A DNA stretch of 64,000 nucleotides, taken from the NCBI GenBank assembly GCA_002269645.1, contig NIVC01001370.1:1-64000 (forward strand), written 5' to 3'. Every line of letters begins with the position of its first letter. The stretch's first letter is position 1. The notes beneath the pieces were generated by a model, which had not been told where the DNA came from, ran no database searches, and saw nothing but the letters and a program-made list of their open reading frames with translations. Source of the DNA: Macrostomum lignano. Taxonomy: Eukaryota. The translations under genes were made by a program, and so were the position numbers. This document shows positions 1 through 64,000 of this stretch, in pieces.

Positions 1-272
1 ACTGAGGATCTTGAGAGGCTGGCCAGGAACTGAGGATCTGAGAGGCTGGCCAGGAACTGAGGATCTGAGAGGCTGGCCCAGCAACTGAGGATCTGAGAGG
101 CCCAGCAACTGGGGATCTGGGAGGGTGGCCCAGCAACTGAGGATCATGAGAGGCTGGCCCAGGAACTGAGGATCTGAGAGGCCAGCAACTGGGGATCTGG
201 GAGGGTGGCCCAGCAACTGGGGATCTGGGAGGGTGGCCAGCAACTGAGGATCATGAGAGCTGGCTCCTAGCA
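1..272. repeat. ~27-28 bp minisatellite in a ZSWIM8 intron; same family as 63235-64000
   Basis: Repeats of GGCTGGCCCAGCAACTGAGGATCTG(A/G)GA running up to the splice donor at 274-278. Confidence 0.9.
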
Positions 273-278
273 ACTCAC

Positions 279-814
279 CGCCAGACGAAGCGGAGCGGGC
301 CTTCTGCACAAAGGCCAGCACTTCGCCGTGATATTTTCGCAGCTGTTGTTCAAGGCCGCAGCGCTGCCGCCGGCTCAGCCTCGGGTCCATGGCGGCCAGA
401 CGCCAGACGTTGACCAGCTCGTCGCAGAAGGAGGCCACAGCGTACTGGATCTGCGGCGGGCTGAGGCTGGCGGCCGGAAATCGCACAGTCTGATTGAAGG
501 CGGTGAACAGCTTGGTGACAAACCAGGCCAGCACAGCCGGCTCGCAGCGCAGCACCTCGTCGGTGACGCCAGTCAGCAGGGTTCGCGCGTTGCTATCCCG
601 CCTGCGCAGTAGCTCCCGACCGATCTGCAGAAGATTCCAGACGCCTTCGGGCTCGCGACTGCGCAACGGCTTCAACAAGTTAAGATAGTCCTGCACCGGG
701 GCCGGCTGATTGCTGTTTAAATAGTGCGGATCGCTCAGCACAACGGGCTGTGGCGAGCAGAATTTGCGCAGAATATTGCTCACGTTCTCTTGCAGACGGG
801 GGACGTCAACATAC
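279..814 (-). CDS. ZSWIM8: ZSWIM8 exon 3 (not in the ORF track); gene continues off the window
   Basis: CAG acceptor at 817-815, GTGAG donor at 278-274; open frame YVDVPRLQENVSNILRKFCSP...LRSREPEGVWNLLQIGRELLRRRDSNA...FCDELVNVWRLAAMDP matches ZSWIM8 REPEGVWNLL/RRDSNA/CDEMVTLWRLA; TG+G phase join with exon 2 gives Trp. Confidence 0.9.
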
Positions 815-894
815 CTGAGTGGGTTGAAAATTGGTTGGAATGCGTCTTAAATTTGTTTGTGAGGGCGCTTGGAGGATGGGCGCCTTCGAGTGAG

Positions 895-1515
895 TGACAG
901 TTCTATCCTGAGCATGGCGCCGCCTGACAGTTTTACTCTGGCGCCGTCTGACAGTTTTATTCTGGCGCCGCCTGACAGTTCTATTCTGGCGCCGCCTGAC
1001 AGTTCTATTCTGGCGCCGCCTGACAGTTCTATTCTGGCGCCGCCTGACAGTTCTTTTCTGGCGCCCCCTGCCAGTTCTATTCTGGCACCGCCTGACGGTT
1101 CCATTCTGGCACTTCCTGACAGTTCTATTCTGGCGCCGCCTGACACTTCTATCCTGGCACCGCCTGACAGTTCTATTCTGGCGCCGCCTGACAGTTCTAT
1201 TCTGGCGCCGCCTGACAGTTCTTTTCTGGCGCGCCTGACAGTTCTTTTCTGGCGCCGCCTGACAGTTCTTTTCTGGCGCCCCCTGCCAGTTCTATTCTGG
1301 CACCGCCTGACGGTTCCATTCTGGCACCTCCTGACAGTTCTATTCTGGCAATCTGGCGCCGTCTGACAGTTCTATTCTGGAGCTGCCTGACAGTTCTATT
1401 CTGGAGCTGCCTGACAGTTCTATTCTGGAGCTGCCTGACAGTTCTATTCTGGAGCTGCCTGACAGTTCTATTCTGGCACCGCCTGACAGTTCTATTCTGG
1501 TGCATCTAACTGACA
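895..1515. repeat. 24-bp intronic minisatellite (CTGACAGTTCTATTCTGGCGCCGC)n
   Basis: About 25 tandem copies filling ZSWIM8 intron 2; explains the periodic ORFs 847-1505. Confidence 0.95.
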
Positions 1516-1613
1516 GTTAATTTTCTGACCCGTATTAAAATTTATATCATGGTATCCATTACAATAACAATGTGTGCTACAATAAGAAGATAAAAAAGCA
1601 ACAAACTGCTCAC

Positions 1614-2289
1614 CATCTGCTAATATCAGCTAGCGAAGCACCAGCCGTGGGATCTGGAGCGCCAGGCGAGTCCCTAATCTCATTGAACGCGGCAGATTTA
1701 GACAATAGATTATCCAACAATTGCTGAGCAGGTGGCAGTATGTCCGTCGGATTTAGGGACGACAATAGAAACTGGGCAAACTTTCTCAGTTGCACAGGCT
1801 GCAGAGTGTTCAGAGTCTCGCTAATCGGCGCATTCATTGGCACAGAGTTGGCATTCTTCACCCGGTGTAGGCAGACTGCCACCACGTGCTGGCACCAGAC
1901 TCTGTTAGCGGAGCCGCACGAGCAGGAGCACTTGACAATTCTGCACCGATCGAACGACAGCGCCACTTTGTATTGAGAGCCTGGCGCTGTGCAGTTACTA
2001 ACGCCGGGACATTTGGACACTTTGGCCAAGATTTGGAAGCCAATTTGAATGCAGTCGGACACAGCGCCCTGCCTATAGAGCTCTTCGCCTTGGGTGAACT
2101 CTTCATTAGATCCCGTGGCTAGACAGCAATATAGCCTAATATCGTCTTCGCTATCCGGAAAGGAGTAGAATGAGATTTTCAACTGCAACTCTTCCGGCAC
2201 TGGTGGGTGATGAGTTTCCACTAGTTCGAATGGCAACTTCTGGGCAATCACTTTGGCGCACAGGTTGGTCAGTTTAAGCAGGCCGCGAT
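1614..2289 (-). CDS. ZSWIM8: ZSWIM8 exon 2 (BC/Cullin-box region and SWIM zinc finger)
   Basis: PPVPEELQLKISFYSFPDSEDDIRLY, CSCSC...WCQHVVAVCL (SWIM CxC-x-CxH), GAPDPTAG; CAG acceptor 2292-2290, GTGAG donor 1613-1609. Confidence 0.95.
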
Positions 2290-3225
2290 CTGTTTAAATT
2301 ATTATAAAGAATAGAGTTCACAAAGGGGGTGGTAGCTAACCCTATTGACTTTTCATGGAAAGCTCAGATATTTCAGCTAAGCATAAATCCAAATAGAAAA
2401 TCAATCAAAAAAGATTTTGGTTCTATTGGCATTTCTGAACAATTAGTTCAGATTATAACCTTTTAACTAGTATTGAAGACCCAGTAGTTGTTTTGTATCA
2501 TGTAGCATATGACATGACACCAACTTATAGCATATAAATGTTTTGTTTATAAGTTAAATGCAATTAAATTTAAGTTATATCTTTTAAACTTATATTTTAC
2601 TTAAAATATATTTAATAAAAGTTTGTTTGAATTTCTAGAATTCTAAATGACTAGCAAATTTGATTGAATAATCTATAAAATTGAGTCTTTTAGACTTTTG
2701 CAATTTTTGTAAGTTGGAGGCTCAAAAATATAAATAGCAGCCTCTTGAATTTTGCCTAGCTTATACAATAGTTTTGCATAGAGATAGAATTACAATATAC
2801 CTATCTTTAAGTAGGCTTTGTGCAACTTTTTTTCTTTTATTTATCATGTTTTCAATTGTTCATTCAATCATTAATTTTATTTTTATGATTTTATCCTATG
2901 TTACCCTTTTTAATTTTTAGTGCTTTGTTGACTCTTTTGCAATATAACTAACTGCCTTGAACAATCTATCATCTAGGTAGTTTGGCTAGATTTGTCATGT
3001 GTCAACTAATAGAAGTTTATAAAGATCTTGATCATCATAATATTTTGATTTATAGTCTATAAAAATGATTTCTATACTTTTAACTTTTTGCAAAGATTAT
3101 AATAATTTTTGCAATAGGTTAGAGATAAAGTTGGAGGGTTGCATATGCTGATATGCATATTCCAGCCAATTATTGTTTTTCAATCTAATTTATTATACTA
3201 TTTATCAAATGTGCTACTATGAGTA

Positions 3226-5401
3226 CAAGGGGTGTCCCAAAAGTCAGTGCACTTTCTTCACTACAGCCTTTTATGACCAATCAGAAATATTTATTTTGTA
3301 GCAGTTAACAAGAGAATTATCTGCACATTAAAATGACTTTCTATTTATTTTTGTATCTGCTGCATTCTTGAGATATGAGCACTTTTCTGCCCCACCCCTG
3401 TGCTACTTCTACAAATTGCCATAGACCAAAGCTTTGTACCTGATGCGCAAAAAAATGAAACATTTAACAAAACATCTGCAACATGAAAGCTGAGGAAAGA
3501 ATAGTTAAAAGTTAATCATCAACATTGTCCTGAGGCTTCTCCACATAATCACCACTATGCTGCACACTTATGCCATTGGCTATGCATGTTATCAATGGCA
3601 TTAGTAAAATCTGAGTGTGGCATCTCATTAAAGAGAACTTGGCAATTCAATGCTTCCAGGCTCTAATGAGTCACAACAAGCAAAGATTCATCCACGCAGC
3701 AGCTTTTTCATCTTTGGAAAGATGGAAAAGTCAGCTGGTGACAAATCCGGAGAGAAGGTGTGGGTATGAGAGCAACTCAAAATTTGCCTGCTTGATTGTC
3801 TCTTCCATATTCTTGGCCATATGGGGATGTGCATTGTCATGGTGCAGAAGGTGCAGAGCTGCAGTACCCAGTGGGCCAAGATTTTGACAGTCATCGTGTG
3901 GTGGAACAGTGAATTTTGGACTGCCAAGCATGTCCACAATCTCACAAACTGTCAGTCTGGCATTGGTGTCAAGCAATTCCTGAATTTGTCAATGCTATTG
4001 TTGGTGTCATTGCCAATGGCAGAAGTGTGCAGAACAGTGAACTTTGGACTGACAAGCATGTCCACAATCTCACAAACTGTCAGTCTGGCATTGGTGTCAA
4101 GCAATTCCTGAATTTGTCAATGCTATTGTTATGTCATTGCCAATGGCAGAAGTGTGCAGAACAGTGAACTTTGGACTGACAAGCATGTCCACAATCTCAC
4201 AAACTGTCAGTCTGGCATTGGTGTCAAGCAATTCCTGAATTTGTCAATGCTATTGTTGATGTCATTGCCAATGGCAGAAGTGTGCAGAACAGTGAAATTT
4301 GGACTGACAAGCATGTCCACAATCTCAAAAACTGTCAGTCTGGCATTGGTGTCAAGCAATTCCTGAATTTGTCAATGCTATTGTTGATGTCATTGCCAAT
4401 GGCAGAAGTGTGCAGAACAGTGAACTTTGGACTGACAAGCATGTCCACAATCTCACAAACTGTCAGTCTGGCATTGGTGTCAAGCAATTCCTGAATTTGT
4501 CAATGCTATTGTTGATGTCATTGCCAATGGCAGAAGTGTGCAGAACAGTGAAATTTGGACTGACAAGCATGTCCACAATCTCACAAACTGTCAGTCTGGC
4601 ATTGGTGTCAAGCAATTCCTGAATTTGTCAATGCTATTGTTGATGTCATTGCCAATGGCAGAAGTGTGCAGAACAGTGAACTTTGGACTGACAAGCATGT
4701 CCACAATCTCACAAACTGTCAGTCTGGCATTGGTGTCAAGCAATTCCTGAATTTGTCAATGCTATTGTTGATGTCATTGCCAATGGCAGAAGTGTGCAGA
4801 ACAGTGAACTTTGGACTGACAAGCATGTCCACAATCTCACAAACTGTCAGTCTGGCATTGGTGTCAAGCAATTCCTGAATTTGTCAATGCTATTGTTGAT
4901 GTCATTGCCAATGGCAGAAGTGTGCAGAACAGTGAACTTTGGACTGACAAGCATGTCCACAATCTCACAAACTGTCAGTCTGGCATTGGTGTCAAGCAAT
5001 TCCGGAATTTGTCAATGCTATTGTTGATGTCATTGCCAATGGCAGAAGTGTATAGCACAGTGGTGACTATGTGGAGAAGCCTTAGGACAATGTTGATGAT
5101 TAACTTTTAACTGTTCTTTCCTTAGCTTTCATGTTGCAGATATTTTGTTGATTCATTGAATGTTTTGTTGTTTTGTGCATCAGGTACTTGAAGCTTTGGT
5201 CTATGGCAATTTGTAGAAGTAGCACAGGGGATGGGGCAGAAAAGTGCTCATATTTCAAGAATGCCAGCAGATACAGAAATAAATAGAAATTCATTTTAAT
5301 AGGCAGATAATTCTCTTGTTAACTGCTACAAAATAAATATTTCTGATTGGTTAGAAAAGGCTATAGTGAAAAAAGTACACCAAATTTTGGGACACCCCAT
5401 G
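3226..5401 (-). mobile_element. Defective mariner with ~350-bp terminal inverted repeats and TA flanks
   Basis: TA|CAAGGGGTGTCCCAAAA and reverse complement TA|CATGGGGTGTCCCAAAA; inverted homology 3226-~3570 vs ~5045-5401; remnants HHDNAHPH and SPDLSPADFSIFPKMKKLLRG (mariner HDNA/YSPDLAP motifs). Confidence 0.9.
3910..5050. repeat. 128-bp tandem repeat (~9 copies) derived from mariner transposase coding sequence
   Basis: ORF starts recur every 128 bp (4154, 4282, 4410, 4538, 4666, 4794, 4922); minus strand reads ELLDTNARLTVCEIVDML, like the second mariner HTH. Confidence 0.9.
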
Positions 5402-6039
5402 TATATAACCAATAGCTTATCTATTGTTGTTATGCATCATTATTGAAGGTTATTTATTGAACTTAATTGCAAAACCTTTGGATTTACTATAAACTCCTAT
5501 AGTCAAAAAGGTGGCCTTTGCCATAAAAATTCTACTTTATTTATGCTAGCCTTATATGCATATATATATGCATACACTAATGCTTACATTTACTTAGGGT
5601 AGAGGTCCCTAGTGCACTTGGTGCATAATCATGGCATATATTAAAATCCTCATTTACTAATCCCTAGCATATATAATATAGCAAATAATTGCCTATATAA
5701 ACCAATACAAAAATCTACAAATTATAAATATTGTCTTCCTATTTATAGCTAGGTAGATTAAAGCAATGTAAAATTAAATGTCGTGTTCAAGTAAAAAAGT
5801 GTTTTAAATAGATTAAAACTCAAACTTTGACCTTTCAAATTATGGATGTTTTTAGTCCAGGCTAACTATTCTAGGCAAAGTCTAACTGAGATTAGATTTT
5901 TGTTTTTAAGCAAGATTGAGCAAGAATTTTTATTAAAAAATTGAGATTGAGAAAAATTCAATTGAGAATTAGAGATACAGCTGCAATTATGAATTTGTAT
6001 AATAGTACTTTATAAGTTATATATAAAATGTGGCTTATA

Positions 6040-6685
6040 TTATAGTGTTCCGGTTATAGCTACGGCTACAGCTACGGGATCCTACAGAAAATACAGTAAA
6101 ATAGATGCCTATGGCAGCTACGGATACACCAATGGTAGCTAGCTGCTCTTATGGCTACAACTACGGAAATATGGTAGTTGTTGTCACATTCCACAGATTC
6201 CCATAGCTGTAGTTATTAATGTTTAAAAATTGAAAAAATATTAGAAACAGGTAAAGTAAAACAAATATACTTTTAGTAAACTGTATTATTAACTTAGAAA
6301 CTTTTAAAATATATCTAAAAAGTACAATAAAACTAGCAAACTCTAATTTTTATTAATGTGAAAAAGTTCAGCATTAGTACTTTCAGTAACAATTAAGTAT
6401 TGTTGCTTTGAAAAAAAGACGAAATATAATCTTACAAAGACAATCAAGTGTTTATTTTATTTTCTAACTTAATTTGCAGTTGTTTAAGCACTAGGTTATC
6501 TTTTTAATTCAAAATATTTTGTTTTCTAGACTTTTGTTAAAACTATGGCTATGGCTACGGGAACTACAGGAATGTGGTAATATTGGGGTCCCTTCAACTA
6601 CGGAATATGGAGAATTGGAACAAGCCATAGTTTGCTTATGGCTATGGCTATGGTACATGGACCCTACTTATGGTGGAACACTACT
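6040..6685. mobile_element. Possible non-autonomous hAT-like element
   Basis: Short inverted termini TAGTGTTCC...GGAACACTA with clustered GCTA(C/T)GG subterminal motifs; no TSD verified. Confidence 0.4.
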
Positions 6686-6888
6686 ATATTATAAGTAAAT
6701 AGAATATAGTATAAACAAATGGCTCAAATGTTCCTTCACAATAATATATATTTGCAGCTATATATAGAAATAAGCCACTATGTAGCTATAGGCCTATGCT
6801 ACTGTAGGCCCTAAAGTATTTAAATAGGTTGAAAAGTAGTAATAGCCTATTAGGTAAGCCATAATCAAGATCATAATATACCTGCGCC

Positions 6889-7493
6889 TATATTGCGGAA
6901 GGTGTAGTATACGCCAGAAAATTCCGGCGTACAAATGCTTTAGCTGGCGTACATCTGGCATACAAACGCTTTAAGTGGCTTATATCTGGCGTACAAATTC
7001 TTTGGCTGGCGTACATCTATCGTAACCGGAGGAAATACAACCTCCAAGCACAATCATCTGCTTACAATTCTTAACTATACTTGTTCAAGCTTTCAGTGCA
7101 GCATAGAAAGCATTGATGTATGACACCATTATGTAAATTACGCTAAATAGTCAATAAAGTTACTTTGCTAAGTTATGACAATAAATTGAATATTTAAACA
7201 ATATATTAAAGTTCTTTTTAAAAAATGTACCTTAACTAGTAGTAAATGTAAAAACTTTGGTTTACTAATTATTTTTGTTTTTTAAACAATGTACGTTTTC
7301 AATTTTACTTTTTTACGGTAATTTTTTGATGCGCGCCTCGGCATGCTTCTTTCATAGTTTTTGTGCTTGTTAATCATGCATTTTTATTGGCGTACAATTT
7401 ACTAGAACCCTTAATTGGCATACTTTATTGGCATACACTTTACTATATAGCCAGATACTTTCTGGCGTACATATAACACGATCCGCAATATGG
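6889..7493. mobile_element. MITE with 8-9 bp target-site duplication (TACGCC/GGCGTA-motif family)
   Basis: Direct repeat ACCTGCGCC at 6880-6888 and 7494-7502; inverted ends ATATTGCGG...TACGCCAGAAA. Confidence 0.8.
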
Positions 7494-8324
7494 ACCTGCG
7501 CCAAAACAAATCCTATCAAAAGAGTTTGATTGCATACCACACTCTAGATCATGTAGTATAAACCCAAAAATTTGGGCGTGCATTGGCCTTGCACACCAAA
7601 ATTAGGTATACACAGTTGGCGTGCATTACTCCTCACTCCTAAGAAAATAATGTGCATGCACATCTGGCATGCACTTTATAGAATCACGCGTAAGAGTTAT
7701 GAAATAGAAAAAAGATGAAAAAAGTTCATTTAAGCGCAAATTTCAAGCTTTCTAGTTTTTTCAAGCTTGTAAAATATCATTTGAACAAATCTTTGCATGT
7801 ATAAATTTCCTGCTATAAGTATAAATAGTATCACCAAAACTAAAAAGCATAAAAAGCAACCAAATTATTTCGTAATAAAGGTCTATTACACAATTTAAAA
7901 AAAGGTATTTTATTGTCACAACATAAAAAAGGTCATTTATTGTCGCAATACTGGCGTATTTTTGAGAATGGGCATGCACTACATTTGTTTTGGTGTGCAT
8001 TAGTAATTATTCAATTTTTGTTTGGGCATGCACCCAGCATGATCCGGACTATAGATTGCACAGCATGCTAAAACTTGTTTTGCAAAAAATACAAAAACAT
8101 TGAAATCTGCATTTTCCATTTAAAAAATAGTACTAGTAACTAGTAAGACTTATATTTGAACCTGTTTTATAGAAATACAATATTAACTTATTTTTATTGA
8201 AAAAAGCAGTCAAGTGTCAATATACTAGGCCCTAGCCCTAGTATATTATATACTAGCAAACAAAGCATTAGACAATTGCATTATTTGCTTTTTTCATTTG
8301 GCACTTTACAATATTTTAGTGTAA

Positions 8325-8362
8325 GTGTAAGTGTAAGTGTGTAAGTGTAAGTGTAAGTGTAA
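8325..8362. repeat. (GTGTAA)n microsatellite
   Basis: About 6 hexamer copies. Confidence 0.85.
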
Positions 8363-8515
8363 GGAGTATAAATGCCTTGGCTATTTTATAGATTTTGTAC
8401 AAATAGGGCCAAGGCCAAGGGGCCTTATAGTTATAGAATTTATATTTATTAAAGATGTAACACATTGAAAGAAAATCAAATCAAAATGAAAACTATAACA
8501 GAGCCTAATTCTTAC

Positions 8516-8687
8516 CTTCAGACTTGGTAACAGAATCCCATTGTGACTTGCTATTTATTTTCTTCCATCCTCGCCAATTGAAGGCCACAAAACTCGACTC
8601 ACTGTTGTATGAGCACACAGAATCATCGTCAAATCTGTCACTGTCTTCGAAGTCAAGATCCACATCTCTAGAATTGTTGGATGCCAT
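8516..8687 (-). CDS. ZSWIM8: ZSWIM8 exon 1
   Basis: FEDSDRFDDDSVCSY...NWRGWKK matches the ZSWIM8 N-terminus (FEDSDRFEEDSLCS...NWRGWRK); G|GTAAG donor at 8515-8511, phase-compatible with exon 2 (G+AT = Asp). Confidence 0.92.
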
Positions 8688-9289
8688 TCCAACTATAATA
8701 AAGAGTGAATTAGACTATATCGAATTCAGCCGGCAATTAAGTGGAATGTCTGAATCTGAACCTTGATATTTCCTAAATTTTGACGCGTAAATAAATACGT
8801 ATATCGGTGAACAAAGAGAATCAGATGTTTATATTTACATTTTCAAGAACTTTGAGTATATATAAAAACTATACAAAAATTGTATTAGAGAAACTAATAA
8901 TGCTTGAAACATTATATTTATATTTATTTATTACTATTTCCTTTCTTTTTATCGCTTAAAGTGTAATCTACTTAACAGTATTTGTTTATCCATTCAAACC
9001 CACGATAACTTTAATGCCAGGACCTTCTCCAATAGGCGTGACAAGTTGAGCGGTTAGGGCATTAAGCTCAATGGAGCTCAGAAGCGGCCAGGATGACAAC
9101 TGATAAACCGTTCCGGCAATTCATTACCAACAACACGAATCGTCGAGACAAAATGGCGACATTATAATCGACATGTACATGTATTTGTAGGGATCGATAC
9201 ATTTGTAGTTGTAGTCCGTGAGTTTGGAGGTGCTAATGCATGAAGGTGCTAATGCTAGGATATATGGCATAAGCTAAAAGTGCGTACAA

Positions 9290-9925
9290 CGTGCCAGAGC
9301 AGCTAATTTTCGCCATCAGGGCGATGTACCACGAAAACTGCTGTTTCAACACCGGACGGCCTATCGGACTTCTTTGAGAGATCCTCCGGGGTGCTTTAGG
9401 GAGATATACTTGCGCCGTTCCTGTTCGTTTTGTTGCTTGACTGGGTGCTGCGGATCGCTTTTCCTACCAACGACGACGGCTTTCTGTTGCGGCGACGCAT
9501 GGGTCGTCTTCAACCGGAGAGGCGGCTCAGCGTGCCAACGATCTTGTACTGCTGTCTTCAACAGTCGAGGGCGCTGAGCGATAACTGGACAAGCTAGTTG
9601 CTGTTGTGGCGAGTGTCGGCCTGGTGGTCAACACGCAGAAAACCGTCATGCTCTGCGTGCCGAATGACATATCGAGGCTGCGATTTTGTGCCGAGGCGCT
9701 GATGGACAGACGACGGAGCTTCCGCGTTGTCAGCAGTTCGTCTACCTCGGCGGTCTGGTTCCCGGCGTCCGCGAGGGCCGTCTGGAGTCCGAGGCCCTAC
9801 GTGACAGCCAGAGGACGGCGTTGTTCCAGGCGGTGGTCGAGACCGTCCAGTAATACACGCCGAGACCTGCTGGACGCTGACGGATTTGCTCGAGCAACAA
9901 GTTGACGCGGCACATTCATGAGACA
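9290..9925 (+). mobile_element. 5'-truncated, decayed RTE-like LINE reverse transcriptase
   Basis: GVL*GDILAPFLFVLLLDWVL, ANDLVLLS (YADD relic), LDKLVAVVASVGLVVNTQKT; same family as 34160-35270. Confidence 0.85.
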
Positions 9926-9931
9926 ATGGTG

Positions 9932-10994
9932 CGAGGTGTATCCCAAAAGTAAGTTTCCCTCATACATAACTCAGCACTCACGAGGCTCAGCTAAGTGCCA
10001 TGTACGTTGTTGCTTTCTTTTTTGACTATGGCCCAACCCTAAACAAGTTGCTAAGTCCTAGCTTGTTCTCGAGCTTCATGGCTGCAACTCATGCACATCC
10101 CTTTGCAACCATGGCCGCGTCGAGCTCGTTCTCTCGCTACGACGTTCGAAGCATCATCAAGTTTTCTATGCTGTCTGGAAAATCGACACAAGAGATTCAC
10201 CAAGAACTCATGAGAGTCCTAGGAGAAGCTGCACCATCCATTCAAACGGTCAGGAAGTGGGTGCGAGAAATCCAAGGACGGGACTGCATGGAGGACAAAG
10301 AGCGTTCTGGACGACCAAGAACTGCGACAACGGATGCCAATGCTGATCGCGTGATGGCTGCTGTGAGTGAAGACAACAGAAGGACATGCAGTGAGCTGGA
10401 GGAACTCCTCGGCATTCCCCACAGCACACTGTGCACCGCATTCTGACCGAGCATTTAGGCCTACAGAAGCTTTTCGCCAAATGGGTGCCACACCTGCTGC
10501 TGACTGACGAGCAAATGGAGGAGCGGCTGGTGGTGTCCCGGCACTGCCTCCGTCGGGTTCGTCGTGAAGGCGACGGATTTCTTGGTAGAATAGTGACTGG
10601 AGACGAGACGTGGGTCTACGAATGGGACCCATGTAGACGTGGGTCTACATTGAAGGTGATGCACATCATTTTTTGACGGGATCATTCTGGACTGGCCTGT
10701 GCCTGTGGGTACCAAAGTGAATGCTGAGTACTTTCGATGTGTGCTTCAAGAGAAACTGCGACCAGCGATAAGGAAAAAGCGGCAGGGCCTTCTGGAGAGA
10801 GGCGTCATCTTCCATCACGACAACGCCCCGGTGCATCGGGCCAGACGGGTTGAAGAGCTGCTCGACTCCTGGAACTGGGAAATTCTCCGCCACCCGCGCT
10901 ACTCGCCTGACATGGCTGGACAAAGTTAACGTTTTTTATAACTAATTGCTCACTGTTAACAGCTGACCGAAACTTACTTATGGAATACACCTCG
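9932..10994 (+). mobile_element. Mariner (DD34D) element with frameshifted, internally deleted transposase
   Basis: TIRs CGAGGTGTAT(C/T)CCA(A/T)AAGTAAGTTTC; RSGRP, WVPHLL, TGDETW, HHDNAPVH and YSPDMA motifs spread over three frames. Confidence 0.95.
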
Positions 10995-11860
10995 TAGTAG
11001 AAGATTGTGCATACGCTCGTATGTTTTTGGAGGTAAACAATGATTTATTTTCACGAGTGGCGAAGCAATGCAAATCTACCATTGTGCCATGACTATACAT
11101 GGCTATCGGGCGGACTGATGATTGCAGTAATTGTCATCTATTACGAATAGCGTTTTCGTTTACGAATTGTTTTAGAATTGAAGTGGCCACTGTTCAGATC
11201 CTATCCTATACAAGTTTCTCGAAGGTTGTAGAGCCCAGCTTTGAAAGAAGTGGAGTTGTTCTTCCTCGGAGAAATTGGACTATGAAACTGGCAACACAAC
11301 ACCAGGAAAAGTTCTCAGCAGCAAGAATCTGCTCTGCGGCAGCGAGTTCCCAAGCTTCACAACCTCGCAAGCGTCTGCCATACTATCAGAGATTTAACGG
11401 ACGATAAATTAACAGAGTTCATCATTAAGTCCAGCATCGATTCGGAGGATGAGAGTGAACTCATGAGCAACATGCAAGAGTTTCCACCCCGAAACCAGCA
11501 GCGGTAAACTTTTCACAGATTTCAGCCCCAAGTTGACGTAATTCACATCACGCCACGCAGTTCTCGTCTTAACTGCGGGCGATTCGATATGCGTAACAAG
11601 GGCCCCATAGGCTCGTGAGGAGAGAGAGGAGAGCTATGATTACGAGTTGAATTAATGCTGCCACTTGACCAACATGGTTTCCATGTGGAAAATTCTGCTG
11701 CTGGGTGTATATTAATGAAACTACAAGATTATCAGAAGTTTACAATAACCAAGACTTACAAATAAAATGATGTATTATTTACAGATTAATTATTTATTTA
11801 CAGATAAATTAATGATCGCCTGGCAATTATTGGACATTAGTAGTTCAGCTTGCCTCAGAC

Positions 11861-12287
11861 CACAGATACTAGACTAACTAGATAGGCCACTTAGCACATT
11901 TGCATGCAAGCTACTTTCAGTTCAGTAGTAAGTTACACAGAAGCATTTTAACGTATTTTTAAAGCCAAGGCTCATTTTTTGGCTCCTACCCGGCCCCAGC
12001 TTAAACACTCCAACCGCGCCTTTCCACCCCTTTCTCTGAATTCCAGCCTAGAGCTGCCATGTACGAGTACATTTCAGTGGACTGGCTAATGTACATTAAT
12101 GCTTAACCAATTAGCAAGCTGCTGTTTACGCATGCACATGGCTTCTAATCTTATCAAAGTCATTTTAGCTGCCTTTATTCTAATAAAATAGCTTATATAT
12201 TCTTATTTGCTACTGAACTGAAAGTAGAAGGCTGTTTTACTAAGTAAATATACCGGAGTGGCCTATCTACTTATTTTAGTATCTGAG
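11861..12287. mobile_element. MITE; second copy inverted at ~45517-45973
   Basis: Inverted termini CAGATACTAGA...AGTGGCC; internal sequence alignable with the second copy. Confidence 0.75.
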
Positions 12288-12822
12288 CCTCGGACCGCTC
12301 CATGGCTTATGTATTTGTATAGAATGAATAAACAGCTCAAAACGCAAATTAAAAAAGTGGGAAAATGCCAAACCGAAAACTCATCGATCAGGAGTATGCC
12401 AAATAATGCTATTATGAGTTATATAAAATATAAAAATATAAAAATGATTGCGCTCGATACTTAATAACTAGCTCGTATTTCGAAGTTTGAAGAAGTAATG
12501 ACAATCGATTTTCATTCAGCAACAGTCAAAACCGTCGCCCTACCGACTAAGGCGACTTCTCTCTCACCTCAACCAGGGTGGCGGTTTTTACTGTTGCTGA
12601 GTGCATGCACTAATTATTCAATTTATCTCGTAGTAAGTACACTTCCATTAAAATGAGAATAATTTTGAGCTAATGACAAATATGAATACACGAACCTGTA
12701 TTTGAATATGCACATGTAGATGATTTAGCAATGCAATCATACAAGAGCCTTGAGCACAAAAAGCACACAGAATTAATGACAGCTGTGGATCCAACTCATA
12801 AACGATAAAGAATGCTAGAAGA

Positions 12823-13776
12823 TCAGTGAAACCGGTACTTCCTAGCCGGCTTCAGGCACACCGTGGTGGCCTTGCGAATCTCTTCCTCGCGTTCGTCTTT
12901 GATTTCAACGTATCGAGCGCCGTTCTGCGCAACCACACGGCTATCCAAGTAGCGCGTCTTTCTCGGCCGCTCATCGAATCGCGCCTCGGGCCGATGGATT
13001 TTGTCCTCGTCTGGCAGCTGGTAGTTCTCGAATCGGCTCAGTATGTAGCTTTTCACGCCGGCGCCAGACTTGCCCGGCGCCGTCGATTCGAATTTTGGCG
13101 CCAAACAGGCGCAAGGCGGCCGGGGACAGGCCAGAGACGATTCGGCGTCGCCACCGTCAACATCGGCTTCCAGACAGCGACTGGCCGCCTGTTGAAGATC
13201 GCCGCCAGCTTCGGCTAGGCGGACCCGCAATCTGGCGGCGCAGGCCTCGGGGAACAGGGCGCGAAGCCGGCCCAGCGACTCCGCCGCCTCCGCGTCCGCC
13301 TCAGCACCGCTGCCGGCTGAAGCCATCGTCGACGAGCACGACGACGTTGAATTCGACGACTCCGATTGGCGACTTCTGACAACGCCGCCGGCGGCGGCTG
13401 TGGCGGCAAAAGCGGCAGCCACCGTGTCGACATCAGACTGCTGCTGGCGCTGGCCGTTTAGAGGTGCGGCAGCATCGACGGCGGCGTCGGCCAGGCTTTG
13501 CCGACAGTCGGCAAACCAGCGACGCAAGTCGGCATCGGCGACCGACTCTAGAAGCGGCACGTAGGCTCGCACCAGCTCAAGCACCGAGTCGTCGTCGCAG
13601 TCGCCATCTTCGGCATCGATGTCATCGGTGAGCACCGCCTCCAGATAGGGGTACAGACTGGGATCGGCGTCAAAGTCGAGCCGACTCGAACTAGTTGAAC
13701 CTTGCCGATCGATGACAAACTGACGGAGGCTGCGTTCGATCAGCTTGATGGCTTCACTACCGCCGCCACTCGCCAT
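12823..13776 (-). CDS. CUEDC2: CUE domain-containing protein 2, single exon, 317 aa
   Basis: CUE-like LRALFP...AGGDLQQA; C-terminus RYLDSRVVAQNGARY...TVCLKPARKYRFH matches the CUEDC2 end LKPARKYRFH. Confidence 0.92.
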   Translation of the reverse strand: MASGGGSEAIKLIERSLRQFVIDRQGSTSSSRLDFDADPSLYPYLEAVLTDDIDAEDGDCDDDSVLELVRAYVPLLESVADADLRRWFADCRQSLADAAVDAAAPLNGQRQQQSDVDTVAAAFAATAAAGGVVRSRQSESSNSTSSCSSTMASAGSGAEADAEAAESLGRLRALFPEACAARLRVRLAEAGGDLQQAASRCLEADVDGGDAESSLACPRPPCACLAPKFESTAPGKSGAGVKSYILSRFENYQLPDEDKIHRPEARFDERPRKTRYLDSRVVAQNGARYVEIKDEREEEIRKATTVCLKPARKYRFH

Positions 13777-14159
13777 CAGTAGTATTAATATAGATAATGG
13801 CTATTAACTTGTGATGACGGATGCTGATGTTTGACAGACCGATAGGCTGCTGCAAAACCGGTTTCGTTGGGTAAATTTGACTAACAGAACAGTAAGAAGC
13901 CTATTAAGCTCTAGCTAGCCTACTGATCTAGTAGAAAGTTAAGCGCCAACACAATGTTTGGACGACTCTTTCGCGACTCGTTTACAATTCTACAACTCAC
14001 GTGACGCGCTTGTGGCGCAACAATCAACTCTCCGTCGCATTAGACGCGTTTGAGTCGTTAAAAAGTCACAAGAGCCGCCCCAGAGTCCCTAGAGTCACCA
14101 GTGATTGCGCGGCGCATCTAAAGGCTGCGTACGGCTGTTCAGTCCAAGGACTTGGGGGG

Positions 14160-14364
14160 GGGGGTCGCCACACACCCTCAATTACCCCAGCTAATGCTGG
14201 CACCCACTTTACAGCTGGGTGAACTGAAGCAATGCAGAGTTAAGTGACTTGCTCAAGGACATAAATTGTTCCGAGTGGGATCTGGAATCGAACCCCCGAC
14301 CGTACGCGATCAGTGATCGTGATCAGTCGTGTGTCCGACGCTCCAACCACCAGGCTACAACCCC
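14160..14364 (-). mobile_element. tRNA-derived SINE with CORE-like domain
   Basis: Minus strand A box TAGCCTGGTGG, B box GGTTCGATTCC; adjacent AAGTGACTTGCTCAAGG resembles the MIR/CORE motif AAGTGACTTGCCCAAGG. Confidence 0.7.
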
Positions 14365-14747
14365 TGCTGTCTCACCGAACAGCACCTATTCTGAATTCTA
14401 TACAAATGCGGAAGCTTCACATTGATTAAAAATTCTTATTGAATATCATTTTAAAAAAGAACAACTCGGAATGCACAACAACTTGATGCTTCGAATTCGA
14501 TAAAAAAGTGTTCACCAGCAAGCGATACACTTGGCATCATAGCAATCAGTAGGTGAGCGGTAACTAAAAATGCAACAACAAATTAGTTGGATCACTGGAT
14601 AACAAAACAATTAACAAATACAATTATTAAATACACTATTATCCTACCGTGCACTCTACAATCAGGGGGAGGGGCTTTCACGATCTAAAATTCTCACATC
14701 TTAACCTAGTAAGTTTTCTAAGTCTCAAGTCTATTTTTATCTAGTTT

Positions 14748-15603
14748 GAGAAGTGTCTAGTTTGAGAAGTGTCTAGTTTGAGAAGTGTCTAGTTTGAGAA
14801 GTGTCTAGTTTGAGAAGTGTCTAGTTTGAGAAGTGTCTAGTTTGAGAAGTGTCTAGTTTGAGAAGTGTCCAGTTTGAGAAGTATCCAGTTTGAGAAGTAT
14901 CCAGTTTGAGAAGTATCCAGTTTGAAGTGTCCAGTTTGAGAAGTGTCTAGTTTGAGAAGTGTCCAGTTTGAGAAGTGTCCAGTTTGAGAAGTGTCCAGTT
15001 TGAGAAGTATCCAGTTTGAGAAGTATCCAGTTTGAGAAGTATCCAGTTTGAAGTGTCCGGTTTGAGAAGTGTCTAGTTTGAGAAGTGTCTAGTTTGAGAA
15101 GTGTCCAGTTTGAGAAGTGTCCAGTTTGAGAAGTATCCAGTTTGAGAAGTATCCAGTTTGAGAAGTGTCTAGTTTGAGAAGTATCCAGTTTGAGAAGTGT
15201 CCAGTTTGAGAAGTATCCAGTTTGAGAAGTATCCAGTTTGAAGTGTCCAGTTTGAGAAGTGTCCAGTTTGAGAAGTATCCAGTTTGAGAAGTGTCTAGTT
15301 TGAGAAGTATCCAGTTTGAGAAGTGTCCAGTTTGAGAAGTATCCAGTTTGAGAAGTATCCAGTTTGAAGTGTCCAGTTTGAGAAGTGTCCAGTTTGAGAA
15401 GTATCCAGTTTGAGAAGTGTCTAGTTTGAGAAGTATCCAGTTTGAGAAGTGTCCAGTTTGAGAAGTGTCCAGTTTAAGAAGTGTCTAGTTTGAGAAGATC
15501 TAGTTTGAGAAGAATCCAGTTTGAGAAGTGTCTAGTTTGAGAAGTGTCTAGTTTGAGAAGTATCCAGTTTTAGAAGTGTCTAGTTTGAGAAGATCTAGTT
15601 TGC
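14748..15603. repeat. 16-bp minisatellite (AGTTTGAGAAGTGTCT and variants)
   Basis: About 53 copies immediately downstream of the IGBP1 stop. Confidence 0.95.
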
Positions 15604-15668
15604 GAAAGCGCACCACAATGCAAGGCTCAGATCAAGCAGAAGCAATAAGCATAACTAATCGGGTCAGA

Positions 15669-16277
15669 TCAGCCCTTCCTATACCGATTCCCATCCCCCC
15701 GCCTATTAAAATCTTTCCAGTCGTCCCAGGCACGCAGGCGGCCCAACGCCTGCGGATCGTCGGCATCTTCGGCGGCGTCGCGGGCGGCTCGTTCAGCTGC
15801 GGCGCTCTCGGGAGTTGGGCCGCCAACAGGCGCGGGAGCCTCGCGAGCCGCCGCCGCAGCCTCCTCCGGGCTGGGGAAGACGCCGGATTCAATTTGAGCG
15901 TCGATCCATTCGTCAACAGAATAGGCTGGCAGGCTGGGGTAGCCGGCGCCAAATACGCGCGCTTCTAGCGCCGATCTGGTTAGCACAAAGGTACCCACTG
16001 GTGGGCGGCCGGATTTCGGCTGGGGCGGCTGAGGCGGCGGCTGCTGCTGGCCCTCAGCGCCACGGCTGGCCATCATGCGGGCCAGGGGTAGCTCAGCTTT
16101 AGCAGCGGCTGCCTCCTCGGTGGCCACAATGACCCAACGTTCCAACAGTTTCAGGTAGAAATTTCGCTTGTCCTCTTCGTCCACGTGAGGACGTTCGACT
16201 TGGGGGCGTAGCTCGGTCAGCTGCTTCTCGAGCTCCTTCCGCCGGCGTAATCGTTCGATTTTTTTAGCTCGATCGGG
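15669..16277 (-). CDS. IGBP1: IGBP1/alpha4/Tap42 exon 2
   Basis: CAG acceptor 16280-16278; PDRAKKIERLRRRKELEKQL, VFGAGYPSLP, RAWDDWKDFNRRGDGNR match Tap42-family motifs. Confidence 0.95.
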   Translation of the reverse strand, partial: PDRAKKIERLRRRKELEKQLTELRPQVERPHVDEEDKRNFYLKLLERWVIVATEEAAAAKAELPLARMMASRGAEGQQQPPPQPPQPKSGRPPVGTFVLTRSALEARVFGAGYPSLPAYSVDEWIDAQIESGVFPSPEEAAAAAREAPAPVGGPTPESAAAERAARDAAEDADDPQALGRLRAWDDWKDFNRRGDGNRYRKG

Positions 16278-16345
16278 CTGGATTGAGTTTTTTTATTTTA
16301 TTATCTATCAGCAATTTTCTTACTAACAGTGTGTAAAACTACTAG

Positions 16346-18360
16346 TACTTATTCAGCATGGATGAGGCTACTTATTCAGCATGGATGAGGCTACTTATTC
16401 AGCATGGATGAGGCTACTTATTCAGCATGAGTGAGGCTACTTATTCAGCATGGATGAGGCTACTTATTCAGCATGGATGAGGCTACTTATTCAGCATGGA
16501 TGAGGCTACTTATTCAGCATGAGTGAGGCTACTTATTCAGCATGGATGAGGCTACTTATTCAGCATGACTGAGGCTACTTATTCAGCATGACTGAGGCTA
16601 CTTATTCAGCATGACTGAGGCTACTTATTCAGCATGGATGAGGCTACTTATTCAGCATGAGTGAGGCTACTTATTCAGCATGGATGAGGCTACTTATTCA
16701 GCATGAGTGAGGCTACTTATTCAGCATGACTGAGGCTACTTATTCAGCATGAGTGAGGCTACTTATTCAGCATGGATGAGGCTACTTATTCAGCATGAGT
16801 GAGGCTACTTATTCAGCATGACTGAGGCTACTTATTCAGCATGGATGAGGCTACTTATTCAGCATGAGTGAGGCTACTTATTCAGCATGACTGATGCTAC
16901 TTATTCAGCATGGATGAGGCTACTTATTCAGCATGACTGAGGCTACTTATTCAGCATGGATGAGGCTACTTATTCAGCATGAGTGAGGCTACTTATTCAG
17001 CATGGATGAGGCTACTTATTCAGCATGGATGAGGCTACTTATTCAGCATGAGTGAGGCTACTTATTCAGCATGACTGAGGCTACTTATTCAGCATGGATG
17101 AGGCTACTTATTCAGCATGAGTGAGGCTACTTATTCAGCATGGATGAGGCTACTTTTCAGCATGAGTGAGGCTACTTATTCAGCATGACTGAGGCTACTT
17201 ATTCAGCATGGATGAGGCTACTTATTCAGCATGAGTGAGGCTACTTATTCAGCATGAGTGAGGCTACTTATTCAGCATGACTGAGGCTACTTATTCAGCA
17301 TGGATGAGGCTACATATTCAGCATGGATGAGGCTACTTATTCAGCATGAGTGAGGCTACTTATTCAGCATGGATGAGGCTACTTATTCAGCATGAGTGAG
17401 GCTACTTATTCAGCATGGATGAGGCTACTTATTCAGCATGGATGAGGCTACTTATTCAGCATGAGTGAGGCTACTTATTCAGCATGACTGAGGCTACTTA
17501 TTCAGCATGGATGAGGCTACTTATTCAGCATGAGTGAGGCTACTTATTCAGCATGACTGAGGCTACTTATTCAGCATGGATGAGGCTACTTATTCAGCAT
17601 GAGTGAGGCTACTTATTCAGCATGGATGAGGCTACTTATTCAGCATGAGTGAGGCTACTTATTCAGCATGACTGAGGCTACTTATTCAGCATGGATGAGG
17701 CTACTTATTCAGCATGAGTGAGGCTACTTATTCAGCATGAGTGAGGCTACTTATTCAGCATGACTGAGGCTACTTATTCAGCATGGATGAGGCTACATAT
17801 TCAGCATGGATGAGGCTACTTATTCAGCATGAGTGAGGCTACTTATTCAGCATGGATGAGGCTACTTATTCAGCATGAGTGAGGCTACTTATTCAGCATG
17901 GATGAGGCTACTTATTCAGCATGGATGAGGCTACTTATTCAGCATGAGTGAGGCTACTTATTCAGCATGGATGAGGCTACTTATTCAGCATGGATGAGGC
18001 TACTTATTCAGCATGAGTGAGGCTACTTATTCAGCATGGATGAGGCTACTTATTCAGCATGAGTGAGGCTACTTATTCAGCATGACTGAGGCTACTTATT
18101 CAGCATGAGTGAGGCTACTTATTTAGCATGGATGAGGCTACTTATTCAGCATGAGTGAGGCTACTTATTCAGCATGACTGAGGCTACTTATTCAGCATGG
18201 ATGAGGCTACTTATTCAGCATGGATGAGGCTACTTATTCAGCATGGATGAGGCTACTTATTCAGCATGAGTGAGGCTACTTATTCAGCATGGATGAGGCT
18301 ACTTATTCAGCATGAGTGAGGCTACTTATTCAGCATGGATGAGGCTACTTATTCAGCATT
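16346..18360. repeat. 23-bp minisatellite filling the IGBP1 intron (~87 copies)
   Basis: GAGGCTACTTATTCAGCAT followed by GGAT, GAGT or GACT. Confidence 0.97.
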
Positions 18361-18362
18361 AC

Positions 18363-18845
18363 CTGAGCCATGCTGCGACCATCGCCGCTATCCTCAGTCA
18401 CCAGAGCGGCCAATTTTTGCTCATCAGCTTCGCCCACCTCGGCATCGCCGATTCGAGGCGCCCCGGGCACGCCGTACAAGCCGGCCAGCCGAAGAAAGTC
18501 AGCAAGTTGGCCGAGACAGCGGACAAGACTGTCCGGCCGTGCGGCCGGCCCGCCAGTGCGCCGCTGAGACCACAGGAAGCCGGCAATGCCAGGCAATAAA
18601 AGATACTTCAACTCATTAGTGGGCACATCGTCCAACTGTTCATTAGAAGAGAACAAGCCTAACAGGCCAACTATTGACTGGGCTCGGCCGCAGAGTTCGA
18701 GCCCACGGTCAATTGGATCACCGACGCTTGCAGTGCTACCACCTCCTTCCAATGATTCATAGATGCTCATCAGCTCGCTGAATATTGCTGACAGGCTGTC
18801 TGCCGCAGCGTCAACAGTTGCGTCAGAATTTTGCGACTCGGACAT
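18363..18845 (-). CDS. IGBP1: IGBP1 exon 1
   Basis: LFSSNEQLDDVPTNELKYLLLP (Tap42 motif); CAG|GTAAT phase-0 donor; spliced product about 363 aa. Confidence 0.95.
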
Positions 18846-19029
18846 TGTTGAACTGATTTTTTATAAGCAAATATTTTATGATGAAGCACTGAAATTATTG
18901 CATATAGCATTATGCTCAAGATCTCAATAGTGTTAGAAGTCCCAGTTCAATAAATATCAACAAATTTTGAGGAAGAGAATGTTTAGATCAGAAGAGTCTC
19001 AAGATTAAGTTACCAATGAGGCAAGATAT

Positions 19030-19330
19030 ATGAGCTTCAAAGGTGACTTGACTGAAGCCGAGTCTGTAAGGTTTGCCAATGACACCGTCATTCTCGCCTT
19101 CAGTGGCGAATCTCCCCAGCATCAACTGGAGCACCACCAAGATGCAGCTCCCGGAGTTGGTCACAGAGAAGGCCTGTCTAACCACCACATTGTAAGAGGG
19201 ACAGGGCGTTCTACTCTGGGGCCAGAACGATCGATGAGATCCGCAGTCCCCGGATGGCCTTCAAGGACCCTCTACATGGGCCTCTCCACCGACTGGGAGT
19301 GCCACGCGTAGAGGACTGGCCACGCTGCCT
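19030..19330 (+). mobile_element. Degenerate LINE RT fragment
   Basis: VRFANDTVILAFSGESPQHQL resembles (Y/F)ADD-x-L-x-A-x-S-xx-LQ. Confidence 0.55.
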
Positions 19331-22149
19331 ATGTTGGAGCATGGAAAATGATCTTTCGCTTCAGCCCAAACGCTGGTAGTTTTAATTATAGAAAATCTGC
19401 ACATCGTGGCATTCTGTGGGGTCAAGGTAATAAGCTTGCTGATGAAATATATGCTTTAAATTCAAAATTGAAGACATTCATTAGCCATGTAATGCAGAAT
19501 ATATTAATTACAATGCCTGATTGGCTCATTGGCGTTTGTAAAGAGAAGAAAGTTATGTACATTTGCTTTCTATTCGCGAACACATTATTGAGTTTTGGAA
19601 TATTGTAAATTTAAAAACACCAGATGCTGCTAATTCAATTTTTCTACTCAACTTTGCCACCATGATTGGCCAAATTGCTGGTGGCCATGGTCTCAATGAA
19701 TAAGCTTGTATTATTTAATAGCTAGCATCATTTAAATAAATGCTATATAAAAAAGAAATGTTTGTAACATGAAACTAATTTGCAAGAATTCTGCATTGTG
19801 TGGACAATGAATAAGTCACGTGCGACCCACAACTGTCAATTCAAACCCAACCTTCAAGTCATCATTTAGTTTGCACCCAGGTTGCACCCGGATGAACCAA
19901 TCAAAGTCTATTAGCTATGGTAACCAATCATGCACTTTTACAGTAGACTAGTTGCGCAACTTTCTACACTGTCATGCTTGACAGCCACCGAATCGCGACC
20001 CTTTGACATTTACAAAAAAGTGATGGACGACCTCGAGAGAGGTTCATTTGCCTATAAATACAAGTGGTCCGAAGCAGACCCGGAGCCAAAAAATTCTCCT
20101 CAAGAGAAGAGCTCCGAAGAGGAAGCCGAAGTCAGACTTCCTAGACCAAGACTTGGTCAAGTTGTTGCGGTAAGCCTTCCTTATTTGCACCCGTTGTTGT
20201 TAGAGACGTCTCACTTAAGTCCAGTGTGAATTGAGTTTAGTTTGAGTCTGTTGAGACTCTTGAGTCTGTTGAGACTCTTGAGTCTGTTGAGACTCTTGAG
20301 TCTGTTGAGACTCTTGAGTCTGTTTAGACTCTACTGGTTGCAGTCTCTAGAAGGACTGCCCCTGATAGATCTTAGAAGACTATCAGTGGTTTCCGGAGCT
20401 ACTCCTAGAGTGCATAGAAGCACTGCTAGAAGGAGGCTTAATTAAGACTGCACCTGGCACAGGGTACCCATTGTAATTGGAAGCTTCCCATTGGTCCAAA
20501 TGATAGATTCCGGCCGGAACTACTTCTACGGAAGAGAAGGGAACTCGGACCTGATCTACGAACACTAGACATCTAGAAGCCGACGAGATCTACTATCAGA
20601 TCTGCATTGAGGACTACACCAAGGTCTGCTCAAGAAGCATCGAGACTACTAATCTGGATTTAAGGTAATTAAGTACCTGCAGTTGACTTACTGGTTTGCC
20701 TAGCTATTGAGCTAGAAGTGATTGTTTCTTGATTACAGTTGAGGACTGGTAATAAGGAACACATCACTTATCCTAGTATCAACTTGTATCTAATTACACT
20801 CAAAATCAGAAATTAAAAGACAATACCGCCTTGTTCTTTGACCACCTATTTTTAATTTAGAATTACTGCTAATAGCATTTATATTATCAAAGTAGACTTA
20901 GTCTACTAATATAACTATAACTCTATAAATTGTATTTGTATTTGTGGGCATTAAAGCATATATATATTTATTTAGTTAGTATAATATAAAAGGTTAAATA
21001 TTAAATATTTAACTTAATTAACTTTAACTTTAACTTTAATTAAATATATATATATATATATATTAGTATAGTAAATAATATATAGCATTACAGTCTAAGT
21101 CTACATTGTTAAAATGAATCAAATGATAGGCCCAGTTATAATTATTATTATCATTAAAATATGGTACATGGTATAGTATAATAATATGCAATTTAAATAA
21201 ATTATATGTAGACAAAATATATTTAAATTTGCTTTCTATTTTTATATTTTCACTTTCTAGGTCTAGATAAACTTTTGCCTCTACTTTAACTACTTGTATA
21301 GCAGCCATAGATATAGCCCAGTCTCAGAAAACTCTCAGGCCTAAGGATAAAGCATTAAAGCAAAGCTCACTTTTAGGCTTCTTGAAAGGCAGTCAGGGCA
21401 ATGGCAATGCAATAGCTAGTGCTCTACCTAAGAATAATACACCTCTAAGTGTTAATGCAGTTGCTAATTGCTACTTCTAATACTGAGACTGAAGTTAAGC
21501 CACAGCCACAAAGCAAAAAATTAAAGACTAGTACCACTTTGTATTCATAGCTATCTAGACAGTCTAGGCACAAGATTTGCTAGTTACCAACAAGATAATA
21601 GCCAATTGTATTGCCTAACATGCCTCTAGTTAGGCAAGGAGCTACAATATTATCCACGAGTTTCCCATTGGCAGCACTGCTGCCGCAGCTCATATATACT
21701 TGCCTCCCGCAGCTGGGGAGTGAATTTTGTGTCTATGGCTTGCACGATCGCATCCAAGCAGCCCCGTTTTCTCCCGTAACAGCAGTTGAGCTGCCACAGT
21801 AGTATTTCAAAATTATTTAGATTTAGACATAGCAAAAAGTATCTATCACTTATAACAGATAGTCGCTTGTTTGTGTTATGCTTTCATGCATTAGCATTTC
21901 AGTGCAGTTAAATGTTCATTATATGTTCTCTACGTTAACACGTCAGAGTTATATAAAATCGATTTCATTGCAATTTGCAATCAAGACTCACAAATCTGAC
22001 AAATTACTAACAGTGATTGAACTGTCATCTGAGGAAGAGCTGTTCGCATGCAGAATTTATTGGGTACACACAATGAAAAACAGCATTGACTCATAGAAAT
22101 TCAAACTAACAGAACATGTAGGTGCACGCAATGACAAAAAAGAGCATTA

Positions 22150-22608
22150 GCTCATAGAAATAGGATAGGATGTCACGTGACAGTTCAACAACGATACGTT
22201 CGGAGAGCAACAACTGCGTGCATCTTGGCCGAATAAGTTGTTGTGGGCCTGCACCGTTGAATGAATAAGAAAGTTCCATAAGTAGCCGCTGCTTGATTCC
22301 GCCAGACAGTATGTATAACTTGATCCCAAGTTTTGCTTTCTTGTTTGGCATGTACTGGCAAAAATGAAGCCTGCCTTTGAAAAGTATCAATGACTCGTCA
22401 ATCGAAATGTTCTGCTGTGGCATATATTTGTTCTGGCAGATCGCCTGCACCAACTTCAGAAATGGTTGAATATTGCACAAAGGGTCAGCCTTGTCAACCT
22501 CAGCACAGTTGTAGCAATGAAACCAAGTCAATATAAGTTGGAATCTGTTTCGCGAAAGGCAGGACTGCGCAGGATAAAAATCCTGGCGATACAGGATCCA
22601 TTGACCAG
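22150..22608 (-). pseudogene. piggyBac (PGBD4-like) transposase, middle part after the Helitron insertion
   Basis: WSMDP, SRNRFQLILTWFH, SIDESLILFKGR, YMPNKKAKLGIK, LAESSSGYLWN; frameshifted. Confidence 0.9.
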
Positions 22609-24254
22609 TCCTTCCTTCTATATACTAAAGCTGACGTCGTGGTCCGGTGGTAGGGTGGGCCGGTGGGCCGGGTTTGTCGACGATCTCCTCCTAGGATTCT
22701 TGCAACTCAACTTTCAAACCGGTACCAAAACATGTCAAATGTCCCGACGATGCTACAATTTAAAATTCATTTTCAAATTTCAATTTTAAGTGCTTCAAAA
22801 AAGCAGAAAACAGCACAAACCAGACAGCCAGATGTCTATATATCGCATTCCATGGACTTCCCATCCCACTTGACGCTATTTTGTATGGTTGCGCCACAAC
22901 TTTTCTCCTATCTCTGCAGTGTATTTCATTTCAGCTGGGGGAGGGTCGCCGGCACTTGAGAATTGGCGGCCTACTTGCTCAGTGTTAAAAAGGGGTGGAG
23001 GTGCACACTGCGCGAGAATGGATGGCTTGATTTTTCAACTCATCACAGAGTGTACATTGCGCTCTGCAAGTAAGAAACGGGAAAACTTGCACCTTAATTT
23101 CTGCTTTTAATTTTCAAGCTACAGAAAAGTGAATCACACCGTTGGAAAGAGTTTGAAAAACTGAACAGAATGGTATAATTTTCTGTTCCGAAATCTCAAC
23201 TGCATCAGAGCAATTTGTCATAGAAAATTTCTTGATTTCAATTGTGAAAACGTTAAGTGGCTGGGGAGGGGTTTCATTAATTTCAATTCTGACTGTGCAA
23301 TGCACAAGCCTAGACTCTCCCTGTGCATTTGGGGGAGGTGCATGGGCTATAGACTGTACTGTAGATCTTTACTGTACGCTTGCAAGTAACAAGGCCGGCA
23401 TAAATGAATAAATTCGGCTAAATGCAGTGTACATTTGTGAGAACCGGGCTGCGACAGTGATGGCGCAATGCATATGCATCAACGGGGGCAGGCGATCGTT
23501 TCAGTAGCTCAATTTCGCTGGCCCAAGAGCTAGGGTTAGGGTTACGATATGGAGTTCTGCAGATTCAACATTCCAACCATGGGATTCCGGGGATTTCAAT
23601 TCAGCGGATTTCTCCTCCAACGGAGGAGTTCCACTCGTATATACTAAAAATGAGTTGTCTGTATGTGGGTAGGTAGGTAGGTATGCGATAGATTTCAGAA
23701 AAATTGGCTCAACCAATTTTCTTCAAACTTGCACCATTCAATCAGAAATTTTCCTGGGACGGTACATGCATCTTGGCTAAGAAATTGCTCAATGTTAAAG
23801 GGATTAAATATTCGAAAAACATGCTTTTTTGCAAAGGTCAAGCAGCTCTTTCGACCTGAAATGCATTGTAAGAATGCTAGAGAAAAAACTGACTGACTGA
23901 ATTCCGATTGTGATAAAGATTGCATCACAACAAGTTGAAAACAGTACCGAAGAAATGCACACACGACTTGATTTAAATTGCGTAACCATATTGCTAACTT
24001 AAATTGAGACTGATACTGGCTGACTGAGAAATTGATTATGTCATAACTTTTTACTCCAATTGACTTGCTGTAAGAATTGAATTATAAGGGCCACAATTCA
24101 TGTTCTCCAATTGAAAAGAGATAGCCCTGATGCGAACAGACTGGAATGCTAATGTAGCGACCTGGGTTCGAATCTTAGTAGTCCAAAAAGATTTTTTTTA
24201 TTAAAACACCTTAAAAACACAACAAAACTGCTAAACATCAAAGAAGCGCAATGT

Positions 24255-26280
24255 CAAACATAGAAGAGCCAACATATCGAACATAAAAGAGTTACCATGT
24301 CAAACATAAAAGAGCTACCATGTCGAACATTAAAGAGCTACCATGTCAAACATAAAAAGAGCCACCATGTCAAACATAAAAGAGCCACTTTGTCGAACAT
24401 TAAAGAGCCACCATGTCAAACATAAAAGAGCCAACATGTCAGACATTAAAAAGCCACCGTACCAAACATAAAAGAGTTACCATGTAGAATAAAAAAGATC
24501 CACCATGTCGAACATAAAAGAGCCACCATGTCAAACATAAAGAGCCACCATGTCAAACATTTAGGAGCCACCATGTCAAACATATATGTGACTTTATGTC
24601 AAATATTAAAGAGCCACCATGTGAAACATTAAAGAGCCACCATGTCGAACATTTAAGAGCCACCATGTCAAACCTAAAAGAGCCACCATGTCGAACATAA
24701 AAGAGCCACAATGTCAAACATTAAAGAGCCACCATTTCAAACCTAAAGGAGCCACCATGTCGAACATTAAAGAGCCACCATGGAGAACATAAAAGAGCCA
24801 CCATATCAAACATAAAAGAGTTACCATGTCAAACATTAAAGAGCCACCATGTCAAACATAAAAGAGACAACATGTCAGACATTAAAAAGCCACCGTATCA
24901 AACATAAAAGAGTTACCATGTAGAACATTAAAGAGCCACCATTTCAAACCTAAAAGAGCCACCATGTCAAACATTAAAGAGCCACCATGTCGAACATTCA
25001 AAAGCCACCATGTCAAACATTAAAGAGCCACCATGTTGAACATAAAAGAGCCACCATATCAAACATAAAAGAGTTACCATGTCAAACATTAAAGAGCCAC
25101 ATTGTCAAGCATTAAAGACCCACCATTTCAAATCTAAAAGAGCCACCATGTCAAACATTAAGAAGCCACCATGTCAAACATTAAAAAGCCACAATGTCAA
25201 ACATTAAAGAGCCACCATTTCAAACCTAAAGGAGCCACCATGTCGAACATACAAGAGCCACCATGTCAAACATTAAAGAGTCACCATGTCAAACATTAAA
25301 GAGCCACCGTTTCAAACCTAAAAGAGCCACCATGTCGAACATAAAAGGGCCACCATGTCAAATATTAAAGAGCCAGCATGTCGAACATTAAAGAGCCACC
25401 ATGCCAAACATTAAAGAGCCACCATGTCAACCATAAAAGAGCCACCATGTCGAACATAAAAGAGCCACCATGTCAACCATAAAAGAACCACCACGTCAAG
25501 CATATACATTACTCCATGTCAAACATTAAAGATCCACCATGCCAAACATTAAAGAGCCACCATGTCAAACATTAAAGAGCCAGCATGTCAAACACTAAAC
25601 AGCCAGCATGTCAAACATAAAAGAGCCACCATGTCGAACATTATTGAGCCACCATGTCAGACATTAAAGAGCCACCATGCGAAACATAAAAGAGACACCA
25701 TGTCGAACATAAAAGAGCCACCATGTCAAACATAAAAGAGCCACCATGTCGAACATTATTGAGCCACCATGTCGAACATAAAAGAGCCACCATGCCAAAC
25801 ATAAAAGAGCCGCCATGTCAAACATAAAAAAGCCACTATGTCAACCATAAAAGAATCACCACGTCAAGCATATACATTACTCCATGTCAAACATTAAAGA
25901 GCCACCATGTCAAACATAAAAGAGCCACCATATCAAACATTAAAGAGCCACAATGTCAAAAATTAAAGAGCCACCATGTCGAAGATTAAAGTGCTACCAT
26001 GTCAAACATAGAAGAGACACCATGTCGAACAACTGAGCCACCATGTCAAACATAACAGAGACACCATGTCAAACATTAAAGAGCCACCATGTCAAAAATT
26101 AAAGAACCACGATGTCAATCATTAAAGAGCCACTATGTCAAACATATACGTGACTCCATGTCAAACATTAAAGAGCTACCATGTCAAACATAGAAGAGCC
26201 ACCATGTCAAACATAGAAGAGACACCATGTGTCCATGTCAAACATAGAAGAGCCACCATGTCAAACATAAAAAGAAGTGT
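24255..26280. repeat. 23-bp diverged minisatellite inside the Helitron
   Basis: AAAGAGCCACCATGTCAAACAT(T/A) repeats. Confidence 0.95.
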
Positions 26281-26339
26281 CATGCCAAACAAAATGGAGC
26301 CACTATAAATCTAATGAAATTATTGCAGTAGCTACTTGA

Positions 26340-27010
26340 TGTCTGGTGGATGCTTGCTATTTAAGGATGGATACTTGCTATCAGGGGGATGCTTGCTATC
26401 TGAGTGATGCTTGCTATTGGGGGGAGGGATGCTTGCTATCGGAAGAATGCTTGCTATCTGGGGTAACTTGCTATTGGGGGATGCTTGTTCTTGGGGAGTG
26501 GATGGTACTTGCTATCTGAGAGGGGGTTGCTAGCTATCTATAAGGATTCTTTGTATCCAGGGATGCTTGCTATCTGGGGGATGGTTGCATGCTGTCTGGG
26601 GATGCTTGCATGCTGTCTGGGGATGCTTGCATGCTGTCTGGGGATGCTTGCATGCTGTCTGGGGATGCTTGCTATCTGGGCGATTCTTGCTATCTGGGAG
26701 ATGCTTGCTATCTGGGGGATGCTTGCATGCTGTCTGGGGATGCTTGCTATCTGGGGGATTCTTGCTATCTGGGGATGCTTGCGTGCTGTCTGGGGATGCT
26801 TGCTATATCTGGGGGATTCGTGCTATCTGGGAGATGCTTGCATGCTGTCTGGGGATGCTTGCTATCTGGGGGATGCTTGCTATCTGGAAGATGCTTGCAT
26901 GCTGTCTGGGGATGCTTGCTATCTGGGGGATTCTTGCTATTTGGGGGATGCTTGCTATCTGGGAGATGCTTGCATGCTATCTGGGAGATGCTTGCATGCT
27001 GTCTGGGGAT
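26340..27010. repeat. 17/21-bp minisatellite inside the Helitron
   Basis: GGGGATGCTTGCTATCT and GGGGATGCTTGCATGCTGTCT units; explains ORFs 26485-27142. Confidence 0.93.
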
Positions 27011-27132
27011 GTTTTCTTTACAGATGGAATGTCTGTTGTCTTTGTGAAAGCTTTATTTCGCTGTCTTTTTGTTACTTTTAGAGAACAGATATTCTATTTA
27101 GATGTCCCCCATCGGGGGGCGAAGATTGCTAG

Positions 27133-27659
27133 TATTGGCTGATATCAGGCTTTTGCACCAGACCCATGTCTAGCAGGATGCGAATAAACTTTTTCATCTC
27201 GTTCATATTGCAAGGTTTCCAGCTACGCAGTTTCCATGGCAACTCTTTGCTACCCTGCTGAACCTGTTGAATCTCCATAGCTGCTCTGCTATTTGTCCAG
27301 TTGCACAAGGACTGTACGAAGCTGTCAGGAAGGAACTGTCCAATGATAGCCAAGATTCCATTCTCGATGTCCCCTGGCACTATGAAGTTTGGATGTAAGC
27401 CAGATGTTCCGAAAAATTCGGGAACTGGGTTTGGCCGAATATCAGTTTCCGTGCTTTTATCATGCCAGTTTTCGTCAGCTTCTACTTGCTGAGCTTCGGC
27501 AGGACCTTCTTCAGGACCGCTGGCCTCGCTATCGTTTGATTCATCATCATTGTCAAGTGCGGTCGCAAATGAGTCATTATCTGAATCACTGTCCAAGATG
27601 AAGTTCTGTAGATCTGAGCCGGCGGCTTGCATTGTCTCATGCGCAATTGGCCAAGGCAA
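27133..27659 (-). pseudogene. piggyBac transposase N-terminal part
   Basis: Acidic N-terminus, WTNSRA, WKPCNMNEMKKFIRILLDMGLVQKPDISQY; candidate terminus TTAA|CCACTC at 28166-28157. Confidence 0.9.
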
Positions 27660-28894
27660 TATGTATATATGATCTGCTGTCTCTGTTACTGTCTAATTGA
27701 TTCATAGACTGTATGATCTAAACTAAATTCGATGCTATGTACAAATGGGCAAGGCAGTCACAAACCTGATATCTATGGTAATTACTGCTCTCTTTGAAAT
27801 TGCATAGATTTCATAATTGAACAGAGAAAAGAAAATCAATATTGCAGAGTGTCTGGGTTATTGGCCATAGACTATCTGAATTTGACTCAACAATTTTTTT
27901 TCTTCAGCAACCTACCATCTGGCATCTACTTTGGTAACAGATTCTACTTATACTACTTACTTTTTGGCTCTAAAAACTGTGGGAGGGTAAGGGAGTGAGA
28001 CGTGCCTTAAGTTTTATTAAATGTTGCTTGTAAACTATGGCAGCAGAGCTGCTGTGGGAGGTAACGGGTGTGAGCAAAAATAGGCGCGGGAGGCTAGTGG
28101 TTATACTATTAGTTGCAAGGATGCCTTTATATAAGCTTGTCATTTTAACCTAGTAAGAGTGGTTAAATGTCTAGCTTTCTATTTATATGATGATATGTCA
28201 TTTCTAGAATTACTATTAATAGTATTGATATAGGGTAAAAAGCTATAACAATGACTTAAATTGAGGATAATAGTCAAAACTTGATAAAGAAATATATATA
28301 GGATTTTAATTTGTAAAATAATAAACAAATTATTATCATAGAAAAAACTTCTTAATTAGCATAAATACTAAGCCTTAACTCTTAAATTGTTTTCCCTCAG
28401 TCATTTGCCTCAGTGCCCTACTCACTCAGTCTAAAAAATTTTTCTTAACCTTTTACAATAAGTTACTAGCAAAAACTTTAATCCAATAGTATGCCCTTGT
28501 TATTTGGATATGTCCTGCTCTATTTTTGTCATTATCTTTACTTTTTCAAGTGGAACAAGACATGAAGACATATGGCACTGTGGCATGTTTTCTCTAGCCA
28601 GATATACTTGAAATCTATGCTCTAATCAAGGTATGAAAAAATTAACTACTGGCACCTTTCTACCTTAACCAATGCCTGCTTTGCAATAAATAGTATTAGC
28701 TCTACCATAGCCAATGTCAGCTGTACTACTACCTGAGCCATCTTACTCATTGCAATATGCCTATTATTATCAACTAATATGCTGCAAGCAGATAAGCATC
28801 AGTCAATAGAAATATAACCATTAATCAGTTTCAAATAGATTATCAAAGATAGATTAGCATTTGATAAACCTGATAAAGATATTTAGCAGGGTGT

Positions 28895-30910
28895 AGCCCA
28901 TTTTGGCAAAAGAATTTTCAGCAAAAGATGTTTTGGGGAAGATGAATTTTTTGTCTACATAGATGCACATTTTGGCAAAAGAAATTAACGACTTTGGCAA
29001 AAAGATACTTATACATGTATAAGTATCTTTCAAATTATTCATTGACTGCCTTAGACAGATATTTGCAATTTGCACATTTAAAAACTCACAACTTAGCTAT
29101 ATATAGCTTATCATGCAAAGTGCACTAGACTATTTCTGTTAAGTTCTCATAAAAACTTGACTTGCACTCTGCAACTATGAATGCACCTAGCAATTAATGT
29201 CTTCTCTGTGAGAAAATTGTAAGTATCTTTGCCCTTTGACCTTGCTGATCAACGCGCCATCATTTGTGGTGGATGTGGTAGATGGCAGCATCAAAAATGT
29301 TGAACAGGGATTTCGCACCAACAATATATCCAGATACAGAAAGGTATGGATATAACTTGTCAGTGCATATATGTGCATACATTGTCTTTTCACATACATG
29401 TATTATTCTGTTTATGTACATGAGCATGAATTTAAACCCCAGGCGAGCTACAGATAAGTTGGTGGTGCCAGCAGCCATGTGCCAATCAAGAGCCACCCAA
29501 TCAGGAGCCCCTGCAAGCAGACATCGAAAATCTACAAATTTAGGCCTTCTGCAGAAAGCTCATGGCCCTAGGATTTCTTCCAGCTATTGAAATGCGATGG
29601 CAGTTTGAGCAACTTTGTCAGCAAAGCAGATAACACCCACCCTGCAGCCACTCTTAAATGTATATCTTTCAGGTACATCAACAAAATTATATGAAATTAT
29701 ATTACAATCAAAATGTGGTAAATAAATGTACAAATTTAAGATATACATTCTGCGAACAATTTAATTCAATTAGGACATGTGGTTAAACGGTACTGTCTGG
29801 AGCACTAATGAAATATCAGTTTACAACTGCACTATTTGAACCAACAATGACATAGAAGGCTGGCATTGACGGCTCAACTACCGGGCTTAGCGAGGTGGCC
29901 TTCAATTTTACATTCTCGTCTGACTATTGCATGATGAAGGGCGACTCATTGCTGTTGATGCTCAGCTCATGGCACAGGGACAGTTGCAATGATTTCAGCG
30001 CAAAGCACAGCGAAAGCGTGACTGCATATTTTTAGAACTGTGGCGGGAGCACTGCTTGGGCCACACTCTCGAATCTGTTATATGGTACGCCAGAAAAAAT
30101 GACCCCTTACGCCATAAATTTAAGTTTACGCCAGAAAAAATTTTGTACATGATTATGTACGCCGGAACAAAATTGCAACGTTACGCCAAATTGAAACTCA
30201 AAATTTCAGGTGCCTTTTATTTTTAAGTAAAATTACCTTTTACTTTAATAAACACAAAAATCTGGGAATAAATAAATAGTAACTATTGTATAGTGTTTCT
30301 TGTTTTGTATTTTGTTTTAACATTTTGTTCGTAAAAACATTTTTAAACGTTTTTTGTACGTCAATTGAACATACAATACGTGAATATGTCATTTTATACA
30401 TCTACTGCCACGCCAAACATCACGCCAGACACCGATACGCCGGCGCAGTGGCGCACAATTGGCATAGCTGTTGTGTTACGCCGGATGTTATACGCCAAGC
30501 ATATTTTCAGGTCTACTGTACGCCGGAATTTTCCGGCGTATATGTAAGATTTGGGAGTGGGGTGCTTGGGTCTGCGCTCAACTGAGAGCTTGTTAAGAAG
30601 TGTAGTTGCCTAAATCCACCCTAACTTTGTGATACACGTACAATGACAATGGATATATTTACCTTTATTTTAAATGTCTTAGCCCAAATGACTTTTAATT
30701 TTAGTAATCTATTTTATTTGCTCAATTTGTTCATTTTAAGTGTTTTTATTTATAGACACCAATTTTTTAATTTGTTATAATTACTCTGTGTATAACGCAT
30801 AATTGCTTGCCTTTTGCCAATAATAAAAATAACCCCTTGCCAAAGTGGATCAATTTTAGACGAAATGGTCATTGCAAAAGTTTTTTGCCATTATTTTACT
30901 ATACCAAATA
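28895..30910 (+). mobile_element. Decayed Mutator-like (MULE) element with PHD finger
   Basis: AIICGGCGRWQHQKC*TGIS (PHD relic, ~29244-29370); WLNGTVW...*TNNDIEGWH*RLN...FYILV*LLHDE (MULE C-terminal RTNNxxEGWH motif); GGCAAAA/TTTGCC subterminal repeats at both ends. Confidence 0.65.
30061..30562. mobile_element. MITE (TACGCC family) with 8-bp TSD nested in the MULE ORF
   Basis: TSD TGCTTGGG at 30053-30060 and 30563-30570; removal restores ELWREHCLGLRSTESLL. Confidence 0.85.
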
Positions 30911-33002
30911 AAAGAAATGATACAATAATGGAATAATTACAATTGTATAACAACTATGTTATAATTGTCAATTAAGCCTATTTTTATACTAGGCCCATAA
31001 TTGGCAATTATTTTTTCATTTATTTTTATTAGTTTTTTGTATATTCTCCAACATAATTAAGGGACAATATTTCCTAATAGGCCTAGGTAGGCCCTATAGA
31101 TTTCCTATCAATGCTAATATGTTCCTTGAAATGCAACTCATGGCTCATACATATATGGCTATATTACTTTTTGACAAAAAGCCTAACATAGGCCTAAATG
31201 ATAACATTTATACAATGCTTCTTTAATATAACTCTAAGGTCTAAGCATGAAACAGACTAGACTATAGACGTATTTTTATAAATAAAAATTTAAATGAGCA
31301 GACTACATAGCCATTGATGTCATGGCTTACTGGGGGAATTGCTTGCTAAGAGGTCAAGGCTTATTAAGCCTAAGGGGGATTGCTAAGATGTGAGATATCA
31401 AGGCTTACTAAGAATTGTTTAGGTGTCAAGGCAAATAGGATTTACATAAATAATTTTTTAACATGCTTATTCAATAAGTTATTAGGTGCCCTAAAGCCAA
31501 GGCCAAAAGGCAACTAGATTGCTTGCTAGTTGCTAGTATAAATTATCCTATTGACATTGTCTAGTATTGACCTATAGTGATTTATTTTGTTTATATATAA
31601 CTTATAAAATATTAAATAGGACATATGGAATTAAATCGTACATAATTAAGAAACTTGAGACATAAGCATGTCAAAAATTTCTAATGTATTATTAATTAAG
31701 ATAGGCCTGCTAGACCTAATATAGTAATAAACAGCTTGTAAAATTTAAAATTTTTGGCTTAGCTAAGACAAGTTAGCTATATTATTATGCTAGCTACTAA
31801 AATACAAACAGGCGCTGAGGCGCAGAAGGCTGAGTTTGTTTGACGCTTAAAAACCGGAAGACAGAGAACTAACAGTTGGTGACTCGATTCATCATGAACA
31901 CAATAAAATACGATGCTGCGCCCGCGGCCCGTGCCCTGCACGGCTACTCTATAATAATAATTTTGCTTTGGCTATGCAGCAAAAAGTTAAAAAATGCTGA
32001 CTTTCCAAGACACTTTAGTTGATTATAACAAAGTTTCTCGCGGACTAGGACTCCCTCGGACAAGTGTCTGGAGCGCGGAAACAGAGAAATTTAGTGTTTA
32101 GATTCTTTTCCGCCACCTTTCTTGGATTTCCGTTCAAATGAGATGAGATCACAGCGTCTTGCAGGGGTTTTAGCGGGGCATAGCAGTAGAGAGGAATTAG
32201 TCACAGAGTTATAGCTGCTGTGAGTAAACAGGAGCTCGAATTTTGCAACATCTTGGACGTGCCATCAAAAATCAGGCGACAGGAGTAGAGGAGGAGTAGA
32301 GACCCACGCCGGGGCGTCGCCATCGGGAGGGACCATGTCGCCCCCCCCCACGCCTGTAAAAGCTATACGGGGAAACAACGGGGAGACATGCAATGCTTTT
32401 CATCCGCCCCATCTTGTGACTATCATGAAAATGAATAATGTTGGTTTGGGCGAAAAAATATAGCACCTGTGGCGAAAAAACCATCAGTGCATGAATACGG
32501 CGCTAATATTGAGTCCCTGGCTACGGCGCCAAAAAGGATCGAGTGTCTAGTGGCATCAAAATAGACCTGCTGGGGGCGAATAACACAACCGATTCCTAAA
32601 TAAAATAAGTAATCAAACACAAATTGGCGCGCACAACTCGATCCAGAAAACCCGCGAGCCACAATTCAGTCTCCACGTGCGTAAAAGAACACACAAAAAT
32701 ATAATTGAATTGACCACCAATTCATGTACGTCGTACAACCAATCAAACTAATACATATGTATCACTTGTTCTTCGACAATCCGGAGTTCCTCTTCCTGCA
32801 GAACTGCTGAAGCGGCGACCCCGACAGGGCAATCTTCGATCTGCCGGATAACACCGCCATTTCCATTCCATTTTAGGCTTTTCACCCTCGCTGAGGGTAT
32901 ATCCCTCACCCCACGGCGCTAGGGGTCGTCGGTGTCGCAGTTTCTTCTGTGTCTAGCCATGTTTGTCGCCGCCAGAGTTCTTTCGCAACCTGGACATTCT
33001 TT

Positions 33003-33733
33003 TCATTTTCTCTTGTAGACTCTCGCGGTGTTGCTGATGTTGGGTTCTACTGTGTTGTCATGTGAGCAACTGCGTCTGTGTCTTGCGATGTTTTTCCGGT
33101 GTATTCTTGCGCCACATCTTCCGCATATTCTCATCTCTCCTTCTGTTCTGTCAATTCCGTTACATGCTTTTCTGTGGTTCTTGAGAGTGTTCTCGCTCTT
33201 GAAAGTTGTGGTGCATATATTGCATTTAAACGTGACTTTCTGCTCTCGATGCATTCTCTTCATGTGGATTGCGAACCGCCTCGAGATTTACATTTTTTTA
33301 CCATCACATCCGGACCATTAGCAGATAAAATCTCCTTGCTGGTTACTGTTTTCTCGGTCCTTTCCAGTGTTTGTTCTCCGCTGTGTCGATGACCTCTTCT
33401 TTTCTCAAACTCTTCCATGTGTTTCATTCTCTCCATGATGGTCTCCTTCCATTTCTTTCTGTCCCTTGTTTCCTCTTTGATCCTCGTCCAGTCGATGTTC
33501 GCTTCCTTCAGTTTCTTCCAGTAAAAGAGGGTCTTCTTTTTCTTGCCTCGGCATTTCTTGATTTGTTCAAGATCTTTGAGCCGTCCTAGCGTTGCAATTT
33601 TAACCATTCTGCTGTTTTCCATGCGCATTATGTGACCGATCCTTTCGAGGGTCCTTTTTTCAATTTTCCACCTAATAGATTTGATCTCCAGTTCGTTTCT
33701 TATGTCTTGCATGTTAACTCGTTCTCGTTCCAT
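33003..33733 (-). mobile_element. 5'-truncated LINE C-terminus with C2H2-like zinc fingers
   Basis: KRTLERIGHIMRM (post-RT motif), CNICTTTFKSENTLKNHRKAC, CGRCGARIHRKNIARHRRSC; frameshifted. Confidence 0.75.
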
Positions 33734-33796
33734 CTGCTTCAGGGGTGGCTCGCGTTTGTTACTTCAGATATGTCTGTAGCATTTGTCCACCCAGCT

Positions 33797-34150
33797 TTGT
33801 TATAAACACCGCCCTGGGAGCCATGGCCAGCATCGTCCTGCCCATCTTCATGGCTTCTTTGGCAACAGCCCGACGGCCTATACGGAAGCTGAGACCCTTG
33901 ACGCGTCAGGGAATGTACTTTTCAGCGATTGCTCTCTCGGACAACTGCATTCTGTTCATGACAGGCTTTTTGTGGATGCTCTTAGCCAAGGGTCTGCCGT
34001 GGATCAGCGGGGCCAAGTACGGATTCTTCATCGTGACTGAGTCGAAGGGCGCTTGCAGAGTTATGCGCTACTTGGAGTCATTGTTCAGCCTCACGTCCAG
34101 CATCCTGTTCCTGATGATGGTGATCGACCGATGCCTGAGCGTTTACTTTC
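33797..34150 (+). pseudogene. Partial, deleted copy (TM1-TM3) of the GPCR at 40209-41465
   Basis: Near-identical INTALGAMASIVLPIF...VIDRCLSVYF with small deletions. Confidence 0.92.
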
Positions 34151-34159
34151 GATTTAACA

Positions 34160-35270
34160 ACAACAACAACAGAATACGCAGTTAGCGTCATAGGGCGCGC
34201 CTCAAGGGCAGGTCGCGAATGAACGCCACGCCGCCGGCCGAATCCGGGGCGCCGGCGTCAGCCAGAAGGCAGTCGACGAAACGCCGAGTGCGCGCCTGCC
34301 CCCGCCGGTAGGGTGCCTGCTGAACTGCTGACGAACTGCTGACAACGCAAAAGCTCCGTCGCTTGTCCATCTGCACAAAATCGCAGCCTCGATGCCGTCC
34401 GGCACGCAGAACACGACGGTTTTCTGCGTGTTGACCACCAGGCCGACACTCGCCACAACAGCAACTAGCTTGTCCAGTTGTCGCTGGGCGGAGTCGATGA
34501 TCGGACCGCAGAGCCAGTGGCGTGATGGCGCGGCAATTGACGACGCGGCGGCGTTCGCGGAAGCGCACGAGCACATAAACGAGCTGTGCTTGCCTCCGTG
34601 TTGCGTTCCGGCCACGCACATTCCGCAGCCTGCGCTTGCACCAAACGAAAGTTGCAAGCCTGCCCAGTGGCTTACGGAAGCGGATGTTGGCCGACATCAT
34701 GTCTGCCTCTCAAGGAAGTCATCCAGCGCTCCGGTGTTGCCGTTCTCACGCGTTGTGACGAACAGTTACCGCTCGGACCTACGCAAAACCACGTTCAGGT
34801 CTCCAAGGATTATCACTGTGTCACGCTGCGCCGTGGGCTCCACCTGTACCGAGAGCTGCTCAAAGAATTCTAGCTTGAGCCTCGTCAGGTCGGGTGGCAG
34901 GAGGCGCGTACGCGCAGAACAGGCGAGCATTTCGGCCGCGAAGCCGGGCGTCGACCCGGAGCAGCCGAGGGGACAGAGACGCAGCGACAGCTCTGCAGCA
35001 GCCTCGGTCAGACCAACGCTCAAACTCCTCCACGGCCTCGTTGGTCCGCCAATGTGTAGTACAGGGTCCATCCGGCGTCCAGGAGGGAAGCCCCGGATCA
35101 GCCTTGATCGCACATCGCACTGCAGAGACCTCCTGCAGTGCGATGACGTCACAGCTTAGGTCGAGCGCTAGCTTTGCTGGAGCCCCTCTCCGCCAGACGG
35201 CAGTTCAGCGTCCCGACCCAAAAATCCCGATCCAAAGTTCCTACATGTAAGTTGCTGGGATATTCGTTGA
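34160..35270 (-). mobile_element. Internally deleted RTE-like LINE (AP endonuclease joined to the RT end), (TTG)n tail
   Basis: APE motifs IILGDLN and RSDHRL run directly into AQRQLDKLVAVVASVGLVVNTQKT. Confidence 0.85.
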
Positions 35271-37039
35271 CACAATTCTCGGTTGCCGTTTCTGTTTCGA
35301 ATTAAGTGGGCAGAAACGGAGCAGAGAGCGCGCTGACGTGCTGCATCAGTCTGAAGAGTTGGAAGCTGAGCCTTATCTACGCCTATTCGTTAGTCCTCTT
35401 CAACCCTCTCAATCCTGAAATTTTTCACCATCCTACTATAGCCGCTTCAGAATTGTCATTTAAGTGTCCATGTCGGTGATTTGGCTTGTCCACAGTCGTC
35501 AACACTATCAGCCGGAGCTCAGCCAGTTTGAGCTCTTAATTACTCTGGCCGACATTCGCGTTTCGCGTTTTTAGTGGTGACTAATTGGTCAGGAATTGTC
35601 TGCAATTGATGTGCCCATATACTCGTAGTTCCTGATCCGAACTTTTACTGTGTGTGACGTTTTAACGTATCCAAATTTCGAGTTACAGCGTCAACAGTCG
35701 CTTTAATTAAACTACTGCATAGAGAGAATCTTCTTGTGGACTTGGTAGTCTTGTGGACTTCTTGTGAACTAAACTACTCTTAAATTATAAAATAGATTCT
35801 CCAAGTCTCATTTAATTGTCACTGATGATGAAGTGCATAGAAGAGCAAGATCATGCAGCACCGTGGCTCCTACGAAAAAGTCCACTGTTGACGCTAAAAA
35901 CTTTGCAAAACACCATGGTCTTGAATGGTATTGAGTGAAGCCACGATAATAAAAATCCTAGACAAGCAGACAAGCAGCAATCACTTTGAAGTGCTTGGAA
36001 GAGATGTAGAAATACCGGTGGTTCGGAACTCGCCAGAAAACACCATGGAGGCAGGAATTCGCCCAGTGGCTGACTGATTTGACCTCAGAATGTCATCTGA
36101 TCTGTGTTAATGAAAATCATCCAGGAGGTTTCACCGGATCGTGGCCTGGTTCACCAAAAGATCGTGAGCCAGACACTGACTGCCAACCTATTCCAGGTGT
36201 TCATCGAGGAGCTGCTCAACTCGGCGGTCAAAAATCCAAAGGCGTCGACAAGGCGCTTCGTAACACTAGAGTACTGAGAAATCTGTCTTTTAGCACCGGG
36301 TTTCCCCACGGTTATTAAACTGCTTGCTCATAATATCAAATGGCTTGCAAATAAGCTATATTTCTCAGCGTAAAGCAGACATGTACGAGCTTCTTGAAAG
36401 TAGAGCACATCCATTGTATTATCAAAATCCGTTTGATAACTGAATTAAAATCCTCACTTAAGTGGAGAACAAATTACGAGTACACGACGTATATTGACAG
36501 TTGATCAGATCATATTTCTCTAATAAAATGGTCCACTTCTGCATCGCATGCACAGAGCTAATTTGACGTGACGATGAGGCAATGCCCATGGCAGGCCACG
36601 TGATCCGGGAAAAGGGCAGATGCCCCCAAATGACTTCTCAGGACGTCTTCCTGTTGATTTAGCTCAAACCGACAATGTGGCTTAATGAGCCGGATGTGCT
36701 TCGCAATGATTTCGATGAAATAATAAAAGCAAACCGCGTGCAGGATGAACGTAGCAAGCAGATTTCCATTTTCAATTACTCAAATATGTTTTCTATCACA
36801 ATACTTGTACTATCGGAAAAGTTGATTGATAGCTTATCAAAATGTTTTCTAAGAAAAAAATAAGGCGATGATCGTTTAATTAAATTTCAAATTTCCGTTA
36901 AGCTAACTAGGTAAAACTAAAATGGAATGAAAAAGTGAAATTTTCGCTGTAAATCCGTGAATAAAAATGGGAAATCCCGTATATACAATTATAAAGGAAA
37001 GAACGAAAATGAAACTTTCTAAACTCAAAAAAGTGTGTT

Positions 37040-38500
37040 AATACGTTTCGACCATTTTGGTCATCATCAGGGCAGCTTTTGGAGATGTTTGGATCAATAT
37101 TGTCGGTTCAGTTTTTATTTGAAAAAATAACATGATTTGTAATTTTTTTGTTCAATAAAAGTCAGTCTTAGAATGAGAAGGCGCAGAGAGAGAATAGGGT
37201 GAGTAGACCCCAACCTATTAGAACACGTTGAGTTGGCGGCTGCATGGCACCCCCGATAGCTAACTGACAGTTCAAATTAGGCTTCAGAGCTTTAATGTAG
37301 CTCGTACTTAAATGCCTGTAAAATGCCTCAAGAAAGCAGCGGATCTATTGCCTCGGGCAGAGGGCATCATATCTCAGCATAAGGCTAGTAAAGCTAGGCT
37401 TACTACTTTGGTCGCGAACCAGTTATTGCTCGCATCAATGTTCACGTCGAGAAATAGGAGTTTTTTCCCTCTACCTTTAGTCTTGAATTCGATATTTGGG
37501 TGGGTGCACTTGATTGCGTTGAAAAATTCATCTTTTTTGTTCTCAGAAATGGCAAAAGTGTCATCGACGTAGCGTTTGTAAAAGCGAGGCGCACACGGGA
37601 CGGTTATCCAGTCTTTTCCCACTTAGCCATGCACAAATTGGCAAGGGTAGGAGCAAGAGGACTGCCCATAGCACAGCCATCAATTTATTTGTAGCACCTG
37701 CCCCCAATGAGAAAGATATCAGAGGTGGCAAACTAAAGCATCTTTTTAAAAACGGTCTTAGAAAAAGTCGGGTGATCGGGCTGTCGTAAACCAGGTCAGT
37801 AGGTCCCAAAAATAGGTCCCAAGGGGTACTCACTCATGTGGACTTGCATAAACCATGAAGCCGACCCTGCTACAGGAGTAATACGCTGTACGCTTCCGAG
37901 CTGACATGGAGCTTAACATAAGTTTTAAGAAGCGTCTGCGAGCATCTATCACTTTTTAGTACGGGGTGCAACGTTCTGACATCATTAAGAGCTCTGAGGC
38001 AATGGAATTTATGTTCATCACGCACAATCTGATCAAGCTTATGTGAGTCAGTGCTATTCAAAATAGTGACTCCGTAACCTTAATTGTCTTGGCCAACAAA
38101 TTTGATTATATCGTTTTTTCTTAAGTCTAACTAACTCATCGTTTGTTGGAAAAGCCTATTTCGAGTCGAGTTAAAATATCGGTGAGCCTTACAGGCAAAA
38201 CGATCGAATTCAGCGATCAGCTAGGTGATGTCTAAAGCTATATCAGGCACCAGTAGCCATCACCCAACGTTGCGATCCTCTTTTGGAGGCACCTACTCAC
38301 CCCAGGCCCAATTTCTGCAGCAATCTTGAATTTGTTGAGGCGTCTTTGGCAACTTGAGCAGTCAGTTTCTGGTCGATCCATAGGCTTAAGAGCTTCTTTT
38401 CTAACCTCAGCTCGTCCGCTTGCAGTTTCTCCTTGGTCTTCTTGGTCACCATGGGTGCCAAAAAGCAACGTAGGATACAGCTCATAGATGCACTTTCAGC
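37040..38500 (-). mobile_element. Decayed Penelope-like retroelement
   Basis: YK*IDGCAMGSPLAPTLANLCM, RYVDDTF, HPNIEF...LLFLDV (Penelope RT motifs). Confidence 0.88.
37042..37070 (-). ncRNA. Minimal hammerhead-ribozyme-like core at the Penelope end
   Basis: CUGAUGA-U-GACCA AAA UGGUC-GAAAC-GUA; stem II perfect, stem I partner not evident. Confidence 0.55.
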
Positions 38501-38796
38501 TCAGTCTTTAAATCTTTGACCTAGGGCTTGTAAACGGCCTCTTTTCCGGCGGTTGTCCGGATTTTGTTTCTTGATCAAGATGTTTCTCTGCACCTTTTGA
38601 TCTTCCGAATTTCATTATTTCAAATAAAGCAAGCTAAATTATTCAATAAAGTTCATGTCATTTGTTTAAGGGATGATTCAAATTAGTGTCTGGAGCTTGA
38701 GTTCTATTTTACGAGCGTACAATATCTTCAAATTGACTTTAAATGTAACTTTAATGTAACTTTAAATTGACTTAATTGACTTTAACAATAGACCTA

Positions 38797-39140
38797 TCAA
38801 GAGGGGGAAACATCCCCCCCTGACAATTGACGAAGGCAGAGCTGATGCAGACACATGTGGTGGACGTGCTGATGAAATTTGGAGACTTGGCAAGGCTGCA
38901 CTGAGGCGCAGTGCTGATTGGCGCACAGGCGTGTACTGAATACACTGGCGCTTGCGGAAAAAATCCGACCTTCTGGCAGAATCGTCGAATATCTCGACGG
39001 TCTGGAGGGCTGGCGACTTGATTCTTGTTTGAGAAGGTGGGCAACAAAAAGTTGGCCCGTGTTCTTGAATTTTGTGTGCCTGCGTTGCTCCAATACGGCG
39101 CAGCAAAAATATTGTCAGGGGGGATATTCCCCCCTCTTGG
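38797..39140. mobile_element. TA-flanked MITE
   Basis: ~30-bp TIR CAAGAGGGGGAA..ATCCCCCCCTGACAAT, TA on both flanks. Confidence 0.7.
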
Positions 39141-40208
39141 TACTCGTAGTTCGACGGGCGGAAAATGGCTTGGCATTCCTACTGTTAACCAATAAAGGAA
39201 TCGTTTAATATCTTTTGCCGCTGTCATTAATTCTGTGGCACGGAACGAACATGCATTTAAATGCGACTTAGTGGATCCCCATCGATGACATCAATACATT
39301 TCATAGTCCTTTTAAGCTATTTGTATTGTTTCAGAACTGGAGAGCATTGGTCAATGGCTAAACTTAAGCCTCAAGGAAATTCAACAAAACGAATAAATTG
39401 TGGTAAATATGTGTGTAAATATGTGTATAGACTCTTTATCTGTGTGTATGTATTTCTGTGAAACTAAGGGTGCATGTAAGGGTAATATATGAATATAGTC
39501 TATAGATAGTCTAGTATCTGGAATAACGCATATAGAGTTATAAAGAAGTTCAGGAATACAATCAAGCCGAAACTATTTATAAATTCACAAATAAGAAAAC
39601 CAATCATTACACGGTTTGAAAATTTTTCTTAAAAAGTTAACTAAAGCTTTTAATAATTTTGCAAAATAAAATTTTAAACAAGTCGAACTATTACAAAAAT
39701 TACATAAATTGGTAGCTAGATTATGCATATGTTGAATATAGTCTAGATAGTATGATACCTCGCTGGAATAAAGCATATAGAAGTACATGTACATGTATAT
39801 AGAAGTGTAGGAATGTGTAAATGCGTAACGTTTCTGATATTTTGAAACAACGAAACAAACAATTCTCAGAGTTCAAAAGGACACTCCATAGCTATTATAA
39901 AACGTTTGTTAGAACTTTAACGAAGAATATAGTAACAGACATTGTTAATAATTACGGGTGGCTATTTGAGTGCAGAACTAACAGCTACAGTTCTACTCTA
40001 ATAAGTGTTTATTGTTCTCAAGTGTACTGTTTTTGTCGTATTGATAGTACATTTAGTATGCTCTCGAGATACCGGATTTCTTCGACCGAATTCATCTATA
40101 GCAAAACTCGGCCCATTCAGCGCTTTGCATTACTGATTAGAGCATACTAAACTCGCTAGCGATGTAAACAATAAATCATTTCTCAGAAAATCGAGTGTAA
40201 CATACTTC

Positions 40209-41465
40209 TCAGTTGTCGTGCTGCTGGGCGCCAGTGGCGCTATCAGACTTGCCAGCCGTGGAGGTAGTCGGCATATTCTTCTGGCCGGTGGCCGCTGGTC
40301 GGTTCGACCCCAGCGGCGCCTGCTGGCGACTTGGACCATCGTCGCAACAGACGCCGACGCCCAGGAAAGCGGCGCGGAATTGTCCGCTTTTCCAGAGCAG
40401 CACGATCCAGTTCACCGACTGGTTGAACAGAATTAGAATCCGGCCAATGTCGATGAGGCCCCAGACCAGCTTCTTGGTGCTCGGATTGATTTCTATGCTG
40501 GCCAAGGTCAGGATTAGATCAAAGACGATAGCCGCCACAGTAGGGCAGGAGCTGATGATGAGAATGGCGGACAGGGCCACGCAGATGACGGTGTTGGTCA
40601 GCTTGCCGTCACCCTGTCCAGCCCGGATCTCAGCTTGCTCCGACACGATGTGACGCATCTTGTGTATGAGAAACCCGTTAGCAATTAGGATGATAAAGAA
40701 CTGCACTGTAGGCGGGTACATCAGCAGCAGCATGTACGCGTAAAACGTAGTGTATTCCCAACCCTGCAGCAAAAAATAGCACACGGTGTACTTTCCCATT
40801 TCGATCCAGTGAAAGTGAACGCCAACTGGGATTGCGGCAAGAGTGCAGAACAACGAAGCAATCAGGCATCCTAGAAGAGTGGTCTTGGCCTTCACTTGTT
40901 GAAGCCGAAACGGAAAGTAAACGCTCAGGCATCGGTCGATCACCATCATCAGGAACAGGATGCTGGACGTGAGGCTGAACAATGACTCCAAGTAGCGCAT
41001 AACTCTGCAAGCGCCATTCGACTCATTCACGATGAAGAATCCGTACTTGGCCCCGCTGATCCACGGCAGACCCTTGGCTAAGAACATCCACAAGAAGCCT
41101 GTCATGAACAGAATGCAGTTGTCCGAGAGAGCAATCACTGAAAAGTACACTCCCTGACGCGTCAAGGGTCTCAGCTTCCACAGGTAGATGTAGGCCGTCA
41201 GGCTGTTGCCAAAGAAGCCGCCGGCCATGAAGATGGGCAGGACGATGCTGGCCATGGCTCCCAGGGCGGTGTTTATCCGGCAGAAGATCGCCCTGTCGGG
41301 GTCGCCGCTCCAGCAGTCCAGGAAGAGGAATTCCAGATTGTCGACGAATTGTCGCTCGCTTGAGGTGGTCTTGTTTGTCATACCGAACGTTATTGTCTGA
41401 GGAGTGTTTATAAGGTAAGTGTTTAAGTTGCTGAGGCAGCTGTTTACTGGCACCTTGCAATACAT
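40209..41465 (-). CDS. Rhodopsin-like (class A) orphan GPCR, peptide-receptor type, single exon (start may be MTNKTT at ~41381)
   Basis: Seven hydrophobic segments; GFFGN (TM1), IALSDN (TM2), Cys before TM3, VIDRC (DRY variant), NQSVNW (TM7). Confidence 0.92.
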   Translation of the reverse strand: MYCKVPVNSCLSNLNTYLINTPQTITFGMTNKTTSSERQFVDNLEFLFLDCWSGDPDRAIFCRINTALGAMASIVLPIFMAGGFFGNSLTAYIYLWKLRPLTRQGVYFSVIALSDNCILFMTGFLWMFLAKGLPWISGAKYGFFIVNESNGACRVMRYLESLFSLTSSILFLMMVIDRCLSVYFPFRLQQVKAKTTLLGCLIASLFCTLAAIPVGVHFHWIEMGKYTVCYFLLQGWEYTTFYAYMLLLMYPPTVQFFIILIANGFLIHKMRHIVSEQAEIRAGQGDGKLTNTVICVALSAILIISSCPTVAAIVFDLILTLASIEINPSTKKLVWGLIDIGRILILFNQSVNWIVLLWKSGQFRAAFLGVGVCCDDGPSRQQAPLGSNRPAATGQKNMPTTSTAGKSDSATGAQQHDN

Positions 41466-41937
41466 GTAGTTTATTTATTACCTGCCTGTCGCCGCTCCCC
41501 TTGCCACTTGTCCAATCAGAAGATTAGCGGAGGGATTAGGGATTTGCGCAATTTGATTCCATCGAATCTGCATGCTTGCGGATTTTTCTTTGCAGATTAA
41601 AAATGTGGCCTTGTTGAAGAGTTTTGTCTGAAGAAAAAGCCTTGCTTTTGGCGGCTTCATGGCCGCTTTCCACCTTGAAATTGTTTATATGTTCAGGTGA
41701 CGTTTGCGTCGAGTTGCAACAAAAGTCGTGATCGGTTTCGGATTGAAATTTGGCTCGTAATTTGTCTGCCTACTTTGAGAAAAGCTCTTTCTAAAACGAT
41801 TCATCAACTTTTAAATCGGGGTTGCTCTCATTCCATAAATTCCTGTTTCCAAGTGCTTTCGAGTTCTTTTATAAAAATGCCGATGGCCTACGAGGTTACC
41901 TGCGTTGCTGCATAGATGATACGCCCATACATCCGTC

Positions 41938-42515
41938 AAGAGTCACTGACTGTCTGAGCAGTTTCCCATTGAGTCACTGACTGTCTGAGCAGTTCCCCAT
42001 TGAGTCACTGACTGTCTGAGCAGTTCCCCATTGAGTCACTGACTGTCTGAGCAGTTCCCCATTGAGTCACTGACTGTCTGAGCAGTTCCCCATTGAGTCA
42101 CTGACTGTCTGAGCAGTTCCCCATTGAGTCACTGACTATCTGAGCAGTTCCCCATTGAGTCACTGACTATCTGAGCAGTTTCCCATTGAGTCACTGACTG
42201 TCTGAGCAGTTCCCCATTGAGTCACTGACTGTCTGAGCAGTTCCCCATTGAGTCACTGACTGTCTGAGCAGTTCCCCATTGAGTCACTGACTGTCTGAGC
42301 AGTTCCCCATTGAGTCACTGACTGTCTGAGCAGTTCCCCATTGAGTCACTGACTGTCTGAGCAGTTCCCCATTGAGTCACTGACTATCTGAGCAGTTCCC
42401 CATTGAGTCACTGACTATCTGAGCAGTTTCCCATTGAGTCACTGACTGTCTGAGCAGTTTCCCATTGAGTCACTGACTATCTGAGCAGTTCTCCATTGAG
42501 TCACTGACTATCTGA
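41938..42515. repeat. 31-bp minisatellite (~18 copies)
   Basis: GAGTCACTGACTGTCTGAGCAGTTCCCCATT. Confidence 0.95.
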
Positions 42516-42829
42516 GTTTATCAGAGAAATAGCAATCAAAGCTTTGTAGTGCGTTGTACGAGTGTAGAAGTTGGACTCTCATAGCCGTATATTTGAGCAT
42601 ATATAGATTTGGTATATATAGTAGTGAACGCAGCGTGAGCAAACGTTACAGCGAGAGCAAAGATGAGAGATCAGACAGTATATAGTACAGCTACTCAGCC
42701 ATTTCATGATTGATGAATTATGATTGACGATTGGTGCTAAATGACTCAGCATCCTATATACTAAAAATTTTTACAACTAAATTTAGACGTATATTTATTA
42801 TAAGGCACAAATATGTACTAAAACATAGT

Positions 42830-43055
42830 TCAACTGAGTTCTTGAGTTGACTGCATGACCAGCTTGTGCAGCCAGTCAATCATCAGGTAGTCTCGCAGAT
42901 AGCGACGCTCACGGAGCTCGTGCGGCACCGGCGGCAGCAGACCGTCTGGCAGCCGGGCGCTCTGTGAGGCGGCTGCAGGGTCATCGAAGTGGCTCTCTAC
43001 GTAGTCGAAGGCCTGTGCCAAATTCTGTCTGATGAATCGCAGCTGGTTTAGCCAC
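42830..43055 (-). CDS. Orphan secreted helical protein, exon 3
   Basis: TTTGCCAG acceptor, phase 2; WLNQLRFIRQNLAQ...RDYLMIDWLHKLVMQSTQELS*. Confidence 0.75.
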
Positions 43056-43099
43056 CTGGCAAATATGGCGAAAGTGATTTTATACAGCAGATTATTCAC

Positions 43100-43147
43100 C
43101 TGTAGCACCTGAAGTGTTCTAACTCTGATCTATTAAAGAGATTGCAG
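43100..43147 (-). CDS. Orphan secreted helical protein, 48-nt exon 2 (CNLFNRSELEHFRCYR)
   Basis: Branch point CACTAAC plus CCCTGTAG acceptor; AG|GTGAAT donor; symmetric phase 2-2. Confidence 0.65.
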
Positions 43148-43239
43148 CTACAGGGGTTAGTGAGAGAAGTTTTATAATTAGATTTGAGCTTTCTGAAGAA
43201 ATTATGTGACAGTTTTCTAAAGCCAAATAGTGACTGGAA

Positions 43240-43452
43240 CTTGGCTGAAGCAATAGTTTCCCTAAAGCAGTTACAGTTTCCCTGAAGTATTTACAGTTTC
43301 CCTGAAGCAAGTATAGTTTTTTCTGAAGCAATTGCAGTTTCCCTGAAGTATTTACAGTTTCCCTGAAGCAATTACAGTTTTTCTGAAGCAGTTGCAGTTT
43401 CCTTGAAGCAATTACAATTTTTCTGAATCAATTACAGTTTTTCTGAAGCAAC
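43240..43452. repeat. 20-bp intronic repeat
   Basis: CAGTTTCCCTGAAGCAATTA-like units. Confidence 0.85.
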
Positions 43453-43520
43453 CATATAGCGACTTGCACTTTCCAGAATGGAGCTCAGCGAATAACAGAA
43501 AGCGGCAGCTGAAGACTCAC

Positions 43521-43834
43521 CAAGTCTCATGCGGCTCCTCTTGACTCTCCAGACGCCGAACAATGAGCAGAACTCGATGCAGCTGAGCATGCCGGCTGGC
43601 ACCAGACGGCAGCAGTTCGGAGAAGTCCATCAGAGACTTACTGATGGACTTGTTCAGCAGGCGAACCAATCTGATGCTCTCGCCGTAGGCTTGCAACCCA
43701 TCCGCAGCGTGAGTCAGGTGCTTCTTTGCCAGCTCCAAGTTTCTCTCTGTCGGTTTTGCGCGGCCAACAGGTTGAGCAGAGGCAAGCGAGACGGCGAGGC
43801 AGAGGACAGCAAAGAACTTTTCTTTGGAAAGCAT
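43521..43834 (-). CDS. Orphan secreted helical protein, exon 1 with signal peptide
   Basis: ACAATG start; MLSKEKFFAVLCLAVSLASA|QP signal peptide; TG|GTGAG donor. Confidence 0.78.
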
Positions 43835-44319
43835 TGTTTCAATATTAATGCTTGCTTGAATTACTTTCTGCTTCTAGAGGAGGAGTTTTAATTGCTTGAT
43901 TGGAAGTTCCCTCAGCTGTGATTTTTTTATAGCGCTGCCCGCTCCGGCGGACGATCCGTCCGAGGCATTGGAAAAGCCGCAGGCGCCTAGGAATTCCCGA
44001 GGCGGCAGCCGGTCGCCCTCCGGAACGGCAAGCGTAGGCGGAGAGTAGCGGTGAGCCGGTGAGCTCTGCTGAGCACCCGTACTCACTCAGACACGAGCAG
44101 TTAGCAGCAGGGTGAGAGATACGGCAGAGATATTGGCGAGAATCAGTGCAGAGGGCTACGGAGGGAGGGGGTTGGGAGGCCGTTGCGCACTGCGGCATTG
44201 TGGAACAAAAATAGCTGGATTCTCCAACCCAGGCTCAGCTGGTCTGGCGTGAGCTGGCGCACTGATCAGTTCCTGGAAATTCGAATTGAGTTCGCTCGGG
44301 GCTGTTCTGGCGGCTAAGA

Positions 44320-44580
44320 TCTGGGCTAAGATTGGGCTAAGATTGGGCTAAGATTGGGCTAAGATTGGGCTAAAGTCTGGGCTAAGATTGGGCTAAGATT
44401 AGGCTAAAGTCTGGGCTAAGATTGGGCTAAGATTGGGCTAATATCTGGGCTAAGGTCTGGGCTAAGGTCTGGGCTACGGTCTGGGCTAAGGTCTGGGCTA
44501 CGGTCTGGGCTAAGGTCTGGGCTACGGTCTGGGCTAAGGTCTGGGCTACGGTCTGGGCTAAGGTCTGGGCTAAGATGGGA
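44320..44580. repeat. 11-12 bp minisatellite (TGGGCTAAGAT / TCTGGGCTAAGG)
   Basis: Tandem copies. Confidence 0.93.
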
Positions 44581-45516
44581 ATGGATTAAGTTATAATCTG
44601 GGCTAAGATTCGGGCTAGACAAAAGCTAAGATCTGTGCTACAGATTTGGACATTGCCAAAATGTGTATGTTTATGGCATGGAAATGGCAGGTCATTCCCT
44701 GGAGATGAGTCAGAATTTTAATATATAATTTAACAGTAGCATTGCAAGTACAGCCAACAACAGCAACTGTAGTGTAAGTCAAAAGTAAAAGTGCAGTGTT
44801 TCATGATGATGCCCCATGGATGAAGGTGGATGAATTCCTTCATCCATGTGATGCCCCAGCAGAAAAAGGAATAATAAAAAACTTTTTAAACTGAGTACAA
44901 AAAAAGTACTGCCCAAATATATTCGCCATTGGTGATGTCTACGGTACGTCCCCACTTCAAAACCATGCGCAACATCTTTTGAATCCCTGCTCGAGGGCAC
45001 ACTTAACAACGCCAAGACAATAAGCACTGCCGCTGTTCTTTATCAGCTTGAAGTAGGATTTTAGTTGCGAAGAAATTCATTACGTGTGTCTTAGGGGTGC
45101 ATTAGGGATACCATTAAGCTTCTCGGAGGTGACGAAGGTCCAGAATCGTTCACCATGCATGCATGCATGTACATTAGGGTGGCCCACAACTGAATGATAA
45201 ACACTTGCAGCTGTAATGAAGTCTGGCTTATCGACCAAAGCCACGCCAACAATCCAAGGAGCTGCTGGCCTCCTCATGGTGGGTGCCACAGTTCAACTTC
45301 TTGCCTACTAGCACTGGGAAAGCCACAAGACACTAGGCGAGAGCTCAAAGTCATCCCAACCAGGCGATCACTGTGAGGAGGCCAGTGAGGCACAAAACCA
45401 CTAACGAGCGCTTGTGGAAGCTGCTCATAAACAGAAGCAGCAGACCTCAACTGCCTCATGCAGCCATGCTGATGTGATGTTAGATGTTGACACTGTGTCA
45501 GACGATCTGTCTGACC

Positions 45517-45973
45517 CACAGATACTAGAATAACTAGATGGTCCACTCTGGCATTTATACTTAGTAAAACAGCTTTCTACTTTCAGTTCAGTAGCAAAGA
45601 AGAATACATAAGCTATTTTATAAGAATAAGGCAGCTGAAATGACTTTGATAAGTTTAGAAGCCCAAGCTTGCAGGCGTAAACAGCTTGCTAATTGGTTCA
45701 GCCATAATGTACATTAGCCACTGAAATGTACAAGGCAGATTTAGGCTGGAACAACCGAAGAAGGTAATAAAATTAGGTCGCGGGCCGGGGTAGAGGTTCT
45801 ATGAAGAGTTTGAGGGTTTAATAGCTTGGGGGGGGTAGGAGCCAATAAATAAGCTTTGTCTTTAAAAATACATTAAAATGCTTCTGTTTAACTTACTACT
45901 GAACTGAAAGTAGCTGGCACGCAAATGTGCCGAGTGGCCTATATAGTTGTTCTAGTTGTTCTAGTATCTGTGG
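45517..45973. mobile_element. MITE, inverted copy of 11861-12287
   Basis: Shared termini and internal sequence. Confidence 0.75.
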
Positions 45974-47254
45974 AATAACAGACCACTTGTTCTAGTCTCG
46001 TATCTGTGGTCTGACCTAGACTACTGCTTCCCAAATTCTCGGCTTCTCTCCCGAAGTGCCTTCGTAGCCCCATACAAATAATCACGCTGAACATGGCTGC
46101 AGCTTTGGTCTTCGTCAGTTGCACAAACTTCTTACCATACCAAAGATTGGTCGCGGGTACGAGCTACAAGAGAGAACTGAGCCAATGAATGCATCTAAAA
46201 GCTCGACAACTGCAATATTAAACACGGTCTAAGGCATGGATCTTATATACACTTAGAGATTTCCCAAAATCATAAATTCACGTACTTGCTGCCCGCGAAA
46301 CTGGTGATACTGACGTGTATTCACTGGTATGGAAGGACAGAAATCGAATCAGTTCAAGTTCAGTTTGCCTTATATCGTTTACGTAATCGTTTAAGCCAAC
46401 TTCTTTTACATGTAGCTTTCTTAAAACAGCCTTCTCTCAAAACTTCTTTCTTTCTCTCAAAACGCACTCTGCTGATTATCTTACACTGGTCATTTGCAAA
46501 AGCATCCGAAGTCTTACGCTGACACAGCTGAATAAAAAGGTAATTTACGCTCGTAATACTCGTTTCAGCTACTGACAAATATGCGCATAAACTACTGAAA
46601 TCTAGCTGAAATCACTGCTTCTTGTAATGCTTCCCATAGAATCAATGGTTTGGCTGGGTGCCACTGAGTGGAAAGAGGGAAATCACATGACCATTACTAT
46701 GTCGACTACAAAAAACTGCCTGGAGAAGTCATATCTGGATTGCCATCACAGATGGATGTGATCTCCTCCAACATCAAACCGATGAGCGCCTTCTGGAGAA
46801 GCAAATCGAGCAAGCGTCAAATGGAGATGACGATTTTGTGCTGCCTGACGATATTCACCTTGATGGCATGATGGCACGATGACTTGGTAGCCGAGGTCTC
46901 ACGATGCTTCGAAAGCAAAGAATGAAACATGATCCATTCTAATCCTTCGCTGGCGGGCTTTGCGTGTCAAAGCGACTTAAACGACCGAAAAAATTATGGT
47001 CGAATTTTTCGAAAACGTTGTTTTCATCCATCATGTAATTCTCAGATTTCCTGTCCCTGGCAAAAATCTGAGAATGCTTTAAAAAAAAAAGCGAAAAACG
47101 TCTTTGTGAAAAGGATTAAGGAGACTGAAAAACTGACTTCAAAGTAAAGAGAGGCTCTGACTCCACATAACGAGATTTTTTATGTCCTTGGACGGAGAAA
47201 GAATCCAACACTGCCTTTTCAATTGATCAAAAATCTCTTCTCTCGAGGATCTCA

Positions 47255-49350
47255 ACCTCCTTAGATCCTTCCCTGAGAGTCTCAACCAGGTCCTTAGATC
47301 CTGTCCCTGAGAGTCTCAACCAGCTCAATAGATCCTGTCCCTGAGAGTCTCAACCTCCATATATCCTTCCCTGGGAGTCTCAACCAGATCCTTAGATCCT
47401 GTCCCTGAGAGTCTCAACCAGCTCCTTAGATCCTGTCCCTGAGAGTCTCAACCAGCTCAATAGATCCTGTCCCTGAGAGTCTCAACCAGATCCTTAGATC
47501 CTGTCCCTGAGAGTCTCAACTAGCTCCTTAGATCCTGTTCCTGAGAGTCTCAACCAGCTCCTCAGATCCTGTCCCTGAGAGTCTCAACCAGCTCAATAGA
47601 TCCTGTCCCTGAGAGTATCAACCAGATCCTTAGATCCTGTCCCTGAGAGTCTCAACCAGCTCCTTAGATCCTGTCCGTCCCTCTCTCAACCAGCTCGTTA
47701 GATCCTGTCCCTGAGAGTCTCAACCAGCTCAATAGATCCTGTCCCTGAGAGTCTCAACCTCCATATATCCTTCCCTGGGAGTCTCAACCAGATCCTTAGA
47801 TCCTGTCCCTGAGAGTCTCAACCAGCTCCTTAGATCCTGTCCCTGAGAGTCTCAACCAGCTCAATAGATCCTGTCCCTGAGAGTCTCAACCAGATCCTTA
47901 GATCCTGTCCCTGAGAGTCTCAACTAGCTCCTTAGATCCTGTTCCTGAGAGTCTCAACCAGCTCCTCAGATCCTGTCCCTGAGAGTCTCAACCAGCTCAA
48001 TAGATCCTGTCCCTGAGAGTCTCAACCAGCTCCTTAGATCCTGTCCGTCCCTCTCTCAACCAGCTCGTTAGATCCTGTCCCTGAGAGTCTCAACCAGCTC
48101 GTTAGATCCTGTCCCTGAGAGTCTCAACCAGCTCAATAGATCCTGTCCCTGAGAGTCTCAACCAGATCCTTAGATCCTGTTCCTGAGAGTCTCAACCAGC
48201 TCCTCAGATCCTGTCCCTGAGAGTCTCAACCAGCTCAATAGATCCTGTCCCTGAGAGTCTCAACTAGCTCCTTAGATCCTGTTCCTGAGAGTCTCAACCA
48301 GCTCCTCAGATCCTGTCCCTGAGAGTCTCAACCAGATCCTTAGATCCTGTTCCTGAGAGTCTCAACCAGCTCCTTAGATCCTGTCCCTGAGAGTCTCAAC
48401 CAGCTCAATAGATCCTGTCCCTGAGAGTCTCAACCAGATCCTTAGATCCTGTTCCTGAGAGTCTCAACCAGCTCCTCAGATCCTGTCCCTGAGAGTCTCA
48501 ACCAGCTCAATAGATCCTGTCCCTGAGAGTCTCAACCAGATCCTTAGATCCTGTCCCTGAGAGTCTCAACTAGCTCCTTAGATCCTGTCCGTCCCTCTCT
48601 CAACCAGCTCGTTAGATCCTGTCCCTGAGAGTCTCAACCAGATCGTTAGATCCTGTCCCTGAGAGTCTCAACCAGATCCTTAGATCCTGTCCCTGAGAGT
48701 CTCAACCAGATCCTTAGATCCTGTCCCTCTCTCAACCAGCTCGTTAGATCCTGTCCCTCTCTCAACCAGCTCGTTAGATCCTGTCCCTGAGAGTCTCAAC
48801 CAGCTCCTTAGATCCTGTCCCTCTCTCAACCAGCTCGTTAGATCCTGTCCCTGAGAGTCTCAACCAGCTCGTTAGATCCTGTCCCTGAGAGTCTCAACCA
48901 GATCCTTAGATCCTGTCCCTCTCTCAACCAGCTCGTTAGATCCTGTCCCTGAGAGTCTCAACCAGCTCGTTAGATCCTGTCCCTCTCTCAACCAGCTCGT
49001 TAGATCCTGTCCCTCTCTCAACCAGCTCGTTAGATCCTGTCCCTCTCTCAACCAGCTCGTTAGATCCTTCCCTCTCTCAACCAGCTCGTTAGATCCTGTC
49101 CCTCTCTCAACCAGCTTGTTAGATCCTTCCCTCTCTCAACCAGCTCGTTAGATCCTTCCCTCTCTCAACCAGCTCGTTAGATCCTGTCCCTCTCTCAACC
49201 AGCTCGTTAGATCCTGTCCCTCTCTCAACCAGCTTGTTAGATCCTTCCGATCCTGTCCCTCTCTCAACCAGCTTGTTAGATCCTTCCGATCCTGTCCCTC
49301 TCTCAACCAGCTTGTTAGATCCTTCCCTCTCTCAACCAGCTCGTTAGATC
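47255..49350. repeat. 34-bp minisatellite grading into a 30-bp variant
   Basis: AGATCCTGTCCCTGAGAGTCTCAACCAGCTCCTT then AGATCCTGTCCCTCTCTCAACCAGCTCGTT. Confidence 0.96.
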
Positions 49351-50756
49351 TTTTCCCTGCCCGAGTTTGTTGAGGTTGCACTTGGATCAACTCTCTATAG
49401 TGCAACGGTGCATTTCTAACTGTTTTAGGCTAGACAAACTGCAAGCCAAGGCTAGAAAGCATGCACTGCAGGAGAGAGACCGCTATCGCTACTGGTGCCC
49501 TGCTGTAACACGCTGTAACATAGCGGATGAGTCAGTGCAAGTCCAAGTCTTCGCAGCCGTCTATAGATACCCAGATATCGTGGCTTTAAGAGCCAAGCTA
49601 ACAGGGGCATGCAGGCGAGTGGTGCGCATAGAGCATAGACAGTCCGACAGACGTGAAGAATTTTAAAAAGAAAACTGCAGTAGCTTGTTATCTTTGGCGG
49701 GGTAGTATTTCACATCGGCAGGGGTTAAATGTAATTTAGACTTAAGAACGACGCATTGTATCTTGATTACGCCTGGTCTTGCGACAGTAAATACAGGGTC
49801 CGCAGGCTTATAGTTGGCTTCGATTGCACAAGGCTGCGAAGTTGACTGCAATAAGATACTGCGGCTGGCGTATTGCATTACATTCAATACACTTTGCCAA
49901 ATGTGTAATAGCCTGCGGCTCTGTGCCTTGCCCCAGGCTTGACTCGGTCCGTGAGCGGCCACACCCATGAGTGCCAGCCCCCAAAACACAGAGAGTGTAC
50001 ATGTACATGTCTGACGATTAGAAAGTCAGGCAATGCGGTTGTATGTGGCTCAGCGCTGATTGTAGGACGATATCGCCGAAGGTCGCAAGAGGATGCAAGA
50101 ATATTTATAGTTTGAAGAGCTCGATATGCATTAATCCTGTAAATTACGTTCGTGCTTCGTTAAATTTTTAAAAGCAAAATTGAAACAGTTGAACAAGCAT
50201 CGCAGTTGCATTTCAAATAGCTCCCTTTGCGTTGGCAAGAGAGGGTTAATTAACAATTAATTAGCCTTCAACAGGTACTTGGGTTCGAATACTTCAGAGA
50301 GATGACTGTGCAATGCATGTATATTTAAAATAAAGTATATTGGTGGAAAACTACACAAAAAAGTCATCACAACGCATGTGCATGCACTGTACACCTGTTT
50401 ACATGTCGTAACTGTCATCGTACGGAATGTTTAACTAGCAAGGGAGGGCCGGGGTTGTTCTGCAATAAACAGTTTACTAAATATGGGTGACGCAGTTTTC
50501 AAATCCTGATTCATTCAATGATAAATTCAGTCAACGTCCTTGTTCTGCAAACAGCATCTTAAAGAGGATTGTTATGTCTAATCCTGAAAAATATGTGATA
50601 CCGTAAATAGAGGATTCTAGTGGCTAAAGTTGGCGTACATTTAAAATCCTCATAATTATCCTCCATCCCAATCTCACTCAGGGGTGTAGCCGGGAGGTGG
50701 GAGGGCGCAAAGGGGGTCGTGCCCCCACTTCAGTTAGGTTGGAAAAACTTGTCAGC

Positions 50757-51275
50757 TAATTTGGCGCCCCTTACCAGTTGATTTGGCGCCCCCTTGCCAG
50801 TTGATTTGGGCCCCTTGCCAGTTTTGGCGCCCTTGCCAGTTGATTTGGCGCCCCCCTTGCCAGTTGATTTGGCGCCACTTGCCAGTTGATTTGGCGCCCC
50901 CTTGCCAGTTGATTTGGCGCCACTTGCCAGTTGATTTGGCGCCCCCTTGGCAGCTGATTTGTCGCCCCTTGCCAGTTGATTTGGCGCCACTTGCCAGTTG
51001 ATTTGGCGCCACTTTCCAGTTGATTTGGCGCCCCTTGCCAGTGATTTGGCGCCCCCTTGCCAGCTGATTTGGCGACCCCTTGCCAGCTGATTAGGCGCCC
51101 CTTGCCAGTTGATTTGGCGCTTCCTTGGCAGTTGATTTGGCGCCCGTTTGCCAGCTGATTAGGCGCCCCTTGCCAGCTGATTTGGCGCTCCTTGCCAGCT
51201 GATTTGGCGCCCCCTTGCCAGCTGATTTGGCGCTCCTTGCCAGCTGATTTGGCGCCCCCTTGCCAGCTGATTAGG
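50757..51275. repeat. 22-23 bp minisatellite (TTGGCGCCCCTTGCCAG(T/C)TGAT)
   Basis: Tandem copies; explains ORFs 50730-51012. Confidence 0.93.
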
Positions 51276-52884
51276 CTTTCAAGGAAAGTACAATGAACCC
51301 ATTCGAACTGGAGGCTACGGCATGCCTTGCTGACTGCTGCGCTTCAATCTGCGCCAACCTGACCTTGTGAAGAGATTGATAAATGCAGTTAGCGCTGCGA
51401 TCAAGGTTCACTAGCTACACGTAGGAAAACCTGCTCAGCTCCCCACCCCCTCCAGACAGTTGCGGTTGGCAGTGCCGAGGAAAAAAGTTTTGCTTGGAGT
51501 TTTAAATCCACTTAAACAAAAAAGTCAACTAGACAGATAGGTAGATAGATCTGCTCGCCAAGATCGGCAAAAAGCATTTCTTATCTCTCTATGCATAGCT
51601 AAGTAGCATGAGATAAGAAAATGCTGGCAATGCTGGTAAATGCCAGGAGTTGCTTCACAGATAAGAGTGGCGTTCTTCTATATGCGCTACAATACAGCAC
51701 GCAGCCAAATTTCAAAGGCTCCTCGAGACACGTGACCATAAGAGAATTCACTCCCGACCAATGAGCTGCCGTCCTCCAGGACTGCACTACACTGTGGTAT
51801 AAATACACAGACCGCTCCGAGCATTGCCTTTCTGCTATGCAGTCTGACATTTTCTGCTTTCAGTTCGGTTCGCGCAACTCGACCGTATCTTCCAGGTTGC
51901 TGCGGCTTCTGCTGAGAGCTCCATCATGTGAATCTAATACCCCACCATGTGTAAGTGATCGATTTCATTTAGATCACAGATTTACTTATTATTTTATAAC
52001 AAACTATATGATAGAATCACTTTCTTTCCAGGAATCGCGTGCATCATCCGCGGGCCAGTCATACCTACTTATATATATATAGAAATCCACAATGTGCCAA
52101 TCCATACACAACTCCTCTCGCAACAAAGACCTTATTAAATACATGTAGTGCTTCACTACTGTTTATTTTATTACTGCCTAATCTCAAATGTTGAAATCCT
52201 GTCGCGATAACCAGACGCTATGGTGCTCAGTTATACAGATATGTGTATACCGCATACTATATTATATAATTTACCAACATTTAGAATTTACTGTTAACTG
52301 CGTGTGCTTCAGCATAATACTAATGTAAATAATGCCCGCGCTTTTCTAACCTTAGTACTAGTAGTAGCTGTGCAATATATCAAGTTGGAGTTGTCACTCA
52401 TAAATTAATCATCTATCCATCATATTACATAATCGATGACAAGCCAGTTTCAATGGTGAGCAGCGACACCGTGATAAGCCTTATTATCGATAGCAGCATC
52501 AGCTTTTAATCTCCTGTTAAGGGCGCTCGCTCTATACATAATTACGGTAATCCTTTGTGCGCGCCCGTCTCCCCTGTGCGTATCGTTTTAAGCTTATTAC
52601 CCCTGCAACCTGCGAATATCTGGTAACTGATTATAATTATTTCATTTTAATTGGCTTTTTTTAAGTATTGGTAGGAAAGCTAATCCATACTTTTCTTGCT
52701 GCACTGTGACAATCAATTTCATTGTAAAGTCTTTATTGATAGATCATGAGATGTTCAATAAAATACAATCGTGTCGCAAATGTTACATTAATTTTTCTAT
52801 TCGAGTGCATTCCAATTATTTCAAAACGGAAAGTTCTCAACTTACGCGCACTTAATTATGGCTCATGGCTGCGGGCCAGATAAG

Positions 52885-54390
52885 AAAGGAAAAGCTGAAA
52901 GGAGAGAGAAGAGGAAAGAGATGAGAGATGGAATGAGAGGAGAGGGGAGAAGAGACAAGAGGAAAGAGATGAGAGATGGAATGAGAGAAGAGGGGAGAGA
53001 AGAGGAAAGAGATGAGAGATGGAATGAGAGAAGAGGGAGAGAAGAGAGAAGAGGAAAGAGATGAGAGATGGAATGAGAGAAGAGGGGAGAGAAGAGGAAA
53101 GAGATGAGAGATGGAATGAGAGAGAGGGGAGAGAAGAGGAAAGAGATAAAAGATGGAATGAGAGAAGAGGGGAGAGAAGAGGAAAGAGATGAGAGATGGA
53201 ATGAGAGAAGAGGGAGAGAAGAGAGAAGAGGAAAGAGATGAGAGATGGAATGAGAGAAGAGGGGAGAGAAGAGGAAAGAGATGAGAGATGGAATGAGAGA
53301 GAGGGGAGAGAAGAGGAAAGAGATAAAAGATGGAATGAGAGAAGAGGGTGTCGAATAGACAATAAACTAATAGAACGAGATTTAAGTGGTGCAGAAAGGA
53401 AGAGAGGACAAAGAAGTGAAGGGCCTAAGCCGCGGGTTGAAGTTGTATTTATACTAACAAAGATGAACAGGCCAGCCAAATTGTCTGTGGTAAATGAACG
53501 GTTACGATAGTCTGTGGGAAAGGCATGGTGGACAAAGGGAGACGGCTAACTGAAAAGTACAAGGTAATAGAAAGTACAAATATTTGGAGGATGGAAATCC
53601 GACAGAGGGAGAGAAGAGAGAAGAGGGGGAGAAGAGAGAAGAGGAAAGAGATGAGAGATCGAATGAGAGGAGAGGGGAGAGAAGAGACAAGAGGAAAGAG
53701 ATGACATATGGAATGAGAGAAGAGGGGAGAGAGGAGAGAAGAGGAAAGAGATGAGAGATGGAGTTAGAGAAGAGGGGAGAGAGGAGAGAAGAGGAAAGAG
53801 ATGAGAGATGGAGTTAGAGAAGAGGGGAGAGAGGAGAGAAGAGGAAAGAGATGAGAGATGGAATGAGAGAAGAGGGGAGAGAAGAGAGAAGGGAAAAGAG
53901 ATGAGAGATGGAATGAGAGAAGAGGGGAGAGGAGAGAGAAGAGGAAAGAGATGAGAGATGGAGTTAGAGAAGAGGGGAGAGAGGAGAGAGGAGGAAAGAG
54001 ATGAGAGATGGAATGAGAGAAGAGGGGAGAGAGGAAAGAAGAGAAAAGAGATGAGAGATGGAATGAGAAAAGAGGGGAGAGAGGAGAGAAGAGGAAAGAG
54101 ATGAGAGATGGAGTTAGAGAAGAGGGGAGAGAGGAGAGAAGAGGAAAGAGATGAGAGATGGAATGAGAGAAGAGGGGAGAGAGGAGAGAGGAGAGGAAAG
54201 AGATGACATGGAATGAAAGAAGAGGGGAGAGAAGAGAGAGAGGGAAGAGATGAGAGATGGAATGAGAGAAGGGGGAGAGAAGACAGAAGAGGAAAAAGAT
54301 GAGAGATGGAATGAGAGAAGAGGAAAGAGATAAGAGATGGAATGAGAGGAGAGGGGAGAGAAGAGAGAATAGGAAAAAGATGAGAGATAT
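52885..54390. repeat. Purine-rich 43-48 bp satellite with a unique ~250-bp interruption
   Basis: GAGGAAAGAGATGAGAGATGGAATGAGAGAAGAGGGGAGA units; explains Ser/Leu-rich minus ORFs. Confidence 0.95.
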
Positions 54391-54435
54391 ACAGAGGCCA
54401 TATCAATACTATGAGCGTATTAATCACATCCAAGA

Positions 54436-54715
54436 GGGGCGGTAGCCTAGCGGACTAGCACGGCGGCCCTGATGTGCCAGCAGCGGCCCAGGCTCGATTC
54501 CAAGTGCAAGTAAAATTAATTTGGAGCTAAATTGTAATCTCGGCTTGGGTCTGCTCGTGCAACCCCTCCAGGTGTACATGTCTAACGATATAAAAAAAGT
54601 TAGGGCCGCTGTCGCTGTACACTCCTGTGAGTGTGTGCCTGTGCATATGACTAACTGTGTACGTATCCGCGCGCTTGTGACCGTCGCTTAAAGTGCATCA
54701 AGGTGCACACAACCC
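54436..54715 (+). mobile_element. tRNA-derived SINE
   Basis: A box TAGCCTAGCGG, B box GGCTCGATTCC, then non-tRNA body. Confidence 0.6.
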
Positions 54716-54844
54716 CCTTGCCTCTAACCAACTAGCATAGAATCACCACATTTATTTCGGCCCGCAAGTTGACTTCGCACTGAATCAGTGGGCTTTTGGC
54801 CATAGACATTCCCAGCATGCGGAGTCATGTCAGGATATTAAGTA

Positions 54845-55150
54845 AATAATAAACGCCGTTTAATTCACATTCTGTGGTTAGAATGTCCGAGGCTGCGTTT
54901 AATGGTCTCGAGGCGAGCGAAGCGAGCCGAGGACCATTGATTGCAGCCGAGGATATTCTAACCGTAGACTATGATGAATTAAACGGCGTTTATCATATTA
55001 AATTCGATTGCTCCTGATTTCGAGGAGATTATATGATATAATATCCTAGTTTTTGTTAAAAATTACCACAGACAACACATTCCCGGCTCAGAATAGTACA
55101 ATTTTTTAAGTATCAGATTAAACCACAGATACTAAATACCATAGATGGTT
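54845..55150. repeat. Palindromic (hairpin) element, possibly non-autonomous Crypton-like
   Basis: TAAACGCCGTTTAATTCA...CGAGGCGAGCGAAGCGAGCCGAG...TGAATTAAACGGCGTTTA. Confidence 0.55.
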
Positions 55151-55486
55151 CACTCGACTATATTTAGCAAAACTACTCTCTGTTCGGTAGTATGATCGTA
55201 AAAAGCTATATTTATTTATTCAACTGCATGTAGCTGTGAATAATTAAGCTAAAACATTGATTATTGACGTTGTCTACACAATCGTAAGTCAAACTTTAAT
55301 GCTACATTGCTACTGGTATACTCAGTAATTATTTTTATTTATTTAGCAAGCAAGCAACATTGTTGTGCATTGCAAGTGAGAAAAAAGAACAAAACGGGGT
55401 AATATTTATAATACAGTGAAATTAAAATTACCGTAGAATAAAAGGATGCGACTATAAAGTTCCTAAGTTATACTAGTGTAACAAAG

Positions 55487-56230
55487 TTAGTGTAGTTTGC
55501 GAATTTTCCCCATAGTTTTCTTTTTTTGGGCCACTGCACGCAGGTTCTTCATTTCACGTCGGCACCAATGGTGCAGCCGTAGGTGAGCAAAATTTTTAAA
55601 AACCTGATTATGCACCCGCGTGTGATGCAGCTCGCAGGCAGGCAGTGCTACTAATTGTTCCCGGAGGTGGTTAACAAACCGAGCTGCCACACGAGGCTGG
55701 ATTATGAAGCTGGATGTCAGGGCTGCGAACTCGGCTTCCATCTTCATAAATGCAACAAGCGCCACCGGCGAGGGCGCAGTCAACCCGCGGAATGCATGCG
55801 AGTAGGTCTTGTGCTGGATGTGAACCCCTGCAGATTCGGATGCTGTAAGCAAAGAGTTGCACACCTGACAGTGAAGAACTCGGCTTCGCTTTAGCACATA
55901 TCCGCCAACGTACTCAGCAGCTTCCAGCGAGACATTGCTTGCGCCCTGCCAGGAGTCCAGTTTTTTTTGGAGCAGCTGCTGCTGTGGTGCCTGGCATACA
56001 ACACTGCTTGAGTTCTGTGGACCCGCTTTGGTAGTCACACAGTCTCCGGCACCGGTGGGGGCGCAGGCTGCTATGATGGCAGCCTCACAGTTGTCGTCTT
56101 CGCAGTTGCGAGACGTCGAGTCAGGCTGGGCCAGGCCGCTGGTAGCCACGGACCGCAGGGCACCGACGAAGGAGCTGAGCTCTGGTCTGTCGTTAAAACC
56201 GTTGTGCCCGCGGATGATGCAGAAAAGGTT
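55487..56230 (-). CDS. P-element/THAP9-like transposase, last exon
   Basis: CTTCAG acceptor; NLFCIIRGHNGFNDRP continues QDHVE (P-family QDxxENxFxxIR); EYVGGYV; C-terminal Cys/His motifs. Confidence 0.88.
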   Translation of the reverse strand, partial: NLFCIIRGHNGFNDRPELSSFVGALRSVATSGLAQPDSTSRNCEDDNCEAAIIAACAPTGAGDCVTTKAGPQNSSSVVCQAPQQQLLQKKLDSWQGASNVSLEAAEYVGGYVLKRSRVLHCQVCNSLLTASESAGVHIQHKTYSHAFRGLTAPSPVALVAFMKMEAEFAALTSSFIIQPRVAARFVNHLREQLVALPACELHHTRVHNQVFKNFAHLRLHHWCRREMKNLRAVAQKKKTMGKIRKLH

Positions 56231-56373
56231 CTGAAGAGGAGAATTGTACGATGCCCTTTGTTTCATCAATGCAAATTCTTGTACATTGCTGAACCACTAA
56301 TTAGGGTGAAGTAATCTTTAAATATTTAATTATGGAAATATAGTCTCGCTTTTAATAAATTTTGTGAACTTAC

Positions 56374-57696
56374 CTCAACGTGATCTTGAGTAAATCGGCG
56401 AGTACACACGTCGTCAAAGTGGTGGTCCCGAATGAGAGTAGTGCACAGCTGCTTGGTAGCAGAAAGCGATAGGAGCCACCCTTCTTTGAATGGCATCGTA
56501 GGCTTAACAGCGCGCCCATTCAGTGGGAGAAAGCGCCAGCTCCGCACGAAGTCTTCCGCCTCTGTCAGACGGTCGATCTGCGCAGATAGAGTATCGCGAT
56601 GAATCGGCTGCTGGAAGCCTTTGCCATAGAGATGCGCTGAGTTCAGCATGTCGAAAATGTCATTCAGACGCTTCGCAAATTCAGCTGTCTGCAACGCATC
56701 CTCAGATAACTCATTATGATGGACCAAAGTCCTGATACCACTTGCAACAGAATGGCTTAACACTTGTGCTGCGAGCGATACTTTCATCTTCTGACCCAGA
56801 GCTAAGCTGAAATGAGCGTCGGTGAGCTTGCTTGCTAATCGGAGAGATGGGCCGCTGTCGTTCTGATAAAACTGGATGAGATGCTGCCACTTAGCTAGCT
56901 TGCACTCGTTGAATTTGATGTCGTTCTTCATCAGGGCGTTTCTAGCATTTTTTAGGCAATGTGGGATGTCCACGATGACGTAGACTGGCTCACCGGTTAC
57001 AGGGTGACGTAAAAAAGGATTTGCAGTGTCAGCCCGTCTGGAAAGGTGAGCCCACTGGGTTGACTCTTGATCCGCAACCAGTGCAACGACCTTAATCCCG
57101 GCCTTGTGGCTAGCTGTCAGGCACTCATCAATAGCTATCCCGAATCCTTCTTGGCCAAGAGTTCGAAAAACAGGATAATATGCGATTGGTTGTTTCCAGT
57201 CCTGAAAGACTCCTCGAAGCACAGCGACGATGGCCTCGTTTACAGGTCTGGGCAACTGCTCCTTGCTGTCATCAGCGGTTCGTGGATCGCAGCCCACCAC
57301 CACGTCACGATGTTGCTGGTAGCGCAGGCTGGGTGTGAGACTCATTCCATCGAAGCAAAGGGTAGCAATCCGCTGCTGATTTGTCGATGATGCATCAAAC
57401 TTGGACTGCAAGGATCGTATCGTCAAGTTGCAAATCCCAGGCAATACGAAATACTGTCGAATTCGCCGCCTAATTGTCGAACTTGATGGTAGCGGAATTT
57501 TCCACTTATTGCGGACCAGTCGGTAAGCTGACGAGCCTTTGTGATGCAGCTGAATTGAGCACGCAATGTCTTTTTTGGTCCAGCGCATGCCGCGACTGCG
57601 AACATCACGCCTGATCTTCTGCTGCATCAGACGAGTAGCTATTGAGCTGCTGCTACCCGACTGGACTGCTTTTGCTTTTTCTATTCGCGCTTGCAT
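56374..57696 (-). CDS. P-element/THAP9-like transposase catalytic core
   Basis: LPSSSTIRR, CFDGMSL, VADQES, DIPHCLKNARN, KMKVSLAAQVLSHSVA, FDMLNS; GAG|GTAAG donor. Confidence 0.92.
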
Positions 57697-58226
57697 CTGT
57701 CGGATGGTGGTTTTTTGGCGGCGAACTTTGCTGCGCAGCTGAGCGATGATGTTATTGCTTCGTTGTTCAGCATGACCTTGGTTGGTTGGGCTGTTGGCAT
57801 TGTCTGCTGCTCTTCGGCCTGTGGCGGCTCACCATCGGTGCTGTTGAATGGCTGCAGTTCAGGTGGATAGAGATTGTCAGCCTCTTCGTCACTGCGAAAA
57901 ACCAAATGTGTCAGGTCATGTGCAATGAGGCGGGGTAGAGTCAGCTCCCTGTCTGGAACGGCATTCCATCGCAAACGTGTGGTATATTCATGTCGCAGAG
58001 AAGGACAGCTGTAATCATTGTCAGTAAAATGCACACTGCACACTCGCAATCCCATCTTGCGAATGGCTCCGATGTCCAAGTCGATTTCCAGCATTTGCCT
58101 CCATCGATTCGCAACTCCGTCGTCCGCTGGAAACCTGTGCATTCGCACAGCCACTCCCTCGTCCGTTAGAGATTGCGCTGTATGGGTGCAGGTGGCTGCA
58201 CAGCAGCGCTTTGAGCTGAATTCCAT
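57681..58226 (-). CDS. THAP zinc-finger N-terminus of the transposase (different frame from the core)
   Basis: CCAATC...HRFP...RW...VCSVHF...LRWNAVP = C2CH THAP signature; ATG at 58226. Confidence 0.88.
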   Translation of the reverse strand: MEFSSKRCCAATCTHTAQSLTDEGVAVRMHRFPADDGVANRWRQMLEIDLDIGAIRKMGLRVCSVHFTDNDYSCPSLRHEYTTRLRWNAVPDRELTLPRLIAHDLTHLVFRSDEEADNLYPPELQPFNSTDGEPPQAEEQQTMPTAQPTKVMLNNEAITSSLSCAAKFAAKKPPSDRCKRE

Positions 58227-58538
58227 GTCAGTATGGTGATTGCAAGAAGCGTTGCTGGTGTTTTTGTCGTTCTTGCACTGCTTGCTGGTAAAGTGCGAAG
58301 TAAAATCTTCTCTTTCTCCGTCCTGCCTTATTACTTTAAACTCCGTATCTCGTCCCACTTGACTGCTAGCTAGAAACGAAGTCAATCGATTTCTTCGACT
58401 GTCTATGGCCAAGACCAACGCCTTTTTGGGGTGGGTGCAGATTTTACTAGTGGTTTTTACGCCTGAGAATTCCGATCCACTGCCAAGCTTGGCCATAGAT
58501 AAAAGAATTGAAAGCGCCAAGGTTGTGCGCGTGTGACG

Positions 58539-58923
58539 CATAGATAAAGTATACATAGATTCCACCCCTCCCCAGAATGTACACACGCTCGTGTCCAAAC
58601 TTTGACCACCATAAAACTCACCGTGCTCTCATTGGCTGGCGCGAAAGCCTTCCTTTCAACCCCTTCGATTTCATTCCCTCACCCCTTCCACACAAGAAAG
58701 CTTTATAACTTTAATGCGCGGAACGAAAGGATGTCTTACCAGTTTCAACAGTTTAGCAAGAATGAAGTCGACACGCAAGTGTTCCGGAGTTGGGGGAATG
58801 TACACACGTGGACTCAATGTGCATAGCGTGGCCCAGCCAATAGGAGCGCAGTGAATAAAGTGATGGTCACAATTTAGACACTCCGCGGGGGCAGGGGTGG
58901 AATCTATGTATACTTTATCTATG
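58539..58923. mobile_element. P-like MITE with 30-bp perfect TIR and 8-bp TSD
   Basis: TIR CATAGATAAAGTATACATAGATTCCACCCC; TSD GTGTGACG at 58531-58538 and 58924-58931. Confidence 0.92.
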
Positions 58924-59044
58924 GTGTGACGCGGGCATCTAGACCATCATTCTCTCCAAATATTTTGTCAAGACAAAAAATAGAGCAAATATGCGCTTAT
59001 GCCACTGGACAGAGAGTAGCAAATCAAACTGACGCATAAAGATA

Positions 59045-59300
59045 ATGCTGAGTGAACCATCTAGGGTATTTATTATCTGTGGATTAAACATTCCTTTTGA
59101 GGGAGTTATTTGTATAAATCACGAGGGCCTGAGGCCCGAGGGATTTATGAAAATAACTCCCGAAAAAGGCATGTGTAATCTCGTATAAACCATAGACATA
59201 AAGACTTTACGGGATATTATTGAATATTACCAAATAAAATCCCGGAGAACGCAAATATTGTCACGGAAAGTCTTTATTTCTATGGATTATCGATTAAATA
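59045..59300. repeat. Second palindromic element, related to 54845-55150 and inverted
   Basis: Central CGAGGGCCTGAGGCCCGAGGG hairpin; its left end is the reverse complement of ~55110-55150. Confidence 0.55.
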
Positions 59301-60066
59301 AGCAATCGTATTTTATATTAGCATCCATTGAGGCTCATTAACATAAGGTTTAGTTTAAAAATGAATAAATAATCTACTACTAGTAAATAAACACTTTAAC
59401 CCGATTAACCCACTCTGGCCAACAGAGCGCAGAGACTGTTCGGCTGAACAGAGAGAACCAGTATTAGAATATATATTTGGCTGGATATCCGGGAGGCTTT
59501 AATGATAAACAGTAGACTTCTAATTCTACTCTGAGTATAAATATAAAATGCCGGCTACAAGCAGATGGCGAAAGAAAAATTGCGCGGCATTTTAAAAATT
59601 ATATATATAGTAAAAACAAGAAACTGGAAACAAACTGAAACGAGACCAGAAATAGCGCACACAAGTAACAACGATTATTATTAAACTAAATTGAGCACCC
59701 GTGGCGATAAAAGCCCGATATTTTTATCTAAGCAAAAACTGTTTGTAAAACGGTTTCAAAAATAGCCGTTTTGAAAATACGTGCGATTTGAGTAATTCTA
59801 GAGAAAAATGCTAACAAACCTCTTAATATATTACTGAATATAGTAAGACTACTAAAGTAGAAAGTATAGAAAAATGCAATCTTATTGAACTTTTAGCTGC
59901 GAAAAAATAGAGAAAAAACGACAACAATGAAAGAAACAACTGGATTGGAAAAAACATTAAAAGTGAAGAAACGAGCGAGTTGCCGAATTGGCAAAAAAAG
60001 ATAAACCAACAAAAATGATAAAGTAATATTTGCTTTTTTAACAATTTGTTTCTCAGCCAATTCTGC

Positions 60067-60665
60067 TCAGATTTTCAGTGGCGTATTAACAACGCTGCCG
60101 TAGCGGCCTCGTTTGCTGCTGGCGCCACCGGCGCGCCTCGATTTTGGCGTCGTAGCGGCGCCGGCAGCCGCGCCGGCTCCGCGCTTACCAGGCGGACGTC
60201 CGGGACGCTTGCGACCACCGGCCGTTTGACCGGCTTCCGGTTGCTTCTTCCGCTTATCCTCCATGGCGACTTCGGCATTCGAATCGGCACTGGCTTTCGA
60301 CGAGCTTTCCTCAAAGCCGCCGGCGCCTCCGCTGCGGCAGGCGCGACCGAAAAATTTCGGCAGCAACTGGCGCCGCAACAGAACCCGATCGATGACGTAA
60401 TCGCTGGCGCCGGCGCCGGCTGATGGCGCCGCTAGGGCGCCAAGTTCGACTAGCTTTTTAACCAGACTGCCGGCCGATTGGACGGGCACAGACAGGCGCT
60501 CGGACAGGCGGCCGGGTGTCACGGGATCGTTGAGTTCCAGTAGGGCGTTGAGCGCGGCGCGGACCAGACAGAATGAGCGCCGTTCGACAGGGGCGCGCAT
60601 TCGCTGCAGCAGCTGGTCGTGCGAATTGTCGGCCAGATTGCCGGTTTCGCAGAGAAATTTCGACT
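60067..60665 (-). CDS. HORMAD1: HORMAD/Hop1-like last exon: winged-helix-like domain and basic tail
   Basis: CTCTGCAG acceptor; VTPGRLSERLSVPVQSAGSLVKKLVELGAL wHTH-like pattern; C-terminal GRYGSVVNTPLKI*. Confidence 0.8.
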
Positions 60666-60779
60666 CTGCAGAGCGGAGAGAGTGGGAAGGCGGTAACAAG
60701 TGAATGCACAAGTGCTCAGGCCGATAGATAGAGATATGAATGCCTGACCATTCTAAAATATGCCTGAAAAAATAAGAAA

Positions 60780-61190
60780 CGTACCTAAACAAAGACATAC
60801 CGGCACAAAGGCATACTATCGTATTTGAACATGCACACATACCGGAACAGACACATACCTGAATTAAGATACATGCCGAAAAAAAACTAACCAGAACAAA
60901 GACACATACCTGAATAAAGACACATGCCGAAAAAAGACACACTGGAACAAAGACACATACCTGAATAAAGACATACTGGAACAAAGACATACTGGAATAA
61001 AGACATACTGGAACAAAGACACATACCGGAACAAACACACATACTAGAACAAAGACACATACTGTAACAAACACATATCTGAATAAAGACATACTGGAAT
61101 AAAGACATACAGGAACAAAGACACATACCGGAACAAAGACACATACCGGAACAAAGACACACACCGGAACAAAGAGACATACCGAGTATC
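60780..61190. repeat. ~18-22 bp intronic repeat (GGAACAAAGACACATACC)
   Basis: Tandem copies inside the 636-nt intron 60666-61301. Confidence 0.85.
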
Positions 61191-61301
61191 CGAGCAAAAA
61201 TACATTGAAGCGAACAAAGTACAAAACAGACACTGGTATGCATTTGAACAGAAAACACCTCAGTCCGTAAGGATACCCGTCTAAACAAAAACACCGCTTA
61301 C

Positions 61302-61705
61302 CAATGCAGACCTCGCAATAGTGCACAGGGGGCGCTTCGCTCTCCCGCAGGATGCCAAAGCAGACTGCGTGCTGCCACAGTTCGCAGGCCTCGCAGCGGA
61401 TCATGATGCCCATGTCGGCGTCCCGCTCGCACGGACAGCGAACCGACAGCTCCTCTTCTTCATCATCGCCGATGTCGCCAGCCTCTTCATTATCGGCAAC
61501 AGCTGATCCGCTTAAATTATTGTTATTAGCGTCCGATAATTCGGACACTTCAGACGGCGAAACCGCGGCGGCGGCGGCCCCAGAAGCGGGCGTCAGTTGT
61601 TTATTTGGCCTGGCCTTCTTGCCTTGCTGCTGGCGCTTAGAGTTAGACTTGTTGCTAGCCGAATCGCGGAAATAATCCCGACCGGTTGACAGCATCATGT
61701 GGAAG
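61302..61705 (-). CDS. HORMAD1: HORMAD exon: end of HORMA, linker and PHD finger
   Basis: VRCPC...IRCEACELWQHAVCFG...HYCEVC (C4HC3); CCCCAG acceptor, G|GTAAG donor. Confidence 0.88.
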
Positions 61706-61799
61706 CTGGGGAATGAGCGATGGCGAATGATATTAGAATGATGGCACTGATCGACAACTGCCGGTCAAAAACAATAATCACTGCGATAAACGGACCTGA

Positions 61800-61948
61800 C
61801 AGACAATCAGACAGACAGAAAGACAGACAGACAGACAATGACCAGACAGAAAGACAGACAGACAGACAGACAGACAGCAGGCAGACAGACAGACAGACAG
61901 CAGACAGACAGACAGACAGACAGACAGCAGGCAGGCAGGCAGGCAGGC

Positions 61949-62005
<57 letters not shown>

Positions 62006-62158
62006 GCAGGCAGGCAGGCAGACAGACAGACAGACTGATAGACAGACAATGACCAGACAGAAAGACAGACAGACAGACAGACAGACAGACAGCAGGCAGA
62101 CAGACAGACAGACAGACAGCAGGCAGGCAGGCAGACAGACAGACAGACTGATAGACAG
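61800..62158. repeat. (GACA)n/(GGCA)n microsatellite
   Basis: Direct inspection. Confidence 0.97.
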
Positions 62159-62382
62159 GCGGATATATTAGGAGTCAAAAACAAGCAAGCAGAACAATGA
62201 AACAGAGGTGAGGGTATAAACTAAATAATTTTCAATAACAGAAAAAATCAACATAGAAAAATTCAGCAGTAAACCAAAATATAAACAACAAAATCTAATA
62301 GCATAGCAACCCAAATACGAGCTAAAGGTAAAGCAACCTCCAAAAATCATTGCTATGAAAAATGAGCCAATATTGTACATAC

Positions 62383-62393
62383 CCATTGAATTT
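62383..62393 (-). CDS. HORMAD1: 11-nt microexon (K-F-N-G) of HORMAD
   Basis: TTTTCAG|AAATTCAATGG|GTATGT; needed to keep frame between flanking exons. Confidence 0.75.
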
Positions 62394-62498
62394 CTGAAAA
62401 AAGAAATAGAGTACCGATATGGTTAAAACTTGAGCGACAAGAATAAAATGGCAGGGAAAATTCAAAATCCCGACAGCCAAATTAAACTGCGAACTCAC

Positions 62499-62599
62499 GG
62501 TGAACACGTCGCCAAGCCGCAACTCGATCTCCTCCTCGGGCAGGCGGGCTGGGCTGTCCGGGTCAGCGCGGAAGCCGGGCGGCTCGTATTCATCTGGGG
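62499..62599 (-). CDS. HORMAD1: HORMA domain exon ([10 protein letters not shown]...LRLGDVFT)
   Basis: Matches the HORMAD TPPDYQPPGF motif; CAG acceptor, GTGAG donor. Confidence 0.92.
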
Positions 62600-62604
62600 C
62601 TGGG

Positions 62605-62672
62605 TATAGATGGATAGATAGATGGATATATAGATAGATAGATAGATAGATAGAAAGATATATGGATAGATG

Positions 62673-62719
<47 letters not shown>

Positions 62720-62784
62720 GGATAGATAGATAGATAGATAGATAGATGGATAGATAGATAGATAGATAGATAGAAAGATATATG

Positions 62785-62851
<67 letters not shown>

Positions 62852-62852
62852 G

Positions 62853-62886
<34 letters not shown>

Positions 62887-62890
62887 CAGA
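62605..62890. repeat. (GATA)n microsatellite filling an intron
   Basis: Direct inspection. Confidence 0.97.
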
Positions 62891-62897
62891 CACTCAC

Positions 62898-63194
62898 TGT
62901 TTCCATTGTAGAATAGCCTCATCTTCATCACCACATTGTCGGTCAGCGGGGCGACGGTCTGAGAAGCCATGATAATGGTCCGCAGAAGTCGGATTGTCGC
63001 GTCGCGAATGGCCTCGTGCGACGTGACGCCGGGAGGAGCAGTCTGCTGCTGGCGTTTGCGCTGCTGCTGTTGCTGCAGCTGTTCTTGGCTGCTGCTCAGA
63101 TCGCAGCTGGCGAACATGTCCTGCGACATGGCGTCCATTCCGGAACTGCAATGAGCGGATAAGTGCGCATGGGCGACAGGTTTTTCGGCGAATC
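62898..63194 (-). CDS. HORMAD1: HORMA domain exon; upstream exons lie beyond the window
   Basis: [32 protein letters not shown] matches HORMAD/Hop1 LxRxLxxxxQxLxPLPxxxxxxMKLxY; A|GTGAG donor. Confidence 0.88.
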
Positions 63195-63234
63195 CTTGTA
63201 ACACAGGCCGCGTGGTTTAATGCCAAGTAAGCTG

Positions 63235-64000
63235 GGGAGGCTGGCCCAGCAACTGACACTCTGGGAGGCTGGCCCAGCTACTGAGGATCTGGGAGGCTGG
63301 CCCAGCAACTGAGGATCTGGGAGGCTGGCCCAGCAACTGAGGATCTGGGAGGCTGGCCCAGCAACTGAGGATCTGGGAGGCTGGCCCAGCAACTGAGGAT
63401 CTGGTAGGCTGGCCCAGTAACTGACACTCTGGGAGGCTGGCCCAGTAACTGACACTCTGGGAGGCTGGCCCAGCAACTGAGGATCTGGGAGGCTGGCCCA
63501 GCAACTGAGGATCTAGGAGGCTGGCCCAGCTACTGAGGATCTAGGAGGCTGGCCCAGCAACTGAGGATCTGGGAGGCTGGCCCAGCAACTGAGGATCTAG
63601 GAGGCTGGCCCAGCAACTGAGGATCTGGGAGGCTGGCCCAGCAACTGAGGATTTGGGAGGCTGGCCCAGCAACTGAGGATCTGGGAGGCTGGCCCAGCAA
63701 CTGGGGATCTGGGAGGCTGGCCCAGCAACTGAGGATCTGGGAGGCTGGCCCAGCAACTGAGGATCTGGGAGGCTGGCCCAGCAACTGAGGATCTGGTAGG
63801 CTGGCCCAGCAACTGGGGATCTGGGAGGCTGGCCCAGCAACTGGGGATCTGGGAGGCTGGCCCAGCAACTGAGGATCTGGTAGGCTGGCCCAGCAACTGA
63901 GGATCTGGGAGGCTGGCCCAGTAACTGACACTCTGGGAGGCTGGCCCAGCAACTAAGGATCTGGGAGGCTGGCCCAGCAACTGAGGATCTGGGAGGCTGG
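63235..64000. repeat. 28-bp minisatellite in a HORMAD intron
   Basis: GGCTGGCCCAGCAACTGAGGATCTGGGA; explains ORFs 63096-63980. Confidence 0.96.

What the first reader, a model, noticed from the sequence alone, without database searches (positions are those of the whole stretch)
42830..43834. Candidate long-chain four-helix cytokine (IL-6/G-CSF/Unpaired-like layout) hidden as a 3-exon orphan gene
Seen: canonical splicing (314+48+226 nt; a CACTAAC branch point; a 44-nt intron) yields a 195-aa protein the ORF track misses. It has a signal peptide, then amphipathic helix A (ERNLELAKKHLTHAADGLQAY), a long loop, helix B (HAQLHRVLLIVRRLE), a Cys-containing short link (ETCC...FRCY), helix C (WLNQLRFIRQNLAQAFDYVESH), a Pro-rich long loop and terminal helix D (RYLRDYLMIDWLHKLVMQSTQELS). 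Established: the long-short-long loop spacing and ~190-aa size typify class I long-chain helical cytokines, which diverge beyond BLAST detection. Inference: a JAK/STAT-pathway ligand candidate, a class poorly known in flatworms.
Basis: partly seen in the sequence, partly recalled or inferred. Interest (0 to 1): 0.75.

Follow-up and report, generated by a model that had tools for sequence, protein, structure and literature searches.

The report
Unannotated secreted helical protein gene, flatworm
The proposed three-exon gene is really readable in this Macrostomum lignano sequence and probably encodes a small secreted, helix-rich orphan protein, but nothing beyond that general shape ties it to the cytokines.

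Summary
The window is bases 1-64000 of Macrostomum lignano contig NIVC01001370.1.

For a real gene:
- CCAAT and TATA boxes upstream and AATAAA 31 nt after the stop.
- GC content steps up at the borders of exons 1 and 3.
- The proposed frame scores best of six in both large exons.
- The N-terminus is a textbook signal peptide; only 2 of 100 window ORFs pass my crude rule.
- Amphipathic alpha-helical periodicity is well above shuffles (z=3.1) and absent from the antisense ORF.

Weak points:
- Exon 2 looks like intron by composition, and skipping it keeps the frame (179 aa).
- The 'long A-B loop' contains a further predicted amphipathic helix.
- The B-C link is 23 residues, not short.

No relative turned up in Pfam, PDB, 5.8 billion proteins, 1.84 billion representatives or metagenomes.

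Best reading: an unannotated, lineage-restricted secreted helical protein. I put the cytokine or JAK/STAT ligand reading at about 7%. No expression evidence was available.

The parts
43967..43971 (-). CCAAT box, about 36 nt upstream of the TATA box, inside a GC-rich block (0.58-0.73 GC)
   Evidence: Read directly from the sequence; GC profile. Its function is inferred.
43922..43931 (-). TATAAAAAAA box, 88-97 nt upstream of the ATG. It implies a transcription start near 43900 and a 5'UTR of about 65 nt.
   Evidence: Inferred promoter, not verified.
43521..43834 (-). Exon 1 (314 nt): ATG at 43834-43832 with A at -3. Encodes residues 1-104 plus 2 nt of codon 105. Donor TTG|GTGAGT.
   Evidence: GC 0.55 with GC1>GC3>GC2. 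Coding score +0.12 bits/codon, best of six frames. Amphipathic periodicity z=3.5.
43775..43834 (-). Signal peptide, residues 1-20 (MLSKEKFFAVLCLAVSLASA|QPV): n-region with K4 and K6, 11-residue hydrophobic core, A-S-A cleavage motif
   Evidence: Crude von Heijne-type rule; 2 of 100 window ORFs pass. SignalP was not available.
43148..43520 (-). Intron 1 (373 nt, GC 0.38), GTGAGT...CACTAACCCCTGTAG
43255..43451 (.). 20-nt tandem repeat, about 9.8 copies, inside intron 1
   Evidence: TRF; self-matches. Repeat-filled introns occur elsewhere in the window, for example in the TAP42 gene.
43100..43147 (-). Putative exon 2 (48 nt, in-frame cassette, residues 105-121). It holds all three mature cysteines and the sequon N110-R-S. 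This is the weakest part of the model.
   Evidence: Good flanking splice signals, but GC 0.41 and coding score -0.40, like intron. Skipping it keeps the frame.
43056..43099 (-). Intron 2 (44 nt microintron, GTGAAT...TTTGCCAG)
   Evidence: Microintrons under 75 nt are reported for flatworms including M. lignano (PMC6530080).
42830..43055 (-). Exon 3 (226 nt including the TGA stop at 42832-42830): residues 121-195, helices C and D, and a Pro-rich linker
   Evidence: GC 0.58, coding score +0.28, best of six frames. AF2 on this piece gives helices at residues 123-142, 147-153 and 171-194, pLDDT 68.
42794..42799 (-). AATAAA polyadenylation signal, 31 nt after the stop, in an AT-rich 3' flank (GC 0.22)
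   Evidence: Inferred, not verified.

Best explanation
This is a real but unannotated, lineage-restricted gene of Macrostomum lignano, with two or three exons.

Proposed working (inferred unless a call is cited):
- RNA polymerase II starts about 30 nt downstream of a CCAAT/TATA promoter.
- The pre-mRNA loses a 373-nt repeat-bearing intron and a 44-nt microintron. Alternatively it loses one 465-nt intron, skipping the 48-nt cassette.
- The 195-aa (or 179-aa) product enters the ER through a cleavable 20-residue signal peptide.
- It can be N-glycosylated at N61 (NKS), and at N110 (NRS) if exon 2 is included.
- It leaves the cell as a basic protein of about 20 kDa (pI about 8.5), built from five to seven mostly amphipathic alpha-helices that pack into a helical bundle.

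It acts outside the cell. The most likely role, on base rates for this species, is a taxon-restricted secretory product of a gland or reproductive tissue. Less likely, it is a soluble ligand. Its exact biochemical role cannot be assigned from sequence.

Shown: the reading frame, the signals, the composition steps and the helical periodicity. Inferred: transcription, junction usage, secretion, fold and role.
For: - Source: the window is M. lignano contig NIVC01001370.1, bases 1-64000.
- Gene model: it reproduces exactly.
- Flanking signals: CCAAT, TATA, A at -3 of the ATG, and AATAAA after the stop.
- GC content: 0.50-0.77 in exons 1 and 3, against 0.28-0.42 in the introns and 0.22-0.35 in the 3' flank, with the steps at the proposed borders.
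- Coding score: the proposed frame is best of six in both large exons, with scores in the range of conserved exons of the same window.
- Signal peptide: the crude rule is passed by only 2 of 100 ORFs.
- Helical periodicity: the mean helical hydrophobic moment of the mature protein exceeds 2000 shuffles (z=3.1, P=0.002), with its spectral peak at 100-110 degrees. The antisense ORF shows none (z=-0.3).
- Structure: AF2 on the window-exact pieces predicts helices at residues 30-49, 54-67, 81-99, 123-142, 147-153 and 171-194.
- Intron size: microintrons are known in this species (PMC6530080).
- Base rate: orphan secreted proteins are common among M. lignano gland products. Of 76 prostate-limited transcripts, 31 had no BLAST hit, and 38 of 65 had signal peptides (PMC5977470).
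Against: - No transcript evidence could be consulted.
- The protein is absent from the NCBI M. lignano protein set held in the database. That set is incomplete, however: the neighbouring 418-aa GPCR ORF is missing too.
- The codon score is largely a proxy for GC. The exon 1 frame ranks only 37th of 162 open frames, and its antisense ranks 34th.
- Exon 3 alone shows no significant amphipathic periodicity (z=1.0).
- There is no paralogue in the window and no relative anywhere, so conservation, the best evidence for function, is missing.
- Confidence in the AF2 piece models is low (pLDDT 56 and 68).
Confidence: 0.6

Rival explanations
1. One reading: a long-chain class I helical cytokine. The protein would be an up-up-down-down four-helix bundle that binds a Domeless/gp130-like receptor and activates JAK/STAT.
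For: - The protein is secreted and has 175 mature residues.
- Main helices of 19-24 residues lie at positions 30-49, 81-99, 123-142 and 171-194, with 31- and 28-residue connections A-B and C-D. These are long enough for overhand loops.
- Short extra helices inside those two connections also occur in IL-6 and G-CSF (my own knowledge).
- Planarians have a STAT homologue, and authors ask whether secreted interferon-like factors exist (PMC8797187).
Against: - No Pfam cytokine family matches at E<=10.
- No cytokine appears among PDB sequence hits at E<=10, and no relatives exist at all.
- The A-B 'loop' helix (54-67, extending to about 72 by hydrophobic moment) is the most amphipathic segment of the protein. 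It joins helix A by only 4 residues, which suggests an ordinary antiparallel hairpin.
- The B-C link is 23 residues with exon 2 included.
- The cysteine pattern is unlike IL-6 or G-CSF: an odd number (3), all in the doubtful exon 2.
- Foldseek searches with the piece models give no cytokine, though these searches are not informative.
- STAT signalling is reported absent in Echinococcus (PMC6426264). A 2026 survey traced an IL6R-like receptor no further back than Mollusca and gives conflicting statements on JAK and STAT in Platyhelminthes (PMC13203501).
- The layout is not specific to cytokines.
Confidence: 0.07
2. Not a functional protein-coding gene. The two open frames and their signals would be a chance constellation, a decayed gene, or a young proto-gene that makes no stable protein.
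For: - The gene is unannotated in GCA_002269645.1, and no homologue exists anywhere.
- The window holds 246 open frames of 70 or more codons.
- The codon score is not discriminating, and an antisense ORF of 120 aa overlaps exon 1.
- The region is surrounded by tandem repeats and transposon remnants; about 23% of the window is tandem repeat.
Against: - Independent signals coincide: promoter boxes, signal peptide, a consensus donor exactly at the end of the ORF, a frame-compatible downstream ORF, and AATAAA.
- GC steps fall at the exon borders.
- The frame-specific score is best of six, twice.
- The helical amphipathic periodicity (P=0.002) is absent from the antisense frame. A never-translated sequence is not expected to show this.
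Confidence: 0.22
3. A prohormone. The secreted precursor would be cut by furin-type or PC-type convertases at R169-E-R-R172 (and perhaps at RR93-94 or KK37-38). That would release a 23-residue C-terminal helical peptide (YLRDYLMIDWLHKLVMQSTQELS) that acts on a receptor, possibly a GPCR.
For: - There is a signal peptide plus an exact R-X-R-R motif immediately before the last helix.
- An orphan rhodopsin-type GPCR ORF lies 1.4 kb downstream on the same strand. This is proximity only.
Against: - No Gly-basic amidation motif and no repeated peptide copies are present.
- The other dibasic pairs lie inside predicted helices.
- The whole chain shows bundle-like amphipathic periodicity, which is unusual for spacer regions of prohormones.
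- No similarity to any peptide family was found.
Confidence: 0.05

Closest known systems
Long-chain class I helical cytokines (IL-6, G-CSF, LIF, CNTF, leptin, growth hormone group)
   Same: A secreted, small protein (about 175 mature residues), predicted all-alpha, with four main helices of about 20 residues. The first-to-second and third-to-fourth connections are long, and short extra helices are predicted inside those connections.
   Different: No sequence or profile similarity. The helices are shorter than the roughly 25-30 residues typical of long-chain members (my own knowledge). The cysteine pattern differs. The B-C link is 23 residues if exon 2 is used. Topology is untested and no receptor is known.
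Drosophila Unpaired ligands (Upd1-3), the only well-established protostome JAK/STAT cytokines
   Same: Secreted, basic, with N-glycosylation sequons, predicted helical, and lineage-restricted with no detectable vertebrate homologue.
   Different: Upd proteins are about twice as long (around 400 aa, my own knowledge). The 5.8-billion-protein search, which includes insects, found no similarity. No Domeless-like receptor has been shown for M. lignano.
Orphan secreted products of M. lignano glands, e.g. the prostate-limited Mlig-pro transcripts (PMC5977470)
   Same: Same species, a signal peptide, no homologue and no domain. In that study 31 of 76 such transcripts had no BLAST hit and 38 of 65 had signal peptides.
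   Different: This is a class defined by expression pattern, not by sequence. The expression site of the present gene is unknown, and I could not compare it with the Mlig-pro sequences.

Membership tests
Long-chain class I helical cytokines | Secreted protein of about 160-200 mature residues | tested here: met
   The signal-peptide-like N-terminus passes the crude rule. The mature chain is 175 aa and 20.4 kDa. SignalP itself was not available.
Long-chain class I helical cytokines | Four long amphipathic helices A-D as the core | tested here: inconclusive
   AF2 on the exon pieces gives six helices of 20, 14, 19, 20, 7 and 24 residues, at pLDDT 56 and 68. Helix D has a low hydrophobic moment of 0.20, and the extra helix 54-67 has the highest, 0.62.
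Long-chain class I helical cytokines | Up-up-down-down topology with two overhand loops | not testable with these tools
The piece models cannot show topology, and Foldseek searches with them found nothing.
Long-chain class I helical cytokines | Match to a cytokine sequence family or to a solved cytokine | tested here: not met
   Pfam gave 0 families at E<=10. PDB phmmer at E<=10 gave only NqrC and RPT4 noise. These families are known to diverge beyond sequence detection, so this is a weak negative.
Long-chain class I helical cytokines | Family-typical disulfides (IL-6 and G-CSF: two, in the A-B loop/helix B region; my own knowledge) | tested here: not met
   The mature cysteines are C105, C106 and C119 only. 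All three lie in the B-C link encoded by the doubtful exon 2, none lies in residues 21-104, and the number is odd.
Long-chain class I helical cytokines | Cognate receptor with a cytokine-receptor homology domain, plus JAK and STAT, in the same genome | not testable with these tools
   The genome outside the window cannot be searched here. Literature: STAT is present in a planarian; STAT signalling is absent in Echinococcus; a receptor is traced only to Mollusca, and statements on flatworm JAK/STAT conflict.
Unpaired (Upd) ligands | Sequence similarity to insect Upd proteins, and a size of about 400 aa | tested here: not met
   No hit at E<=0.01 among 5.8 billion proteins. The length is 195 aa.
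Neuropeptide or peptide-hormone precursors | Signal peptide plus basic cleavage sites flanking short peptides, often with a Gly for amidation or repeated copies | tested here: inconclusive
   A signal peptide and one exact RXRR site (169-172) are present. There is no Gly-basic motif and no repeats, and the other dibasic pairs lie inside predicted helices.
Taxon-restricted secreted gland products of M. lignano | Signal peptide and lack of homologues or domains | tested here: met
Taxon-restricted secreted gland products of M. lignano | Expression limited to a gland or reproductive tissue | not testable with these tools
   No expression data were reachable. As a control, the protein database holds no M. 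lignano transcriptome-derived proteins even for ZSWIM8.

The most novel reading that the evidence does not exclude
The protein is a true four-helix, up-up-down-down cytokine of a free-living flatworm. That would make it the first spiralian ligand of the class I helical cytokine type, acting through an as yet unrecognised receptor and the STAT that planarians are reported to possess.
Probability: 0.07. Interest if true: 0.75.

Novelty: new member of a known kind. Interest (0 to 1): 0.25.

Why it matters
If the gene is real, it adds one more unannotated orphan secreted protein to M. lignano. That is useful for annotation and for screens of gland, seminal-fluid or signalling proteins, but it is ordinary for this species.

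It would matter much more only if the full-length fold turned out to be a cytokine bundle. No helical cytokine is known from flatworms or any spiralian, and authors working on planarian antiviral responses explicitly ask whether secreted interferon-like factors exist upstream of STAT (PMC8797187). The present evidence does not raise that possibility above a low prior.

Tried and rejected
- Full-length protein handed to structure prediction, the search of protein representatives and the look-up of encoding contigs. I did not work around this and used window-exact exon pieces instead.
- phmmer of the mature exon 1 piece against 1.84 billion representatives: 0 hits.
- The search for homologous proteins with the 195-aa protein: none at E<=0.01.
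- Metagenome scan: none.
- tblastn and blastn within the window for a paralogue: none.
- Foldseek of the two piece models against PDB: E>=4 or nothing, which is uninformative.
- Exact look-up of the exon 1 ORF and of the GPCR ORF in assemblies: not on record.
- I hoped to reach a duplicated copy of the locus through the neighbouring GPCR. That GPCR has no database relative at E<=1e-20, so no second locus could be fetched.
- Codon-usage ranking of all open frames turned out to be mostly a GC proxy, so I gave it little weight.
- Enumerating all single-intron models gave 135 frame-keeping combinations. Only 43521->43055 has good signals on both sides. A GTAAGT inside exon 1, at 43641, pairs only with poor acceptors.
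- I rejected resemblances of the C-terminal helix to glucagon or PTH-type peptides that I recalled from memory. They are a few residues with inconsistent spacing.
- Rfam over the whole window: no family.
- Pfam on the antisense and upstream ORFs: nothing.

Full report
**Where the window comes from**

A conserved SWIM-finger exon at 1610-2251(-) is 100% identical to the NCBI protein 'BOX15_Mlig019515g1, partial [Macrostomum lignano]'. That protein lies on contig NIVC01001370.1 of assembly GCA_002269645.1, at coordinates equal to the window's own.

The window is typical of this genome:
- About 23% of it is tandem repeat.
- It holds remnants of transposons of the P-element/THAP9, piggyBac and mariner types, together with an RT-like ORF.
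- It holds a few conserved genes: TAP42, a ZSWIM8-like gene, a PHD-finger gene and a 317-aa CUEDC2-like gene.

**The observation**

| Part | Coordinates | Length | Signals |
|---|---|---|---|
| Exon 1 | 43834..43521 | 314 nt | donor TTG\|GTGAGT |
| Intron 1 | 43520..43148 | 373 nt | ends CACTAACCCCTGTAG |
| Exon 2 | 43147..43100 | 48 nt | donor CAG\|GTGAAT |
| Intron 2 | 43099..43056 | 44 nt | ends TTTGCCAG |
| Exon 3 | 43055..42830 | 226 nt | includes the TGA stop |

The CDS is 588 nt and encodes 195 aa. A 20-nt tandem array of about 10 copies sits inside intron 1.

Two known introns of the same window give a yardstick for splice sites. ZSWIM8 has GAAG|GTAAGA at its donor and TTTAAACAG| at its acceptor, and TAP42 has CTCAG|GTAATG. 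The candidate's sites are of the same quality. A 44-nt intron is acceptable here, because microintrons under 75 nt are described for flatworms including M. lignano (PMC6530080).

**Is it more than chance?**

Several independent features coincide.
- *Promoter and 3' signals.* Upstream there is a GC-rich block with CCAAT (43971-43967) and TATAAAAAAA (43931-43922). The ATG has A at -3. AATAAA lies 31 nt after the stop, in a very AT-rich flank.
- *GC steps.* GC content is 0.50-0.62 across exon 1 and reaches 0.77 in exon 3. It falls to 0.28-0.42 in the introns and to 0.22 after the stop, with the steps at the proposed borders.
- *Coding score.* I trained a codon-usage score on five conserved ORFs of the window. 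The proposed frame is the best of six for both exon 1 (+0.12 bits/codon) and exon 3 (+0.28). These values fall within the leave-one-out range of the genuine exons (0.06-0.41), and both exons show the GC1>GC3>GC2 pattern.
- *Signal peptide.* The N-terminus MLSKEKFFAVLCLAVSLASA|QPV passes a crude signal-peptide rule that only 2 of 100 ATG-ORFs of 60 aa or more in the window pass.
- *Helical periodicity.* The mature protein has a mean helical hydrophobic moment well above 2000 composition-preserving shuffles (z=3.1, P=0.002; exon 1 part z=3.5). The spectral peak is at 100-110 degrees. The 120-aa antisense ORF over exon 1 shows nothing (z=-0.3). I count this periodicity as the best sequence-internal sign that this strand and frame are translated into a folded helical protein.

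Two caveats apply. The codon score is largely a GC proxy when all 246 open frames are ranked: exon 3's frame is 15th of 162 and exon 1's frame is 37th, next to its own antisense. Exon 3 alone is not significantly periodic.

**Weak points of the model**

- Exon 2 is a 48-nt in-frame cassette with intron-like composition (GC 0.41, score -0.40).
- Splicing 43521 directly to 43055 also keeps the frame and gives 179 aa. That isoform lacks all three mature cysteines and the N110 sequon.
That is very short by general knowledge of metazoan splicing.
- Which junctions are used can only be settled with RNA data.

**The protein**

The mature chain is 175 aa, 20.4 kDa and pI 8.5, with Leu at 16% and Arg at 10%. 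It has sequons at N61 and N110 and cysteines at 105, 106 and 119. An exact furin-type R169-E-R-R172 sits just before the last helix.

AlphaFold2 was run without an alignment on the two window-exact pieces only.

| Piece | Predicted helices (protein residues) | pLDDT |
|---|---|---|
| Exon 1, mature part | 30-49, 54-67, 81-99 | 56 |
| Exon 3 | 123-142, 147-153, 171-194 | 68 |

The layout, however, differs from the one described:
- The supposed long A-B loop contains the most amphipathic segment of the whole chain (moment 0.62 around residues 55-72). Only four residues join it to helix A.
- With exon 2 included, the B-C link is 23 residues, so it is not short.
- Helix D is hydrophobic rather than amphipathic (moment 0.20).

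**Relatives**

None were found.
- Pfam: 0 families at E<=10.
- PDB sequences at E<=10: only noise, and no cytokine.
- 5.8 billion clustered proteins: none at E<=0.01.
- Exhaustive phmmer of the mature exon 1 part against 1.84 billion representatives: 0 hits.
- JGI metagenome contigs: none.
- A paralogue in the window: none.

The protein is also missing from the NCBI protein set of this assembly. That absence says little, for two reasons:
- The neighbouring intronless 418-aa GPCR ORF is not in the database either.
- The ZSWIM8 control found only the single NCBI copy at 100%, with the next hit at 53%. The database therefore holds no transcriptome-derived M. lignano proteins.

**The cytokine reading**

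A secreted, helix-rich protein of about 175 residues with two long connections is compatible with a long-chain helical cytokine. Mini-helices inside the A-B and C-D loops occur in IL-6 and G-CSF too (my own knowledge). So the layout does not exclude the idea.

It is not specific, though, and nothing else supports it:
- There is no profile similarity.
- The cysteine pattern is foreign.
- The A/A' hairpin-like spacing points as easily to an ordinary antiparallel bundle.
- The defining feature, the topology, is untested.

Foldseek searches with the two low-confidence piece models returned nothing usable.

On the pathway side, the literature is unsettled:
- A planarian STAT homologue exists, and the authors ask whether secreted interferon-like factors exist (PMC8797187).
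- STAT signalling is reported absent in Echinococcus (PMC6426264).
- A 2026 survey finds IL-6 only in vertebrates and an IL6R-like receptor no further back than Mollusca. Its statements on JAK and STAT in Platyhelminthes conflict (PMC13203501).

I put the cytokine reading at about 7%.

**What it most likely is**

Orphan secreted proteins are common in M. lignano. Among 76 prostate-limited transcripts, 31 had no BLAST hit, and 38 of 65 translated products had signal peptides (PMC5977470).

- **Best explanation (about 0.6):** an unannotated, lineage-restricted gene for a secreted, glycosylated helical-bundle protein of about 20 kDa that works outside the cell. It is more probably a gland or reproductive secretion than a hormone-like ligand.
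- **Rival, no functional gene (about 0.22):** supported mainly by the lack of any conservation or expression evidence.
- **Rival, prohormone cut at RERR (about 0.05).**
- **Rival, the cytokine (about 0.07).**

**Verdict**

Interest is low to moderate. The finding would rise sharply only if a full-length model showed an up-up-down-down bundle and M. lignano proved to have a matching receptor.

Noticed in passing
window 40209-41465 (-); 33802-34150 (+); 32769-32858: An intronless 418-aa rhodopsin-type GPCR ORF (Pfam 7tm_1/Srsx) lies 1.4 kb downstream of the candidate on the same strand. It has no database relative at E<=1e-20, so it too appears unannotated. A partial inverted copy (94% nt identity over 364 nt) lies 6 kb away, beside an RT-like ORF (33260-33733).
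   Followed up: partly
window 15669-18845 (-): The two coding blocks of the TAP42/alpha4 gene are separated by an intron almost wholly filled by a 23-nt x 88-copy tandem array (16346-18359). This is the same architecture, on a larger scale, as intron 1 of the candidate.
   Followed up: partly
window 43529-43891 (+): A 120-aa ATG-ORF lies antisense to exon 1. It has no Pfam match and no amphipathic periodicity. I take it to be a by-product of the sense-strand coding composition.
   Followed up: yes
window 43874-43885 (-): A polypyrimidine run ending in TAG (ctcctcctctag|AAGCAG) sits in the presumed 5'UTR, 40 nt upstream of the ATG. It could be a spliced-leader trans-splice acceptor; 39% of M. 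lignano genes are trans-spliced according to PMC5730564.
   Followed up: no
window 43319-43330 region of protein: residues 169-172 (exon 3, about 42899-42910): An exact furin-type R-E-R-R motif lies directly before the C-terminal helix. If it is used, a 23-residue helical peptide would be released.
   Followed up: partly
window 55487-58598 (-): Three consecutive ORFs carry THAP, TNP-like RNase H and GTP-binding insertion domains. This is a P-element/THAP9-like transposase broken into pieces, or interrupted by introns.
   Followed up: partly
window 60067-61698 (-) and 62322-63204 (-): A long ORF with a PHD finger runs straight through an 18-nt tandem array, translated as VCVFVP repeats (60835-61184). 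Neighbouring ORFs run through (ATAG)n. These stretches are probably introns that happen to stay open, and they could mislead ORF-based annotation.
   Followed up: no
whole window: About 23% of the 64 kb is tandem repeat, in 27 arrays with periods of 4-128 nt. No Rfam family reaches its gathering score anywhere in the window.
   Followed up: yes
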